64,000 bases of DNA. It comes from an uncultured archaeon. GTDB lineage: Archaea > Aenigmatarchaeota > Aenigmatarchaeia > CG10238-14 > SCSR01. Made by a program: the position numbers and the translations under genes. Below, in pieces: positions 1 through 64,000 of this stretch. The stretch covers positions 3,283-67,282 of the forward strand of contig CAYNTH010000003.1 of the NCBI GenBank assembly GCA_964400475.1. Direction: 5' to 3'. The notes beneath the pieces are model-generated. The model ran no database searches, was not told the DNA's origin, and was given only the letters and a program-made list of their open reading frames with translations. Every line of letters begins with the position of its first letter. The stretch's first letter is position 1.

Positions 1-205
1 TTATTAATGAAGAATATATCTTTTCACCGAATCTTATCTGACATGGTACACTCCCACCCCTTTGGGATAACCCGTGAAGTTCCGACATCTTAACATCGTA
101 ACCCTCCTTTAGTGCAGCTTCTGATATGATTCCGCCCAATGTCAATATACCTTGACCACCGACTCCCACAACTACAACATTAAATTCTTTACAATCCCTT
201 GTCAT
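1..205 (-). CDS. iorB: Indolepyruvate:ferredoxin oxidoreductase beta subunit, N-terminal part (gene runs off the window start)
   Basis: Not in the ORF track because it is truncated. Reverse translation from the ATG at 205..203 gives MTRDCKEFNVVVVGVGGQGILTLGGIISEAALKEGYDVKMSELHGLSQRGGSV, with the GxGGQG loop typical of IorB/gamma-type 2-oxoacid:Fd oxidoreductase subunits. It starts 9 nt after the iorA stop. Confidence 0.7.
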   Translation of the reverse strand, partial: MTRDCKEFNVVVVGVGGQGILTLGGIISEAALKEGYDVKMSELHGLSQRGGSVPCQIRFGEKIYSSLI

Positions 206-213
206 TCTAACAC

Positions 214-2112
214 CTAATCCTTCTTTGGTTTTATTTTACCCTTTTCAAACAATTTAACACATGAAGCACATCCCCAGCACATCGTACTGTCTATTTCGTA
301 GTTATCTTTTTCATCGGTTCTATATGCCGGGCACGCATATTCCTTGGCTATTTCTTTTTCATCATCAGTCAATTTTTCAGCGATTTCGAATTTTGGTATT
401 TTTATACCCTTTTTTCTCCTATCACGATAATCTAACAAATAACACTGCCTTTTAGCAACTATTACAGAAACTGTGTCATTATCCAAGAACTCTTTCACCG
501 TTTTTTCCATCTCTTCCATATCGAATGGATCAACCACCTTCACATGCTCCACACCACATGCCTTCACTATATCTTCAATTTTTATCTCCTTTGTCGGGTC
601 ACCCCTTCCAGTAACCCCTGTTCCCGGATGTGGCTGATGTCCAGTCATAGCCGTTATCCTGTTGTCCATTACAACGACCAACGCATTCGATTTATTGACG
701 ACCATATTTATCAGTGGTGGTATTCCCGCATGGAAGAATGTCGAATCTCCTAAAAATGTTATAACCTTTTGTTCGTTGCCTGTTTCATTTACGGCCTTCT
801 TAATACCGTGGCCGATTCCTTCGCTCGCACCCATGGAGATTATGTAATCTTGTGTTTCGAACGGTGGGAAAATCCCCAGTATGTAACACCCTATGTCCCC
901 TCCGAATACGGCGTCTTCACCTGCTGCTTTTTTGACAGCGTAGAACGTTGCTCTATGCGGACATCCCGGACAAAATACCGGGAATCTTCTAGGCATCTCG
1001 ATTTTAGAGTATTTGTCCATGTGTGAATCATAATCGAAATCCAATTCTTTTTCCAATGCTTTGCCGAGTGCCTTCAATACGATTTCTGTTGTATATTCGC
1101 CTGCGGTTGGGAAGTACTTCTCGTCTGGATTCCTTTTGCCGATTATCTTTAAGTCTGGATTTACTTCTCTTGCCAGGATGTTTATTTCCTTTTCCATAAC
1201 AGGTTCCAGTTCTTCAACAACCATCAGGGTTTCCAAATCCTTTATGAATTCCTTTATTCTGTTTTCAGGTAATGGGAACGTCATTCCCAGTTTGAGAACA
1301 GGTAGTTCTATATCCAAGTCATTCATCGCATCCATTATGTAATTGAATGATACACCGGATGTTATTACACCGAACTTATCGTTGGCACCCTCATTTACTA
1401 TCCTGTTAATTTCGTGTTCTTCGAACATCTTCCTAATATCGTCGGTTCTTTTGATAACATCTTTGTGCATTTGGATTACTTTTGGTGGAAGGTTATTGTA
1501 TTTGTCAATATCTTTTACGAATTCCGCCTTCCTATCACCTTTTTCGATATCGTCAAATTCGACTATTCCCCTTGTATGGCTCACTCTAGTAGTCAATCTT
1601 ATAAAAACGGGTGTCTTGAATTTCTCGGATAAATCAAACGCGATTTTAACAAAATCTATACATTCTTGAGAATTGGACGGTTCCAGCATGGGGATATAAG
1701 TCAATCTTGAGTAACATCTACTGTCCTGCTCGCTCTGTGCACTGCTCCATCCATTCGGGTCATCTGAGAACGCTATTACAAATCCACCTTCCACACCAAC
1801 GTAACTCACCGGTGCTACGGAGTCGGCTGCTACATTTAATCCGAAATGTTTGAAAGCCACCATTGATCTGATTCCGGAGAATGCCGCGCCAGCAGCGGAT
1901 TCGAACGCAACTTTCTCATTCGTACTGTATTCAAAATAAACACCAGCGTCTTTCGCTATCTTAGAAAACGTGTCTCCTATTTCGCTTGCAGGGGTCCCAG
2001 GATATGTTGATGCATATTGTACACCCGATTCCAACGCACCCCTAACTATTGCCTCGTTGCCTAGAAGTATGGACTTTCCCCCACTTTTCCCAGAATAAAC
2101 CTCTGCACTCAT
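214..2112 (-). CDS. iorA: Indolepyruvate:ferredoxin oxidoreductase alpha subunit
   Basis: 632 aa. TPP-binding region (GDSTFFHAGIPPLIN), CPGCPH motif and a C-terminal Cys cluster (CWGCASCVK). Length and the iorA-iorB order fit. Confidence 0.85.
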   Translation of the reverse strand: MSAEVYSGKSGGKSILLGNEAIVRGALESGVQYASTYPGTPASEIGDTFSKIAKDAGVYFEYSTNEKVAFESAAGAAFSGIRSMVAFKHFGLNVAADSVAPVSYVGVEGGFVIAFSDDPNGWSSAQSEQDSRCYSRLTYIPMLEPSNSQECIDFVKIAFDLSEKFKTPVFIRLTTRVSHTRGIVEFDDIEKGDRKAEFVKDIDKYNNLPPKVIQMHKDVIKRTDDIRKMFEEHEINRIVNEGANDKFGVITSGVSFNYIMDAMNDLDIELPVLKLGMTFPLPENRIKEFIKDLETLMVVEELEPVMEKEINILAREVNPDLKIIGKRNPDEKYFPTAGEYTTEIVLKALGKALEKELDFDYDSHMDKYSKIEMPRRFPVFCPGCPHRATFYAVKKAAGEDAVFGGDIGCYILGIFPPFETQDYIISMGASEGIGHGIKKAVNETGNEQKVITFLGDSTFFHAGIPPLINMVVNKSNALVVVMDNRITAMTGHQPHPGTGVTGRGDPTKEIKIEDIVKACGVEHVKVVDPFDMEEMEKTVKEFLDNDTVSVIVAKRQCYLLDYRDRRKKGIKIPKFEIAEKLTDDEKEIAKEYACPAYRTDEKDNYEIDSTMCWGCASCVKLFEKGKIKPKKD

Positions 2113-2201
2113 TATATCACAGTGTTATATTTTTATGTAAACTACAAACTTAAGTTTAACTGTCTTTGAAAAGTTTTATCCCCCGAATACCAATAATTCT
2201 T

Positions 2202-2471
2202 ATGAATATTAGAATATCCGCGACTTACGAAGGAGTCTGTGATATATGCGGCAAAGAGAAGTCTGTTTTTACTGCAGGAGACGAGGATAGTAAGAAGGTC
2301 GTTACTTTGTGCAAGGATTGCGTGAATTCGTTGGGTGACATGAAAACATCTGACGTAATTGAAAAACATGGTAAGATAAATGAAGACATATTCAAAGACA
2401 GCGGGATGAAAATCAAGGGTATAGAGAAATTGCAGGAAGAGATGGATAAATTAAAGAAGAAAGACGATTAG
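2202..2471 (+). CDS. Small CxxC...CxxC zinc-ribbon protein, hypothetical
   Basis: The track ORF is 2166..2471; an internal ATG at 2202 (MNIRISATYEGVCDICGKEK...LCKDCVNSL) is the more plausible start. Two CxxC pairs and a charged tail. Confidence 0.4.
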   Translation: MNIRISATYEGVCDICGKEKSVFTAGDEDSKKVVTLCKDCVNSLGDMKTSDVIEKHGKINEDIFKDSGMKIKGIEKLQEEMDKLKKKDD

Positions 2472-2528
2472 TAATAGCGGAAATGAGCATACTCAATTGT
2501 TATATTTTTCATTGCATAATATGATTTC

Positions 2529-3707
2529 GTGAAAGTAGATTATAGTAAGACCCTGGACAAGGTAAAATTTTGGAAGGACGTTGTGGAAAACGTTAAGGAT
2601 TTCACTGGCACGAGTCCGCCATCCGTTTTTTGTGGCAGTTATGGGTATCCGAAGGTCTATCTGGGTGTTCTTTCACCAACCACTCACAAGGAATCGAATC
2701 AAGCGGAGATACTCGATTCCCCGGAAAAATGGTACGAGTCGGGCGCATCCATAGACGATATACTCAACTTTCGGGGTCAGATGGTATATTCGAGATTTGT
2801 TTCACCTGTCAAAAGACCATCGAGTAAGTTGGTCGATATAACACAGGAAATTGCGATGTCCAAGAGACCGGCAGATGTTGAGATAGAGTTGAAAAAACGT
2901 CCAAGATTCAACATGGATTTCAACCACTGGTCAAAACCAATAAGCAATCCTGCTCCAATCGATAAGATAAGACTGACCGAAAATGTCAATATCGAGAGAA
3001 AGGTCGATTACCTCGTTTCTGATACTGATCTTAAGGCAAACAATGCGATAGTCCGTTTATATGATTATGGCGTTCCAGTGAGTAGGATACAGAAAATATT
3101 TTCTTCTGGTTTATTGGGTGTTAGGGTTCAGAGGAAGTTGGTCCCTACGAGATGGTCTATAACGGCCGTTGACGATACTCTGAGCAAATCTATAATTAAC
3201 AATGTTAAAAAATACAGACAATTGGACGAATTCCGATTATTCCACAATGAATATCTTGGTAATCATTATGAAGTGATTCTTATACCTGGATCGTATGAAT
3301 ACGAACTTGTTGAATCATGGAATGTTGATTCTCCATGGCCCAAGTTCGGAGCGGACTATGAGAAATATGGTTTCAGGAAAAAATATGCGAGTAGTACGCA
3401 TGGTGCTTTTTACAGTGGTAGATTAGCTGTTGGTGAATACCTGGATAAGATAAAAAGACAATCGATGGCATTGATAGTCCGTGAAGTCCTACCAGAATAT
3501 TATGCACCGGTCGGTATATGGCAATTGAGGGAATCCGTGAGAGATGCTTTTAACAAACCGTTCGAGAAATTCTATACACTCGGCGATGCGATAAATAGGG
3601 TATGCTCCAGATTGAATATAGGGGATAAATGGGTATCTAAGAGCAAATTATTGAAGAACCTGCGCGAACAGACTAGGATAAGGCAATTCCTTAAGCCAAC
3701 TATTTAA
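2529..3707 (+). CDS. Archaeal Nre-family DNA repair protein (Nre_N/Nre_C, DUF650/651-like)
   Basis: 392 aa. N-terminal TSPPSVFCGSYGYPKVYLGVLSP matches the Nre signature as I recall it. The C-terminus carries a PIP-box-like QTRIRQFL. GTG start. Confidence 0.6.
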   Translation: MKVDYSKTLDKVKFWKDVVENVKDFTGTSPPSVFCGSYGYPKVYLGVLSPTTHKESNQAEILDSPEKWYESGASIDDILNFRGQMVYSRFVSPVKRPSSKLVDITQEIAMSKRPADVEIELKKRPRFNMDFNHWSKPISNPAPIDKIRLTENVNIERKVDYLVSDTDLKANNAIVRLYDYGVPVSRIQKIFSSGLLGVRVQRKLVPTRWSITAVDDTLSKSIINNVKKYRQLDEFRLFHNEYLGNHYEVILIPGSYEYELVESWNVDSPWPKFGADYEKYGFRKKYASSTHGAFYSGRLAVGEYLDKIKRQSMALIVREVLPEYYAPVGIWQLRESVRDAFNKPFEKFYTLGDAINRVCSRLNIGDKWVSKSKLLKNLREQTRIRQFLKPTI

Positions 3708-3731
3708 TATATTGAAAACAACTTTATTTTT

Positions 3732-4016
3732 ATGAAAACCATCAACTCCAAGATAAAATACAAGAAGGATGCTTCTAGATGGGAGCTCTTAGTTAGATTA
3801 ATATATGCTATACCAATTGCCGTAGTGATTTGGATATTTTCGTTGGTAATGGGTGTGGTGCTCTTTGTACAATGGTTCCACATACTGTTATTGGGTGAGA
3901 GGCACAAATCATTGCACAATCTGATATCGACATATCTAATCTACGTTTTCAGGGTAAGGACTTATCTTAATTTGGGTACCGATGAGAGACCACCCATTGT
4001 GCCAGAAGAATTTTAG
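3732..4016 (+). CDS. DUF4389-like two-TM membrane protein
   Basis: 94 aa. The pattern RWELLVRLIYAIPIAVV...WFHILLLGERHKSLHNLISTYLIYVFRVRTYLNLGTDERPP resembles DUF4389. Confidence 0.5.
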   Translation: MKTINSKIKYKKDASRWELLVRLIYAIPIAVVIWIFSLVMGVVLFVQWFHILLLGERHKSLHNLISTYLIYVFRVRTYLNLGTDERPPIVPEEF

Positions 4017-4099
4017 TCGGTGGACCTCTTTTTTTTAGTTTTATTTACTACCTCTAGTCCTATATTAAATGATTGTATACCATTTATCAAAATTGAAAT

Positions 4100-4555
4100 A
4101 TGGAAAAAATCTTTTTTGCCCTATTTGTTGTCTTGTTGGGTGTTGGAGTATTCATTTATTATCCAGATGATAAACAATCGAATTGTTCTGGGTCGGCGAA
4201 ATGTTTCAGTGGACAATTGGATAAAATAATAGACGGCGACACCATAATGATCGGTGGTGAATTGATAAGGCTTTCTTTAGTGAACACACCGGAGAAATCT
4301 GATATCGGGTACAACGAATCAATAAGATTTGTTGAATCTGTCTGTCCGGTGGGAAGCGAAGTTTTGGTCGACGAAGACGATCTGCAGATATCCAGAAGTC
4401 ATAGGAGGATAGTGGCTGTTGTCTATTGTGGGGAAAAAATGATCAATCTAAATGAATATCTTCTAGACAACGGTCATGGGGAGATATTGGATATTTATTG
4501 TGATAAAAGCGAATTTTCAAACGACGAATGGGTTAAATCATCGGGCATCTGTTAG
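4100..4555 (+). CDS. Secreted or membrane-anchored staphylococcal-nuclease-like thermonuclease
   Basis: N-terminal hydrophobic segment followed by IIDGDTIMIGGELIRLSLVNTPE, the SNase DGDT...TPE motif. Confidence 0.7.
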   Translation: MEKIFFALFVVLLGVGVFIYYPDDKQSNCSGSAKCFSGQLDKIIDGDTIMIGGELIRLSLVNTPEKSDIGYNESIRFVESVCPVGSEVLVDEDDLQISRSHRRIVAVVYCGEKMINLNEYLLDNGHGEILDIYCDKSEFSNDEWVKSSGIC

Positions 4556-4556
4556 G

Positions 4557-4733
4557 CTATTTTTCGGATTTCTTCTTTTTGGCATTCTTTTTTATGGTTT
4601 CAATTTTCCTAGGTTTGACATCGCCAAATTCTAGGACAGATTTACATTTTTTACAAGTTGGCAGTCCGTCTCTTATCATTATATTATCGAATTTCAATCT
4701 TCCATGTTTTGGACAATAGCATTTTGCTTTCAT
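4557..4733 (-). CDS. 58-aa zinc-ribbon protein with Lys-rich tail (below ORF-track cutoff)
   Basis: Manual translation: MKAKCYCPKHGRLKFDNIMIRDGLPTCKKCKSVLEFGDVKPRKIETIKKNAKKKKSEK. It fills an otherwise empty gap. Confidence 0.35.
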   Translation of the reverse strand: MKAKCYCPKHGRLKFDNIMIRDGLPTCKKCKSVLEFGDVKPRKIETIKKNAKKKKSEK

Positions 4734-4774
4734 ATCGTAAATCTCCTTAAAATTTAGAAATTATGCGGATTCAA

Positions 4775-5200
4775 CTATCCACCAGTATGCCCTGGGATCT
4801 TCATTGAAATCAAGTTTGCAATACTTGCCACTAGTTTGGGTTCCACGACTACAATGTCACTTGCCGTTACTATGCCTTTGAGTTTTCCATCCTCCACTAC
4901 GGGCAGTTTCTTTATTTTGTTCTCTATCATCAGATTAACTGCGTTTTCTATATTCTCGTCCGGTTTAATCGTTACAACCTTCCTAGTCATTATATCGCTT
5001 ATTTTGGTATCTTCTGGGGCCATGCCTTTTGCAACAGATTCTAGGACATTCCTCTCAGTGATTATACCTGCTATTTCAGTCCCTTCTAGAACAACAAGAC
5101 TCCCTATTTTATATTTACTCATTACCTCGGATGCTTCCTTTATTGTCGCTCCCGATTTCGCTACTACAACATTCTTATTCATAACATCTTTTACTAACAT
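4775..5200 (-). CDS. CBS domain pair protein
   Basis: 141 aa with two CBS repeats (VMNKNVVVAKSGATIKEA... and IMTRKVVTIKPDENIENA...KKLPVVEDGKLKGIVTASDI). Confidence 0.75.
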   Translation of the reverse strand: MLVKDVMNKNVVVAKSGATIKEASEVMSKYKIGSLVVLEGTEIAGIITERNVLESVAKGMAPEDTKISDIMTRKVVTIKPDENIENAVNLMIENKIKKLPVVEDGKLKGIVTASDIVVVEPKLVASIANLISMKIPGHTGG

Positions 5201-5323
5201 TAAAAATAATTTTATTATTTCATACTATTAAATCTAAGCATCCCGAAAATGTCTAGTATTATAGAGAAATTAATTTAACTCAGTATAACAAATATTAAGG
5301 TACAGGAACGGTGGGAGTTTTTA

Positions 5324-5581
5324 ATGGGTCAAATCGATGATGTTTTGGGCGTCCTGCGGGACATGAAAAAAAGAAACGACGGGCCACTGTCGCTTCAAAA
5401 AATATTCAAATCTCTTATAGACGAAGGTATATGTGATTCCAGTAAATCGGTTTCAGAATGTCTTAAGAAGTTAAGCATATCAGGTAAGATAAAGACGCTC
5501 AATGCTGGTGTGAACATAGAATTATTGGAGGAAGTTAAGGTAAACTATGTTCAATCTTCGCTCTTGTCGTTAGACAAATGA
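5324..5581 (+). CDS. Hypothetical small protein (possible winged helix)
   Basis: 85-aa ORF. Its 3' end overlaps the next gene convergently. No diagnostic motif. Confidence 0.35.
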   Translation: MGQIDDVLGVLRDMKKRNDGPLSLQKIFKSLIDEGICDSSKSVSECLKKLSISGKIKTLNAGVNIELLEEVKVNYVQSSLLSLDK

Positions 5582-6387
5582 TCGCCTTTCTCTTCTTTAT
5601 TCTTATAGAATTGTAGGCCATAACCAGTTATTGTTAATAGTGCTCCTATTGAGAATACTAATAATAGGTTGTCCATAATCGGATTAAGTATATTTCCGAT
5701 TATGGGTGTGAAATCTATGCCCAGTTCGGACATGGTTTGTTGTGTATCTGGTGAGATTTTTGATATCATATAATCCCTAGAGAACGTTAGTATGAAATAT
5801 GATGAGCCAACGAATAACATCGAAAATCCCAGCGACTTTAGTTTAGATTCTATTTTTTTCGCAGACGTTATTATCAGTATACCACCGAGTGCTGTACCGA
5901 TGAAAAGATATTTTTGTATATTTACAAAGAAGTCATGTCCTTTCGCAGACATTATTATTGATGGCTTTCCCGTTAGTATGCATCCAAGGAACGAACAGTC
6001 GTATTCCTTGTAGTATGTTTCGTCGAAGAACGATGCAATCAACATATTTTTGACATCGGTTTTCATCTGGGTGTTGTTGTCTGCATTTATTGATCTCACA
6101 TCATCACATTTGATGGTTATAGTGTCGCTCTCGTCTTCACTTATTGGTAGGGTTATCCAATCTTTGCCCTCGCACATCATCAACAGAATTTCATATCCCT
6201 GTGTGGGATCTATTTGGGATGTTATGTCCGTGTTTTCCATTTGTGGACCTAGAATGTTGATAAAAATAGATTTCATGTTGTTGTATTTTGTGAATTCTAT
6301 AAAACCGGTTGACATAAGTGACGCAGTCAATAATGTAGTAAAGAGTATGACCCCCAATGCTTTGCCAAATGATCTTAGTATACTCAT
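5551..6387 (-). CDS. Hypothetical membrane protein
   Basis: 278 aa. N-terminal TM, a central soluble region with Cys residues, several C-terminal TM segments and an acidic tail. Confidence 0.5.
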   Translation of the reverse strand: MSILRSFGKALGVILFTTLLTASLMSTGFIEFTKYNNMKSIFINILGPQMENTDITSQIDPTQGYEILLMMCEGKDWITLPISEDESDTITIKCDDVRSINADNNTQMKTDVKNMLIASFFDETYYKEYDCSFLGCILTGKPSIIMSAKGHDFFVNIQKYLFIGTALGGILIITSAKKIESKLKSLGFSMLFVGSSYFILTFSRDYMISKISPDTQQTMSELGIDFTPIIGNILNPIMDNLLLVFSIGALLTITGYGLQFYKNKEEKGDHLSNDKSED

Positions 6388-6422
6388 ATATATTCTTAGA
6401 GAATTTTCCTTAATAATTATTC

Positions 6423-7298
6423 TTAAACAAGCTTTTTCAATTTCTCTGTATTTTGCCCTTCTTGTAATATCATTTCTCTCTCGATTAATTTCTTTGTTTG
6501 GGGCATTTGTATCCTGCTACTAGTTGATTCAAATATTTTATTTTTTATCCTGTAGAATGTCTGTTCAAACCTGTTGGGCGGTTCATATTTTTCTCCACTT
6601 AGGTTCGCCGCTAATTTCATGAACCCTATTGTCGCCGGAGAAACCGGACTGTAGTTGACTATCGGCGTGTTCATAACAATGCTTTTGTCGAGTCTATCAT
6701 CGAACGGTATTTCACCCACTATCGGGATATTCATAACATCCTGTATGGCGTTATTGAAAAGTTCATGGCTATCACCAGTCACCATATTCAGTATCACACC
6801 AGCTTTCTTATCGCCCATCTGTTTTAATACATTTACGGACCTTATAACATCATTGACAACTGGCACGAATGGCGTTGTCACGAACAATAATTCATTTGCA
6901 GAATGCAGGACGCATATTGCTTCCCTCCCTAGACCAGGGGCGGAGTCCAATATTATATAATCATATTCATCCGGATTGATTGTTTTTTGAATCGTCTTTT
7001 TGAAAAGTCTTAAATCGACCCCGATTAAATCCTGGAGTTTCAAGGATGATGGGATGAATCTCACGCCATCATAATTGTAAATTGCATCTTCTGGTTCTAC
7101 CCGGTCAGCGATTATATCGTTAAGGGTGTATTGGTAGTTGTTCACACCGAGATAATAGCTCAGATGTGGAGTTGAGAGATTGCAGTCTACCAGTAGAACT
7201 TTTTCATCTAGTTTGTTTAACGCGATTGCCAAGTTCGCAGAAACAGTACTTTTACCAACGCCACCTTTGCCTGAAGATATACCTATTATTCTAGTCAA
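6423..7298 (-). CDS. minD: MinD/ParA-family P-loop ATPase
   Basis: Deviant Walker A SSGKGGVGKSTVSANLA; DSAPG switch region. Confidence 0.8.
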   Translation of the reverse strand: MTRIIGISSGKGGVGKSTVSANLAIALNKLDEKVLLVDCNLSTPHLSYYLGVNNYQYTLNDIIADRVEPEDAIYNYDGVRFIPSSLKLQDLIGVDLRLFKKTIQKTINPDEYDYIILDSAPGLGREAICVLHSANELLFVTTPFVPVVNDVIRSVNVLKQMGDKKAGVILNMVTGDSHELFNNAIQDVMNIPIVGEIPFDDRLDKSIVMNTPIVNYSPVSPATIGFMKLAANLSGEKYEPPNRFEQTFYRIKNKIFESTSSRIQMPQTKKLIEREMILQEGQNTEKLKKLV

Positions 7299-7499
7299 AT
7301 TATCACCTTGTCAATAGCCAGATAAATCGATTCTCGCTATATCATCCGCACTATTTTTAACCCCCTTTTTAAATAGATTTTACCGTACCTAACCCCGGTT
7401 AAACTTTAATTTAGGTTTTGCTTTAAATAAGCTTTTTGATTAAGAATATAATTAACAAAATTCAAATGATAGATTAGTTTTTGTTTTAGTTGATGATCG

Positions 7500-8135
7500 A
7501 TGGCGAGGAAAAATAGCTTTTTCTTCTACCAACCCATGGTAGTCAAGAAGCGCAGACGGAAAAAACCTAGATGGACAATCTTATTTATCGGGTTTTGTGT
7601 TTCTATGTTCTTCTTAGATTTATTTTTACCACTGTCGTCATATTTTGCATTTGTACCATCCCGTGTTTTGGAAGAACCATGGACCTTAATCACTTCCGTT
7701 TTTTTACACGCTGATATAGATCACCTATTTTTCAACATGTTCGCATTGTTCATTTTCGGTTTATATCTGGAGTCACGGGTTAAGGAGGAACAATTCTTGT
7801 TAATATTCTTCCTTGCAGGTATATTGGGTAATCTGGCGTATCTCCTTGTTTCACCTTCGAGTATCATACCAGCTGTTGGTGCGAGCGGGGCAATATATGG
7901 TGTTATGGGTACGCTCGCTGTTCTATATCCAGGACTAGTCGTATATTTTTTCGGAATAGCCCCGATGCCGATGATATTCGCTGCAGCTATCTGGGGTCTC
8001 ATGGAATTCACAGGAATGTTCGTGCCGTCGAATATATCCCACGAAGCCCACCTGGCAGGACTAATAATTGGCATGTTATATGGTCTCTACGTCAAGAGAG
8101 AAAGGAATAAGCTTGTGTTCTTTTGGGAAACATGA
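7500..8135 (+). CDS. Rhomboid-family intramembrane serine protease
   Basis: Multi-TM protein with the catalytic GASGAIYG motif and a downstream HLAG histidine. Confidence 0.8.
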   Translation: MARKNSFFFYQPMVVKKRRRKKPRWTILFIGFCVSMFFLDLFLPLSSYFAFVPSRVLEEPWTLITSVFLHADIDHLFFNMFALFIFGLYLESRVKEEQFLLIFFLAGILGNLAYLLVSPSSIIPAVGASGAIYGVMGTLAVLYPGLVVYFFGIAPMPMIFAAAIWGLMEFTGMFVPSNISHEAHLAGLIIGMLYGLYVKRERNKLVFFWET

Positions 8136-8157
8136 TATAGATTTAATTCTAAAGAAA

Positions 8158-8277
8158 CTATTCAGACTTCTTTTTCTTGCTTTTGGCGTACTTGCTCCGT
8201 TTGAAGCCCTTTTTGTAAGATTTGTACTTCTTTTTCTTCTTTTTCTTAGGCTCGTAATTTTTCCAATGTTCTTTCAT
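8158..8277 (-). CDS. Candidate 39-aa extremely basic micro-protein
   Basis: Manual translation: MKEHWKNYEPKKKKKKKYKSYKKGFKRSKYAKSKKKKSE, preceded by AAGGTGA 4 nt upstream of the ATG. Speculative. Confidence 0.2.
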   Translation of the reverse strand: MKEHWKNYEPKKKKKKKYKSYKKGFKRSKYAKSKKKKSE

Positions 8278-8286
8278 AAAATCACC

Positions 8287-8373
8287 TTATAATGAAAAAA
8301 TGGGACAAATCAAATTTAGCATTTTTTCTTCTTCGATTTCTTCTTTTTCTTCTTGGATTTGCATCCCATCCAT
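8287..8373 (-). CDS. Candidate 28-aa acidic micro-protein
   Basis: Manual translation: MDGMQIQEEKEEIEEEKMLNLICPIFSL, preceded by AAGGTGA. Speculative. Confidence 0.2.
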   Translation of the reverse strand: MDGMQIQEEKEEIEEEKMLNLICPIFSL

Positions 8374-8384
8374 GTTCACCTTAG

Positions 8385-9752
8385 TTAGTCTTTATTTTGA
8401 GCTTTTTTATTACTTTCTTTCCATTTTTCCCTTAGTCTTTCCCAGTCGTCTCTAGCCCTGCTCTTTTTGAGCCATTTTTTGTCTCCCCTGTTTTTTATGA
8501 ACAAGAATGCAGCGCCTGCAATCCCGAATACCACTATTGTTGACAGCAGTGTCGTTATTCGGTTTTTGAATATCGAAGAAATCGAAAATGACATCCCTTC
8601 TTTCTTACATTCGTAATCAGAGCAATAATAGCCACTTACACAGTCCTCTGCTGTACAACATTCCACGTATTCTATGGAAGACGTGCAGAGATTTATCCCC
8701 CTGCTGGAATCATATTCGCACGTGAACACTTCCTTTTTCTTGTCCAGACATTTGGTTCCGCCACAATCTTCATCTTCTTGGCACTCATCCACCAAAGGAG
8801 TCGTTATACTTTCAGAACTTTTCTCAATTGTTTGGATTGATGAACCAATCGGCGTTCCTTCTATTATTGCATCTTCGTTTGAATCCGCCCCACGCGCACT
8901 CACTATTGCAATGTCGAATTTAAAGTCCTTGCCGTTCTCCCCATCTTTAAATTCGTATATTATTGTGAAAGATGTGCTCGTATTCTTATCAATTTTGAAT
9001 CCATCTTCCAGTTCAAATGAACACAAACCATCATCCCTGGTATATTCACAATACCCCACCATCGTTTCGTTTTCTTCGCCTATGCCATTGTTGTTTGCAT
9101 CATGTATCAGACCCGCATACTTTACATCGGAGCTCTCGTTTCCCGTACCAGATGCCCTCAAAGTCATCGAATATATTTTGACGTCTTCCACAGCACCGGA
9201 TGTTGCGTTGAATTGTATCATGGTTTTTTTCATACTATCTGATATATTGACTTGTCCGTTGCCCGGGGTTTCGGAACCGATTTCCAGTATAAGTTTTGGT
9301 TTAGGCGATTCTGTTATATTGAATCCCGATGATGTCAGACTATTGATGAAATCACCGCTTTCATTGTAGATACCGTCTTTATCGATGTCGGCCACTATAT
9401 CGTAACTCCCTATCTCAGGGTTATCCCATCTAGGATATCCTATGTAGTCGGTCGAGTTTATTTGGCCGCTGGAGTTGGTGTTTATTACCATATATCCAGA
9501 CGAGTCATCTTCCAATACATCGCCATCATCCCAATCGTTGTTATCATTTATTATATAAAGTCTGATTGATTGGGATGTTCCATCGGTTATATCATTGCTT
9601 GTGACATACACGGTCTCGTTATCGTAATATTCCCTTTTTGGATTCCCGTTGGAATCGCAAGTCCATATATCATCCGCCATTGACAGTTGCGGGGTTAGCA
9701 CAAGCACCAATAGCGTAATTGTTACAATAATGACAGTTCGGTCATAACCCAT
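8385..9752 (-). CDS. Surface protein with signal/anchor, beta-rich ectodomain, Cys-rich stalk, C-terminal TM and basic tail
   Basis: 455 aa. N-terminal hydrophobic segment, a DIDKDGIYNESGD Ca-binding-like loop, a Cys-rich block (VDECQEDEDCGGTKC...CCTAEDCVSGYYCSDYEC), a TM segment (LLSTIVVFGIAGAAFLFI) and a K/R/E tail. Confidence 0.6.
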   Translation of the reverse strand: MGYDRTVIIVTITLLVLVLTPQLSMADDIWTCDSNGNPKREYYDNETVYVTSNDITDGTSQSIRLYIINDNNDWDDGDVLEDDSSGYMVINTNSSGQINSTDYIGYPRWDNPEIGSYDIVADIDKDGIYNESGDFINSLTSSGFNITESPKPKLILEIGSETPGNGQVNISDSMKKTMIQFNATSGAVEDVKIYSMTLRASGTGNESSDVKYAGLIHDANNNGIGEENETMVGYCEYTRDDGLCSFELEDGFKIDKNTSTSFTIIYEFKDGENGKDFKFDIAIVSARGADSNEDAIIEGTPIGSSIQTIEKSSESITTPLVDECQEDEDCGGTKCLDKKKEVFTCEYDSSRGINLCTSSIEYVECCTAEDCVSGYYCSDYECKKEGMSFSISSIFKNRITTLLSTIVVFGIAGAAFLFIKNRGDKKWLKKSRARDDWERLREKWKESNKKAQNKD

Positions 9753-9833
9753 AAATTCTATATGGCTAGTAATAGAAATAAAGTTTAAAATAACGTGTTA
9801 GATTTTTAAACTAGCTTAGACTTACATTAAGTA

Positions 9834-10082
9834 ATGTCCAAGAAAAAATCCTTGATTAAAAGTTTTAGAAAAAAATTGGGTGGATTGGGTTTTAAAAAAC
9901 ACAAGAATAAGATACTTGGTACTGTCATACTTTTGGGATTTGTTGCATTATTTTCTGTTTTAGGTACAAAAATATTGGTCTCACTAAATTTGGATATACG
10001 GTTAATCTTGATAACAGCGTTCTCTGTTGTATTATTGCTTCTTTTATTGATAGAAGTAAAATCAAAAATAAAGAAAAAATAA
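9834..10082 (+). CDS. Hypothetical small membrane protein
   Basis: 82 aa, basic N-terminus and two hydrophobic segments. An overlapping minus-strand ORF (9827..10099) cannot be excluded. Confidence 0.3.
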   Translation: MSKKKSLIKSFRKKLGGLGFKKHKNKILGTVILLGFVALFSVLGTKILVSLNLDIRLILITAFSVVLLLLLLIEVKSKIKKK

Positions 10083-10092
10083 AGGGAATTTT

Positions 10093-11343
10093 TTAGCAAA
10101 CCGATACTTTACCCTTTGCCAGATCTTCGCAGAAGTTGTTTATATTCTCCAGTTCCTGGTCTATCACTTCCTGCACCTCGCTCCTGACCTCGTCAATTGA
10201 CCCATTTTCCATTATTATCTGTGCTGCTGCAATTTTTGGGTGGTCTATCTTTCTACCTATCTGGCTTAGCAACCATATGTATACCTCTTCTATCCCATTA
10301 ACATTCTGGTAAATTTCGTTCGCTATTTTATACGATAATATATTGTAAATTTTACCAACATGGCTTACGGGATTTTTACCGGCAGCTGCTTCTGCTGATT
10401 GCGGTCTGTTCAATGATATCAGCCCGTTTCCACGGTTGCCTCTTCCAACTTGTCCACAATCCGCACCATCCGCACTGGTCCCACCGACTGTCAGATACAC
10501 CCCACCAACACCACGTCCTTTTTCATCCAGTGTGTTTAAGTAGAACGCGACTTCCTCGAATTCACCGTTTACCTCTTTCAAAAATTCACGTATGTTGTCT
10601 TTTATCTCCTCTTTTTTCCTGAAATACTCCTTTTCAGATTCGACGAATCTGTCAACGAATGCCATTGATATGGTTAGGTGTATGTCTCGGCCCTGTCTCA
10701 ATCCCATTACTTTAATATCTTCTCCGGAAACAGGGAATTCCGATTTGAAACTCTTGGAATTGAGATATTTCTCCAAATCGAGTACAGTTTTCTCCGTAGA
10801 AGTATATGGTGCAAACCCAATCGCGGCTGATGTATCATTCGCACCCAATACCTTGTTTTTATCCTTCCTCTTGAATATATCAGTGAGTGCAGCTGATCCA
10901 CTCTTCAATTCATTTTGGAATTTAACATCTTTATCTGGGTCTACGAATCTCATGTTATTCTTGAACCAATCTTTCGCGGTTTTCAGTGCAATCTCATCAA
11001 CTGGTATCTCTTTGTCGCCTGCTCTGTATGTTGCCCTGTCCCCCATGACCAATAGCATGGGTTTAATTATCTCTCCACCACCGAATTTGTAATTAACCTC
11101 TCCGGCTGCCAATAATGATTTATCCGTGTTGTGATGAAGAACAGCCCCAACTTCTTTCAAGTACTCCTGGCTCAAGTTAATCGATATTTGATTCATGAGC
11201 TTATCACATATTGTATCAGGATGTCCCAATCCCTTCCTTTCAACTATTTCCACTCTCTGGTTCTCTACAGACTCGTTTTTCAATTTCTCTACAACAATAT
11301 TTCTAACAACGTGGTTTTCATCAACGACATTCATTTTAATCAC
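10093..11343 (-). CDS. metK: Archaeal-type S-adenosylmethionine synthetase
   Basis: [16 protein letters not shown] and [48 protein letters not shown] are hallmark archaeal MAT blocks. Confidence 0.9.
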
Positions 11344-11423
11344 TCAAATATTTCCCTAATAACAAATCTTTGTAATTAAGTTATTAATATCTGAGTGAAA
11401 GAAATATTCCTATAGGAATAATT

Positions 11424-11987
11424 ATGTTACCAAAGATTTCTGAAATCGGTAGAAAGCGCAAGGCACTTAACCTCACCCAGAAGGATTTGGCGCTCCGTTC
11501 AAACGTTAGTCAATCGTTGATTGCCAAGATCGAGTCCGGGAATGTAAATCCGAGTTACGATATCGTAAAGCGGATATTTCAGGTTTTTTCCAGTATAGAG
11601 AAAGATATGAATATTCGTGCTAGCGATATATTGAGCAAACCGGTCGTTTCCATTAACAGGGGCGAGAAAGTGGAAAAGGCGATTGATCTTATGAAGAAGC
11701 ACAACTATTCACAGTTGCCAGTAGTTGATAAAGGATATGTTGTCGGTACCATATCTGAAAAGACCATACTAGAGATAATATCGACTGGAAAAGCGTTGTC
11801 CGATATATTGAATAAAAAATCGGAATCTGTGATGACCTCTTGTCTGCCCAGGATAACCGAGGATGAGAACATAGATGTAATATCGACTCTCCTAAGAAAC
11901 AATCCAGCAGTTCTGGTAACCCGAAAAGGTAAAACTGTGGGTATAATATCCAAGGCGGATTTGTTCAAAATCGCCGACAAAAGGTAA
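11424..11987 (+). CDS. XRE-type HTH plus CBS-pair regulator
   Basis: N-terminal LTQKDLALRSNVSQSLIAKIESGNVNPSYD (HTH_3) followed by two CBS repeats. Confidence 0.65.
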   Translation: MLPKISEIGRKRKALNLTQKDLALRSNVSQSLIAKIESGNVNPSYDIVKRIFQVFSSIEKDMNIRASDILSKPVVSINRGEKVEKAIDLMKKHNYSQLPVVDKGYVVGTISEKTILEIISTGKALSDILNKKSESVMTSCLPRITEDENIDVISTLLRNNPAVLVTRKGKTVGIISKADLFKIADKR

Positions 11988-14285
11988 TCATCCGTAGTAA
12001 TCCGGTTCGTTGGATTTGACTCTTTCTTCGTGCATCATATGTCTTCTCTCTTCGAATTTGTTGTAATGCTCTTTGAGGTCCTTAGAGAGAGTTGGTACAG
12101 CCTTCTTCAATGCCTCTTCGAAATGTTTTGACGTGATTTCTTCTGTGTCTATGTTTTCACGCAGCGCGTTCAGTCCCGCTTCTCTAACAAGTGCCTCGAT
12201 GTCCGCACCTGAAAATCCGGCAGTTCTTTTGGCAATGTCCTTAAGGTCAACTCCTTTTAACGGCATGTTCTTTGTGTGTATCTGCAATATCTTCAATCTG
12301 GCCTCTTCATCAGGAGACGATACCAATATGAACCTATCAAACCTACCAGGTCTCAACAATGCAGGATCAATGATATCGGGCCTATTAGTTGCAGCTATTA
12401 CCACAACTCCTTGCAAATCCTCCAATCCAGACATCTCGGAAAGCAGCTGAGACACCACACTTTCAGTAACGTGTGACGATTTGTCACTTCCTCCTCTCCT
12501 GGGTGCCAACGCATCTATCTCATCAAAGAATATTATTGTCGGTGCCACCTGTCTAGCCCTTCTGAATATATCCCTAATCGCTTTTTCCGATTCTCCTACC
12601 CATTTGCTGTATACTTGTGGTCCTTTTATAGAAATGAAGTTAGCACCGGATTCTGTGGCAACTGCCCTTGCTAACAATGTTTTACCACACCCCGGAGGAC
12701 CATATAATAGAATGCCTTTCGGTGGTTTAATCCCGATTCGGTCAAAGCTTTCAGGACTATCGAGTGGCCATTCGACCATTTCCTTTAAGTTTTGTTTAAC
12801 GTTTTTCAGACCACCGACATCTTCCCATTGAACTTTAGGAACTTCTACCAATACTTCACGCATGGCACTAGGTTCAACTACTCTCAGCGCATTCTCAAAA
12901 TCAGTCCAATCAACGATGAGTTTTTCCATTATTTCTCTGGGCAATTGTTCTTCGTCCTTCCATTTTATCTCGGGTAGAACCCTTCTCAGTGCTGACATCG
13001 CGGCCTCTTTGACCAAAGCAGCAACATCAGCTCCTACATAACCATATGTCATGTCTGCCAATTTGCTTAAATCCAATCCCTTTGCTAATGGCATATTTCT
13101 CGTATGTATCTTCAATATTTCCAAGCGACCCTTTCTGTCTGGTACAGGGATTTCAATTTCTCTATCAAACCTACCACCCCGTCTCAATGCGGGGTCAACT
13201 GCGTTGGGTCTGTTAGTCGCAGCTATAACTATTACTTTACCCCTGGATTTTAGACCGTCCATTAGTGTAAGAAGCTGTGATACAACTCGTCTTTCAACCT
13301 CGCCCTTTGCTTCCTCCCTCTTGGGTGCAATAGAGTCTATCTCATCTATGAATATGATCGACGGCGAATTCTTTTCCGCATCTTCGAATATCTTTCTCAG
13401 GTTTTCCTCACTCTGTCCGTACCATTTGGACATGACCTCTGGACCACTTATAGAAATGAAGTTAGCACCGGATTCATTTGCTACAGCCTTCGCCAATAAT
13501 GTCTTACCTGTTCCAGGAGGACCATATAACAACACTCCCTTCGGTGCTTCTACACCAAGCCTTTCGAATATTTCTGGATGTCTCAGCGGTAACTCTATCA
13601 TTTCTCTTACTTTCTCTATAACTCCCTTCAATCCACCTATGTCTTCGTATGTCACAGTTGGTACAGCGCGTTGATCAAGATTCAAGTCTTTTGGTGCTCT
13701 GGGTTGTATTTTCAGGTTTGTAGCATCTGTGATAACAACAGGTCCTTGTGGTGCTACGTCCGTAACTATGAATCTCGTACTTTGAGTGAATGGTGTGAAG
13801 AACATCTCCATAAAATCGGATCCGAAGAAGTCCTCGAAGAAATTGGTTGTTTCACCGCCCCTTTTCCTGACAACTGGTGACGGAACTATTATATCGCCCT
13901 TCATAACAGGTCGTTTGTATATATTTTGCCTTACCAAATCTGGTGATATCTGGATTACTAAACCCTTTTCGGCTGGCGCTAATGTCACTTCTTTGGCTTC
14001 TTTGACATCCGCTTTTCTTATTTTCACCCGTTCGCCAACAGCGCTTCCGCAGTTCCTTCTCATTATACCATCCATTCTGATTATGTTCAATCCTACATCA
14101 GATGGATAAGAACGGACCGCTATAGCAGCTGTTTTCCTGGAACCTTCTATTTCAACAACCGTACCTTCTTTTATATTGAGTTTTTGCATAAATTCTGATC
14201 CTAATCTAACTATACCTCTTCCAGCTTCTGCTCTTTCCGTTAGTTCACCGACTTTTATCTTTATTTCCTCGACCATTCCCTTCAC
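11988..14285 (-). CDS. cdc48: CDC48/VCP-type AAA+ ATPase (two AAA domains)
   Basis: 765 aa. N-domain followed by two Walker A motifs ([26 protein letters not shown]) and two DEID/DEID Walker B motifs. Confidence 0.95.
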
Positions 14286-14330
14286 CGATTTTTAAACATA
14301 CCTTTTCTTTAATTAATATTTTGTCATTAT

Positions 14331-14645
14331 TCAAAAAATATCTTCTTCCAACAATACATTGAACGTTTTCCAAATCACCTTCTCGGACCATTCATCCAAA
14401 AAATTGAACAAGTGGTCTGCATCTTCTGTGTTTATAAAAAATGAACTCTGATCTACTTTTTTGTGCGGAATTTGATCCAAGAGCCCTTTTCTTTCATAAA
14501 CATATTTTTTCTTACCATCTTTCGTCTTTTTTCGTATTATCTGTTTCCACCCATACAATCCTCTGAAAAACTTATTCCTCTCATAATTGCTATCGAACTT
14601 GTCGCTTTTTACATTGTAACATATCAATATCGCACGAGTTCCCAT
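14331..14645 (-). CDS. Hypothetical protein
   Basis: 104-aa ORF with a beta-alpha-beta-beta-alpha-like pattern. No diagnostic motif. Confidence 0.4.
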   Translation of the reverse strand: MGTRAILICYNVKSDKFDSNYERNKFFRGLYGWKQIIRKKTKDGKKKYVYERKGLLDQIPHKKVDQSSFFINTEDADHLFNFLDEWSEKVIWKTFNVLLEEDIF

Positions 14646-14712
14646 ATAGTTAGTGTTTATGTAAATTAAACTTTTTAAATATTTTGGTTCATTATAGATT
14701 GCATTGAAGTTA

Positions 14713-14952
14713 CTACTTTCCGTTTTTGTTCATGAAGAATATGTAGAACAATAATGACACAGCGGATGCGACTGTTGTGCTGACCACCAGCAATACGATA
14801 AACACGAATTTCAAATCAGATGCGAGTGAACCCAATGGTACCGTCAATACAGTGAATACAAATGAGAATACTATACACACTGTCAATATGAAAAGTGGGA
14901 ATAATCCAATGATTTTAAATTCTTCCACATCATCCTTCCTTTTTTTGGCCAT
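14713..14952 (-). CDS. Hypothetical two-TM membrane protein
   Basis: 79 aa, charged N-terminus and two hydrophobic helices. Confidence 0.4.
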   Translation of the reverse strand: MAKKRKDDVEEFKIIGLFPLFILTVCIVFSFVFTVLTVPLGSLASDLKFVFIVLLVVSTTVASAVSLLFYIFFMNKNGK

Positions 14953-14984
14953 AATTAAGATTACTCTTTGAATAAAATATCTTT

Positions 14985-17303
14985 TTATTTTCCTTTAATT
15001 CCTTCCAATTTCTTTTCCGCTCTTTTTTGATATTTTTTTGCGGTTGATACAGACACGTCTAATTTGTCCGCTATTGTTTCGGGCCTCAGTCTCAATAAAC
15101 TCTTGGCAGTTGTCACTCTGCTCTTTTTCAGTATTTCGGCACCCTTTTCACCGATGCCCTTTATGTCAGTTATCTCTATTCTTTTCCTGGATTTTTTCTT
15201 CTTCTTTTTCACCTTGTCTTTGACCCAACTTTCCTTTGTCTTGCATTTATGGTTGATACACATCGTGTATGGTCGCTTGCCTTTTCTATTTACTTTTATC
15301 ATCATCATACCACATTCTTTGCAGGGTCTGTTTAATTTCGTTATATATCCATTTTGAGGCAGGGGAAATCCTGTTTTGCATTTGGGATATCCTCCACATC
15401 CTACAAAGCGCTTCTTGGTCCTCTTGGATACGATGACTTTTAATCTATTGTCGCAGTTGGGGCAGTCACCCATATCGTTTTCTTCTTTCCTAGCTTCTAT
15501 CAATCCTTTCAATAATTTTTTACCTATTTTTTTCTCCTTTTTCTTGAAGTCTTTCAGGGTGTCTGTTAATAATTCTTTGGCTTCCTGTACAATTTTCTCC
15601 CTTTTTTTCTCCCCTTTTGCCACATCTTCCATTTCTTTTTCGAATTTTTTGGTCATTTCTTCACTGAGTATCCTAGGACAGTACCCCTTTAGGACTTTGG
15701 TAACAGTCTCCCCCAGTTTAGTGACTTTGATGCTTTTTCCATTTATGTATTTTCTGTTATAGAGTGTTTGAAGTATTTCGGCTCTAGTCGCTCTTGTACC
15801 CAACCCCTTGGACTCCATCTTTTTTAGTATAGATCCCTGGCTGTATCTTCCTGGCGGGTTGGTTTCTTTCTCACCCAATCGGATTTTGCTAATTTCTAAT
15901 TCATCGTCTTTTTTCATGTCTGGGAGTTCTTGATCTTCGAATGACAAGAATTTTTTGTAGTATCTTGTCCACCCGGGTTCCAGTGTTTTCTTGCCCTTGA
16001 GTTTGAATTTGTGACCGTTAACATCCAATTCGACTGTAACGCTCTCCCGTACAGTCTTTTCGGAAAAAACCGACAGGAATCTTCTAACAATGAGGTCATA
16101 CATTTTTCTTTGTCTGTTGCTAAGCTTGGATAATTTCGGTGTTTCCGATGTTGGATATATTGCAGGGTGGGCAGGATCTTTCTTTTTACCTTCATTTGGT
16201 TCCAGTTTGGATTTTGTCAGTAGCTCTTGTGATGGACCCGAATAAGTTTTTAATTTAGACAAAGATTTTATTATTTTTTTATAATCAATACTTGGCGGGA
16301 GCTTTTGTGACGAAGATCTCGGGTATGAAACAGCACCTGCTTGGTATAAACTTTCCACTATTCTCAGTGTATATTTAGGAGAATATTTGAATTGAGAATA
16401 TGCCTCAGATTGGAGGTCGGTTGTATTGAATGGAACCGGTGGATTTTGGCTGTATTTCCTCTTTCTTATCTTTTTTACAACAGCCTTTGCCCCTTTTTTC
16501 TTACAATCCTTTTTGACATTTTTCGCATCTTTCTTGTTCCACATTCTTTTCTTTTTGTACGATGCGGTTAATTTTTTGTCATTCTTTTTTACATCTGCTT
16601 CTATCTGCCAATATGGTTTTGGCTTGAATTTTCTTATCTTGAGTTCCTTTTCAAGTAAAATATCCAGGGTCGGTCCTTGGACTCTTCCAGTAGATAGTAT
16701 CGCAAAGCCTTTATCAGCTGATTTTTTCATAGCTATTGTTAATGCTCTAGTCAGATTTATGCCCCAATAAAAATCTAGATAATGTCTGGTCAATCCAGAT
16801 TCTATTTGATTGAAATCCAGTTTTTCCATCCTATTTTCAAACGAGTCATTTAGTTCGTCTTTTGTCAGGGTTGAGAATTTCATTCGATGTGCGTTTTTCT
16901 CTCCTGACATGAAGCGTATTATGTTGTACCCTATTACGGAACCTTCTGTATCGTAATCGGTCGCTATTATAAAATTAGTTTTGGACTTGTCTTTAGATTT
17001 CTTTTCTATAACTTCTTTTATGTTCTTAAAATATTTTTTAGAGAATTCTGATCCCTTTTTCTCAAAACTAGGTATCCATTCGGTTTTGAATGTGGGATAA
17101 GTCCAACCGGAACCATCCTTTACAGTATCCAATGCGAATATATGTCCGACTGCGGGTAGGACTATGAATTCATCCCCGTCTTTCACGAATTCGTACCAAT
17201 ACGATCCACGCTTTTTCTTTTTTCTAACCTTTTTACCTGCTAGTGCTTCGGCTATCTTTGTTGAAGCGCTGGGTTTTTCTGTTATTAAAATATTTGTCTG
17301 CAT
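14985..17303 (-). CDS. topA: Type IA DNA topoisomerase with zinc ribbons and an appended C-terminal HhH module
   Basis: 772 aa. Toprim start (ILITEKPSAS), a TDYDTEGS acidic cluster, the catalytic-Tyr region (AVSYPRSSS), CPNC/CGGYPKC/CKEC zinc ribbons, then KKKKKKSRKR plus ITDIKGIGEKGAEILKK... Confidence 0.9.
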   Translation of the reverse strand: MQTNILITEKPSASTKIAEALAGKKVRKKKKRGSYWYEFVKDGDEFIVLPAVGHIFALDTVKDGSGWTYPTFKTEWIPSFEKKGSEFSKKYFKNIKEVIEKKSKDKSKTNFIIATDYDTEGSVIGYNIIRFMSGEKNAHRMKFSTLTKDELNDSFENRMEKLDFNQIESGLTRHYLDFYWGINLTRALTIAMKKSADKGFAILSTGRVQGPTLDILLEKELKIRKFKPKPYWQIEADVKKNDKKLTASYKKKRMWNKKDAKNVKKDCKKKGAKAVVKKIRKRKYSQNPPVPFNTTDLQSEAYSQFKYSPKYTLRIVESLYQAGAVSYPRSSSQKLPPSIDYKKIIKSLSKLKTYSGPSQELLTKSKLEPNEGKKKDPAHPAIYPTSETPKLSKLSNRQRKMYDLIVRRFLSVFSEKTVRESVTVELDVNGHKFKLKGKKTLEPGWTRYYKKFLSFEDQELPDMKKDDELEISKIRLGEKETNPPGRYSQGSILKKMESKGLGTRATRAEILQTLYNRKYINGKSIKVTKLGETVTKVLKGYCPRILSEEMTKKFEKEMEDVAKGEKKREKIVQEAKELLTDTLKDFKKKEKKIGKKLLKGLIEARKEENDMGDCPNCDNRLKVIVSKRTKKRFVGCGGYPKCKTGFPLPQNGYITKLNRPCKECGMMMIKVNRKGKRPYTMCINHKCKTKESWVKDKVKKKKKKSRKRIEITDIKGIGEKGAEILKKSRVTTAKSLLRLRPETIADKLDVSVSTAKKYQKRAEKKLEGIKGK
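14988..15179 (-). repeat. HhH-module repeat copy 1 (3' end of topA)
   Basis: Encodes IEITDIKGIGEKGAEILKKSRVTTAKSLLRLRPETIADKLDVSVSTAKKYQKRAEKK. By manual alignment about 85% of ~120 nt are identical to 46212..46379. Confidence 0.85.
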
Positions 17304-17359
17304 TTCACATCCTATAAATTACCTATATAATAAGGGAATATATATAATTGTTCCGGATT

Positions 17360-18820
17360 TTATTCTAACACTACTGCCTGTGTTTCAGAACTAGTTTGTA
17401 GCATTGATTCCATAGCGGATATTCTCGTTTCTAGATATACCAGTTTGTCAATCATTTCAGCGATTCTGTTGTCATAATCCTGGATATCGTTTTCCTTTGG
17501 GATGTTATCGACTGATTCTCCCATTTTCTTTATAACCCTTTCTAGTTTTGTTAGCCTATCGTTTATACTTGTCATTTCCTTTGCCATACCGGGCGATTTG
17601 GTACCAGTATCTCTTTTCACAGGGATTCTATTAACTTTTTCTCCTAGCTTATCTATCTCATTCCTCAACGATTCTACGTCATCTTCAGTTTTCCTCGCCT
17701 TCTTGACAGAAAACGCCATTTGATTCATGTCAGTTTTAACATCCTTCACTATTTCGTCAAGGTGTTTGACCTCTCGCTCGATACCCTTTATCTTGTTCAA
17801 TCTACCGTCGAGATCATCATATATAATTTCTACCCTATTGGAAAGACTTTTTATTTCATCCTTCATGAATCTGAATTGTTGAAGTTTTTTGTCAACCTCA
17901 TCTTCCAGTGCAGTTAATTTTTCAAATCCTTCGAATCTCTTCGCTACTCTTTCAACTTCGTTTACGTCTTTGCTCAGCTCCGATACCACTCTTTCTACAG
18001 AATCAACCCGAGTTTTCATAACCTCAAGACCTTTCCTGCTGTCCTTAACAACTTCCAATAACTTCTTCGGTACTTTTCCACCACCTGTTTTTTCCATCGA
18101 ATCTATTTTTTGTTCCAGTGAAGATATTTTCAGGTTTGTTTTGTTGTGCTTATCGTCCATTGTTTCGATTGCTGATCTAATTGATTTCAATTTAGAATTA
18201 ACATAATCAAAATCCGCTGTTTGTATCTGTGAACCTTTGATATGTCCCCTAATTTTTGTATCTATGTTGCTCTCGAGCTCCGTTATAGTCTTCTGCATGG
18301 ACTCGAAATTTCTCCCAAGAACATTCATATCTCTTTGTATGTCCGCTAGTTCCATCGAATCTATTTCAAGCGTCGGCCTTGATTTTAGTTCGGCAACCAC
18401 CTTTTCCAATTTTTTCAATCTTATTTTACCCTCTTCTGGTAATTCGGCAGTTATGTCAACCATCTGGGCAGCTGCTCTGGCCAGATTTTCAATTCTCTTT
18501 ACCCTACTTTTGATAATCGATACGTCTTCCTTGCTCACGGATGATTTGAATTCTTTATTCAGATTTTGCAGTATCTTCTTTAGTTCTATGATACCTGCTT
18601 GCTCTATAAGGATTAAATCTTCCAATTCTTCCATTCTTTCTTTGTCCAATTCCAGTTCTTTTACATCGACTTCTTTTAATTTGGATGATATTTCAGAAAC
18701 AGCGAACTCTAAATCAATAAATCTTTTCTGCATGCTGATTAGACTCATCTTTAGTCTGTCAGGGGTTACATCATCCTCTACATCGAATTTGTTCTCTTTT
18801 TCTTTATCAGTCAAATCCAT
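17360..18820 (-). CDS. Long coiled-coil protein, function unknown
   Basis: 486 aa, E/K/L-rich heptad-like sequence throughout, with no P-loop or TM segment. Overlaps the upstream gene by 10 nt. Confidence 0.6.
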   Translation of the reverse strand: MDLTDKEKENKFDVEDDVTPDRLKMSLISMQKRFIDLEFAVSEISSKLKEVDVKELELDKERMEELEDLILIEQAGIIELKKILQNLNKEFKSSVSKEDVSIIKSRVKRIENLARAAAQMVDITAELPEEGKIRLKKLEKVVAELKSRPTLEIDSMELADIQRDMNVLGRNFESMQKTITELESNIDTKIRGHIKGSQIQTADFDYVNSKLKSIRSAIETMDDKHNKTNLKISSLEQKIDSMEKTGGGKVPKKLLEVVKDSRKGLEVMKTRVDSVERVVSELSKDVNEVERVAKRFEGFEKLTALEDEVDKKLQQFRFMKDEIKSLSNRVEIIYDDLDGRLNKIKGIEREVKHLDEIVKDVKTDMNQMAFSVKKARKTEDDVESLRNEIDKLGEKVNRIPVKRDTGTKSPGMAKEMTSINDRLTKLERVIKKMGESVDNIPKENDIQDYDNRIAEMIDKLVYLETRISAMESMLQTSSETQAVVLE

Positions 18821-19398
18821 CCCTTATTTTTTAATTTATCCTGTACACTCCTAAGAATAGTTTGTTCTTTTTTGAATAATATTCTTTGCCTTTTAAGCCA
18901 TATCAACCAAACAAATAATATCGTTATTATCATTAGGGGCTGCCAAATTACACTGTGAAGCCAGTTTATGTATTGGGTACCGAATTTCGCCGTTAATAAC
19001 AATATACTGGAAATTCTCAATATGTTTGCCAAAAACACAAGAGATATTGCAATTAAGATGTTTCGTATTTTTCGGAATTTGTGTGGTACAGGAGATGCCA
19101 ACATGAGAGCAAATAATGTGTACATACTTTTCCATCCGGTACAGTCGGTATTTATGGTGATGCTCAGTACGAGCGGGGCTTGATCGAAGATTAGATTGAT
19201 GCCCTCCCTTCTAACAGAATATCCTATTATATTGAAAATTTGATATACTATATTCGACACAATTAGCTGAATTTGTGTGAATTCCATTCCTGATAAAATA
19301 ATCACGTATAATGGTATTGACAAAAGATTAAATTTTATCAAAAAGTCGACAAGTATTTCAATTTTTTCGAGATTAGAATCATTTAGTTTTATCATCAT
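18811..19398 (-). CDS. Exosortase/archaeosortase-family membrane protein (small Art-type)
   Basis: 195 aa, polytopic. The candidate Cys/Arg/His triad appears in the expected order: INTDCTGWKS, ANILRISS, NWLHSVIW. Confidence 0.55.
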   Translation of the reverse strand: MMIKLNDSNLEKIEILVDFLIKFNLLSIPLYVIILSGMEFTQIQLIVSNIVYQIFNIIGYSVRREGINLIFDQAPLVLSITINTDCTGWKSMYTLFALMLASPVPHKFRKIRNILIAISLVFLANILRISSILLLTAKFGTQYINWLHSVIWQPLMIITILFVWLIWLKRQRILFKKEQTILRSVQDKLKNKGWI

Positions 19399-19906
19399 TT
19401 TTCCTCCTTCTCTTTTTTATCGTGTTTCTTATGGCGGTTGTTATGTTTTCGTTTTTTCCCTTCAAGATTCTTGAGACAACCTTGTCGAATATGCTGTTTA
19501 ATCCAGTCCTGTCCAATGCCGATTTCACCTTTCTGAAAAGGAATCTGTTGCTTTTCCAAGCCTTTATAGCCGCTGCTAGTGCATCTTTCTCGTGCTTTCC
19601 CTTTATTTCGATTCCTGGTTCGGATTTTTTCAATAATGCTTGGAATTTCTTTACTAGTTTATGTTTTTCAGATACATTCATCGATTCCTCTGGTACGAAG
19701 AGTACGCTACCCATAGAACTTGCTATTTTTTCCACATTACTGGGTGCGGGGGACACGTCAGTTGCAACAATCAACGGGGTACCGTGTCTTGTGATGATCC
19801 TTATTATTTTTTCTGGACCAGTGTTCCTTCTGCTGGATAAATGTACGAGATTACCTTCTAAATCTATAATTGCTATTCCCGTATTGGTTCCAGGGTCTAC
19901 ACCCAC
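19379..19906 (-). CDS. RNase H-fold (RuvC/YqgF-like) protein resembling the DUF460/COG2433 N-terminal domain
   Basis: MGVDPGTNTGIAIIDLEGNLV...PLIVATDVSPAPSNVEKIASSMG matches my recollection of DUF460. At 175 aa it is much shorter than typical family members. Confidence 0.5.
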   Translation of the reverse strand: MGVDPGTNTGIAIIDLEGNLVHLSSRRNTGPEKIIRIITRHGTPLIVATDVSPAPSNVEKIASSMGSVLFVPEESMNVSEKHKLVKKFQALLKKSEPGIEIKGKHEKDALAAAIKAWKSNRFLFRKVKSALDRTGLNSIFDKVVSRILKGKNENITTAIRNTIKKRRRKNDDKTK

Positions 19907-19921
19907 TATTGTAGCTTTGAT

Positions 19922-20587
19922 CTATTCATCACCTTTATTAACGGAGCTCAGAATATTCCTCATATTGTGTGCCATTTTCTCACCGATTCCCCTCACCTTT
20001 TTCAATTCGTCCTCACTTGCGCTAAATACTCCCTCGATGCTCCCAAATTTATCCAATAAGCGTTTGCTGATAACAGAATTTATGCCAGGTATTCCGGATA
20101 TTATTTGTTCCTTCAATTTTTTCAAATCTTTGGATTTTTTACCAATCTTAATCGAAACCGGTCTGTTTCTCCCAATCTGTTCCTTGTTGGCTATCCAATA
20201 AATTGTCAATGCGGTGTCCTTGGGATTCTTTGTTGATATCACGGATGCACCGTAGTTTATGATTAGCGTTGACATAGCCGCTTTAAGTGCATTTATTGAT
20301 ATGTTTCTATTAGACGAACCTTCGATTATGAATACGGGCTTCTCGAACTCTTTCTTCATTATCCTGGCTTGATCGAACAATCTACCATCAATTATAGATG
20401 ATACAAAGTCTGGGTGGTCTTTTCTTTCAATGACAACTTGATCGGAAACAATGAAGTCCCCCACGGATAGCGGGGATTCACTGATATGCGCACCGAATGT
20501 TTTCAACGCGTTTATAACTTTCTTTTCCCTGTAATCACACGCCACGATTATTTTACCATCTGTTTTAATGATTTTTTGGGTTTTCAT
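19922..20587 (-). CDS. hef: ERCC4/XPF-type nuclease with C-terminal (HhH)2 (Hef nuclease half)
   Basis: ACDYREKK...GDFIVSDQVVIERKDHPDFVSSIIDGRLFDQ is the ERCC4 motif GDF..ERK. The C-terminal GIPGINSVISKRLLDKFGS...VRGIGEKMAHNM is the HhH pair. Confidence 0.8.
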   Translation of the reverse strand: MKTQKIIKTDGKIIVACDYREKKVINALKTFGAHISESPLSVGDFIVSDQVVIERKDHPDFVSSIIDGRLFDQARIMKKEFEKPVFIIEGSSNRNISINALKAAMSTLIINYGASVISTKNPKDTALTIYWIANKEQIGRNRPVSIKIGKKSKDLKKLKEQIISGIPGINSVISKRLLDKFGSIEGVFSASEDELKKVRGIGEKMAHNMRNILSSVNKGDE

Positions 20588-20596
20588 AAAAATCTA

Positions 20597-22135
20597 TCAT
20601 TTTGTCCAATCGAGCAGAGATTTTTTCCTTTTTATCCCCTTACCGTTCTTTAAGTCGTACAGTACCTTTTTCATTTTTTTCTCTTTGTTGACGGCCGACC
20701 AATAGTAAGCTTCATCTCTTGTATCTTTGGTGATTAGGAATATCACCTTACCGGTCACTTGACGTCCTACTCTTCCGCGTCTCTGGATAGTTCTTATAGC
20801 GCTTGCCACAGGTTCATAAAATATTGCATAATCGACCGATGGTACGTCTAACCCTTCTTCACCAACACTTGTAGCAACTAGTACATTGAATTTTTTATTT
20901 TTAAAATCTTTCAATATCTGGATTTGCTCATCCTGTTTCATCCCCTTTCCTTTCTTGGTCGCTTGTCCGATGAATTCATGAACGGATATTCCCTCATTTT
21001 CCAATATCTCTTTTATCTTGTCAACTGTTGCCCTGTAATTAGCGAAGATTATTATTCTGTCGCTTTTTCTATCATTGATGAGGTTCTTTACAAGTTCTTT
21101 TATTTTGTCCATCTTAGGATGTTCTTCATTCTCGTAGCACTCCTCTATTATTTCCAATATCTCTTCCATTCTCCTATTTTTCATGAGTCTTTTGTCAGTT
21201 TTCTTATCGCTTTTTTTCAGTTTGTCTAAGTAGTTTTTCAGAAACGTCACTCCTTGGGTTTCGAGCAGACCCATGGCATGGTCTAGTTTTATTGCCTCGG
21301 CAGTCCGTATCATTGCCCACATGTTTCCATAATTTTTTGATCCCTTGGAATATCTGGCTCCCAATTTCCTTTGAACACCCAGCAGCATTTTTTTACTGGG
21401 TTTGTCAGTGAATATGTAGTGTTTTTTCTTCAACCAGTCCACATCGTCTTGAAAACACTCCTTTAACAGTGACTTTATCCTCTTGTATTTTTCAGGAAAA
21501 TCAACATATATCCAATCCTTCTCAATACCTTTCACATATGGTTTTACGTCTTCATCTTCTTCGCTCCTGATTTCTACTTTTTTGATGAACAGATTGTCTA
21601 TAACTTCTGCAATTTTTTCTGTATTTCCACCCGGAGATGCCGTAAGACCAAGTATCACCGGATTTTCGGATTGCAACATGAATTTCTTCGCTATGTATGT
21701 ATATGCATAATTCCCGACAGCGCGATGGGCCTCGTCTATGGTCATGAATGAGAATTCTTTAAAATTCAGCTTTCCACTTTCCAGGTCGTTTCTAATGCAT
21801 TGGGGAGTTGCCGCGAATATCCTGCCTCTCTTGTATAATTTCTCTCTCTTTTTGGGTCTAACATTTCCTGTTATTAGTAGTATATCATCAGGATCTATAT
21901 TGGTGAATTCTTCAAAACTTTTCATATGTTGTGCGTTCAGTGGTCTGCTTGGCGCTGTTATCAATATTTTGCTTCCTGGTATAGATTTGAGCCTCTTGGC
22001 ACCAACTAAGACCGATATCAGTGTTTTACCCAGTCCTGTTGGCAATACGACTAGTGTATTGTTATCAGTGGCAGTTTTTGATATGTTTATCTGATATTCT
22101 CTCCTTTCAAATTTATCCTCGTCTAGAATAGACAA
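20597..22135 (-). CDS. hef: Hef/FANCM-type SF2 helicase (Hef helicase half)
   Basis: Walker A LPTGLGKTL, DEAH box (MTIDEAHRAV), motif VI QRRGRVGR. The stop lies 9 nt upstream of the nuclease ORF start. Confidence 0.85.
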   Translation of the reverse strand: MSILDEDKFERREYQINISKTATDNNTLVVLPTGLGKTLISVLVGAKRLKSIPGSKILITAPSRPLNAQHMKSFEEFTNIDPDDILLITGNVRPKKREKLYKRGRIFAATPQCIRNDLESGKLNFKEFSFMTIDEAHRAVGNYAYTYIAKKFMLQSENPVILGLTASPGGNTEKIAEVIDNLFIKKVEIRSEEDEDVKPYVKGIEKDWIYVDFPEKYKRIKSLLKECFQDDVDWLKKKHYIFTDKPSKKMLLGVQRKLGARYSKGSKNYGNMWAMIRTAEAIKLDHAMGLLETQGVTFLKNYLDKLKKSDKKTDKRLMKNRRMEEILEIIEECYENEEHPKMDKIKELVKNLINDRKSDRIIIFANYRATVDKIKEILENEGISVHEFIGQATKKGKGMKQDEQIQILKDFKNKKFNVLVATSVGEEGLDVPSVDYAIFYEPVASAIRTIQRRGRVGRQVTGKVIFLITKDTRDEAYYWSAVNKEKKMKKVLYDLKNGKGIKRKKSLLDWTK

Positions 22136-22208
22136 TTAACCACCTACTACAACAATTATTTAACTTTATTATTTTTAATTGATATCAAATTAATGTTGAG
22201 GTTATTTC

Positions 22209-22898
22209 ATGAAAGTTGCTGTTTTATTTTCAGGAGGGAAAGATTCTACCTATGCGTTGAAAAAAGCATTTGATAGTGGTTGGGATGTCGGATATATGAT
22301 TACATTGATACCCGAGAAAGATGATTCATGGATGTTCCACCATCCCTGCATAGAATTGACAAGATTACAGTCGGAATCGATAGGAATAAAACATTTGGTC
22401 AAAAATACAAGCGGAAACAAGGAAAGCGAACTAGAAGACCTCAATGAAGTATTAGCCGGTATCAGAGATGATATAGATGCGCTGGTGTCCGGTGCAATTT
22501 CAAGTAATTATCAGAAAGATAGGATAGATACAATCTGCGCGGATAACGATATAGAGAGCGTTACTCCTCTATGGGGGTTGGATCAGTCCGAACTTGTCAA
22601 AGATCAGATTGAATATGGGTTGGATATCATATTTTCTGGGGTATCTTCTGCTGGGCTGGATGAAACATGGTTGTTTCGTAAATTGGATGATCGGGCTTTG
22701 GGTGATTTGGAAAGAATCCATGACAAATATGGCATAAATATTGCTGGAGAGGGTGGAGAGTATGAGACTTTCGTAAAGGACGCTCCATTCTTTAGCAAGA
22801 ATATATTGATTGAAGATTTTGAGAAAAAATGGGACAATGAGACCGGCAGTGGGTATATAATTTGTAAAAAAGCTAAATTATTAGATAAGGTGATATAA
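22209..22898 (+). CDS. MJ0570/Dph6-type PP-loop ATPase (diphthine-ammonia ligase-like)
   Basis: MKVAVLFSGGKDSTYAL PP-loop, DDSWMFHHP and EGGEYETFV motifs. Confidence 0.7.
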   Translation: MKVAVLFSGGKDSTYALKKAFDSGWDVGYMITLIPEKDDSWMFHHPCIELTRLQSESIGIKHLVKNTSGNKESELEDLNEVLAGIRDDIDALVSGAISSNYQKDRIDTICADNDIESVTPLWGLDQSELVKDQIEYGLDIIFSGVSSAGLDETWLFRKLDDRALGDLERIHDKYGINIAGEGGEYETFVKDAPFFSKNILIEDFEKKWDNETGSGYIICKKAKLLDKVI

Positions 22899-23179
22899 TG
22901 AAATCTCCATTACTGATAGTCGCTGAATTGATATCGGGATTGATAATGGGCCTCATAGATTCCGTGATATTTGTTCTATCCAAATTTATAGAATTGATAA
23001 TAAGCCTGTTGTCAATATCTGTTTTAAGTACGACCGGGTTCGTGGTAGCGGTCCTTGCAGGTGCGGGAGTTTTCATATTCCTAACAGGATTTGTATTCAA
23101 GAGCGCAAAGACGCTGATATCCCTGGTCATAGCGTTCATAGCAGTTATCGCAGTACTTGCATTCTTTTCGGTGTTATGA
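22898..23179 (+). CDS. Hypothetical membrane protein
   Basis: 93 aa with 3 hydrophobic helices. The start overlaps the stop of the previous gene (ATGA). Confidence 0.4.
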   Translation: MKSPLLIVAELISGLIMGLIDSVIFVLSKFIELIISLLSISVLSTTGFVVAVLAGAGVFIFLTGFVFKSAKTLISLVIAFIAVIAVLAFFSVL

Positions 23180-23571
23180 CAAATGGTGTCGACATGGGCA
23201 TTCTAATTAATCTGGTCGGGATCATACTATCGCTTTTTTCATGGTTCAATCCGATTGGATTTGACCAAATGCTTCAAATATCGTTATTTATCTTGGGGTT
23301 TGACATGATGGGAGTATTGCCCAAGACAGCGATATTCGGGTTAAGTGTTATTTTCCCAAGATTCGGTGACAGACTAGGTAGCTTCTCATGGACTCTGATA
23401 TTCCTTTTCATGTCGGAGCTGATATTGTCAATTTTGCAATTGGAACGTCCTTACCGTATATTGATAAAACCATCCGCCGTGTTTCTAACATCTTTCATTT
23501 CACTCGGGATACAACCAGCTTTAATTATTTCTGGAATAGATTTATTGATAAATCTGACACATAAAGATTAG
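23176..23571 (+). CDS. Hypothetical membrane protein
   Basis: 131 aa, 4 hydrophobic helices, 4-nt overlap with the previous ORF. Confidence 0.45.
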   Translation: MTNGVDMGILINLVGIILSLFSWFNPIGFDQMLQISLFILGFDMMGVLPKTAIFGLSVIFPRFGDRLGSFSWTLIFLFMSELILSILQLERPYRILIKPSAVFLTSFISLGIQPALIISGIDLLINLTHKD

Positions 23572-23580
23572 ATAATATCT

Positions 23581-23663
23581 GCCGAGGTCGCATAATCAGG
23601 TAGTGCACCAGCCTCGAAAGCTGGCGTCCTTTGGACATCTGGGTTCAAATCCCAGCCTCGGCG
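23581..23663 (+). tRNA. tRNA-Ser (anticodon CGA), class II with long variable arm
   Basis: Hand-folded. Acceptor GCCGAGG/CCTCGGC, anticodon stem CCAGC/GCTGG with loop CTCGAAA, variable stem GTCC/GGAC, T arm CTGGG-TTCAAAT-CCCAG. No encoded CCA. Confidence 0.9.
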
Positions 23664-23787
23664 TTTTACGCCCTTATATTTATAAATGTAGCGTATAAAA
23701 TAGCAGTATAGAAGTTGAACTGGACGGAATTAATAAAAGTACGTTCTATTTTTAACTTTGATTAAACTATAAAGGAGGTTAACTTAA

Positions 23788-24261
23788 ATGAGATACGATA
23801 AAAGAGGATTCGGACGAAGCGGAGGTTTCCGCAAGAAAAGATACAACTTGCCCAAACCAGTAGATGTTGGGGAAGAGTACGATGTTGAAATCACAGAAAT
23901 TGGATCTAAGGGCGATGGTATAGCCAGGATCAAAAATTTCATCATATTCGTAAGCGGAGCCAATAAAGGCGAAAAAGTCAGGATCAAGATAACTGATGTA
24001 ATGAACAGGTTTGCTGTTGCAGAGAAAATCGGAGAAGCGACTGGTGAAGTCGAAGGATCTGAGGAATCTGAAGAAACTGAAGAAGCTACAGAAGAAGCAG
24101 AAACAGTTGAAGAAGCAGCGGAAGTTGAAGAGGAAGCAGTTGAGGAAGCAGAAGAATCTGCTGAAGAAACTGAAGAATCGGAAGAGACGCCTGAAGAAGC
24201 TGAAGAAGAATCCGTTGAAGAAACAAGCGAAGAAGACGCTGAAGAAAATACAGAAGAATAA
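23788..24261 (+). CDS. Stand-alone TRAM-domain protein with a long acidic tail
   Basis: A strong AAGGAGGT motif lies upstream. TRAM core: GEEYDVEITEIGSKGDGIARIKNFIIFVSGANKGEKVRIKITDV. This is followed by ~75 aa of E/A/T-rich low complexity. Confidence 0.75.
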   Translation: MRYDKRGFGRSGGFRKKRYNLPKPVDVGEEYDVEITEIGSKGDGIARIKNFIIFVSGANKGEKVRIKITDVMNRFAVAEKIGEATGEVEGSEESEETEEATEEAETVEEAAEVEEEAVEEAEESAEETEESEETPEEAEEESVEETSEEDAEENTEE

Positions 24262-24339
24262 CTAAATTGATGTGAGTGATTGAGTCATTTTTTTCTTTTG
24301 ACTCACCAATTTATTTTCTTTAAATTACAAAATTATAGT

Positions 24340-25104
24340 ATGCCTAGAAGTAAATGGGTATCCGATTTGCCCGAGATTAAGTATGAACAGACCGAAGAAA
24401 TCGATTCTAATAATCCTGGTTCTAAGACTGGTAAAGAGAAAAAAGTTAGAAAGGGAGTTGATGGTAAAAAAACACCTTCCACAGATAACAATAATAAAAA
24501 ATTTACCAGAAGACCTAAGATAGTTTTGAAAAGAACGATGCGTTCCTATCTCTATAATTATTTGTTGATAGGGTTGATGTTAGTTTTTTTCTATCTTTTA
24601 TGGAACAATTATGAATTAAGTTTGGTGATCCCTCCCAAAACATTGGGGGATGTTTTGGGGGTATTGGTCGTATTCGCCTTTTTCGGCGTGTTATTATATC
24701 TATTCAAGGAACCTGCGATAGAGCGTAAGTTTAGAAAATTTATAATAACCGATGATGAGATTGTAAGGTCAGAAGGGATATTCAGAAGGAGTAGGATTGT
24801 GATACCATACCATTCGGTATCTAACATAGATGTCTATAAAGGGGTGATTGGCAGATTGATGAGATTCGGTGATATAAGAATTGTTGGATTCAGGAATGAA
24901 ATATCCATGAATGGCATACATGATCCTGATAAATATTATAATATAATTCAGAAAAGGATGTCTAAGAAATCTGATTCTAAAAAATCAAAACCAGATAATG
25001 ATATGCCTGATAATGAGATGGAATCTTACAATTCAGAAAAAAAATTTTTGGATAGAATAGTGAAGACTTTCGATAAGTTGATTAAACCAAAAGATAATAA
25101 ATAA
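24340..25104 (+). CDS. Membrane protein with bacterial PH (bPH_2/DUF304, YdbT-like) domain
   Basis: The track ORF starts at 24280; ATG 24340 (MPRSKW) is more plausible. Two TM segments, then ITDDEIVRSEGIFRRSRIVIPYHSVSNIDVYKGVIGRLMRFGDIRI. Confidence 0.55.
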   Translation: MPRSKWVSDLPEIKYEQTEEIDSNNPGSKTGKEKKVRKGVDGKKTPSTDNNNKKFTRRPKIVLKRTMRSYLYNYLLIGLMLVFFYLLWNNYELSLVIPPKTLGDVLGVLVVFAFFGVLLYLFKEPAIERKFRKFIITDDEIVRSEGIFRRSRIVIPYHSVSNIDVYKGVIGRLMRFGDIRIVGFRNEISMNGIHDPDKYYNIIQKRMSKKSDSKKSKPDNDMPDNEMESYNSEKKFLDRIVKTFDKLIKPKDNK

Positions 25105-25145
25105 TGCTTACTAATTAGTGAAGAACGTGGTTTCTCCTTTGTGGG

Positions 25146-26279
25146 GTGTTAAGATTGAATAACGGTGTTAAAAACGCATTCATAATACAAGCTATAAATG
25201 CTTTCATTTATGGAGTGATATTTATAATTGTGCCATTGCTCATGGTCGATCGGGGTGTCACGGTCGAATATATGGGGCTGATTTTTGCGGTACTTCCCAT
25301 AATTACGCAAACGAGCAGATTATTTTTTGGGACAGTATCGGATTATGTTGGTCGTAAAAAGTTTTACTTTCTCAACGGGATACTTAACCTGGTCTTTTTG
25401 GGGTCCTATTATTTTGCCACAACCGCTGTTGGATTCCTTATTGGTAAGATAGGTGAAGGGGTGAGAAGCGCTTCCCTCTGGGCCGTTAATAGGGCATATC
25501 TTATAGATCACATAGATGAACAAGAAGAAGCTCTGATAAAACTAAAGGGTATCAACAGCGTGTTCCAGGCCTTGGGTATGTTGCTTTCGGGATTCCTTTT
25601 AACATTTCTATTTTATGATAAAACTCTCATATTGTTGATGGCACTTTCAGTTTTCCTATTCCCGAATATCAGGATGCTGAACGATATTAAAACAAGGATA
25701 CTTAATCTAAAGGTCGCTCTCTTATCCCTAGATTTCAGGCATAAATCTGAGAAGTTCAAAAATTTCATAGGTATATTTTTCTTGATAGGACTTTCGTGGG
25801 GACTTATAACTGGTTATATATTGCCATTATACCTTAAATTGAGTGGTGTGGCCACAGAGAATATAGGGCTGTTATTGGGTGTACGGATTCTCTTGAATGG
25901 GATATCAGTTTATGTGTTCAGTTTAATGTGGGAGGGTAAAAAGAAAATACTTGTTGGTGGGATATTATATTCGTTGATATTGGTACTTTTCCCATATTCC
26001 AATTATTCGACATTGCCAATCTTAATAGTTTTGTGGGGCACAATCAGTGGAATTGCAGATGCTGGGATAGAGACAATATTTGTAAATATATCTAATGAGA
26101 AGACCGTTGCCAAAGATATAGGAACTCTTATGATAGGTACACACGCTGGGATAACTATAACTCAGGCCCTTTCGGGATTCGTGATAACTAGATTAGGATT
26201 CCATACACTATTCTTTCTGTCAGCGATGTTATATGTGTTGTTTTCATTCACGGCTTATTATAACATGAACGGTGAATGA
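25146..26279 (+). CDS. MFS transporter
   Basis: 377 aa, about 10-12 TM segments, motif A-like GTVSDYVGRKK. Confidence 0.7.
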   Translation: MLRLNNGVKNAFIIQAINAFIYGVIFIIVPLLMVDRGVTVEYMGLIFAVLPIITQTSRLFFGTVSDYVGRKKFYFLNGILNLVFLGSYYFATTAVGFLIGKIGEGVRSASLWAVNRAYLIDHIDEQEEALIKLKGINSVFQALGMLLSGFLLTFLFYDKTLILLMALSVFLFPNIRMLNDIKTRILNLKVALLSLDFRHKSEKFKNFIGIFFLIGLSWGLITGYILPLYLKLSGVATENIGLLLGVRILLNGISVYVFSLMWEGKKKILVGGILYSLILVLFPYSNYSTLPILIVLWGTISGIADAGIETIFVNISNEKTVAKDIGTLMIGTHAGITITQALSGFVITRLGFHTLFFLSAMLYVLFSFTAYYNMNGE

Positions 26280-27195
26280 TTGGGTAACCATTAAAAGGTT
26301 AAAAGATTTTATTCTATTTATGCCAGTTAACGCAGGACCTGAATATTACAATGCAGAGAAGAAATATGCAGATGCTAAGACCAAGGAAGATAAGGTAAAG
26401 GCATTGGAAGAAATGATTCGAACGCTTCCCAAACATAAATCTAGCGAGAATCTATTGGCTAGTCTGAAGAAGAGACTGTCGAAATTAAAAAAGGAAAAAA
26501 CGGTGCAGGCAAAGGCCAAGCCGAAGTTTTCTATAAGCAAGGATGGTGCTGCACAGGTCTGTATATTCGGATTTACAAATAGTGGTAAGAGCACATTATT
26601 GAAACAATTGACAAATGCTAATGTTGAAATAGGAAATTATTCATATACAACAGCCAAACCGACAGTTGGAATGTTGGATTACACCGGCGTTAAGATACAA
26701 TTGGTCGAAATCCCATCAACATTTTCGGCTGATGTGATGTCTATTGTTAGAACATGTGATTTACTTTTGATATTGTTGAATGGGACTAATGATTTGGAAT
26801 CCCAGTTGAGTGAAATAATCGATATATTAGACGAGCATGGAATAGATGATAAGAACATTTTAATAGTTTCTAATAAGTCAGACAAGAAAAAAAATGAACA
26901 TGTTCTGGAAATTTCTGCTAAAAGCGGAGATGGGTTTGAAGAATTGACGGATGCGATATGGGGTAGTTTAAATCTAATTAGAGTTTATACAAAATCACCT
27001 AATACACCAAAATCGAAAAAACCCCTAACGCTAGAAAAAGGATCCACGGTAAAAGATGTTACAAAATCGGTTCATAAAACACTGCTAAAGAATTTCCGCT
27101 TTGCAAGAATATTTAATGATACAAAATATAGTGGGAGGCAGGTTGGATTGGAATATGTTCTTTCTGATTTAGATACAGTTGAAATACATTCGTGA
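26272..27195 (+). CDS. DRG/Obg-family GTPase with C-terminal TGS domain
   Basis: G1 motif FGFTNSGKSTLL, then NKSD, then a TGS-like C-terminus (IRVYTK...TVKDVTKSVHKTLLKNFRFARIF...VLSDLDTVEIH). An alternative start MPVNAG lies 16 codons downstream. Confidence 0.7.
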   Translation: MNDWVTIKRLKDFILFMPVNAGPEYYNAEKKYADAKTKEDKVKALEEMIRTLPKHKSSENLLASLKKRLSKLKKEKTVQAKAKPKFSISKDGAAQVCIFGFTNSGKSTLLKQLTNANVEIGNYSYTTAKPTVGMLDYTGVKIQLVEIPSTFSADVMSIVRTCDLLLILLNGTNDLESQLSEIIDILDEHGIDDKNILIVSNKSDKKKNEHVLEISAKSGDGFEELTDAIWGSLNLIRVYTKSPNTPKSKKPLTLEKGSTVKDVTKSVHKTLLKNFRFARIFNDTKYSGRQVGLEYVLSDLDTVEIHS

Positions 27196-27201
27196 TATAA
27201 A

Positions 27202-28284
27202 ATGACCAAGGTTTATGCAGAAGTTTATGGTTGTCCATCAAATATAGCCGATTATGAGATCTCTTTGGGACTCTTGAATAAAGCAGGGTTCGAATTCGTC
27301 GATTCCCCGAAAGAATCAGACATCAATATAATTTTTACATGTGTAGTGAAAGAACCGACTTCAAAAAGGATGGAATATGTTATCGGTAACATGGTAAAAT
27401 TGGATACACCGCTTCTAGTGGCTGGGTGTATGCCCAGGATATACCAAGATAAGATAAATATGTTGGCGCCAGATGCAAGTATGTTGGGACCAGATTCCAT
27501 AGAAAAAGTTGTCGATGTTGTTAATATGGTTTTGGACGGGGAAAGAGTGATATTTATAGAAAATTTACGTAAGTCCAAGATGGAGTTCGATAGATTGAGA
27601 AAATATGATGATGTTGGGATAATACCGATTTCAATTGGATGCAATCAGAAATGTACATATTGTTGTGTGAAGTTTGCAAGAGGCGAGCTATATTGTTACC
27701 CTCCAGAAGACGTCATTGATGATGTGAAAACTGCTGTGAATGATGGCTGTGATGAAATATGGATTACATCCCAAGATAACGCGTCTTATAATTATGATGG
27801 TATCAGATTACCCGAGTTTCTTGGTATGGTATGTGAAGTACCAGGTGATTTTATAATTAGGGTAGGTATGATGAATCCAACGTATCTTAAAGATGATAAG
27901 ATGTTGGATAATTTGTTGCATGTTTACAATAACAAAAAAATTAAGAAATTTTTGCATATACCCGTACAAAGTGGTTCTAACAGTGTCTTGAAATCAATGA
28001 AAAGAGGGTACAGTGTCGGAGATTTTAAAAATATTGTCAAAAGATTTAGAAAAGAAATACCGGATATATTCCTGAGCACGGATATCATAGTCGGGTTCCC
28101 CACTGAAACAGAGGACGATTTCCGAAAAACGATAGAATTGATTACTGAAATAAAACCGGATAATGTTAATGTGTCAAAATTCGGCCCCAGACCAGGTACA
28201 AAATCCGAAGAAATGAACCAGCTCGGTGAAGATATAATCAATAGGAGGAGTCGGGATTTGTATCACGTTATTTCTTCTCTTTGA
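27202..28284 (+). CDS. MiaB/MtaB-family radical-SAM methylthiotransferase lacking the C-terminal TRAM domain
   Basis: UPF0004 N-domain (VYAEVYGCPSNIAD), radical SAM CNQKCTYCCV. It ends after the radical-SAM core at 360 aa. Confidence 0.8.
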   Translation: MTKVYAEVYGCPSNIADYEISLGLLNKAGFEFVDSPKESDINIIFTCVVKEPTSKRMEYVIGNMVKLDTPLLVAGCMPRIYQDKINMLAPDASMLGPDSIEKVVDVVNMVLDGERVIFIENLRKSKMEFDRLRKYDDVGIIPISIGCNQKCTYCCVKFARGELYCYPPEDVIDDVKTAVNDGCDEIWITSQDNASYNYDGIRLPEFLGMVCEVPGDFIIRVGMMNPTYLKDDKMLDNLLHVYNNKKIKKFLHIPVQSGSNSVLKSMKRGYSVGDFKNIVKRFRKEIPDIFLSTDIIVGFPTETEDDFRKTIELITEIKPDNVNVSKFGPRPGTKSEEMNQLGEDIINRRSRDLYHVISSL

Positions 28285-29731
28285 GAACACTCTTGACTAT
28301 TTTTTTTACTTCCTGTGGATTTGATTTTCCACGGACCTTGCTCATCGTTATCCCATATAATTTATTTTCGGATAAGTCCGGATTTTCATCGAATACGTCT
28401 TTCACTATTTTTTCGATCTCTTTTTTTGATAACAGTTCTATGCCCAATTCTTTGATAGTATTTGACATAGAGTGATTCGGATTTTTAGATAAGTGAGTTA
28501 GGATTTCTATTATACTTTCCTTTACAATTCTATTTTTATTTAAGAACTTGAAAACATCCATAAAGTGTCCTTCTTTAAGATTATCTATTTCCACACCTCC
28601 CCTGCGTAATTCAACAAGAGATGAAGTGAATGTATTCGCAACTACCGTGTTGTCTACTTTCGGATATTTTTCGGTTATTTTTTCGAATAGTTCAAGATAA
28701 TCCGAACTTATGAGTTGGTTGGCAATATCTTCCGGGAGCTTAAATTCATCCTTGAGTTTTTCCAATTTATCTGTTAACGATTCCGGTAACCTTTGTTCAA
28801 TATCCTTGATCCATTTTTTATCTATACATATCGGCAATATATCCGTTTCTGGGTACATTCTAGCTGCGCCCGGTAATGGTCGGCTGAAATCTGTACTACC
28901 GTCCTCATTTGTAGATCTCGTCTCTTCTTTGACTTTATCCAGTTTGAGTTGTCTTTCAACTTCAAGTTTTACAACCTTTGAAAGCATTTTCAGATTTTGT
29001 ACCCCCTTGATTTCAACCCTGTTATCATTCTTAATACTGACATTTACATCCTGTCTTATACTGCCAATCCCGTGTTTGACTTTTCCTGTACTCCTGCAGG
29101 TTAATCCTATCATATATGCTATTTCTTGTATTTCTTCGGGTAGTAATCCAGTTAGTGTTCCAGTCGTGATTTCTACCAACGGTATTCCTAATCGATTAAG
29201 CCTGTAAATAGTTTTGTTTTTCCCCGTATTTACTCGTGCAGCAGAGTCTTCTTCCAAACAAATCTGATTTATTTCGATTTTTTTGTCATTGTATTTTAAC
29301 CAACCGTTTGTTCCTATCACCATCGTTCGTTGGAATGCACTGGGATTACTCCCATCAGTTATGGCCTTTCTCATCACTTGTATTTCATCGGGTATATCGC
29401 AGTTGAATAAAAGTGAAATTTCTATAGCGGTTTTTAGAGCATTTTTGTTCAATTTATGTGGTGGCTCCTCATCTATATCTACTAAACAGGTTTCTTCGTC
29501 GAATAATTGATAAATGAAATCCATATTTTTCATATGTTCATGTTTAGAAGCGATATCCACTTCGCCAAGCTCACTCATGACAGGATGTTGTTTTCTCTGA
29601 ATAGTTTTTTTGACTTCATCTTCTTTCATGCCAGTCGAACACTTACAGAATAATTTTTTATCAGTATCGAGCTGTTGATGGATTTCTAATCCTGCTTTTA
29701 ATTTTATTTTTTCATAATCTCTATTTTTCAT
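28268..29731 (-). CDS. gatE: Glu-tRNA(Gln) amidotransferase subunit E (short form)
   Basis: GLEIHQQLDTDKKLFCKCS, IRQDVNVSI, RPLPGAARMYPETD. Sits directly downstream of gatD. At 487 aa it is shorter than the ~600+ aa I recall for GatE. Confidence 0.8.
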   Translation of the reverse strand: MKNRDYEKIKLKAGLEIHQQLDTDKKLFCKCSTGMKEDEVKKTIQRKQHPVMSELGEVDIASKHEHMKNMDFIYQLFDEETCLVDIDEEPPHKLNKNALKTAIEISLLFNCDIPDEIQVMRKAITDGSNPSAFQRTMVIGTNGWLKYNDKKIEINQICLEEDSAARVNTGKNKTIYRLNRLGIPLVEITTGTLTGLLPEEIQEIAYMIGLTCRSTGKVKHGIGSIRQDVNVSIKNDNRVEIKGVQNLKMLSKVVKLEVERQLKLDKVKEETRSTNEDGSTDFSRPLPGAARMYPETDILPICIDKKWIKDIEQRLPESLTDKLEKLKDEFKLPEDIANQLISSDYLELFEKITEKYPKVDNTVVANTFTSSLVELRRGGVEIDNLKEGHFMDVFKFLNKNRIVKESIIEILTHLSKNPNHSMSNTIKELGIELLSKKEIEKIVKDVFDENPDLSENKLYGITMSKVRGKSNPQEVKKIVKSVLKEKK

Positions 29732-31114
29732 TTAGAGTTCCTCCAGTTTAGTCCTTTCACTAATCTCGCCAGATATATTTTCCAGCATCATTTTTTCAAC
29801 TTTTTTCATCGATTTCGTATGGCCCAATACCCACATAAGTTTGACAAGGGCGGTTTCTGGTGTCCAATCACAACCATTACCGATGATTCCTATGTTATCC
29901 AATATTCTGCCGGTTTCGTAGACATTCATGTTGAGTCTCCCGTATATGGTTTGTGGTGCGAATACGACCGGTATTCCGGAGTCAATCAACGACTTTAGTG
30001 AAGGTAGTATGCTTTTTGCCAATTTACTTCCCTTCGGGTTGGTTGGAACGTGTCCAAGTCCTGTTGCAGCAATTACAATTCCGTCATAAAAATCTGAAAG
30101 CTTTTCTACAAATTTTGGTTTCAATCCGGGATGACTATAAATAATCCCAACATCTGGATTAATTTTATTATCTAGTTTTACCTTCCCTTTACTGCGTTTA
30201 TTATAATCATCTCTTAAGTATTCTATCTCCCTGTTTTCGTATTGTATCTTAGCAAATGGCTCGGCATTTATACTTCTGAACGTGTCTCTTCTACTCGTGT
30301 GCATCTTTCTTACCTTAGTACCTTGGTGAAATATGCAATAGTTGTCAGATGTTGTTCCATGCATACATATACCAACTTCAGCAATTTCGGATTCTGCTGC
30401 AATCGTGGACGAGCATATTAAATTCATAGAATTATCACTGCTACCTCTGTCAGAACTCCTCTGAGATCCGACTAATACGATAGGAATTGACGGATTCTGG
30501 ACCATGAAACTGAGGGCTGCGGCTGTATAGTGCATTGTGTCAGTACCATGCATCAATACTATTCCGTCAGATTTTGATTTTATCTCCTTCACGACTTCCT
30601 TTGAGATAATCTTCCAGTGTTCCGGAGTCATATCTTCTGAAAAAATATTGAACAATTTCCTAGCTTTAACATTCGCTATGTTCTTTAGTTCTGGAAAACT
30701 GATTAACATATCATCTGGTGAAAATGCTGGGAATACGGCGCCTGTTTTATAATCAACTCGGCTGGCTATTGTACCTCCTGAACCCAGAATCGATATTGTT
30801 GGTTTTTTCGGGTCTTTTTTTACCTTTATCTTGGATTCCTTGAACTCTATCTTTTTTCCACCTTTCATTTTTTCGATTTTTACGCCTTTTTCGTATCTAA
30901 TCCCTATGTTATAGCCGTTATCCAGTTTTATAACAATCGAATTATCGTCGCCCACGTCTATTTTGGGTATGAGAATGCCCTCATATTCTTTTTCACCCTT
31001 CTTGATTTTAATTCTATTGCCGGTTTTTATTTTCTTCTTCTTGAACATCTTGTCGAGTTTCTTCGAATACAAACAATCACTAAATAATTTATGAATTACG
31101 GAATTATAAAACAA
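29732..31114 (-). CDS. gatD: Glu-tRNA(Gln) amidotransferase subunit D
   Basis: N-terminal GatD beta-domain (IVIKLDNGYNIGI) plus an asparaginase fold (GGTIASRVDYKTG, HGTDTMHYTAA). The true start is probably the internal MFKKKK about 22 codons downstream. Confidence 0.9.
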   Translation of the reverse strand: MFYNSVIHKLFSDCLYSKKLDKMFKKKKIKTGNRIKIKKGEKEYEGILIPKIDVGDDNSIVIKLDNGYNIGIRYEKGVKIEKMKGGKKIEFKESKIKVKKDPKKPTISILGSGGTIASRVDYKTGAVFPAFSPDDMLISFPELKNIANVKARKLFNIFSEDMTPEHWKIISKEVVKEIKSKSDGIVLMHGTDTMHYTAAALSFMVQNPSIPIVLVGSQRSSDRGSSDNSMNLICSSTIAAESEIAEVGICMHGTTSDNYCIFHQGTKVRKMHTSRRDTFRSINAEPFAKIQYENREIEYLRDDYNKRSKGKVKLDNKINPDVGIIYSHPGLKPKFVEKLSDFYDGIVIAATGLGHVPTNPKGSKLAKSILPSLKSLIDSGIPVVFAPQTIYGRLNMNVYETGRILDNIGIIGNGCDWTPETALVKLMWVLGHTKSMKKVEKMMLENISGEISERTKLEEL

Positions 31115-31120
31115 ATTGAT

Positions 31121-32785
31121 TTATTCTGTTGAAGCTGCTGCTTTTATAAATCCTTTGAACAGTGAATTAGGTTTTAGAGGCCTTGATGTGAATTCCGGAT
31201 GGAATTGGGATCCTATGAAGAATGGATGTTCGGGCAGTTCTCCTATCTGCATGACTCTTTCACCTTTAGTGTATTTGTCATCAGCTTCTCCAGAAAATAC
31301 GAAACCGTTTTTTTCCAGGATGTCGATATATTTTGGATTTATCTCGTACCTGTGTCTAAATCGTTCAGTTACTTCTTTCTTTCCGTATAATTTCCTTGCA
31401 AGCGTGTTTGTCTTTATTTTTGTAGTTTGTCCTCCCAATCTCATGGTTGCACCGTATTTCGATTCTTCTATTAGTTTTCTCTGCCATGGCAAGAAATCCA
31501 CAACAGGATTTTCAGTATTTTCGTTTATTTCAGTGGAATGAGCATCTTCAATATTACACACATTCCTGGCAAATTCTATTACAGCCAATTGCAATCCAAA
31601 ACACAGACCCAGATATGGTATATTATTTTCTCTCGCGAATTTTATCGCCTTTATTTTTCCTTCCACACCAGAGCTTCCGAACCCTCCAGGGACTATTATA
31701 CCATCCATCTCGTTTAGAATATCCAATTTTTTATCATCCTTTTCAAAATCCTTAGCATCTATCCAATTTACCTCGGATTTTATATTGTTCGCAGCTGATG
31801 CGTGTTTTATCGCCTCCAAAACGGATACATATGAATCCGGTAATTTGTAATCCCCTATATCTACGTACTTGCCGACTACCCCGATTTGTATGGCTTTTTT
31901 GGGGTTGTTGGTAGAATCAACGAATTTTTTCCAATCTTTCAAATCGGATTCCTTTTCTTCCATTCCAAACTTTTTCAATATCTTATTCCCAAAATTCTGT
32001 TTTTTGAATTCCATCGGGATTTCGTATATATTCTTCACATCCGGGTTTGACAATATACAGTCCTTCTCTATGCTGCAGAATAACGATATCTTGTTGATCC
32101 TCGGCTCATCCAATTCATTTTCAGATCTACAAACTATGAAATCTGGTTGTATCCCGAGCTCACGCAGAGCCCTTACAGAATGTTGGGTGGGTTTTGTTTT
32201 CATTTCTCCCAGGGATTTCAATAACGGTAGATATACGACGTGTACGAACATTGTGTTGTTTTTTTCCATCTTGAGCTGTCTGGCAGCTTCCAGAAATAAT
32301 ACGTTCTCATAATCGCCTACAACTCCGCCTATCTCTATGAGAACAAAGTCTACATCATTTTCATCAGATACTCTCTTTATCCTCCTTTTTATCTCGTCCG
32401 TTATGTGGGGTATTGGTTGAACGGTTTTTCCCAAATATTCTCCCCTCCGCTCTTTATCTATCACTTCTTTGTAGACTTGTCCGGTTGTTATATTGTGGTC
32501 CTTGCTGATAGTCTGGTTCATGAATCTCTCATAATGTCCTAAATCTTGGTCTATCTCACCACCGTCTTCGGTTACCCAAACCTCCCCATGTTCAGTGGGT
32601 CTGAGTGTACCAGCATCGTAATTTATATATGGATCTATCTTTATTGCGGTAACTTTGTGGCCTTTTGATTTGAGAAGTAGTCCTAATGAAGATGTTGTTA
32701 TTCCCTTGCCCAATCCAGAAACAACACCACCTGTAACAAAAATATATTTCGTGCCGTTTTTGTTGTAAGTAGAATTTGTTTGCAT
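31121..32785 (-). CDS. pyrG: CTP synthase
   Basis: KYIFVTGGVVSGLGKG; GATase domain with GLCFGLQ; HRYE. Confidence 0.95.
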   Translation of the reverse strand: MQTNSTYNKNGTKYIFVTGGVVSGLGKGITTSSLGLLLKSKGHKVTAIKIDPYINYDAGTLRPTEHGEVWVTEDGGEIDQDLGHYERFMNQTISKDHNITTGQVYKEVIDKERRGEYLGKTVQPIPHITDEIKRRIKRVSDENDVDFVLIEIGGVVGDYENVLFLEAARQLKMEKNNTMFVHVVYLPLLKSLGEMKTKPTQHSVRALRELGIQPDFIVCRSENELDEPRINKISLFCSIEKDCILSNPDVKNIYEIPMEFKKQNFGNKILKKFGMEEKESDLKDWKKFVDSTNNPKKAIQIGVVGKYVDIGDYKLPDSYVSVLEAIKHASAANNIKSEVNWIDAKDFEKDDKKLDILNEMDGIIVPGGFGSSGVEGKIKAIKFARENNIPYLGLCFGLQLAVIEFARNVCNIEDAHSTEINENTENPVVDFLPWQRKLIEESKYGATMRLGGQTTKIKTNTLARKLYGKKEVTERFRHRYEINPKYIDILEKNGFVFSGEADDKYTKGERVMQIGELPEHPFFIGSQFHPEFTSRPLKPNSLFKGFIKAAASTE

Positions 32786-32837
32786 AGTAAATAATAATAT
32801 TTAACAAAAATAAGGATTTCGGCGTAAGAAATATAAG

Positions 32838-34016
32838 TTATTTTCTGGTTATAATTTCTATGACATCGTTATTTTTTAATTCATGTGACGCTGATAGTTT
32901 TCTTTTAGTTCTTGCATCAACACCGCATATGAATTTGTCCCCGAGGTCGGTATGTACTTTGTAAGCCAATTCCTTTACCGTGGTTCCCCTTGGAATTATA
33001 AGTGAATCTGGTAATACATTTCCATCTTTGTCGGTCAGGTCGTTCTTATTTGCCACAGGATAAACGACGATGTTGTCCAGTATATCGATGACCGCCTTGT
33101 TCAAACATTTCTGGACACCCGTATGGCCGTATTTACCCAGGATTCTCATCTTTATAAAATCAAGTGCCTTTTTTTGTTCCTTTTCCAATTCTTTTTCGGT
33201 TGTGAAACTGTTCCCTGGTAGATAATGTATGTATCCATTTTCATCCGCCCTTTTCAATGCGATTTCGGTCTCAGCACTGGTGGGTACGATATTATCATAT
33301 TTTTCCTTCAAATCCTCGAAATTATCCTGCGCCTTTGATAGGTCTACTTTATTGGCTGCTATGATTATCGGTTTCGATGTTTTCCTGAGTTCCCCTGCAA
33401 AATTTAGAATACTGCTGCTATCCTTTAGATCCAATTTATCCACTTTATCCAATGCCGATTCGATTTCCTGTTTGTCAATACTCAGTCCAGATAATTGTTC
33501 TGATAGAATCTTCGATAGATCCGATTTGCCAGCTTTCGACAATTTTCTTTCAAATTTTTTCAATGCCTTTTCTATTATTGTTGAAAACCATAGATCTATC
33601 TCCCTTTCCAAAAATTCTATGTCATCGATCGGGTCTCCTTCCCCAGGATTTCCTTCTTGGTCGGTTTCCCCTGTTGCATCAACTATGTGTATCAGTGCAG
33701 ATGCCTGTCTGAGGTCGTCGAGAAACTGGTTCCCAAGTCCTCTGCCTTTATGCGCATCTGGCACAAGTCCTGCAACATCTACAACTTTTACAGGGATATA
33801 TCTCTTGCCGTTTTTACAATGGCCATGTTTTGGGTTGCATTCTACTCCGAATTCTTGACAAACGCAATCTACTATTATATTGCCTACACCAACATTTGGT
33901 TCTATTGTGGTGAAAGGGATACTAGATATTTTTACATCTATCATAGTGATTGCTTTAAACATCGTTGATTTCCCTGAACTGGGCTTACCGACAAGGCCTA
34001 TCATCATTTTTTTCAA
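32838..34016 (-). CDS. ychF: YchF/OLA1-type Obg-like ATPase/GTPase with TGS domain
   Basis: GLVGKPSSGKSTMF, DVAGLV, NKVD. C-terminal TGS-like region TVKELAYKVHTDLGDKF. Confidence 0.75.
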   Translation of the reverse strand: MKKMMIGLVGKPSSGKSTMFKAITMIDVKISSIPFTTIEPNVGVGNIIVDCVCQEFGVECNPKHGHCKNGKRYIPVKVVDVAGLVPDAHKGRGLGNQFLDDLRQASALIHIVDATGETDQEGNPGEGDPIDDIEFLEREIDLWFSTIIEKALKKFERKLSKAGKSDLSKILSEQLSGLSIDKQEIESALDKVDKLDLKDSSSILNFAGELRKTSKPIIIAANKVDLSKAQDNFEDLKEKYDNIVPTSAETEIALKRADENGYIHYLPGNSFTTEKELEKEQKKALDFIKMRILGKYGHTGVQKCLNKAVIDILDNIVVYPVANKNDLTDKDGNVLPDSLIIPRGTTVKELAYKVHTDLGDKFICGVDARTKRKLSASHELKNNDVIEIITRK

Positions 34017-34088
34017 CTGATTCTTTTATAAATTTATCCAAAGAAAACTTATGAGTTGAAATATATAGTATTAACTGAATGTGAGTAC

Positions 34089-35879
34089 ATGTCTGACAAA
34101 AAAACAAACAGAATAGCAGTGATAGACAGGGAATTGTGTAAGCCAAATAAATGTCAAATGGTTTGTGTGAAAAGTTGTCCCATAGTGAGGAGTGGAGAAG
34201 ACTGTATTTTTTATGAGGAGGTCGAGGGAAAGAAGGTCATCGGGATAGACGAGGAGATGTGTGTTGGGTGTGGGATATGTGTTAAGAAATGTCCTTTCGA
34301 TGCACTTTCAGTGGTTAATTTGCCTAAGGAGTTGGAAGAGAGTCCGATACATCGATATGAGCCAAATGGATTTGCACTTTACAGGCTACCGTTCCCATCC
34401 AAGAATGAAATTGTCGGAATTGTTGGTCCGAATGGGGTTGGTAAGACAACTGCGCTTAGAATATTGTCAGGTGAAATTTCGCCAAATCTGGGGGTATTCG
34501 ATGAGAAAGTCGATTTGTCCGATGCTATCGAAATATTCAGAGGAACGGAGATGCAATCTTATCTGGAAGATTTGGGTGATAGTGATATAAAGACATCCAT
34601 AAAACCACAACGGGTGGACCAATTACCCAAAATATATGACGGCTCGGCTATTGATTTGTTGGAAAAAATTGACGAACGTGGTATAGTGGACGATTTGATC
34701 AAGGAGTTCGGTATTGATAATATAAGGGATAGGGACATATCCAAGCTTTCGGGTGGAGAACTTCAACGTATTGCAATTATAGCTTGTATAGCAAGGGATG
34801 CAGATATCTATTATTTCGATGAACCAACAAGTTTTTTGGACGTGTTCCAGAGATTGAAGATAGCCAAGCTCATAAGAAAGTACTGTAGGGACAAATCCGT
34901 TATGATAGTTGATCACGATTTGGCCACCTTGGATTTCATGGCAGACCGGATTCATATATTCTACGGTGTTCCCGGTGTTTATGGTGTAGTATCTAAACCC
35001 AAAGGGGTGAGAGTTGGAATTAATACATTCTTAGACGGGTACATAAAGGAGGATAACGTTAGATTCAGAGAATCACCAATCAGATTTTCGGATTTGGAGC
35101 TCGTTGAAAGGCAGATTTCGCCCGAGATTGTCGTATCATTTGATGATATAGTAAAAAAATTCAACGAATCGTTTAATTTGACGATTGGTTCTGGTAGCAT
35201 ACACAAGAAAGAGATATTGGCCGGATTGGGTGCGAACGCATTAGGTAAGACAACATTCGCCAAAATAATCGCTGGAGAAATCGAACCAGAGAAGGGTGAG
35301 ATGAGCGAGAATGTAACCATATCATATAAACCACAGTATATCAGGACGGATTTCAGTGGTAGAACCGAAGATTTAATAGAAACCGTAGCTTCAATTACGA
35401 GTGATTTAAAAATAGAGATAATTAGGCCATTGGGATTGGAACGGTTGTTGGATAAGAATGTTGATGATTTATCTGGTGGTGAATTACAGAGAGTCGCAAT
35501 TGCAATGTGTCTTTCGCGAGATGCTGATTTGTATTTGCTAGACGAACCATCGGCGTTTCTGGATGTCGAACAGAGATTATCACTCACGAAATTATTGGAT
35601 AGGGTGATAAATGTCAGAGAAAAGGCCGCATTTGTTATAGATCATGACTTGTTGTTTTTGAGCCAGGTCGGTCATCGTGGTATGGTATTTATTGGCGAAC
35701 CGTCCGTGGAAGGAAAAGTCGATGGTATAATCGATATGAAGGATTCTCTTAACAAATTCTTGGAGCGTGTTGGTGTAACATTCCGAAAGGATCCACAAAC
35801 CGGCCGACCGAGAGCAAACAAGCCTGAATCACAACTTGATAGAGAACAAAAGGACGATGGCAATTACTTCGAGATTTAA
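34089..35879 (+). CDS. abce1: ABCE1 / RNase L inhibitor ribosome-recycling ATPase
   Basis: N-terminal 2x[4Fe-4S] region (CKPNKCQMVCVKSCP, CVGCGICVKKCP) and two ABC cassettes (GPNGVGKTT, LSGGELQR twice). The track ORF begins at 34056; ATG 34089 (MSDKKTNRIAVID) is preferred. Confidence 0.95.
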   Translation: MSDKKTNRIAVIDRELCKPNKCQMVCVKSCPIVRSGEDCIFYEEVEGKKVIGIDEEMCVGCGICVKKCPFDALSVVNLPKELEESPIHRYEPNGFALYRLPFPSKNEIVGIVGPNGVGKTTALRILSGEISPNLGVFDEKVDLSDAIEIFRGTEMQSYLEDLGDSDIKTSIKPQRVDQLPKIYDGSAIDLLEKIDERGIVDDLIKEFGIDNIRDRDISKLSGGELQRIAIIACIARDADIYYFDEPTSFLDVFQRLKIAKLIRKYCRDKSVMIVDHDLATLDFMADRIHIFYGVPGVYGVVSKPKGVRVGINTFLDGYIKEDNVRFRESPIRFSDLELVERQISPEIVVSFDDIVKKFNESFNLTIGSGSIHKKEILAGLGANALGKTTFAKIIAGEIEPEKGEMSENVTISYKPQYIRTDFSGRTEDLIETVASITSDLKIEIIRPLGLERLLDKNVDDLSGGELQRVAIAMCLSRDADLYLLDEPSAFLDVEQRLSLTKLLDRVINVREKAAFVIDHDLLFLSQVGHRGMVFIGEPSVEGKVDGIIDMKDSLNKFLERVGVTFRKDPQTGRPRANKPESQLDREQKDDGNYFEI

Positions 35880-35915
35880 TAAGAAATAAAAGGTTCGGTA
35901 TTGGTTAGTTTTAAC

Positions 35916-36308
35916 ATGAAAGTATACGTATTATGTCCTGACGGGAATAATAGGGGAGAGATTTATGTTCCTGGTCAAGGATATCTATACTTGAATTTGG
36001 ATGATCCGATATTATATGATTCTGCATCTATTCGATACGGGAGACATCCCAGCGAAAATTTCAAAATATTAGATAATAGTGATTATAGGCCTATTGATAT
36101 CGATGATGATTTGATTATGGACGTTGTTGATAGATTAAGACGTGTGGACAATGTGAAGCGAGATATCACATCGTTGGAAACTGAACGCACACGCTTTTTG
36201 AAAGCATACAGATACAAGAAAGAATCTAAGTGTTCCGATTTGGAAAAATTAAAAGAATCCTTGAGTTCCCCCATATCCATGGTTAAAGAAAAAATAGATT
36301 CTGATTAA
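35916..36308 (+). CDS. Hypothetical protein
   Basis: 130-aa ORF taken from ATG 35916. No motif recognised. Confidence 0.35.
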   Translation: MKVYVLCPDGNNRGEIYVPGQGYLYLNLDDPILYDSASIRYGRHPSENFKILDNSDYRPIDIDDDLIMDVVDRLRRVDNVKRDITSLETERTRFLKAYRYKKESKCSDLEKLKESLSSPISMVKEKIDSD

Positions 36309-36309
36309 A

Positions 36310-36573
36310 TTATTCACAGAACCCTCTTATTTCATTCACGAGTCTTTCAATATTCTGTAATCTGGCGTTTATTGCCTCGTGCTGTATTCTCATGTTTTCG
36401 ATTTGAGAGTGGATTATCTCGACCTCCGCTTTTAATCCTGACATGTTGTCGCTCTTTGTAATTGGCGTTGTACTTAATTCCCGCGTCGCACTTCTTCTTT
36501 CTGGCAATCGTGGGTCATCGAGTGTCGATTTTTTTCTCGTGAACAATCTTTTTATCCTATCTATTATTCCCAT
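36310..36573 (-). CDS. Hypothetical small coiled-coil protein
   Basis: 87 aa with a C-terminal heptad-like helix. Confidence 0.35.
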   Translation of the reverse strand: MGIIDRIKRLFTRKKSTLDDPRLPERRSATRELSTTPITKSDNMSGLKAEVEIIHSQIENMRIQHEAINARLQNIERLVNEIRGFCE

Positions 36574-36635
36574 ATGATTAATTTTCGGTTTTGGACTAAA
36601 TTAAATTTATGTAATCACAAATTTCTACCATAGTT

Positions 36636-37235
36636 ATGCACCCAAAAACATACTTAGAACATTTTTATGATTATGAGGATGAACTGAGGAACAGAGCTGA
36701 AAAAACCGGCATAACAATTACTGTTTCTGGTCCTTCTTCATCGGGAAAGACCACAATATGTAAGGAATTATCCGATAGATTTGGTCTGAAGTATGTATCG
36801 GCTGGTAAGATATTCAGGGAATATGCGAAGGAAAGAAATATGCCGATTGAAAAATTTTCCAAAGTTCGTGATAAGATCGTGGATTATGAGATAGACAAGC
36901 AGACATTGAAAGAAGCCATGACAGGTGGTTGTGTAATGGATGGCCGGCTGAGTGGGTGGGTAGCTGGGGATTGGGCTGATATTAAGATATACGTAGAGTG
37001 TAACGCTGTTACAAGAGCTAAAAGGTATTCTAAAAAGATGGATATTGACTTTGAAGATGCGCTGAGGAAAATCGAAAAAAGAGACAAACATGATAATGGA
37101 AAGTATCTAAAATTATACGGTGTTGATTTGTTCGACAAATCGATATATGATGTAATAATTGTTAACGAGAGCATGTCAATCCGTGAATTCAAAAAAGTTG
37201 CAATTGAGAAAGTTAAAGAGCTTTTGGACGAATGA
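36636..37235 (+). CDS. cmk: Archaeal-type cytidylate (CMP) kinase
   Basis: ITVSGPSSSGKTTICKELSDRFGLKYVSAGKIFRE, DGRLSGW. Confidence 0.75.
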   Translation: MHPKTYLEHFYDYEDELRNRAEKTGITITVSGPSSSGKTTICKELSDRFGLKYVSAGKIFREYAKERNMPIEKFSKVRDKIVDYEIDKQTLKEAMTGGCVMDGRLSGWVAGDWADIKIYVECNAVTRAKRYSKKMDIDFEDALRKIEKRDKHDNGKYLKLYGVDLFDKSIYDVIIVNESMSIREFKKVAIEKVKELLDE

Positions 37236-37236
37236 T

Positions 37237-38025
37237 TCAATATTTTATCAATGTCCCTATTTTTTCACCTAATATGGCCGATTTCAAGTTATTCGGTTTT
37301 AATCCGTTGATTATTTGGCAGGTTACACCCATTTTGGATATCTGCAACAGCTTTTTCACTTTATTTTTCATCCCACCGGTAACGTCCGGTACATCTATTG
37401 AGAAATTAACACCATTTATGTTATCTTTGGTAATAATCTCGATTATATCGGAATTAGGGTTATGTTTAGGGTTCTCCCTAAATATCCCGTCAACATCTGT
37501 TGCCATTATGATTTTATCTGCTTCCCATCTTTCGGCTAATTTAATCGCCAAGTCATCACCCGATATTATTTTGCCGTTAATGTCGTCTCCATACACGGAT
37601 AATATCTTCCCCTCTTCCAGTAACATTTCTGTTATCTCCCATAGATAATCTATATTGAGGTCTTCACCAAAGCTACAACTTTTGGACGGTGATATCGGAA
37701 CAATTGGTAGATTTAATTCCCTGAGCTCTTCAACGAATTTTTCATTTAGATGTCTAACGGATTCGTTTATATCTTCGTGTGGAACACCATGTTCGACTAA
37801 AAAATGACCAAAAGGACCTGCACCATTTATAATGATTAATTCTATATTGTTGGAGCTTAAAGCGTCTTTAATCTCATTACCGAGTCTCTTGACAACCTTT
37901 TTTCTTATGTACCTGTTGGATTTCTTCTTGATTTCTCCTATATCCAGTGGGAAGTCATAAACATCTTTTTCAGTGATTAGCGAGCCGCCTATTTTGATAA
38001 TAATCTTTTGTTTCATTTCATCCAC
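37237..38025 (-). CDS. ipk: Isopentenyl phosphate kinase (amino-acid-kinase fold)
   Basis: IIKIGGSLITEK, INGAGPFGH, ATDVDGIF. Confidence 0.8.
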   Translation of the reverse strand: MDEMKQKIIIKIGGSLITEKDVYDFPLDIGEIKKKSNRYIRKKVVKRLGNEIKDALSSNNIELIIINGAGPFGHFLVEHGVPHEDINESVRHLNEKFVEELRELNLPIVPISPSKSCSFGEDLNIDYLWEITEMLLEEGKILSVYGDDINGKIISGDDLAIKLAERWEADKIIMATDVDGIFRENPKHNPNSDIIEIITKDNINGVNFSIDVPDVTGGMKNKVKKLLQISKMGVTCQIINGLKPNNLKSAILGEKIGTLIKY

Positions 38026-38039
38026 CGAAAATAGAAAAA

Positions 38040-38600
38040 TTAGCGACCTGGTCTTACACCTGCCCCGGTCAATTCGGGTGTTTCATAAGACATTCCCAAT
38101 TCCTTCCGTATAGCATCCACAAATTTGTAAGTCCGTTCCTGTAGTATCTGTATGTATCTCCTTCGAGTTTCCGTGTATATCAATTTGTGATAAGACCATA
38201 CAAATGGCATTCCTATAATCTTTTCAAATTTGTTGTAGAATTTATATTCTGTTGTTATTTCTGGTTTTATTTCCAAATATATCTTTCCATTCGGGTCATT
38301 TGGATCAGAAGGCTGCATACCAAATGCCTTTATCTTTATTTCAAATGTCGTGAATTTATCGAATTTATCGTCGCCGTATTTTAATTTGAAATAAAATTCT
38401 CTAGGATCGGTTGTGATATCCCATTTGAAGCTCTCTTCGAAAATATTTTTACCTTTACCATGGAATATTTTTTTCATCAATCCAGGTAGCATTAGATAAA
38501 TTCTAAAAGGGTTAGGCCCGTTGTATTCTATTTTTACTTTATCTTCGGGCGCAAGTACATAATCGAATATCTTATATGTTTTTTTTGCCTTTTTAGCCAT
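38040..38600 (-). CDS. Uncharacterised protein, paralog A of a tandem pair
   Basis: 186 aa. Shares the ordered blocks (E/S)Y(N/S)GPNP, FKWD, DKF and TEY with 38649..39182. Confidence 0.55.
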   Translation of the reverse strand: MAKKAKKTYKIFDYVLAPEDKVKIEYNGPNPFRIYLMLPGLMKKIFHGKGKNIFEESFKWDITTDPREFYFKLKYGDDKFDKFTTFEIKIKAFGMQPSDPNDPNGKIYLEIKPEITTEYKFYNKFEKIIGMPFVWSYHKLIYTETRRRYIQILQERTYKFVDAIRKELGMSYETPELTGAGVRPGR

Positions 38601-38648
38601 TTATACCAACTAATAATTGGTCTTATCTTAATTTATTTTTAGTAAAGT

Positions 38649-39182
38649 CTAATATCTGGATTTTACAAGTAGATTGAAAAATTCCTTTAGCTCATTTTGG
38701 ATTTGTAAAATCTCATCTCTACACTCCATTATCCATTCGTATCTTTTTTCCCTGTAGAAGAATTTATGATATAATGTTCTAAACATCTCATAGAAGAAGC
38801 TTCTTTCCCATAACGTGTCTTGAGGATATTCCGTTCTTATCATTCCTCCTATAGAAAATTTAACAGACCCCTCCTTTTCGAAATCTTCGCTGGGCTTGAC
38901 AGTTCCACTCATCGAAATTTCGAGATACATATAGCTGAATTTGTCCAAATCTTTTATTATTTCGAAAGATGCCTTGAATTTTTCTTCTGGTTTGGATCTA
39001 TCCCATTTGAATCCTTTTTCTTGTATATTCTCTCTGGGTATATTCAGACTTCTAGTTAGTATATCTATTAATTTAGGATATGCCTTATCTGGATTAGGTC
39101 CGCTATAGCTGAATTCTATTTTCGGACTGTACGTGAGGCAACGGTCTTCAAGTAAAAGTTTTGATCTGGCAAATATAGGCAC
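38649..39182 (-). CDS. Uncharacterised protein, paralog B of a tandem pair
   Basis: 177 aa. See paralog A. Confidence 0.55.
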   Translation of the reverse strand: MPIFARSKLLLEDRCLTYSPKIEFSYSGPNPDKAYPKLIDILTRSLNIPRENIQEKGFKWDRSKPEEKFKASFEIIKDLDKFSYMYLEISMSGTVKPSEDFEKEGSVKFSIGGMIRTEYPQDTLWERSFFYEMFRTLYHKFFYREKRYEWIMECRDEILQIQNELKEFFNLLVKSRY

Positions 39183-39242
39183 TTAATCACACTCTAATAC
39201 ATTTTTTATTAAAACAGCTATTAATATATAATATAGATTAAC

Positions 39243-39401
39243 ATGATCAGAATAATAATCGGTGCTATAGTTTCTTTGTTGGGGCTACTGATGCTTATAT
39301 TCGGTCCGGGGGGTCGGGGACAGATAGATGCCTATGGTAATACAGCCAGGTTGATAGGTTTTATATTGCTGGTTATAGGTGTGTTATTGATTAAATTATA
39401 A
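39243..39401 (+). CDS. Candidate 52-aa two-TM micro-protein
   Basis: Manual translation: MIRIIIGAIVSLLGLLMLIFGPGGRGQIDAYGNTARLIGFILLVIGVLLIKL. Lies directly upstream of the 589-aa ORF. Confidence 0.3.
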   Translation: MIRIIIGAIVSLLGLLMLIFGPGGRGQIDAYGNTARLIGFILLVIGVLLIKL

Positions 39402-39414
39402 TCCAGGTGATTGT

Positions 39415-41184
39415 TTGGGAAGCGCTATATCTACATTGCATAAAAAGAAAGAGGTTAGAGCTGGTCATACACCTGATTGGCCTGTTAGTGAAGGTGCATT
39501 TGCAATAGAGGGCGAGTTATATCATATTTGTCCCCTTAGCGCGAGTAAAAATAATATAAATTTCACATCCTTTCCAGGAAAGTGTAGTGGCACCCTATTT
39601 AGCATGATGTTCTGGTTGGGTAAAGCCGGGTATGATATTTTTAAGATAGACGATGCAATGGAAGTATCACCGTTGGATGCAAAATATTACCAGATTACCA
39701 TACAGCAAAAACAAGCATTGGAAAGACAGATAAAAGAGGGGTTGGCCGGTATATCATCTGCTATAAGCGATTTCGAACTGTTGTTCCATGATCTGCGCCA
39801 GTATAAGGATTTCCTAGATTATTTTAGGGACCGGGATTTGGCAATCAGGACCGATAATGATGAATTGAAGGAAAAAACCGAACAGAGCCTGAAATCCATA
39901 TTCATAGATCAGGTGGATGTTCATACTGGCGAAGGCGTGGCATTAAAATTGATTGCGCCCAGATGGCCTACAATAATATCGGATTTCATGAAATTGGACG
40001 ATGTGGATGTTTCGCCAGAGAAGATATCCAATAAATACAGAGTTTCCGAAGCGGAAGGGGTTGTTTTGGCAACAAAAAATAAACTTTATCAGGAATGGAG
40101 AGATAGTTTTGAGAAGGTCGTGAAAGAGAGGTATAATAGAATATTAAGCCAGGTAAAAGCACGTAAATTCTCTATAGACGAGTACAAGAAGATGCTGAAA
40201 CCTTATGTTGAAAGATACCAGTCAATACATGAAGCTACGAGAGAACGAAGTGGTAGGAGCAAGTTGAGACAATTATCTTGGTTGAAGCCTGGTGCACAAG
40301 CGTCGTCTTTTGATTGGTCGACAATATGGGCATTTAAGACATTGGGCAGAGCTGAGCCAGACAGACTTTCATATGAAGCACCTAGTGGAAAAGAAAATAT
40401 ACTTAAAATTCCCTTTTGTTCAAGTTTCAAGAACGTTATAAAAAAGAATATTGACTATTTGAAAAATGAAGGATTGGGTGAGTTAAAACTTTCATCAACA
40501 GGTATAGAACCGTTTGATAAATGGGTATGGGCGCTCTACAAATACATAGAAGATTACTATACCGATAAATATGGATTTACGATAAGATTTAGCTTGAAAG
40601 AACTTCTAGACATCCGGAATGATTTTATATCTGGATGGGGCGGCGAAGTCGAACCTTATTACAAATGTTTTGATATAGGAGTTGACAGAGTTATCATAAG
40701 ATTGCCCGATGGTACCGAATTGGAGGATATGACATTTGATCCTCTTTATTGTTTTTTTGAAACACAGAATATGATGCTTTTACGCCTTATAGAGGTTAAG
40801 GCAAAGGATAAAGCGATGGAGAGATATTTGGATGAAATGATTGGAGATACTACAAAAAATAAGAAAATGGATGAGTTGGTAGAAGAATACGAAAAATTAT
40901 TCGGTGAATACGGTTCGAATTCTACACTGGAAAAAGATTATGGTGTTGCCAGCGGACAGTATTTGAGAAATGAGCGAGAAAAAGCACAGTCTCAGGTTAT
41001 GAAGGAAGTCACACAGATGAGTAAACCATACAAAATTATCAAGAAGGGCGATTATGAACCCAGATTCGACGATGTTATAACTGGTCCTTATTTTACGGAT
41101 GTCGGCGGTACCAATGTAAAGCTGTGGAACTTTTTGAAAGCCAAGTTCGATGTGCCGGGTTTCGGGATTAAAGGTTTGAAGTGA
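39415..41184 (+). CDS. Large uncharacterised protein (589 aa)
   Basis: Long ORF with a TTG start 4 nt after CCAGGTGA. No P-loop, TM segment or metal-cluster motif recognised. The stop abuts the next ORF. Confidence 0.6.
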   Translation: MGSAISTLHKKKEVRAGHTPDWPVSEGAFAIEGELYHICPLSASKNNINFTSFPGKCSGTLFSMMFWLGKAGYDIFKIDDAMEVSPLDAKYYQITIQQKQALERQIKEGLAGISSAISDFELLFHDLRQYKDFLDYFRDRDLAIRTDNDELKEKTEQSLKSIFIDQVDVHTGEGVALKLIAPRWPTIISDFMKLDDVDVSPEKISNKYRVSEAEGVVLATKNKLYQEWRDSFEKVVKERYNRILSQVKARKFSIDEYKKMLKPYVERYQSIHEATRERSGRSKLRQLSWLKPGAQASSFDWSTIWAFKTLGRAEPDRLSYEAPSGKENILKIPFCSSFKNVIKKNIDYLKNEGLGELKLSSTGIEPFDKWVWALYKYIEDYYTDKYGFTIRFSLKELLDIRNDFISGWGGEVEPYYKCFDIGVDRVIIRLPDGTELEDMTFDPLYCFFETQNMMLLRLIEVKAKDKAMERYLDEMIGDTTKNKKMDELVEEYEKLFGEYGSNSTLEKDYGVASGQYLRNEREKAQSQVMKEVTQMSKPYKIIKKGDYEPRFDDVITGPYFTDVGGTNVKLWNFLKAKFDVPGFGIKGLK

Positions 41185-41196
41185 TTGGTGTTATTT

Positions 41197-43098
41197 ATGA
41201 CAGATGATAAATTGAAATTCAGTGTTGGGGTGTCCAGTGGAATATATGGTGCTGCACGTTCACCCGAATTGGGTTCTATAGTACGTAAACTGGGGTTTTC
41301 GCTTACACGCGGGACGAAGTCAATAGAATTGGCCGGTGATGTTCCTCATGAAATAGATTATACCCAGGGAAATGAACTCAGATACATCGCTGAAAAACAG
41401 AATTTGACATTGCTGTTTCATGGTTCGTTGACAGTACATATGTGCATGCCGGAACGGGGGTCATGGAGGGATGCACAGAATCATATTGAGAAGTCTGTAA
41501 AATCTGCTGTTATGGGTGGCTGTAAATATGTCAATTTCCATTCTTGTCTAAACTATTGGCTGGAGATGATAACATATGCCGGACGCAAACTCTCGCTTTC
41601 ATTTTGTGATCATGAAGGTAAATTTATTTCTGATATATTATATGAAAATGAGTATCTGAGAGAGTGGTTTATTGATGAGAAAGGAATGGACTATTTAAGG
41701 GATATTCTTCCTCGAGAAACGATTAGTGAAGCCAGTTCGAGAGCAAGTGCAAGTGCTAGTGAATGGAGGAGTGAAGAAATCAGAAATAGGTTGCTCGGTA
41801 TTGGTTTGACACAAGACCAGATAGAACGTATAATAAATCAAGGATTCTTTCCAGAGGGAAGAGAGGAAGAAGTTAGAAGTATAATATCGAAAGTGAATGA
41901 AGAATATGCTGGTATAACTTCAAAATATGAAGTGAGAGAACTCAAGGCTGAAATTAGGAAGAAGCTTGGGAATCCAGATGAATCTGAAAGAGAATGGGAG
42001 AGCAACGAGTTACGGGCTGTTGTGGGCGTTATAGATGGATATCATATTATTGCTCATTATTTGTACTATGAGAATGATCCTATATGGAAAATAATGTATG
42101 AGATGTACAAAGACGTGATTGAGGGCGAATACGTTGAACTGGAATATTTAAAGAAAGGCAGAACTTACAAATATGGGTCATTTTCATCTGCTGATCCAAG
42201 GGATGTAGATTATTGGCTTGATGCTGCATGGGAGAAAGCCGAGAAATACAATGATCGAGAATTTAAAGAATTTTATTATTCTGTTTGCGCCGCCAAGTTC
42301 ATAGAGGGACATATGAAGAAAACAATCAAATGGGTTGAGGGTGAGGGTCCGAATAGTTTGATGTCGGAGATAAAAAGGGTTGTTAAAGATGAAGATGAAC
42401 AAGAAAAACTGAAAAAAATAGCAGACGAGCTTAAAATCACTCTGGAAATACCCGATGCGAGATCTCCCGAATATGCAGGTCTTTATTTAATTTGTAGGCC
42501 TAAACAGATATACGCTTCTGTTAAAGCATTGAGAAAAAAAATGAATACAGATAAGGTTTCTATATTAATAGATTTTGAACATATTGCAACTCAAGGATTT
42601 GATCCCTTGCACGAAATAAGAGAATTTGTGAAGCTTGCACCCGATGCTGGTAAATACATATTATCTTTGCATGTAACAAAACCTACCCCATTGCATCATC
42701 ACATACAAGTTGAGATAGGTGATGTTGAAGTTTACAAACTTTTATGGGAACTTGTTGATAAAGCGGAGCTAGGTAAACACCACTTGACTTATCTGATATA
42801 TGAGAGAGGGGGCGAACGAGATCCGTACAAACAGAGTGTAACAGCATTGAAATTGATGGTCGACCAGTTGAATAAAAGAACTCCTCCAGATGAATTAATT
42901 GCAAAACCAGAATTTTTCGGTGTTGCTGGCCCAACATTAGGTTCAGAAGAGAGGCAAAGGGTTATAATATCAGAACATACAGAGGATCCACTGGAAGGCC
43001 TGTTGATTACTACAGAGGAAAGCCATACATTCCTGGGAAGGGCCGCCACTTCTAAGGGGTCCACCCCAGATAAATGGAAAAAGGAGGAGCTCAAATAA
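41197..43098 (+). CDS. Xylose-isomerase/endonuclease-IV-like TIM-barrel protein with a large internal insertion
   Basis: N-terminal part: SVGVSSGIYG...IELAGD...LLFHGS...KYVNFHSC. C-terminal part: ILIDFEHIATQG...LSLHVTKP...LIYERGG. The ATG at 41197 is preferred over the track TTG at 41185. Confidence 0.55.
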   Translation: MTDDKLKFSVGVSSGIYGAARSPELGSIVRKLGFSLTRGTKSIELAGDVPHEIDYTQGNELRYIAEKQNLTLLFHGSLTVHMCMPERGSWRDAQNHIEKSVKSAVMGGCKYVNFHSCLNYWLEMITYAGRKLSLSFCDHEGKFISDILYENEYLREWFIDEKGMDYLRDILPRETISEASSRASASASEWRSEEIRNRLLGIGLTQDQIERIINQGFFPEGREEEVRSIISKVNEEYAGITSKYEVRELKAEIRKKLGNPDESEREWESNELRAVVGVIDGYHIIAHYLYYENDPIWKIMYEMYKDVIEGEYVELEYLKKGRTYKYGSFSSADPRDVDYWLDAAWEKAEKYNDREFKEFYYSVCAAKFIEGHMKKTIKWVEGEGPNSLMSEIKRVVKDEDEQEKLKKIADELKITLEIPDARSPEYAGLYLICRPKQIYASVKALRKKMNTDKVSILIDFEHIATQGFDPLHEIREFVKLAPDAGKYILSLHVTKPTPLHHHIQVEIGDVEVYKLLWELVDKAELGKHHLTYLIYERGGERDPYKQSVTALKLMVDQLNKRTPPDELIAKPEFFGVAGPTLGSEERQRVIISEHTEDPLEGLLITTEESHTFLGRAATSKGSTPDKWKKEELK

Positions 43099-43146
43099 AT
43101 CACTACTGATAAGTGATGGATATCTTTAAATAACAAGTCCCAATAA

Positions 43147-44019
43147 ATGATATATATGTCCCCAAAGAAATCGAATTCTAGCAAAGATCTTGAAGAATTA
43201 GAAAAGGAACTAGGAGAAGCAAGTTTAGCAGTTAGTGAAAACGATTTCGACAGCGATTCCAAGAGAGAAATAATTAAGAAAGTGATAAAGTTCACCAAGG
43301 TATCTAAAAAACAATATGGCGATATTGTGAAATCTGTTCTTATATTTGGATCAGCTGCCAGGGATAAGATGAAAAAGAACTCTGATATAGATGTATGGGT
43401 TGTGTTGGACGATACTGCTGCAAAAAGCACATCCGATTTCGATAAGGTCAATAAGCATCTTCACCTCATAGCACATCAGCTCGAGGATTTGCACATACAA
43501 ACGACTAAACTGACTCAGTTTTGGAAATGGATGAAGATGGGTAGTCCAGAACTTGTTAATTTTTTGAGATATAGCCTGCCGATATATGACACGGGATTCA
43601 TTAAACCAATAAAGAGGATGCTTGAGATGGGGTTATTGCCTCCAAGTGATGAGACTATAAAATTGAAAGCTAAGTCTTCCCAGGCTAGGATGAAAAAGAT
43701 AGAACTTGATATAAAATCTATGGTGTTTGAATTGAGATACTCTACTTTGGATATTTGTCAGTCAGTTGCCATGAGTGTATATAAAGAACAGCCGGATGCC
43801 AAAGCAGTGCCAAATTTCCTGAAGAAATTGGTAAAGGATGGTAAGCTCGATAAGAAATATGTTAAGAAGTTCAAGGAGTTGAATAAATTGTGGAAAGATA
43901 TCGATCACAAGAAGGTAAAGGAAATAGATGTTGAATACTTGAAAAACGCGATGGAACTGGCAAGGGATATACAGAAGAAGATGATGGAGCTTTTGCCCAA
44001 AGAGGTTGTAAGCGAATAA
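43147..44019 (+). CDS. Nucleotidyltransferase (MNT-type) fused to a helical HEPN-like domain with a degenerate Rx4H
   Basis: LIFGSAARDKMKKNSDIDVWVVLDD. At the position where the paralog has RKKIEH, the C-terminal helical region reads WKDIDH. Confidence 0.65.
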   Translation: MIYMSPKKSNSSKDLEELEKELGEASLAVSENDFDSDSKREIIKKVIKFTKVSKKQYGDIVKSVLIFGSAARDKMKKNSDIDVWVVLDDTAAKSTSDFDKVNKHLHLIAHQLEDLHIQTTKLTQFWKWMKMGSPELVNFLRYSLPIYDTGFIKPIKRMLEMGLLPPSDETIKLKAKSSQARMKKIELDIKSMVFELRYSTLDICQSVAMSVYKEQPDAKAVPNFLKKLVKDGKLDKKYVKKFKELNKLWKDIDHKKVKEIDVEYLKNAMELARDIQKKMMELLPKEVVSE

Positions 44020-44031
44020 TTTAGTGATATT

Positions 44032-45219
44032 ATGGCAAAGAAAAAGAAATCCAAGAAAAAGAAGAAAAAAGGTCTTAAGACAAAGAAGGCTCGGATGAAA
44101 GAAGTTAAAAAATTCAAAGAGAAAGTTCTGGATAAATACGGGGAAATCGTTAAAACTATCGTAGTGATGGGTTCCGTTGCTAGGGAGGAATTCAAACCAG
44201 AAAGTGATATAGATGTTTTTGTTGTTATAGACGATACTAAAGAGAAACTATCTAAACAAAAACACGATGAGATAAACGCTACTCTGGAGAGAATGGCCAA
44301 GGATATATCGAAGTCAGGTGTTTTGTCGATACAGCCAACTTATACACTGACCGAGTTTTGGAATTATGCCAGGGTCGGACATCCGATAATATACAATTTT
44401 ATCAAGGAGGGTGTTCCGGTATACGATGTCGGATTCTTTATGCCCATTAAAAGGTTGTTGAACATGGGCAAGATACCTTCCACGCGCGAAGCCATAGAGA
44501 GCTATATGGAAGGTGCGCCAAAGAAATTGATGAGAGCGAAGACGGTGAAGTTACTGATGTTGGCAGAGGATTGTTATTATGCTATGTTGAATACTACTCA
44601 GGCAGTCCTGATGTTCATGGGAGTCGAGCCGCCAGTCCCGAGCAAGGCGCATAAAGCTGTTCAGAAATATCTGATCGAACCCAAAATACTTGATGAGAAG
44701 TACGCTGATTGGTTGAAGGATATTATCGAACTACGGAAGAAAATAGAGCACAAGGAAATAATGGATGTAGAGGGTAGTTATGTGGATGAATGGTTGGGCC
44801 GGGCCGAGAAATATGTGGAGAAAATGTTCAATCTTTTGGGGGCATTGGAATTGCGTAAAAAGGAAAAAGTGCTTCAGAGAACACACGACGTCATGTATAA
44901 GGCGGCTATAACCGCGTTGAAGAGTTTGAAGAAGGAACCTGAGAAGGAATCAGAAATTCCAATCCAGTTCAGAAAAGAATTTATAAAAACCGATCTCATA
45001 GAGGGATATTATTGGGATATATGGGAACGGATTGAAAAGATGAAGGAAACCGTCGATGAAGATAAAAAGAATATAAAGGATATACCAGAGAAAGACGTTT
45101 ATCAGATGCGTGAGTACGTAAGGAAGATGATACGTGATTTAGCCAAGGCACTTAAGAAAAATGGTATAGAAAATACTGTTGACACTTTGCCTGATAATAA
45201 AAAGAAAAAAGAAGATTAA
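44032..45219 (+). CDS. Nucleotidyltransferase (MNT-type) fused to a HEPN-like domain (Rx4H present)
   Basis: Lys-rich N-terminus, VVMGSVAREEFKPESDIDVFVVIDD, then a helical domain with ELRKKIEHKE (R-x4-H). Confidence 0.65.
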   Translation: MAKKKKSKKKKKKGLKTKKARMKEVKKFKEKVLDKYGEIVKTIVVMGSVAREEFKPESDIDVFVVIDDTKEKLSKQKHDEINATLERMAKDISKSGVLSIQPTYTLTEFWNYARVGHPIIYNFIKEGVPVYDVGFFMPIKRLLNMGKIPSTREAIESYMEGAPKKLMRAKTVKLLMLAEDCYYAMLNTTQAVLMFMGVEPPVPSKAHKAVQKYLIEPKILDEKYADWLKDIIELRKKIEHKEIMDVEGSYVDEWLGRAEKYVEKMFNLLGALELRKKEKVLQRTHDVMYKAAITALKSLKKEPEKESEIPIQFRKEFIKTDLIEGYYWDIWERIEKMKETVDEDKKNIKDIPEKDVYQMREYVRKMIRDLAKALKKNGIENTVDTLPDNKKKKED

Positions 45220-46394
45220 TCTTCTTTAGATTTGTTTTCGACTTCTTCTTCTATACCGAGTCTATCTATCATTTCTTTGTATCTGTTCCTGATGGTGACT
45301 TCTGTTACACCCACTATATCAGCGACCTCTCTTTGTGTCCTCTTCTCTCCTTCAAGAACACACGCTACATATATGGCAGCCGCTGCGACTCCTGTAGGTC
45401 CTTTACCCGAAGTTATGTCGAATTTTTTGGCCTTTTTCAAAATTTCTATTGCTTTTGCTTGGACCTTATCACTCAGCTTCAACATAGAACAGAATCTTGG
45501 AACATAATCTGCTGGATCTGCCGGCAATATTCTTATATTAAGTTCCCTTGCAACATACCGATATGTCCTCCCGATTTCCCTTTTATCAACACCGCTAGCT
45601 TTCGATATCTCTTCTAGGGTTCTCGGCGAACCGAATTCTCGACTAATCGCATATGTCAATGCAGCGACCACAGATTCTATACTCCTACCTCTGACCAATC
45701 CCTTGTTAACAGCTTGTTCGTAATATCTGGCTATCCTCTCGTGCACAGGTCTGGGTAAATTCAAAAATGAGACTATCCTCTGTAGTTCGGATAATGCAAA
45801 TGACAAATTTCTATCCTTGGATTTTATTAGTCTTTTGTGCCATTTTGTGAGTCTATAATATTGTGCCCTCTTCTTAGCAGGTACCTTGTACAATTCTCCA
45901 AGGCCTTTGCCTATTTCAGTTGTCAATCCCTTGTCATGTTTTGTAAATGTCAACGGGGCACCTCCTCTCGCACGCCTCTTCATTTGCTCACTGTCGAATG
46001 CCCTCCATTCTTGCCCAGTGTCAACTATTTCTTCTTTGATAATTGCTCCGCATTTAGCACAGTATCTCTCTGCTCTGGAAGAATCCTCTATGAATTTTGT
46101 GCCACCGCACTCTGGACAGGCACCTGACTTTGTTTTAGAAGTTTTAGCTTTTTTCATAGCTTTCTTTTTGGGTTTCTTTCCTTTTTTACTTTTTCTTTTC
46201 TTGCCTTTCAGCTTTTCCGCTCTTTTCTGATATTTTTTAGCAGTTTCAACAGAAACGTTTAATTTGTCTGCGAGTGTTTCTGGATTCAATCTCAATAAAC
46301 TCTTGACAGTGGTCACCCTGCTCTTTTTCAGAACTTTGGCACTCTTCTTCCCTATTCCCTTAACCTTTGTAACTGGTATTCTTTTCTTAGCCAT
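45216..46394 (-). CDS. tfb: Transcription factor B (TFIIB homolog) with an N-terminal HhH module and Lys-rich linker
   Basis: Zn ribbon CPECGGTKFIEDSSRAERYCAKCG, B-reader/linker and two cyclin repeats. It is preceded by MAKKRIPVTKVKGIGKKSAKVLKK... and KGKKRKSKKGKKPKKK. The track ORF extends to 46430; ATG 46394 is preferred. Confidence 0.9.
   Translation of the reverse strand: MAKKRIPVTKVKGIGKKSAKVLKKSRVTTVKSLLRLNPETLADKLNVSVETAKKYQKRAEKLKGKKRKSKKGKKPKKKAMKKAKTSKTKSGACPECGGTKFIEDSSRAERYCAKCGAIIKEEIVDTGQEWRAFDSEQMKRRARGGAPLTFTKHDKGLTTEIGKGLGELYKVPAKKRAQYYRLTKWHKRLIKSKDRNLSFALSELQRIVSFLNLPRPVHERIARYYEQAVNKGLVRGRSIESVVAALTYAISREFGSPRTLEEISKASGVDKREIGRTYRYVARELNIRILPADPADYVPRFCSMLKLSDKVQAKAIEILKKAKKFDITSGKGPTGVAAAAIYVACVLEGEKRTQREVADIVGVTEVTIRNRYKEMIDRLGIEEEVENKSKED
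46212..46379 (-). repeat. HhH-module repeat copy 2 (5' end of tfb)
   Basis: Encodes IPVTKVKGIGKKSAKVLKKSRVTTVKSLLRLNPETLADKLNVSVETAKKYQKRAEK. Closely matches 14988..15179. Confidence 0.85.
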
Positions 46395-46572
46395 GATAAT
46401 CACATTTTTTGTTACTTCAAAGTGAAACAAAATTTCAAACTTATTTAACTATATACCAAAAGCTATTTAAATGTTTCTATATTTACAAGAATTTTGCATT
46501 CTGTTTTGGGTGTTCTGGGAAAAACAAAGAAATAAAACTATCCAGTCATAATTTTATTAAAGGTGTAATTTT

Positions 46573-46788
46573 GTGGTTAAAGATTTCCCGTCAAGTCCGA
46601 TTGAGCGCGTTATAAGAAACTCGGGTGCGGAAAGGGTTTCTTCGTCTGCAGTTAAAGAAATGAAAGATATAATGCTGGATATAGCTGACAAGATATCTAT
46701 TGAAGCGGTTCTGGCCGCCAGGCATGCTGACAGAGTTACGGTCAAGAAAGACGATATAGAACTTGTTACCAGACTTAGTAGAAGATGA
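46573..46788 (+). CDS. Archaeal histone (HMf family)
   Basis: SPIERVIRNSGAERVSSSAVKEMKDIMLDIADKISIEAVLAARHADRVTVKKDDIELV aligns along its whole length with HMfB as I recall it. GTG start after AAGGTG. Confidence 0.9.
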   Translation: MVKDFPSSPIERVIRNSGAERVSSSAVKEMKDIMLDIADKISIEAVLAARHADRVTVKKDDIELVTRLSRR

Positions 46789-46797
46789 TGTGATTAT

Positions 46798-47184
46798 ATG
46801 AAAAAGACAGCAGACATAACCAAGCTGAAGTCGGGCGGGTTCATTATAATTGATGATGTTCCTTGTAAAATCGATAAAGTATCAAAATCGACTTCTGGTA
46901 AACACGGCGCAGCTAAGGTAAGGGTCGATGCCATCGGATTGTTAGACAACAAACGGAGGAGCATAGTTAAACCTTCGGGCGACTCTGTTTATGTTCCTAT
47001 AGTTGATAAGAGGATCGCCCAGGTGCTTTCGATGTCTGGTAATAGGGTTCAATTGATGGATGTTGAGAACTATGAGGTATTTGAATTGGAAATACCCGAG
47101 GAAATAAAGGACGAGATTAAGGCCGGTACAGAAACAAGTTATTTCATTGTTGCAGGAGAGAAGACATTGAAACGAGTTAAATAA
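46798..47184 (+). CDS. eif5a: Translation initiation factor 5A
   Basis: Hypusine-loop motif STSGKHGAAKV. 128 aa, SH3-like plus OB layout. Confidence 0.9.
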   Translation: MKKTADITKLKSGGFIIIDDVPCKIDKVSKSTSGKHGAAKVRVDAIGLLDNKRRSIVKPSGDSVYVPIVDKRIAQVLSMSGNRVQLMDVENYEVFELEIPEEIKDEIKAGTETSYFIVAGEKTLKRVK

Positions 47185-47185
47185 A

Positions 47186-47500
47186 TTAATCCATCACTAC
47201 CTTACAACTCCCTTCAATACATTCGCAATGACCCTGACCACAGTCCATTGTCCCTGGTTCGCATACTTCTGTACAAAATACGTCAGTACAGTCTGGTGCC
47301 TGGTTTCTCGGAATACAAGATGTTGCATGACAGCATGTTGCGGGTACACAATCATTCGATGTTAAGCATCCCTTTTCAAGTGTATTCAACATCCCGACTT
47401 CGCTAAGGAACACGAACGATATTAATATTATCATCAATCCGAGCACGGCCATAACGAATTTGTTGTTCGATTTTTCGAAGAGTTTCTCGGTTTTAGACAT
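47186..47500 (-). CDS. Small anchored or secreted Cys-rich protein
   Basis: 104 aa. N-terminal hydrophobic segment, then 14 Cys in about 65 aa (CLTSNDCVPATCCHATSCIP...CGQGHCECIEGSC). Confidence 0.5.
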   Translation of the reverse strand: MSKTEKLFEKSNNKFVMAVLGLMIILISFVFLSEVGMLNTLEKGCLTSNDCVPATCCHATSCIPRNQAPDCTDVFCTEVCEPGTMDCGQGHCECIEGSCKVVMD

Positions 47501-47559
47501 AGATATTAATTCCCTTTGTTAGTTTATAATTTTTTAAGCAAGGAATGTTAAAATAGATT

Positions 47560-48075
47560 ATGGACTTAAAGGAAAAAAGAAAGCTGATAATGTTTTCAAC
47601 CCTGTTTGGATTGATAATTACTCTTGTATCATCATTACTCATCAATTCCTATGTTATAGGCGAATTTCCTAATATAGTGTTTGTTTCAATACCCATACTA
47701 GGTGTCAGGTATTTTGGATATCCCTTGCCCTGGTTGAAAGAAATCGTATACCCTGGATCACCGAAGAATTTTATATATGTACACCTGTTCATAGATTTCT
47801 TGTTCTGGACTGGATTCGTTGCCCTTCTTAAATTGGCAAAAATGGACTTAAGCGAGCCGAAAAAGAAGATATCGAAAAAGACAACTAGAAAGGATGCCCC
47901 TGTCACAGATATAAATGGAATCGGAAAGAAAACCGCGGAGAAATTGGCCAAAAGTAGAATCAAAACCGTTAGGGGATTATTATCACTGAATCCAGAGACA
48001 TTGGCCGAAAAAATCGACGTGAGTGTGGAAACGGCCAAGAAATACCAGAAGAGGGCCAAGAAAATATCTAAATAG
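47560..48075 (+). CDS. Membrane protein (3 TM) with a C-terminal HhH module
   Basis: Three hydrophobic helices, a Lys-rich linker (EPKKKISKKTTRK), then VTDINGIGKKTAEKLAKSRIKTVRGLLSLNPETLAEKIDVSVETAKKYQKRAKK. Confidence 0.6.
   Translation: MDLKEKRKLIMFSTLFGLIITLVSSLLINSYVIGEFPNIVFVSIPILGVRYFGYPLPWLKEIVYPGSPKNFIYVHLFIDFLFWTGFVALLKLAKMDLSEPKKKISKKTTRKDAPVTDINGIGKKTAEKLAKSRIKTVRGLLSLNPETLAEKIDVSVETAKKYQKRAKKISK
47902..48072 (+). repeat. HhH-module repeat copy 3 (more diverged)
   Basis: Protein-level homolog of the topA and tfb modules. Nucleotide similarity is lower but still visible. Confidence 0.7.
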
Positions 48076-48076
48076 A

Positions 48077-48340
48077 TTATATTCTGAGTCTACCGCCCTT
48101 TAGAATAATCTTTGTTGCCTGTTCTTTGGCTTTTTTATTTATTTTGTATTTGTTTTCATCATCGCCCTGTTTGATCAGACTCTTCTTTTCCAGTTTCTTA
48201 ATGTATCTTTTCACACTCTTCCTCTGACGCCTGGCGAATTTTTGTATAACTTCGTTCTTGTCCACGGATTTCCTTGTAGAACCATCACTCAATGCGTAGA
48301 ATGCCATAAGTACTGTTTTTTCCATTTCCGTGAGTTTCAT
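48077..48340 (-). CDS. Small winged-helix-like DNA-binding protein, hypothetical
   Basis: MKLTEMEKTVLMAFYALSDGSTRKSVDKNEVIQKFARRQRKSVKRYIKKLEKKSLI. The start at 48340 is preferred over 48349. Confidence 0.45.
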   Translation of the reverse strand: MKLTEMEKTVLMAFYALSDGSTRKSVDKNEVIQKFARRQRKSVKRYIKKLEKKSLIKQGDDENKYKINKKAKEQATKIILKGGRLRI

Positions 48341-48464
48341 ATGCAACATATGTTGGGTTTTTCTATAATTAAGTTTTTTGGATTTTTAACTCAATAGGAG
48401 AAACATTAAATTTTTAAAACCTTTTGGTAAAGATTAATTAGTTCGTAATTGCGGTATTTGCCCG

Positions 48465-48749
48465 GTGAAAATGTTGATAACCCAAAAAAAGACAAAAGGT
48501 TCAACTGAGGATACCGTATATGAATACATATGCGAAAATCCCGGACTGTGTACTTATGAGTTGGCCAAAAGGTTGAGGATGAGTGGAGGGAATTTACGCT
48601 CTGCGCTATCGCGGCTGCACAAAAAAGGGTTAGTTTCTTTTAAGTTCGATAAGAAGAACCCCAGAATTAAAAAATTGACTTATCCTGTTGAGTTTAGAGA
48701 ACTCCTTCCTGATGTAATTAAGGATTTGATTAAGAAAAAATTCGGATAG
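48465..48749 (+). CDS. Small winged-helix (MarR/ArsR-like) protein
   Basis: VYEYICENPGLCTYELAKRLRMSGGNLRSALSRLHKKGLVSF. Confidence 0.5.
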   Translation: MKMLITQKKTKGSTEDTVYEYICENPGLCTYELAKRLRMSGGNLRSALSRLHKKGLVSFKFDKKNPRIKKLTYPVEFRELLPDVIKDLIKKKFG

Positions 48750-48780
48750 TTTAATATCATTTGATGAGAGAATATTTTTT

Positions 48781-48960
48781 ATGTCAGATGACAAACTAGA
48801 AGAGATTGAAAAGGAAGTCGTTGAGCAGGAAGATGAGATGGTTGAGAAGGATAAATCAATTTCTGATGAAGGCATTGGTATTGAAGAAAAGGAAGAAGCC
48901 GGTGAAGAGCCGAGACCAGAGATAGAAGATGTGTTGGGCGAAGAAGCTGACGAATTGTGA
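48781..48960 (+). CDS. Candidate 59-aa highly acidic protein
   Basis: Manual translation: MSDDKLEEIEKEVVEQEDEMVEKDKSISDEGIGIEEKEEAGEEPRPEIEDVLGEEADEL. Below the track cutoff. Confidence 0.25.
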   Translation: MSDDKLEEIEKEVVEQEDEMVEKDKSISDEGIGIEEKEEAGEEPRPEIEDVLGEEADEL

Positions 48961-48999
48961 CACCATAAAAATAAATGTAATTAACTCGTTTTTATTTAA

Positions 49000-50211
49000 A
49001 TGAATCTGACGAGAGAATATGTTACAATCATTCTTATAATGATTACCGAGGTTCTCGGGTTTTCATTGATATTGCCATTTCTCCCGTTTTATGCACAGGA
49101 GTTTGGTGCAACCCCCATCCAAATAGGGATGATATTGACATCGTTTTCGTTTTTCCAATTCTTATCAGCCCCTGTAATGGGACGGTTGAGCGATCATTAT
49201 GGCAGAAGGCCTCTTTTGATACTCTCGCAACTGTCTACAATGGTAAGCTTCGTAATATTGGGATTCGCTAATTCATTATGGATGATATTTCTGTCTAGAA
49301 TAGTTGACGGTATGCTTGGTAGCAATTTCACAATAGCGCAGGCGTATCTATCCGACATATCTTCCAACGAGGATAGAACAAAGGCCTTTAGTGTTGGTGG
49401 AATAGCATTTGGGATAGGATTCCTCATAGGACCTGGGGTTGGTGGTTTTTTGGCCAGTATAGATTATTCGATACCATCCTTCATAGCAGCTGGCATAACA
49501 TGTTTGACAATACTGATAACTTTCTTCGTTTTACCAGAAACAGTTAAAAGAAAGAAAAAATTCACCATGGATTTGAGAATCTTCCATCTGGATGATTTTA
49601 GACGATATTTCAAGAAAGAGAGGTTGTCTTACAGATTCTTGCAATTATTTACATACATATTGGCCCATGTTATCTGGACAAGTTCTTTTGCATTATATGC
49701 TGAAAGGCAGATAGGTTTGGGAACGATTGGCGTGGGTTACCTTTTGACGTATATAGGATTGATTAGTATCATACTGCGGGGTGGAGTGTTGCCCAGATTG
49801 ATAGATATGTTCGGCGAGAATGTTTTAAAATACGTTGGAACAATTTCTATCATAATTGGTATGATAGGTACTATTTTCATAAGTAGTTGGGAAGGGTTGA
49901 TATTGGTTGCTACATTCTATTCGTTCGGTAGCGGAATGGTGAGGCCAATAATGTCCAGCAATATATCTAGGTCAGTTTCACATAGAGAACAAGGCGCTGT
50001 AATGGGTGTTTCTGGGTCGCTTGGGAGCTTGGCTCAAATTATAGGCCCCCTTGTCGGTGGTTATACAATAAGTTATTTCTCTGCAGGCGTGGTTGGTGCT
50101 GTATCAGCAGCTGTAATGATAGCTGGTTTGATTTTTATGATGGGGGAAGAGATGAAATATGGAAATTTTAAATTGGGCGATTCATTAAGTTATTTTAGAT
50201 ATTACAGATAA
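49000..50211 (+). CDS. MFS transporter (drug:H+ antiporter-like)
   Basis: 12 TM segments, motif A GRLSDHYGRRPLL. Confidence 0.85.
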   Translation: MNLTREYVTIILIMITEVLGFSLILPFLPFYAQEFGATPIQIGMILTSFSFFQFLSAPVMGRLSDHYGRRPLLILSQLSTMVSFVILGFANSLWMIFLSRIVDGMLGSNFTIAQAYLSDISSNEDRTKAFSVGGIAFGIGFLIGPGVGGFLASIDYSIPSFIAAGITCLTILITFFVLPETVKRKKKFTMDLRIFHLDDFRRYFKKERLSYRFLQLFTYILAHVIWTSSFALYAERQIGLGTIGVGYLLTYIGLISIILRGGVLPRLIDMFGENVLKYVGTISIIIGMIGTIFISSWEGLILVATFYSFGSGMVRPIMSSNISRSVSHREQGAVMGVSGSLGSLAQIIGPLVGGYTISYFSAGVVGAVSAAVMIAGLIFMMGEEMKYGNFKLGDSLSYFRYYR

Positions 50212-50224
50212 GTGGGTTGGTAAA

Positions 50225-50560
50225 ATGGCAAATTGTGCTAAATGCAACAAATCGATAACAGGACTACCGTACACTTGCAGGTACTGTGGTAAGATATTTT
50301 GTCCAGATCACCAGCTACCCGAAAATCACGATTGTGAGGGATTGGAAAAATGGAAGAAAGGTGATTTGAGAGGGTTCAAGAAGGACATAAAGAGTAGACA
50401 GTATACAGCTACGGACATACTCCGTACGAATCCTATAGCAGAACCCATTGGACGAACAAAATTGGATGATTTGAGAAAACTTTTACATGAAAAGCGAAAG
50501 TTAGTAATAATACTTTTGGTTATTATATTCGCCATAGTGTTGATATTGTTGATGCTGTGA
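50225..50560 (+). CDS. AN1-type zinc-finger protein with a C-terminal membrane anchor
   Basis: CAKCNKSITGLPYTCRYCGKIFCPDHQLPENHDC fits the AN1 Cys/His spacing. The C-terminus is LVIILLVIIFAIVLILLML. Confidence 0.6.
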   Translation: MANCAKCNKSITGLPYTCRYCGKIFCPDHQLPENHDCEGLEKWKKGDLRGFKKDIKSRQYTATDILRTNPIAEPIGRTKLDDLRKLLHEKRKLVIILLVIIFAIVLILLML

Positions 50561-50647
50561 AAAAATTTAAAAGCCTTTAAAATCATTTTTATTATCTAAA
50601 ATTAAAGTATTTAGAGCTAAAAATTATTCAAATAAAGGTCGTTGATT

Positions 50648-51064
50648 ATGGTATCTGTTAAAAAGAGGAAGATGATACTTCTTGAGAAACTCGAAATATC
50701 CAGTTTAAAGAAAATTTGTAGGATAGAGAATATATCCTCGGAAGGTACGAAGGAAGAGCTTGTGGAACGGGTTGCTAAGCATTTGTATTTGGCACCGACA
50801 AGGCTTTATGTAAAGAGGCTGGGGCTTAATGAGGAGATATCGCTTTTCAATCACGATCTAGTACCGACCCATAGGATTTTGGAAGACGATGAAAGGAAGA
50901 AGCTGTTCAAGAAATATTCCATAACTCCTAAGAACCTCCCGAGACTGAAGGTAAGGGATCCTGCTGCGATGACTATAGGTGCTAGGAGGGGGGATATAGT
51001 CGAGATAAGTCGGAAAAGTAAAACCGCGGGAGAAATCAAATATTACAGAGTCGTTGTTAGATAA
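50648..51064 (+). CDS. rpoH: RNA polymerase subunit H (Rpo5) with an N-terminal SAP/HeH-like extension
   Basis: The C-terminal ~75 aa (HDLVPTHRILEDDERKKLFKKYSITPKNLPRLKVRDPAAMTIGARRGDIVEISRKSKTAGEIKYYRVV) form the RpoH core. The N-terminal ~60 aa contain LEISSLKKICRIENISSEGTKEELVERVAKHL. Confidence 0.75.
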   Translation: MVSVKKRKMILLEKLEISSLKKICRIENISSEGTKEELVERVAKHLYLAPTRLYVKRLGLNEEISLFNHDLVPTHRILEDDERKKLFKKYSITPKNLPRLKVRDPAAMTIGARRGDIVEISRKSKTAGEIKYYRVVVR

Positions 51065-51111
51065 CTAATTCTACCATTTATTAAAAAAGAAAAAAAAAGG
51101 AAAAGAAATTT

Positions 51112-51444
51112 TTATTTTTTACCTAACTCATATATAGCTTTTAATGAAACAATGACTACTGCTGGTGCTACCAGTGTAGCTATGTTTGTTACTATAGGGC
51201 CTATCAATATTCCAATCGCTGGTAATTCTTCTAGACCAGCTGCTCCTGTGAGAAGCAATGCGATAGAAGCGACTAGGAAATCAGTGACCTCTTTTTCGCT
51301 TATGTTCAATACACCAATTATCACTCCTAGTACTATTAGTGTCATTGCTATTGTTTCTTGGTATAGTGTGCCCATCAATCCTGCTAGTATAGCCAGAACG
51401 ATTCCTATGAGAAAGGACCAGTGTCCTATTTCTGCCTTTTTCAT
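51112..51444 (-). CDS. Hypothetical 3-TM membrane protein
   Basis: 110 aa, hydrophobic throughout. Confidence 0.5.
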   Translation of the reverse strand: MKKAEIGHWSFLIGIVLAILAGLMGTLYQETIAMTLIVLGVIIGVLNISEKEVTDFLVASIALLLTGAAGLEELPAIGILIGPIVTNIATLVAPAVVIVSLKAIYELGKK

Positions 51445-51508
51445 TTAATACACCTAATAATTCTTATTCAATATCCGCTTATAAATATTCACATTTCCAT
51501 TTCAATAT

Positions 51509-53074
51509 CTACAATCCCTTGGAAACATATAGCCCGTCTTTTTTATAACCGTTTTTATAGTAATATTCTCTAACACCAATCCCGCTTATTACAACAATTT
51601 TATCTTTGTCAAATTCATTTTTCGCAATATCTTCCGCCCTTTTCAGCAGTTTGCTCCCGAATCCTTTGTGTTGATAAGCGTGGTCCTTGGATTTTCCTAT
51701 TGGAACCAGCGGGCCGTATATATGTAGTTCCCTTACAATCGCTGACTTTTCCGTTATTTCTGCTCTGAACGGGTCTGACGGGATTCTCAATCTCAAAAAA
51801 CCTATCAAAACGTCATTTTCAACATCTTCATAACTTAAAAATATTTCTTTCCCGCACGATGCATCATATCTCAGTTCGCATAATCTGACATTGTCATAAT
51901 CGACCTTTTCAGAGTGTCCTACTTCTCTATACCGTATCTCCTTTATATCCGTGTTGTTATCAATTGCCGCCCTTTCGGCTAATTCCCGCAGATTGCTCTT
52001 GTCGACTCCCTTCTCGATTTCGTCAACCGATATCGTCCTCTGAACCCTTACAACTCTGCAATATTTTGGTATGTATAACATAACCTTAGACAGCAATTTT
52101 ACAGCGGTGTCAGTATCCAATGGTGTGTATTCACCTCTTTTCCACATCTCGTATAGTTCAGTGCCCTTAACAACAAGGGTTGGATATATTTTCAATGCGT
52201 CTGGTCTGAAATTAGAATTCCCAAATATTTTTCTCATTTGTTTCAAGTCGTTTTCAAAGTCAACGCCGGGCAGCCCAGGCATCATATGATAATTTACCTT
52301 GAACCCCGAATCCTTCAATAATTTTGTAGATTCCGTAACATCCTTAATAGTGTGGTTTCTCCTGCATTTATCCAATACATCAGGATAAATTGATTGTACA
52401 CCCAGTTCAACCATCGTGGTCCCATAGTTCAGCATTTCATCAATGTGATCCTTTTTACAATAATCCGGCCTGGATTCGATTATCAATCCGATACACCTGT
52501 TATCGGACTTTTCATTCATTTTTTTCGCATCTTCTAATGTAGCAGAGTCTACACCATTCATAGAATCGAATATCCTCTTTATGAATTTCCTTTTGTACTC
52601 TTTATTTCTGGCCAGAAAGGTTCCTCCTATAATGATAATTTGAATCTTGTCTGTTGGATGACCCATCATCTTGTATTGTTCTATCCTATTCCGTACCTGC
52701 TGATACGGGTCGTAATCGTTGTGTTTGGCTCTCATTATAGCCGGTTCCGTTCCAATGTAGCTTTGTGGTGAATTTTCACCTCTCGGACAGTAAATACACT
52801 CCCCCGGACATTCACCTGGTTCTGGAACTACTGTTATAATTGTAACTCCGGAAATCGTTCTTACTGGTTTTGTAAGGAGAACATTTCTTAACAGCCTTTT
52901 TTCTTCTCCACCGCATTTTGCTAATATATCTACGTTTGTTGGCATCTTTTCCAATGAATACTTCTTGCACACTTTCTTTGTTAGTTTCCACGCCCTTTTC
53001 TTAGTTAGATTGTTCTCCTTTAGAAGATTTTTAATTATCTCTTCCAAGTGCTCATCTTCGATTTTACGAGACAA
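51509..53074 (-). CDS. elp3: Elp3-type radical-SAM / GNAT tRNA wobble-uridine modification enzyme
   Basis: Radical-SAM cluster CPGECIYCP and a C-terminal GNAT domain (ELHIYG...QHKGFGSKLL). Confidence 0.9.
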   Translation of the reverse strand: MSRKIEDEHLEEIIKNLLKENNLTKKRAWKLTKKVCKKYSLEKMPTNVDILAKCGGEEKRLLRNVLLTKPVRTISGVTIITVVPEPGECPGECIYCPRGENSPQSYIGTEPAIMRAKHNDYDPYQQVRNRIEQYKMMGHPTDKIQIIIIGGTFLARNKEYKRKFIKRIFDSMNGVDSATLEDAKKMNEKSDNRCIGLIIESRPDYCKKDHIDEMLNYGTTMVELGVQSIYPDVLDKCRRNHTIKDVTESTKLLKDSGFKVNYHMMPGLPGVDFENDLKQMRKIFGNSNFRPDALKIYPTLVVKGTELYEMWKRGEYTPLDTDTAVKLLSKVMLYIPKYCRVVRVQRTISVDEIEKGVDKSNLRELAERAAIDNNTDIKEIRYREVGHSEKVDYDNVRLCELRYDASCGKEIFLSYEDVENDVLIGFLRLRIPSDPFRAEITEKSAIVRELHIYGPLVPIGKSKDHAYQHKGFGSKLLKRAEDIAKNEFDKDKIVVISGIGVREYYYKNGYKKDGLYVSKGL

Positions 53075-53930
53075 TTATTTCGCCCTCTTTCTTGAGATCA
53101 TCTTTCAATTTTTCGATATATGCCTCCAGTGGACTTTCATATCCTTTTGTCCTACCAGAATTCCTAGTGTATCCGTGTTTTTTGGCCAATTTCTTTATTC
53201 CTTTTTGTATACCAGAGCTATATTGGAAAGCCTTCTTGGGCATCATTGCTATCTTTTTAGATAATCCACAATCCAACGCCACTTCTCTAAGTATGTGTTT
53301 TCTGATTTCGTCATCTTTACCATTTATCTTCATCTTCACAGGCACCTTAAGCGCAAAATCGATTAATTCCTTTTTTAATAATGGCGTGTCGTATTCAATG
53401 CCGAATCTAGACGACGCCATGTCGAATATCTGTTTTTTATCAAATTCGGCTATCCTAATAGTTTCTAACATGTACTTTTTAATATCATCCTCTTTAGGAT
53501 AAAATCCCAAATATCTATTATAACCGCAAAACAATTCGTCTGCGCCATTGGCGGATATCAATTTTTTTATATCCTTTGTGAATGCTATTTCAAGGACGTG
53601 ATAGAATCCTATAGCTGTGTTCAAACTTGAAAATTTCCTATAATGTATGTTCGCCAACAAATCCTTCAATGTTCTTTCCAATTCTTCCAGTTCTATTTTC
53701 ATATAATTCAGTGGTAATTCTAATTCCCTTGCTGATATCTTGGCTATTTTAATATCCCTGTCCTTCGAAAATGCTACAGTGAAAAGTTCGACGGTTTTCC
53801 CACAATCCTTGGATATTTTGGCCAGTAATGAGCTGTCCACACCACCTGAGAATGATACGCCTATGCGGTCTTCCTCGATATCTCCTATTATTTTGTAGAG
53901 TTTGTTCTTGAGTTCGCTTTTATAATCCAT
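53064..53930 (-). CDS. Asparagine-synthetase-like PP-loop amidoligase (no glutaminase domain)
   Basis: IGVSFSGGVDSSLLAKI PP-loop, NGADELFCGYNRY, and C-terminal MPKKAFQYSSG. Overlaps the elp3 start by 11 nt. Confidence 0.65.
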   Translation of the reverse strand: MDYKSELKNKLYKIIGDIEEDRIGVSFSGGVDSSLLAKISKDCGKTVELFTVAFSKDRDIKIAKISARELELPLNYMKIELEELERTLKDLLANIHYRKFSSLNTAIGFYHVLEIAFTKDIKKLISANGADELFCGYNRYLGFYPKEDDIKKYMLETIRIAEFDKKQIFDMASSRFGIEYDTPLLKKELIDFALKVPVKMKINGKDDEIRKHILREVALDCGLSKKIAMMPKKAFQYSSGIQKGIKKLAKKHGYTRNSGRTKGYESPLEAYIEKLKDDLKKEGEIIVS

Positions 53931-54016
53931 ATTATCCTATGTTAGTTCAGAATTTATTAAAATAACTAAAGGATGTAGCTGTGGCTATCTGAGATTTCCA
54001 TTATTAAATATTCTTT

Positions 54017-54325
54017 TTAGTTGATTTTTCCACCAAGTCTTCTTATTGGATACGTGGCCAATTCTTTGACAGTATCGAGGGTCAATTCATCCGAGTGCTC
54101 TGCGTAGAAATCCTCATGTTCCTTGTTGTATCTACTTTCTACCTTCGGATCCGCTTCTAATACTATGTGCATTCTTATTGCACCGGGGCCCGATTTCGTT
54201 TTGAATCCACATCCGTCTACAGGGCAGACAAACCTTTCGATGACCTCTCCTGCATCGTCTTGTAAAACATATTTCATCAAGTTTTTATCCAATTCTTTGA
54301 GATCTTTTTTACCATATTTGGACAA
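54017..54325 (-). CDS. Hypothetical protein with a CxxxxC...H zinc-finger-like element
   Basis: 102 aa, containing FVCPVDGCGFKTKSGPGAIRMH. Confidence 0.4.
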   Translation of the reverse strand: MSKYGKKDLKELDKNLMKYVLQDDAGEVIERFVCPVDGCGFKTKSGPGAIRMHIVLEADPKVESRYNKEHEDFYAEHSDELTLDTVKELATYPIRRLGGKIN

Positions 54326-54422
54326 AATATCACCAATTAGACATTATATCTGATACTTAAATTCCATTAGGGAATATAGCTAACGCTAATTCGGTAAAGA
54401 AAAAGGAAGTGAAACTACCGTT

Positions 54423-54450
54423 TAGGATCAAACTATTTATCAAGATTTAG
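54423..54450 (-). promoter_or_regulatory. 3' arm of the pre-23S processing stem
   Basis: Complementary to 57563..57590 as 13 bp, a 3-nt bulge, 6 bp, a 3-nt bulge on the opposite strand, then 6 bp. Confidence 0.75.
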
Positions 54451-57562
<3,112 letters not shown>

Positions 57563-57590
57563 CTAAACCTCCTTGATTAGTTTGATCCTA
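57563..57590 (-). promoter_or_regulatory. 5' arm of the pre-23S processing stem
   Basis: The RNA TAGGATCAAACTAATCAAG-GAG-GTTTAG pairs with CTAAAT-CTTGAT-AAA-TAGTTTGATCCTA at 54423..54450. Confidence 0.75.
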
Positions 57591-57965
57591 TGGTAGTATC
57601 ATAATTTGTGGCTCATTTAGACAGTTCGATCCTCACTCATCGGAAAACACACCGTCCTAAGACGGGCTCACTGTGTTTATTACTCCGTGTCAGATACATG
57701 TCTTTTTAATCACAGCCTCAACTCTTCAACCCCGAGGTTCAGTCGGGATTTGCATATTACATAATTTCGCCAAGTGTCGCTTTGCGAATTTATCGTCCAA
57801 AGAACGCTCAATTGCTTTAACGCAACTTACCCGCTTAGCATCGCAAGGTGTCCTTGTCATCATCGAATCAGAAACAGAACACGCTCATCGCTAAGCAAAG
57901 TAGAAAAGTGAGCGTATATATTATTCCTGCATAGCGACACCGACTATCTCTATTATAGTCATAAC

Positions 57966-57973
57966 TATTTAAA
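57966..57973 (-). promoter_or_regulatory. Candidate TATA box for the 23S transcription unit
   Basis: The minus-strand sequence reads CTTTTTAAATAGTTATG. TTTAAATA lies about 380 nt upstream of the processing stem. Confidence 0.35.
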
Positions 57974-58056
57974 AAGCTTTCGTACAGAAATCCAACATGT
58001 CATGTATGTAAATCCCTCTATGTGAATCGATTTAATTCATTGTATGGATCATCATA

Positions 58057-58164
58057 TCATATCTTTATTTTTCCATTCACCATGTGATGCTCTAATTCTA
58101 CGTGTTTTTTGAGTTCTTGTTTAGTTTCGAAAACTGCATCGCAATATATGCAATGCTCTAACAT
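58057..58164 (-). CDS. 35-aa C2H2 zinc-finger micro-protein (copy 1)
   Basis: Manual translation: MLEHCIYCDAVFETKQELKKHVELEHHMVNGKIKI, with C-x2-C-x12-H-x4-H spacing. Confidence 0.45.
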   Translation of the reverse strand: MLEHCIYCDAVFETKQELKKHVELEHHMVNGKIKI

Positions 58165-58267
58165 GATATCTAGTTAAAGATGATATCATGGTAGATAAAA
58201 GTATTGTTATCGCTAGCTTAGTGATAATCCTAGAAGAATAGCTAGTTACTGGACATTACTTAAAAAA

Positions 58268-58375
58268 TCAAAGCTTAACTTGTCCCCTGGCCCTGGAGTG
58301 GCTTTCTGCTACATGTGATTCCAGCTCTTTCCTGGTGCTGAAAGTAGCATCACACAATATGCAATTTTCTGCCAT
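58268..58375 (-). CDS. 35-aa C2H2 zinc-finger micro-protein (copy 2)
   Basis: Manual translation: MAENCILCDATFSTRKELESHVAESHSRARGQVKL, with the same length and Cys/His spacing as copy 1. Confidence 0.45.
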   Translation of the reverse strand: MAENCILCDATFSTRKELESHVAESHSRARGQVKL

Positions 58376-58423
58376 CTTATATCTAATTAGATACGTGTTG
58401 GTATCAATAAAAGTTTAACTGAG

Positions 58424-59470
58424 TCAATTTATTTCTTTTAGGTCGTATCCTCGTTCACCCATCCCAAATTTCTCCCCGAACTCCACGTGCGATTTCGGGT
58501 CCACACCCTGTATCTCCTGTAATTTCTTTCCGATTTCATCCTCGATCAAGTCGATCGATGCCTCATCTATTGCCACAGGATTATCTGATATTACTATTCC
58601 CACGTCAGGCGCTATTATCGGGCCTGCATCGCTTGCACAATCACATCTTTTGCTTATGTCTGTTAATATATTCACGAATATATTTTTCTTAGGTTTGTTG
58701 TTTTCGTCATATTTATTCAGACACGCATATGCGGCTGCTGCCAACATTTCGTGGAAATTCTCACCCTTCCAAACAAGTCCGTTGTAATCGCATGTTTCAA
58801 CACATTTTTCACAACCAAGGCATTTTCCATAATCTATTACCAATTTGTCTTCAATTGATATTGCCTTCATCGGACATGCTTCTACGCAAGCACCACATAA
58901 TTGACATTGTTCATGGTTGATTACAGGTGCACCAGCAGCGTGTATGAACCCCTTCGATTCCTTGGACACTCCCCCCATCCCGAATGCTTTGATCGATCCG
59001 CCAAAGCCGGTCATTCCATGGCCTTTACCATGTGCTATTGATAGAACGAATTCGGATTTACATAATTCCTCGGCTACTTCGAATCCATAAGTATTATCCC
59101 CGACATCTACGTTTATCGTATAACCTTCGTTGCCTATAACCACATCGCATATATCATCGAATCCGTGATCTTTTGAGGTTTCTGCATATTTTTCTTTGGT
59201 ATCACGACCACCAGGATATTTCACGGCTGTATCGAACAGAAATGGATTAGAGTTTATATTTTCTAGGATATTGACAAAGTGTTTGATGAAATCCGGCTTG
59301 ATGTAGAATTTGTTGCCTCTTTCACCCATATGCAATTTCACCAGTACGTCTTTGCCCGAGAATTCGTCAAATCCAAATTCTTTAAGGGCGGACTCTACTT
59401 TGCCCATATGTTCTCCTTTTTCAAATGATTTCCTATTGCCCCTGATCAAAATTACTTTCGACATATACAT
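58424..59470 (-). CDS. DUF362-family protein with an inserted 2x[4Fe-4S] ferredoxin domain
   Basis: KVILIRG...DVLVKLHMGERGN at the N-terminus, with CQLCGACVEACP and CLGCEKCVETC. The track ORF (to 59545) runs into tRNA-Ala, so the start at 59470 or 59464 is preferred. Confidence 0.65.
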   Translation of the reverse strand: MYMSKVILIRGNRKSFEKGEHMGKVESALKEFGFDEFSGKDVLVKLHMGERGNKFYIKPDFIKHFVNILENINSNPFLFDTAVKYPGGRDTKEKYAETSKDHGFDDICDVVIGNEGYTINVDVGDNTYGFEVAEELCKSEFVLSIAHGKGHGMTGFGGSIKAFGMGGVSKESKGFIHAAGAPVINHEQCQLCGACVEACPMKAISIEDKLVIDYGKCLGCEKCVETCDYNGLVWKGENFHEMLAAAAYACLNKYDENNKPKKNIFVNILTDISKRCDCASDAGPIIAPDVGIVISDNPVAIDEASIDLIEDEIGKKLQEIQGVDPKSHVEFGEKFGMGERGYDLKEIN

Positions 59471-59504
59471 CAATACCATTAAATTGTTGTTTCTAAAATA
59501 AAAG

Positions 59505-59576
59505 TGGACCGACCGGGACTTGAACCCGGAGCCTCTTCCGTGCAAGGGAAGCGATCTACCATTGATCTATCAGCCC
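59505..59576 (-). tRNA. tRNA-Ala (anticodon UGC)
   Basis: Hand-folded. Acceptor GGGCTGA/TCGGTCC with the G3:U70 Ala identity pair, anticodon loop CTTGCAC, T arm CCGGG-TTCAAGT-CCCGG. No encoded CCA. Confidence 0.9.
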
Positions 59577-59615
59577 ATGTCGTATATGCTCTATTGTTGT
59601 ATAAGAAAATAAGTT

Positions 59616-59756
59616 TTATTTATTATAAAAGTCTCTTTTGTCCCCATTATTGAAATTGGGCTCATACCCACCAATAGCATCCCATTTTTTTCTCAGTTCT
59701 TTTATCGCTTGATCAAAATCTTTTTGCGTTGTCTCTATTTTGTAAGTATCTTCCAT
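59616..59756 (-). CDS. Candidate 46-aa small protein
   Basis: Manual translation: MEDTYKIETTQKDFDQAIKELRKKWDAIGGYEPNFNNGDKRDFYNK. Starts 6 nt after the stop of the upstream gene. Confidence 0.2.
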   Translation of the reverse strand: MEDTYKIETTQKDFDQAIKELRKKWDAIGGYEPNFNNGDKRDFYNK

Positions 59757-59762
59757 CTATCA

Positions 59763-60194
59763 TCACCTTCTAATATGTGTGCCCCTTTGTTTTCTATAAG
59801 CATTGTATCTATCTGTTTCAAATTTATATGCCTCTTCAGAAATTTTATCTATTATAAGATTTACTGGTTCATTATCTTCTTCTGAAATCCCATCACTGAT
59901 GTATTTTTTTAGAGAATTCATAAGCGGCTTAACATTTTCCATAACATCTAACGGTAATACCTTACCTGGTCCATTTTTTAACAATTCTAAATCTATCTTC
60001 GTGTACCATTCAGCTATTTCCAAAATCTCACTGGTACAGGAATTATATAAGGCCGAATCTTCATCGAGCGAGCCTTTAGATTTTAGATAGATCGCACTCC
60101 TAAAACCAGTCAGTTTGTTTTGAATCGACCTATCATACTCCTTCCACAATTCCATTTCTTCCTTACTTAAAACAACGTCATTCAATATAATCAC
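59763..60194 (-). CDS. Hypothetical helical protein
   Basis: 143-aa ORF. No motif recognised. Confidence 0.4.
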   Translation of the reverse strand: MIILNDVVLSKEEMELWKEYDRSIQNKLTGFRSAIYLKSKGSLDEDSALYNSCTSEILEIAEWYTKIDLELLKNGPGKVLPLDVMENVKPLMNSLKKYISDGISEEDNEPVNLIIDKISEEAYKFETDRYNAYRKQRGTHIRR

Positions 60195-60239
60195 TGTTAC
60201 TATTAAATAGTGACTACTATATAAGTATTTCGAAATTCT

Positions 60240-60593
60240 TTATATTTTCTCTATTTCGCCTTTATCCAGAATTAACAATGGTCTGGATTCCGATAGCGAT
60301 CTAGCGACTTTTTTCCTTGCAGATTTCAACAATCGCCAAACAGTGCCTCTGGAAGTGCCCATATTTTCAGCGGCTTCTTCTTGCGTCAGTTCCTCCAAAT
60401 CCGATAGTCTTAAAGTCTCGTATTCAGGATATGTCATTTTGATAGGGTCGTTGTTCTTTGTGGGTATGGGTCGGAATTCCTTCGAATGTGGTATATGGGA
60501 TAAATATAAATCATCGAAAGGTCTCCCCGGTCCTTTCCTCCTTTGTTTCCAACGCCACCCTCTACCTTTACCTCTACCTCTTCTTCTAGGCAT
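60240..60593 (-). CDS. DUF134 (UPF0251) predicted DNA-binding protein
   Basis: MPRRRGRGKGRGWRW... then YETLRLSDLEELTQEEAAENMGTSRGTVWRLLKSARKKVA, a sigma-70 region-4-like HTH. ATG 60593 is preferred over the track start at 60617. Confidence 0.7.
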   Translation of the reverse strand: MPRRRGRGKGRGWRWKQRRKGPGRPFDDLYLSHIPHSKEFRPIPTKNNDPIKMTYPEYETLRLSDLEELTQEEAAENMGTSRGTVWRLLKSARKKVARSLSESRPLLILDKGEIEKI

Positions 60594-60635
60594 ATAACCA
60601 CTAATTCTTATTATCAATCGATAGATTTAAATATT

Positions 60636-60674
60636 TGCATATGCACATAATTATACATTGTGTGCAATAGCACA
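60636..60674. promoter_or_regulatory. Two palindromes in the divergent DUF134 / DUF5320 intergenic region
   Basis: TGCATATGCA (60636..60645, a perfect 10-bp palindrome) and TGTGC-AATA-GCACA (60661..60674). A TTTAAATATT TATA-like element lies at 60626..60635. Confidence 0.4.
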
Positions 60675-60696
60675 AAAAAGATAAGAGGTGAAAAAT

Positions 60697-61083
60697 GTGC
60701 CGTATGGAAATAGAACTGGACCTTTTGGTGAAGGACCAATGACTGGTCGAGGTTTAGGGCATTGTTCAGGATATGATTCTCCTGGATATGTCAAGGGAAA
60801 CTTTGGATGTCGTTTTGGTCGTGGGTTAAGAAGAGGACGAGGGTTTGGTAGAGGTAGACGATTTAGAAATTGGACTCGTATTGAGCTTCCCACATTTGGT
60901 AGGACATCCGTTCGAAATTCAACCCTTCGAAATAGTAATTTGAATCGATCAAATTTAGATAGTAATGAAGAAATCAATTTGCTTGAACAACACATCAATG
61001 TCATAGAAGATGAGAAAAGGTTGCTAGAACAAGATTTGGATGCAATAAAGAAAAGACTTAACGAGCTCAAGAATAATAAATAA
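60697..61083 (+). CDS. DUF5320-family protein (Gly/Arg-rich N-terminus, coiled-coil C-terminus)
   Basis: PYGNRTGPFGEGPMTGRGLGHCSG matches the DUF5320 N-terminal signature. The GTG at 60697 lies 6 nt after GAGGTG; the track start is GTG 60688. Confidence 0.6.
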   Translation: MPYGNRTGPFGEGPMTGRGLGHCSGYDSPGYVKGNFGCRFGRGLRRGRGFGRGRRFRNWTRIELPTFGRTSVRNSTLRNSNLNRSNLDSNEEINLLEQHINVIEDEKRLLEQDLDAIKKRLNELKNNK

Positions 61084-61095
61084 TTAAGTGATTAG

Positions 61096-61275
61096 ATGCC
61101 TAAAATTCGTGGAAAAAATATAAAGGGTCGATTTGGTGTTGGTCCTGGCGGGGATTGTATTTGCCCTAAATGCGGACATAAAATGTCGCATAGTATGGGA
61201 GTCCCATGTTATACGTTGAAGTGTCCGGAATGTGGCAGCAATATGACAAGAAGTCGCCCCATGATTAGAAAGTAG
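61096..61275 (+). CDS. 59-aa zinc-ribbon protein typical of DUF5320/NifX-like clusters
   Basis: Manual translation: MPKIRGKNIKGRFGVGPGGDCICPKCGHKMSHSMGVPCYTLKCPECGSNMTRSRPMIRK. Below the track cutoff. Confidence 0.5.
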   Translation: MPKIRGKNIKGRFGVGPGGDCICPKCGHKMSHSMGVPCYTLKCPECGSNMTRSRPMIRK

Positions 61276-61278
61276 GTT

Positions 61279-62640
61279 ATGAAAACATCATCCACAGGGG
61301 ATTGTATGGGAACTGACAAAAAATTGAAAAAAGGAGAAAGAGCTGCAATAATAAGCATCTTAGTATCGTTATTTCTATCAATAATAAAGGCTATCGTTGG
61401 ATATCTATCCGGTAGCATAGTCTTGATTACGGATGCTGTTCATAGTGGGGCGGATTCCATAACTGGATTTGCTTCGTGGTTTGGATTGAGGATTGCCCAG
61501 AAAAAACCTAGTGAAAGGTTCCCTTATGGTTATTACAAAGCAGAAAATATAGCTACATTGATAGTATCTGTTTTTATCTTTTATGCAGCTATTGGATTGA
61601 TGCAGAAAGGATATTCGAAACTTTTTGTTATTCCCGAGTTGAGTAGACCATATGAGGCACTTGCGGTAGCATTGTCTTCTTCTATAGTTTCTTACTTCCT
61701 TTCTAGATATATGAAGAAGGTTGGTGAGGAGGTTAATTCACAATCTTTGATTGCTAATGCGCAGGAGAGGAGAGTTGATATATTGTCTTCTATGATAGTA
61801 TTTGTTGCGATAGTTCTGACATATTATAATATACCATATGCAGAAGGGGCGATAACGATATTTATTTCGTTACTTGCGTTGAAAGTCGGAATTGAAGTTG
61901 CCAGGGATTCGGTATATTCTTTGATGGACGTTAGTCCCGATATGGAAGTTGAAAATAAAATAAGAAGTGTTTTGGATAGTAATACGGGTATAGAGAGTTT
62001 TGATTCCCTTAAATTAAGAAAATCAGGGCCTACAATTTTTGGCGAAGTTAATGTTAAGATAAGAAAAAATGTTGACGTTAAGAGAGCTCATGATATATCC
62101 AATACTATAGAAAACCACGTCAAACATGAGATAAATGATTTGGAATCTTTGACAATACACGTTGAACCATATCAGACTGAAAAAGAAACAGTTGTATTGC
62201 CTATAAAGAACAAGAAAGGACTCAGTTCAGATATCATGTCTCATTTCGGCCGGGCCAAGTATTTTATTTTTGTGGAGATTGATAGAAAGAATGGGGATAT
62301 TGCATCAAATTACATCAAGGAGAATCCTTATGTTGAGGAAGAATTACGTGCAGGGTTCAAGGCTGCAAATTTCGTAAAAGATGAAAAGATAGACGCGCTA
62401 ATAACTCTGGAAATAGGCGGTATATCTATACACACTCTTAGAGATAATTTGGTGGATGTCTACAAGACAGATGGTGGTAAAGTTAAAATCATTGTTGAGA
62501 AATATATTAATGGAAAGTTAGAACCTTTGAAAACACCGACCAAAGATTTGGGGGAGTTATCTGATAAGATTGACGATGATGAGTCCGATGAACCTGGGAT
62601 TAATCGTTGGTGGGGTCGGAGAAGAAGGGGTAGAAAATAA
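61279..62640 (+). CDS. Cation diffusion facilitator transporter fused to a C-terminal NifX/NifB-like (COG1433) domain
   Basis: CDF signature LITDAVHSGADSITGFASWFGLRIAQKKPSERFPYGYYKAENIATL with 6 TM segments and a cytoplasmic domain. This is followed by VVLPIKNKKGLSSDIMSHFGRAKYFIFVEID..., similar to the two stand-alone NifX-like ORFs downstream. Confidence 0.8.
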   Translation: MKTSSTGDCMGTDKKLKKGERAAIISILVSLFLSIIKAIVGYLSGSIVLITDAVHSGADSITGFASWFGLRIAQKKPSERFPYGYYKAENIATLIVSVFIFYAAIGLMQKGYSKLFVIPELSRPYEALAVALSSSIVSYFLSRYMKKVGEEVNSQSLIANAQERRVDILSSMIVFVAIVLTYYNIPYAEGAITIFISLLALKVGIEVARDSVYSLMDVSPDMEVENKIRSVLDSNTGIESFDSLKLRKSGPTIFGEVNVKIRKNVDVKRAHDISNTIENHVKHEINDLESLTIHVEPYQTEKETVVLPIKNKKGLSSDIMSHFGRAKYFIFVEIDRKNGDIASNYIKENPYVEEELRAGFKAANFVKDEKIDALITLEIGGISIHTLRDNLVDVYKTDGGKVKIIVEKYINGKLEPLKTPTKDLGELSDKIDDDESDEPGINRWWGRRRRGRK

Positions 62641-62655
62641 TTAGAGGTGAATTAA

Positions 62656-63051
62656 ATGAAAATAGCTATTTCGGCATTGGGTAAGGGGCTAGACGCAAAG
62701 ATTGATCCAAGATTCGGGAGATGTGATTATTTTGTGATAGTTGAAGTTGAAAATGGTGACATAAAGGGAGTCGAGAATATCGATAATGATGCAGCGGAAT
62801 CATCAAGAGGCGCGGGCATCCGAGCAGCTCAAATTGTTGCAAATACGGGGGTCAATATTGTAATAAGTGGAAACATGGGTCCAAATGCATTCGATGCATT
62901 ATCTAAAGCGGGTATAGATGTCTTTACTGCACAAGTTGGAATTTCGGTGGAGGACGCAGTTAAAAAATGTATTGGAGATGAGTTGGAAGCTATGTTATCT
63001 TCCAATAGGGGAGTAGGTCATGGGATGAGAAAGGGCAGAGGAAGAAGATGA
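62656..63051 (+). CDS. NifX/NifB-like (dinitrogenase FeMo-cofactor-binding family, COG1433) protein
   Basis: MKIAISALGKGLDAKIDPRFGRCDYFVIVEVENGD. Confidence 0.75.
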   Translation: MKIAISALGKGLDAKIDPRFGRCDYFVIVEVENGDIKGVENIDNDAAESSRGAGIRAAQIVANTGVNIVISGNMGPNAFDALSKAGIDVFTAQVGISVEDAVKKCIGDELEAMLSSNRGVGHGMRKGRGRR

Positions 63052-63052
63052 G

Positions 63053-63397
63053 ATGTTGAATATGAAGATAGCAATTTCATGCGACGGAGATACAGTGAGT
63101 GAGCATTTTGGCAGATGTGAGAAATATGTCATATTTGAAGTTGAAAATGGTGAGATGAAAAATAAAAACGATGTGGATAATCCTGGACACAAGCCTTTTT
63201 TCCTTCCCAAATTTTTGAATGAAAAAGGAATCGATAAAATAATTTGTAAAGGAATTGGTCCTCGTGCAATGGATCTGTTTGAAGACATGGGGATTGAAGT
63301 TCTTCCAGGTGTTTCAGGAAAGGTATCGGACGTTATTGAAAAGTTTTTAGATGGTGAATTGAATACATCTGCATCTAGTTGTGAACATTTCAAATGA
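63053..63397 (+). CDS. NifX/NifB-like (COG1433) protein
   Basis: MKIAISCDGDTVSEHFGRCEKYVIFEVENGE. The start is ATG 63053 or 63062. Confidence 0.75.
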   Translation: MLNMKIAISCDGDTVSEHFGRCEKYVIFEVENGEMKNKNDVDNPGHKPFFLPKFLNEKGIDKIICKGIGPRAMDLFEDMGIEVLPGVSGKVSDVIEKFLDGELNTSASSCEHFK

Positions 63398-63411
63398 TTT
63401 GGTGGTAATCC

Positions 63412-63795
63412 ATGGATGAATTAGAAAGAATTAAAAAGGAAAAGGTTAGAAAAATGTTGGAAAAAAAATCCTATCCAGATAGACCCGTTAAAGTTAATGA
63501 CAATGATTTCGAATCTTTTGTCAGTAAATATCCATTTGTAGTAATTGATTGTTGGGCAAATTGGTGCGGACCTTGTAAGATGTTGGGTCCAGTTATCGAC
63601 GAGTTGTCTAAGAAATATAAGGGTAGAATAATCTTTGGTAAGTTGGACGTGACCCAAAATAAAATAGTGCCCGATAAATATAATGTGAGGAGTATACCAA
63701 CTCTACTGATTTTCAAGAAAAGTGAGCTCATTGATAAATTAATCGGATTCAATTCAAAGGCCGAATTGGAATCTAAATTGAGTGGGTACCTGTAA
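63412..63795 (+). CDS. trx: Thioredoxin
   Basis: Active site WANWCGPCKMLGP and RSIPTLLIF. Confidence 0.9.
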   Translation: MDELERIKKEKVRKMLEKKSYPDRPVKVNDNDFESFVSKYPFVVIDCWANWCGPCKMLGPVIDELSKKYKGRIIFGKLDVTQNKIVPDKYNVRSIPTLLIFKKSELIDKLIGFNSKAELESKLSGYL

Positions 63796-63823
63796 ATTAA
63801 TAATTGGGTTCAGTTGGGATAAT

Positions 63824-64000
63824 ATGGATATAATAGCTTCTACCGGGGCGAAAGGTGGAGTAGGAAAATCGACTTTTGCTGTTTTATTGTCATTTAAATT
63901 CCTCAAGGATGGCAAAAAAGTTGTATTATGCGATTGTGATGTAGAATGTCCCAATGATCATCTTATTTTGGGCAAAGATTTGGATGATGACAAGTCTGAA
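63824..64000 (+). CDS. MinD/Mrp-superfamily P-loop ATPase, N-terminal part (likely the COG1149 type with an inserted ferredoxin domain; runs off the window)
   Basis: MDIIASTGAKGGVGKSTFAVLL...VLCDCDVECPNDHLILG. Confidence 0.6.
   Translation, partial: MDIIASTGAKGGVGKSTFAVLLSFKFLKDGKKVVLCDCDVECPNDHLILGKDLDDDKSE

What the first reader, a model, noticed from the sequence alone, without database searches (positions are those of the whole stretch)
51509..53930. AsnB-like amidoligase overlapping elp3: candidate for the cm5U to ncm5U amidation step
Seen in sequence:
- A 288-aa asparagine-synthetase C-domain homolog (PP-loop SFSGGVDSS, GADELFCGY) lacks the N-terminal glutaminase domain.
- Its 3' end overlaps the start of elp3 by 11 nt on the same strand, which implies co-transcription and possibly translational coupling.

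Established knowledge:
- Elp3 installs the carboxymethyl group (cm5U) at tRNA wobble U34.
- AsnB-type enzymes adenylate a carboxylate and transfer ammonia to form an amide.
- To my knowledge the enzyme converting cm5U to the amide ncm5U has not been identified.

Inference: this neighbour has exactly the chemistry needed for that step.
Basis: inference. Interest (0 to 1): 0.6.

Follow-up and report, generated by a model that had tools for sequence, protein, structure and literature searches.

The report
Glutaminase-less AsnB-like ligase coupled to elp3
A small ATP-dependent amide-forming enzyme is translationally coupled to the tRNA-modifying enzyme Elp3 in a tiny archaeal genome, and its distribution makes it a credible but unproven candidate for the long-missing enzyme that amidates the wobble-uridine carboxymethyl group.

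Summary
A 288-aa asparagine-synthetase C-domain protein with no glutaminase domain (53064-53930, minus strand) overlaps a bona fide elp3 (51509-53074) by 11 nt. Orthologue comparison supports the TTG start that creates the overlap.

The proposed function, cm5U34 to ncm5U34, is neither proven nor refuted.

Against: the adjacency is one evolutionary event in one DPANN-like lineage. Orthologues in Nitrososphaeria and Bathyarchaeia lie elsewhere, next to QueD/QueC/PCD, PurB or QueT genes.

For:
- All 18 genomes tested that carry the family also have Elp3.
- In the window's phylum, where Elp3 is patchy (158/371), the clade is 9/9 Elp3-positive, 0/9 TGT-positive and 0/5 QueT-positive.
- Canonical Dph6 and NadE coexist with it, which removes those rivals.
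- In related genomes the slot upstream of elp3 holds a Trm9-like methyltransferase, which esterifies the same carboxylate, or an NcsA/TtuA-type thiolase.
- The Trm9-like and AsnB-like genes never co-occur among Elp3-positive genomes (0/9 versus 102/149).

I put about 0.4 on action at the cm5U34 carboxylate. The product could be the amide or, by analogy with QueC and PesC, the archaeal nitrile cnm5U. No publication linking the two was found.

The parts
53064..53930 (-). AsnB-like gene: 288-aa stand-alone asparagine-synthetase C-terminal (PP-loop synthetase) domain with no glutaminase domain
   Evidence: ORF. PF00733 E 1.3e-31. TIGR01536 scores 106 bits, below its 267 cut-off. AF2 pLDDT 91.7. 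Best structural match is E. coli AsnB 1ct9, TMq 0.76.
53829..53855 (-). PP-loop ATP-pyrophosphatase motif SFSGGVDSS (residues 26-34)
   Evidence: Coordinates. S28, G30, D32 and S33 are invariant in 42 family members. Aligns to the AsnB SGGLDSS motif.
53520..53546 (-). Active-site motif GADELFCGY (residues 129-137). The preceding N128 replaces AsnB Glu348, and C135 is family-specific.
   Evidence: G129, D131, E132, L133, F134, G136 and Y137 invariant; N128 and C135 in at least 90%. Alignment to AsnB SGEGSDEVFGGY.
53211..53237 (-). Motif KKAFQYSSG (residues 232-240), containing the conserved lysine that aligns with AsnB Lys449
   Evidence: K232, K233, Q236 and Y237 invariant. Alignment.
53064..53074 (-). 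11-nt overlap: the last codons and stop of the AsnB-like gene contain the TTG start of elp3 (ATTGTCTCGTAA)
   Evidence: Sequence. Conserved ATTGTCT overlap and N-terminal length comparison.
51509..53074 (-). elp3: radical-SAM/GNAT tRNA U34 carboxymethyl-forming enzyme, 521 aa
   Evidence: TIGR01211 694.6 bits. ELP3_N, Radical_SAM, Radical_SAM_C and GNAT domains.
54017..54325 (-). 102-aa ORF between the 23S rRNA and the AsnB-like gene (CPVDGCGF...H motif). Uncertain gene, not conserved in relatives, which carry an unrelated small basic ORF here.
   Evidence: No Pfam or NCBIfam hit. Relatives have family F11 instead.
54446..57568 (-). 23S rRNA gene immediately upstream on the same strand, part of the conserved block 23S - small ORF - AsnB-like - elp3
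   Evidence: Rfam RF02540, 2504.8 bits. Spurious ORF families F7/F8 inside the 23S recur upstream in G001, G002, G135, P0003, P0006 and P0010.

Best explanation
The 288-aa protein is an ammonia-dependent, ATP-consuming amidoligase of the asparagine-synthetase B synthetase-domain class. It acts on tRNA after Elp3.

Proposed mechanism: Elp3, translated from the overlapping downstream cistron, installs the carboxymethyl group on wobble U34 (cm5U). The AsnB-like enzyme adenylates that carboxylate through its PP-loop site, giving an acyl-AMP plus PPi. Free ammonia then attacks to give 5-carbamoylmethyluridine (ncm5U). A second ATP-dependent dehydration to the nitrile cnm5U is possible.

On this reading it is the amide-forming alternative to Trm9, which caps the same carboxylate as a methyl ester.

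Shown: the enzyme class, the absence of a glutaminase, the coupling to elp3, and the phyletic patterns. Inferred: the substrate, the nitrogen donor and the product.
For: (1) Class and chemistry. PF00733 hit. Confident model whose best matches are AsnB, carbapenam synthetase and beta-lactam synthetase, TMq 0.71-0.76. PP-loop and the Lys449-equivalent are invariant.

(2) Not an aspartate enzyme. By my recollection of the AsnB residue roles, the residues aligned to Thr322, Thr323, Arg325, Glu348 and Arg387 are Ser, Ser, Asn, Asn and Gln, and Lys376 falls in a gap. TIGR01536 scores far below its cut-off.

(3) Coupling. Same strand, with an 11-nt overlap that is conserved as an overlap or a gap of 20 nt or less in 7 loci.

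(4) Co-occurrence. 18/18 genomes with the family have Elp3. In the window's phylum, where Elp3 is present in 158/371 genomes, the clade is 9/9 Elp3-positive (p=4e-4 by genome; 0.019 by genus within family f1).

(5) Rival partners are absent from the clade's genomes: TGT 0/9, QueT 0/5, QueC and NadE absent in G000, and Lyase_1 in only 1 of 5. Canonical Dph6 is present.

(6) Elp3 neighbourhoods are informative in this phylum. A Trm9-like methyltransferase lies within 0-3 kb of elp3 in dozens of genomes and co-occurs with it (odds ratio 47). An NcsA/TtuA-type thiolase and the CCA-adding enzyme are also elp3 neighbours.

(7) Complementarity. Among Elp3-positive genomes, AsnB-like and Trm9-like never coincide: 0/9 against 102/149 (p=5.7e-5 by genome). 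The 11 Elp3-positive genera of family f1 split 4 AsnB-like, 5 Trm9-like, 2 neither, 0 both (p=0.045). Nitrososphaeria and Bathyarchaeia genomes with the family also lack a full-length Trm9-like protein.

(8) G000 has at least 10 U34 tRNAs.

(9) Precedent for the chemistry: AS-like PesC makes a nitrile through the amide.
Against: The elp3 adjacency is a single event. All adjacent loci share a larger conserved block, and three genera of the same family (genomes G146/G147, G009) have the two genes on different contigs.

Orthologues in Nitrososphaeria (about 70 loci) and Bathyarchaeia are never near elp3. Their conserved neighbours are PCD, QueD-type PTPS, QueC, PurB or QueT.

A PurB-type lyase recurs near the gene in three settings.

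Elp3 is almost universal outside DPANN, so co-occurrence there carries little weight.

The statistics are not corrected for phylogeny, and only 4 genera carry the clade in the informative phylum.

149 Elp3-positive genomes in the phylum, and S. acidocaldarius, lack the gene.

The closest paralogous clade includes one Elp3-negative genome, G048, 91% complete.

There is no recognisable RNA-binding domain. No nucleoside data exist for any organism that carries the gene. I could not establish whether the cnm5U-positive Euryarchaeota carry orthologues.
Confidence: 0.4

Rival explanations
1. It is an amidoligase, or an amine- or peptide-ligating enzyme of the AsnB/beta-lactam-synthetase class, acting on a small molecule or a peptide/protein carboxylate unrelated to tRNA U34. 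The elp3 adjacency is then an accident of compact gene packing downstream of the rRNA gene in one lineage.
For: Adjacency is one event, and most orthologues are unlinked. Neighbours differ by lineage. The related long form keeps a GATase-like domain that lacks the catalytic Cys, as I recall is the case for beta-lactam and carbapenam synthetases, which use a substrate-borne amine. AS-like enzymes amidate peptide C-termini.
Against: The gene is retained in 0.5-1.0 Mb genomes with little biosynthesis. It is strictly confined to Elp3-positive genomes in a phylum where Elp3 is patchy, and it is mutually exclusive with the Trm9-like gene while occupying the same slot. No conserved candidate substrate gene lies beside it, since the small upstream ORF is not conserved in the window.
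Confidence: 0.27
2. It works on tRNA or the translation apparatus, but not by amidating cm5U. For example it could activate another carboxylate-bearing modification (acp3U, t6A, or wyosine intermediates), or carry out different PP-loop chemistry at U34.
For: The neighbourhood is translation-related: 23S rRNA, elp3, aIF5A; RtcB and an aminoacyl-tRNA synthetase in Nitrososphaeria. G000 lacks an NcsA/TilS-type PP-loop enzyme. The family has a conserved Cys135.
Against: The structure matches carboxylate-adenylating AsnB-class enzymes far better than thiolases (TMq 0.76 against about 0.4). To my knowledge no amide derivative of those other modifications is known. The complementarity with the Trm9-like gene points to the cm5 carboxylate.
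Confidence: 0.12
3. It belongs to the 7-deazaguanine (preQ0/archaeosine) pathway, for example amidating 7-carboxy-7-deazaguanine or processing a salvaged precursor imported by QueT.
For: QueT lies divergently upstream in most Bathyarchaeia loci, in varying outer contexts. A QueD-type PTPS carrying what I recall as the Cx3HGH QueD motif, and QueC, lie within about 1.5 kb in Nitrososphaeria. QueC performs the same kind of PP-loop chemistry.
Against: The same orthologous clade (SH-aLRT 100) is kept in DPANN genomes with no TGT (0/9), no QueT (0/5) and no QueC. Nitrososphaeria already have a near-cut-off QueC. TIGR00364 scores 17 bits against a cut-off of 150.
Confidence: 0.07
4. It is a plain ammonia-dependent asparagine synthetase, or another housekeeping amidation enzyme such as a NadE or Dph6 substitute, or a purine-pathway enzyme working with the PurB-type lyase.
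For: The AsnB synthetase domain is the closest relative. As I recall, isolated AsnB synthetase domains can use ammonia. PurB-type lyase is a recurrent neighbour. G000 lacks NadE.
Against: Aspartate-binding residues, as I recall them, are not conserved, and the hit is below the curated cut-off. Canonical Dph6 is present in all 5 genomes tested, including this window. Canonical NadE coexists with the orthologue in Nitrososphaeria and Bathyarchaeia. Four of five DPANN genomes with the gene have no Lyase_1 protein.
Confidence: 0.07

Closest known systems
Asparagine synthetase B (E. coli AsnB, PDB 1CT9; human ASNS)
   Same: Same synthetase-domain fold (TMq 0.76). Shares the PP-loop SGGxDS, the DE(L/V)FxGY motif, the KHILRE motif and the Lys449-equivalent. 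Presumably forms an acyl-adenylate from a carboxylate and then an amide.
   Different: No N-terminal class-II glutaminase domain. By my recollection of residue roles, the aspartate-contacting positions (Thr322, Thr323, Arg325, Arg387, Lys376) and Glu348 are not conserved. Scores 106 bits against the 267-bit equivalog cut-off.
Beta-lactam synthetase and carbapenam synthetase (PDB 1MC1, 1Q19)
   Same: AsnB-class enzymes that adenylate a non-aspartate carboxylate. TMq 0.71-0.73. As I recall, they have an inactive glutaminase domain, like the Bathyarchaeia long form related to this family.
   Different: They catalyse intramolecular lactam formation on small molecules in bacterial antibiotic pathways and keep the N-terminal domain. 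Identity is about 17%.
QueC (7-cyano-7-deazaguanine synthase) and the AS-like nitrile synthetase PesC
   Same: ATP-dependent conversion of carboxylate to amide to nitrile. QueC uses free ammonia, and PesC is an asparagine-synthetase-like protein. They serve as models for a possible cm5U to ncm5U to cnm5U route.
   Different: The QueC family model scores only 17-19 bits. PesC uses glutamine and acts on peptide C-termini. No nitrile-specific signature is known.
Trm9-Trm112 (tRNA cm5U34 methyltransferase)
   Same: A functional analogue rather than a homologue: it derivatises the Elp3-made carboxylate. Its archaeal look-alike occupies the same position upstream of elp3 in sister genera and is mutually exclusive with the AsnB-like gene.
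   Different: It is a SAM-dependent class-I methyltransferase that makes a methyl ester (mcm5U), not an ATP-dependent amidoligase.
Dph6 (diphthine-ammonia ligase, PF01902)
   Same: ATP- and ammonia-dependent amidation of a carboxylate on a macromolecule of the translation apparatus, by an adenine-nucleotide alpha-hydrolase fold without a glutaminase.
   Different: A different family. The canonical Dph6 is separately encoded in this window (about 22209-22871) and in every genome tested.

Membership tests
Asn_synthase superfamily (PF00733; AsnB / beta-lactam synthetase / carbapenam synthetase synthetase domain) | Significant match to the family profile | tested here: met
   PF00733 E 1.3e-31, 111 bits against a cut-off of 21.
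Asn_synthase superfamily (PF00733; AsnB / beta-lactam synthetase / carbapenam synthetase synthetase domain) | PP-loop SGGxDS ATP-pyrophosphatase motif and AsnB-type synthetase fold | tested here: met
   SFSGGVDSS at residues 26-34, invariant in 42 relatives. Foldseek top hits are 1ct9, 6gq3, 1q19 and 1mc1, TMq 0.71-0.76.
Asparagine synthetase B proper (glutamine-hydrolysing, TIGR01536 / PRK09431) | N-terminal class-II glutaminase domain with a Cys nucleophile | tested here: not met
   No GATase Pfam hit. The protein aligns from its residue 20-22 to AsnB residue about 228. There is no coding room upstream.
Asparagine synthetase B proper (glutamine-hydrolysing, TIGR01536 / PRK09431) | Score above the curated equivalog cut-off | tested here: not met
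   TIGR01536 scores 106.2 against 267.1. NF006949 scores 95.7 against 499.
Asparagine synthetase B proper (glutamine-hydrolysing, TIGR01536 / PRK09431) | Aspartate-binding and catalytic residues (Thr322, Thr323, Arg325, Glu348, Lys376, Arg387 of E. coli AsnB; roles recalled from the literature) | tested here: not met
   The alignment gives Ser, Ser, Asn, Asn128, a gap and Gln. Only Asp384 (as Asp164) and Lys449 (as Lys233) are kept. The residue roles come from memory, not from a tool.
QueC (TIGR00364 / PF06508) | Score above the curated cut-off | tested here: not met
   17.4 bits against 150.3. PF06508 scores 19 against 22.
QueC (TIGR00364 / PF06508) | Occurs with the rest of the 7-deazaguanine pathway (TGT and others) | tested here: not met
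   TGT 0/9, QueT 0/5 and QueC absent in the clade's DPANN genomes.
Hypothetical cm5U34 amidoligase (no described family) | Present only where Elp3 is present | tested here: met
   18/18 genomes. In the window's phylum 9/9 against a background of 43%. Power is limited to 4 genera.
Hypothetical cm5U34 amidoligase (no described family) | Gene linkage to elp3 or other U34-modification genes across lineages | tested here: inconclusive
   Tight linkage in one lineage, 7 loci. None in Nitrososphaeria or Bathyarchaeia.
Hypothetical cm5U34 amidoligase (no described family) | Complementary distribution with the alternative carboxylate-capping enzyme Trm9 | tested here: met
   0/9 against 102/149 among Elp3-positive genomes. 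Family f1 genera split 4 / 5 / 2 with 0 both. Five further genomes lack a full-length Trm9-like protein.
Hypothetical cm5U34 amidoligase (no described family) | Converts cm5U-tRNA to ncm5U or cnm5U with ATP and ammonia; the modification is present in organisms carrying the gene | not testable with these tools
   Needs biochemistry and LC-MS. No nucleoside data were found for any carrier organism.

The most novel reading that the evidence does not exclude
This family is the long-missing enzyme that derivatises the Elp3-made cm5U34 carboxylate with nitrogen. It comprises the short form in some DPANN, Bathyarchaeia and Nitrososphaeria, and a long form with a dead glutaminase domain in other Bathyarchaeia. 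It would make ncm5U, and perhaps go on to the archaeal nitrile cnm5U. It would be the evolutionary alternative to Trm9 methyl-esterification.
Probability: 0.4. Interest if true: 0.85.

Novelty: new variant of a known kind. Interest (0 to 1): 0.62.

Why it matters
Elongator/Elp3-dependent wobble-uridine modifications are conserved from archaea to humans. The step that turns cm5U into the amide ncm5U has had no assigned enzyme for decades, and neither has the archaeal nitrile cnm5U.

A concrete, small, single-domain candidate would make the question directly testable in vitro. Three genomic arguments back it: coupling to elp3, strict co-occurrence with Elp3, and mutual exclusivity and positional equivalence with a Trm9-like gene.

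It would also give a template for hunting the eukaryotic enzyme, for instance among orphan AsnB-like proteins.

As a by-product, the analysis shows that many DPANN-type archaea encode a Trm9-like gene linked to elp3. That implies mcm5U-type chemistry is more widespread in archaea than I had understood it to be.

Tried and rejected
(1) General synteny with elp3 is rejected. Only 2 of 80 named-genome loci show it, and all positive loci are one lineage.

(2) A Dph6 substitute is rejected. Canonical PF01902 is present in all 5 genomes, including this window.

(3) A NadE substitute is rejected. Canonical NadE coexists with the orthologue.

(4) A QueC substitute or archaeosine enzyme is rejected for the orthologous clade. 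There is no TGT, QueT or QueC in the DPANN carriers, and Nitrososphaeria have QueC.

(5) Obligatory partnership with a PurB-type lyase (aspartate as N-donor) is rejected. Four of five DPANN carriers lack any Lyase_1 protein.

(6) A thiolase reading is disfavoured by structure.

(7) A small upstream ORF as a peptide substrate is rejected. The relatives' basic ORF F11 is not present in the window, and F7/F8 are spurious ORFs inside the 23S rRNA.

(8) The weaker 'intermediate' DPANN hits fall outside the orthologous clade, so they were not pooled with it.

(9) Literature searches for a prior proposal linking AsnB-like proteins, ASNSD1 or YML096W to Elp3 or ncm5U found nothing.

(10) Earlier scan notes: nothing on record.

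(12) I could not determine whether the cnm5U-positive Euryarchaeota (Methanocaldococcus, Thermococcus, Haloferax) have orthologues. Named control genomes are only reported for library families, and PF00733 does not separate this clade from true AsnB.
Full report
OBSERVATION. The window carries two ORFs on the minus strand: 53064-53930 (288 aa) and 51509-53074 (521 aa), sharing 11 nt.

The 521-aa protein is an unambiguous Elp3. It scores 694.6 bits on TIGR01211 against a cut-off of 350 and has ELP3_N, Radical_SAM, Radical_SAM_C and GNAT domains.

The 288-aa protein matches only the asparagine-synthase family PF00733 (E 1.3e-31), with weak echoes of other PP-loop families. It has no glutaminase domain, and it scores far below the curated asparagine-synthetase cut-offs (106 against 267 bits). 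The quoted motifs are at residues 26-34 and 129-137.

Upstream there is only a 102-aa ORF without family hits, followed by the 23S rRNA gene (54446-57568, same strand). A separate or frameshifted glutaminase domain is therefore excluded.

The overlap depends on a TTG start, and comparison with orthologues supports that start. It gives the same N-terminal length as orthologues with clear ATG starts. The overlapping string ATTGTCT recurs in two relatives (overlaps of 8 and 17 nt), and four others have gaps of only 4-20 nt.

WHAT THE PROTEIN IS. An AlphaFold2 model built on 29 homologues is confident (pLDDT 91.7, pTM 0.88). Its best matches in the PDB are the synthetase domains of E. coli AsnB and human ASNS (TMq 0.75-0.76), carbapenam synthetase and beta-lactam synthetase (0.71-0.73). 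LarE, NadE and TtuA-type PP-loop proteins reach only about 0.4.

Across 42 family members the following are invariant:
- the PP-loop residues S28, G30, D32 and S33;
- G129, D131, E132, L133, F134, G136 and Y137;
- K201, R210 and K211;
- K232, K233, Q236 and Y237.

In the alignment to E. coli AsnB, the positions I recall as contacting aspartate or controlling adenylate formation (Thr322, Thr323, Arg325, Glu348, Lys376, Arg387) are Ser, Ser, Asn, Asn, a gap and Gln. The ATP/PPi lysine (Lys449) is kept.

So this is a carboxylate-adenylating, amide-forming enzyme of the AsnB class. It must take nitrogen from free ammonia or a substrate amine, and it is unlikely to act on free aspartate. It is a member of the PF00733 superfamily but not an asparagine synthetase B.

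HOST AND FAMILY. The window lies in a 0.65-Mb, 88%-complete archaeal genome of DPANN type. Homologues of about 250-300 aa are abundant in Bathyarchaeia and Nitrososphaeria.

A maximum-likelihood tree gives one well-supported orthologous clade (SH-aLRT 100). Within it, the window's lineage and Bathyarchaeia together are sister to Nitrososphaeria. Other short or long DPANN hits fall outside the clade.

In a sample of 301 Thermoproteota genomes, 86 have a family member:
- about 49 have the short form;
- about 37 have a form of about 490 aa, in Bathyarchaeia, whose extra N-terminal GATase_7 domain begins MGAL rather than with the catalytic Cys.

No genome in that sample showed both forms at that threshold.

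SYNTENY TEST. Of 80 loci from named genomes, only two have Elp3 within the flanks. Metagenome contigs added three more, encoding P0003, P0006 and P0010.

All seven adjacent loci share a larger conserved block: 23S rRNA, small ORF, AsnB-like, elp3, a membrane protein, aIF5A and further genes. The adjacency is therefore one event in one lineage. Three genomes of the same taxonomic family (G146, G147, G009) carry the orthologue on a different contig from elp3.

Elsewhere the neighbours are different:
- In Nitrososphaeria they are PCD, a QueD-type PTPS, QueC, a PurB-type lyase, RtcB and an aminoacyl-tRNA synthetase.
- In Bathyarchaeia they are QueT, with or without a thioredoxin gene.
- For the long form and for G146, the neighbour is again a PurB-type lyase.

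PHYLETIC TESTS. Elp3 exceeds its curated cut-off in four of the named control genomes and in all nine non-DPANN carriers tested. The informative arena is therefore the window's own phylum. There Elp3 is present in 158 of 371 sampled genomes and TGT in 48.

The orthologous clade occurs there in nine genomes of four genera. All nine have Elp3. None has TGT. Five tested have no QueT. G000 has no QueC, NadE, NcsA/TilS-type enzyme or Lyase_1 protein.

This excludes a 7-deazaguanine role for the orthologue and an obligatory PurB partner. Canonical Dph6 is present in all five genomes tested, including this window at about 22209-22871. Canonical NadE coexists with the orthologue in Nitrososphaeria and Bathyarchaeia. 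These results remove the other known ammonia-dependent amidations as explanations.

Co-occurrence with Elp3 is 9/9. That gives p=4e-4 by genome, or 0.019 counting genera within the family. In total 18/18 carriers have Elp3.

THE TRM9 ARGUMENT. I asked what lies next to elp3 in relatives that lack the AsnB-like gene, and found three genes:
- a CCA-adding enzyme downstream of elp3;
- an NcsA/TtuA-type 2-thiouridine synthetase upstream;
- a class-I methyltransferase upstream. It aligns nearly end to end with PDB 5cm2 chain Z, a tRNA methyltransferase that I recall as Trm9, and it carries what I recall as Trm9-like terminal motifs.

Searched across the phylum, this Trm9-like protein is found full-length in about 110 genomes, 102 of them Elp3-positive (odds ratio 47). 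It lies within 0-3 kb of elp3 in dozens of genomes of at least ten families. Gene neighbourhood around elp3 is therefore informative in this group, and the upstream slot is used by enzymes that act on the same nucleotide.

None of the nine AsnB-like genomes has a full-length Trm9-like protein, against 102 of the other 149 Elp3-positive genomes (p=5.7e-5 by genome). The eleven Elp3-positive genera of the window's family split into four with AsnB-like, five with Trm9-like, two with neither and none with both (p=0.045). Five Nitrososphaeria and Bathyarchaeia carriers also lack a full-length Trm9-like protein.

Trm9 esterifies exactly the carboxylate that an AsnB-type enzyme would adenylate and amidate. 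Positional equivalence plus mutual exclusivity is what one expects of two alternative ways of capping cm5U.

MECHANISM PROPOSED. Elp3 makes cm5U34. The AsnB-like enzyme adenylates the side-chain carboxylate, and ammonia displaces AMP to give ncm5U34.

QueC and the asparagine-synthetase-like PesC both carry a carboxylate through the amide to a nitrile with a second ATP. The archaeal wobble nucleoside cnm5U has no known enzyme. The product could therefore be the nitrile instead.

G000 offers at least ten U34 tRNAs as substrates.

Shown: enzyme class, lack of a glutaminase, coupling to elp3, and the phyletic patterns. Inferred: substrate, nitrogen donor and product.

CAVEATS. The statistics ignore phylogenetic relatedness and rest on four genera. 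The QueT, QueD/QueC and PurB neighbourhoods in the larger lineages remain unexplained. The Trm9 identity of the methyltransferase is probable, not proven. No nucleoside data exist for any carrier organism. Presence of the family in cnm5U-positive Euryarchaeota could not be tested with the handles available.

I therefore give 0.4 to action on the cm5U34 carboxylate. The remainder is spread over an unrelated substrate (0.27), another tRNA or translation target (0.12), the 7-deazaguanine pathway (0.07) and housekeeping amidations (0.07).

NOVELTY. The literature held here does not link any AsnB-like protein to Elp3 or to ncm5U/cnm5U. Reviews to 2023 list the ncm5U enzyme as unknown. The protein itself is a new variant of a known enzyme class. 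If the proposed function holds, it fills a long-standing gap in the Elongator pathway.

Noticed in passing
L019:529-1185, L020:476-1267 and dozens of genomes: A Trm9-like class-I methyltransferase is linked to elp3 (co-directional or divergent, 0-3 kb) across at least ten families of this DPANN-type phylum. It co-occurs with Elp3 (102 of 110 genomes; odds ratio 47). In some genomes the order is Trm9-like, NcsA/TtuA-like, Elp3. This suggests mcm5(s2)U-type chemistry is widespread in these archaea.
   Followed up: partly
L024-L030, L136, L137, L139 (Bathyarchaeia loci): The AsnB-like orthologue is divergently paired with a QueT-family transporter gene, sometimes with a thioredoxin gene between, in varying outer contexts. 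This is unexplained, given that the same orthologue occurs in genomes without TGT or QueT.
   Followed up: partly
Nitrososphaeria loci L031-L101; G041:C1:68338-71008: A conserved cluster places QueC-like, QueD-type PTPS (CSILHGH motif) and pterin-4a-carbinolamine dehydratase divergently upstream of the AsnB-like gene, with a PurB-type lyase convergently downstream.
   Followed up: partly
L144-L147 (Bathyarchaeia); P0121: Proteins of about 490 aa annotated 'asparagine synthetase B' have a GATase_7 domain that starts MGAL, with no N-terminal Cys nucleophile. They are probably not glutamine-dependent asparagine synthetases. They appear to replace the short form genome by genome.
   Followed up: partly
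window 50642-51064 (+): The RNA polymerase subunit Rpb5/H C-terminal domain is fused to an N-terminal SAP DNA-binding domain (PF01191 plus PF02037), an unusual architecture for an archaeal RpoH.
   Followed up: no
window 54446-57568 (-): The 23S rRNA gene stands without a 16S or 5S gene in the 64-kb window (an unlinked rRNA operon). Protein-coding genes (AsnB-like, elp3) follow directly on the same strand, an arrangement conserved in relatives.
   Followed up: partly
L134 (GCA_016933765.1, JAFGAH010000025.1): A contig labelled as a Kosmotogaceae bacterium MAG carries archaeal histone, aIF5A, TFIIB, Elp3 and the AsnB-like gene. It is probably a mis-binned archaeal contig.
   Followed up: no
G000 whole genome: Aragorn finds only 25 tRNA genes, including a tRNA-Tyr called with anticodon ATA. 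The set is probably incomplete, or intron-containing and split tRNAs were missed. The odd Tyr call was not checked.
   Followed up: no
window about 22209-22871 (+): The canonical diphthine-ammonia ligase Dph6 (PF01902, 211 bits) is encoded in the same window.
   Followed up: partly
G146:C1:228134-231273 (L141): In this 1.0-Mb DPANN genome, the sole Lyase_1 (PurB-type) gene and an AIR-synthase-related gene sit next to the AsnB-like gene. An arginase-family gene lies convergently downstream.
   Followed up: partly
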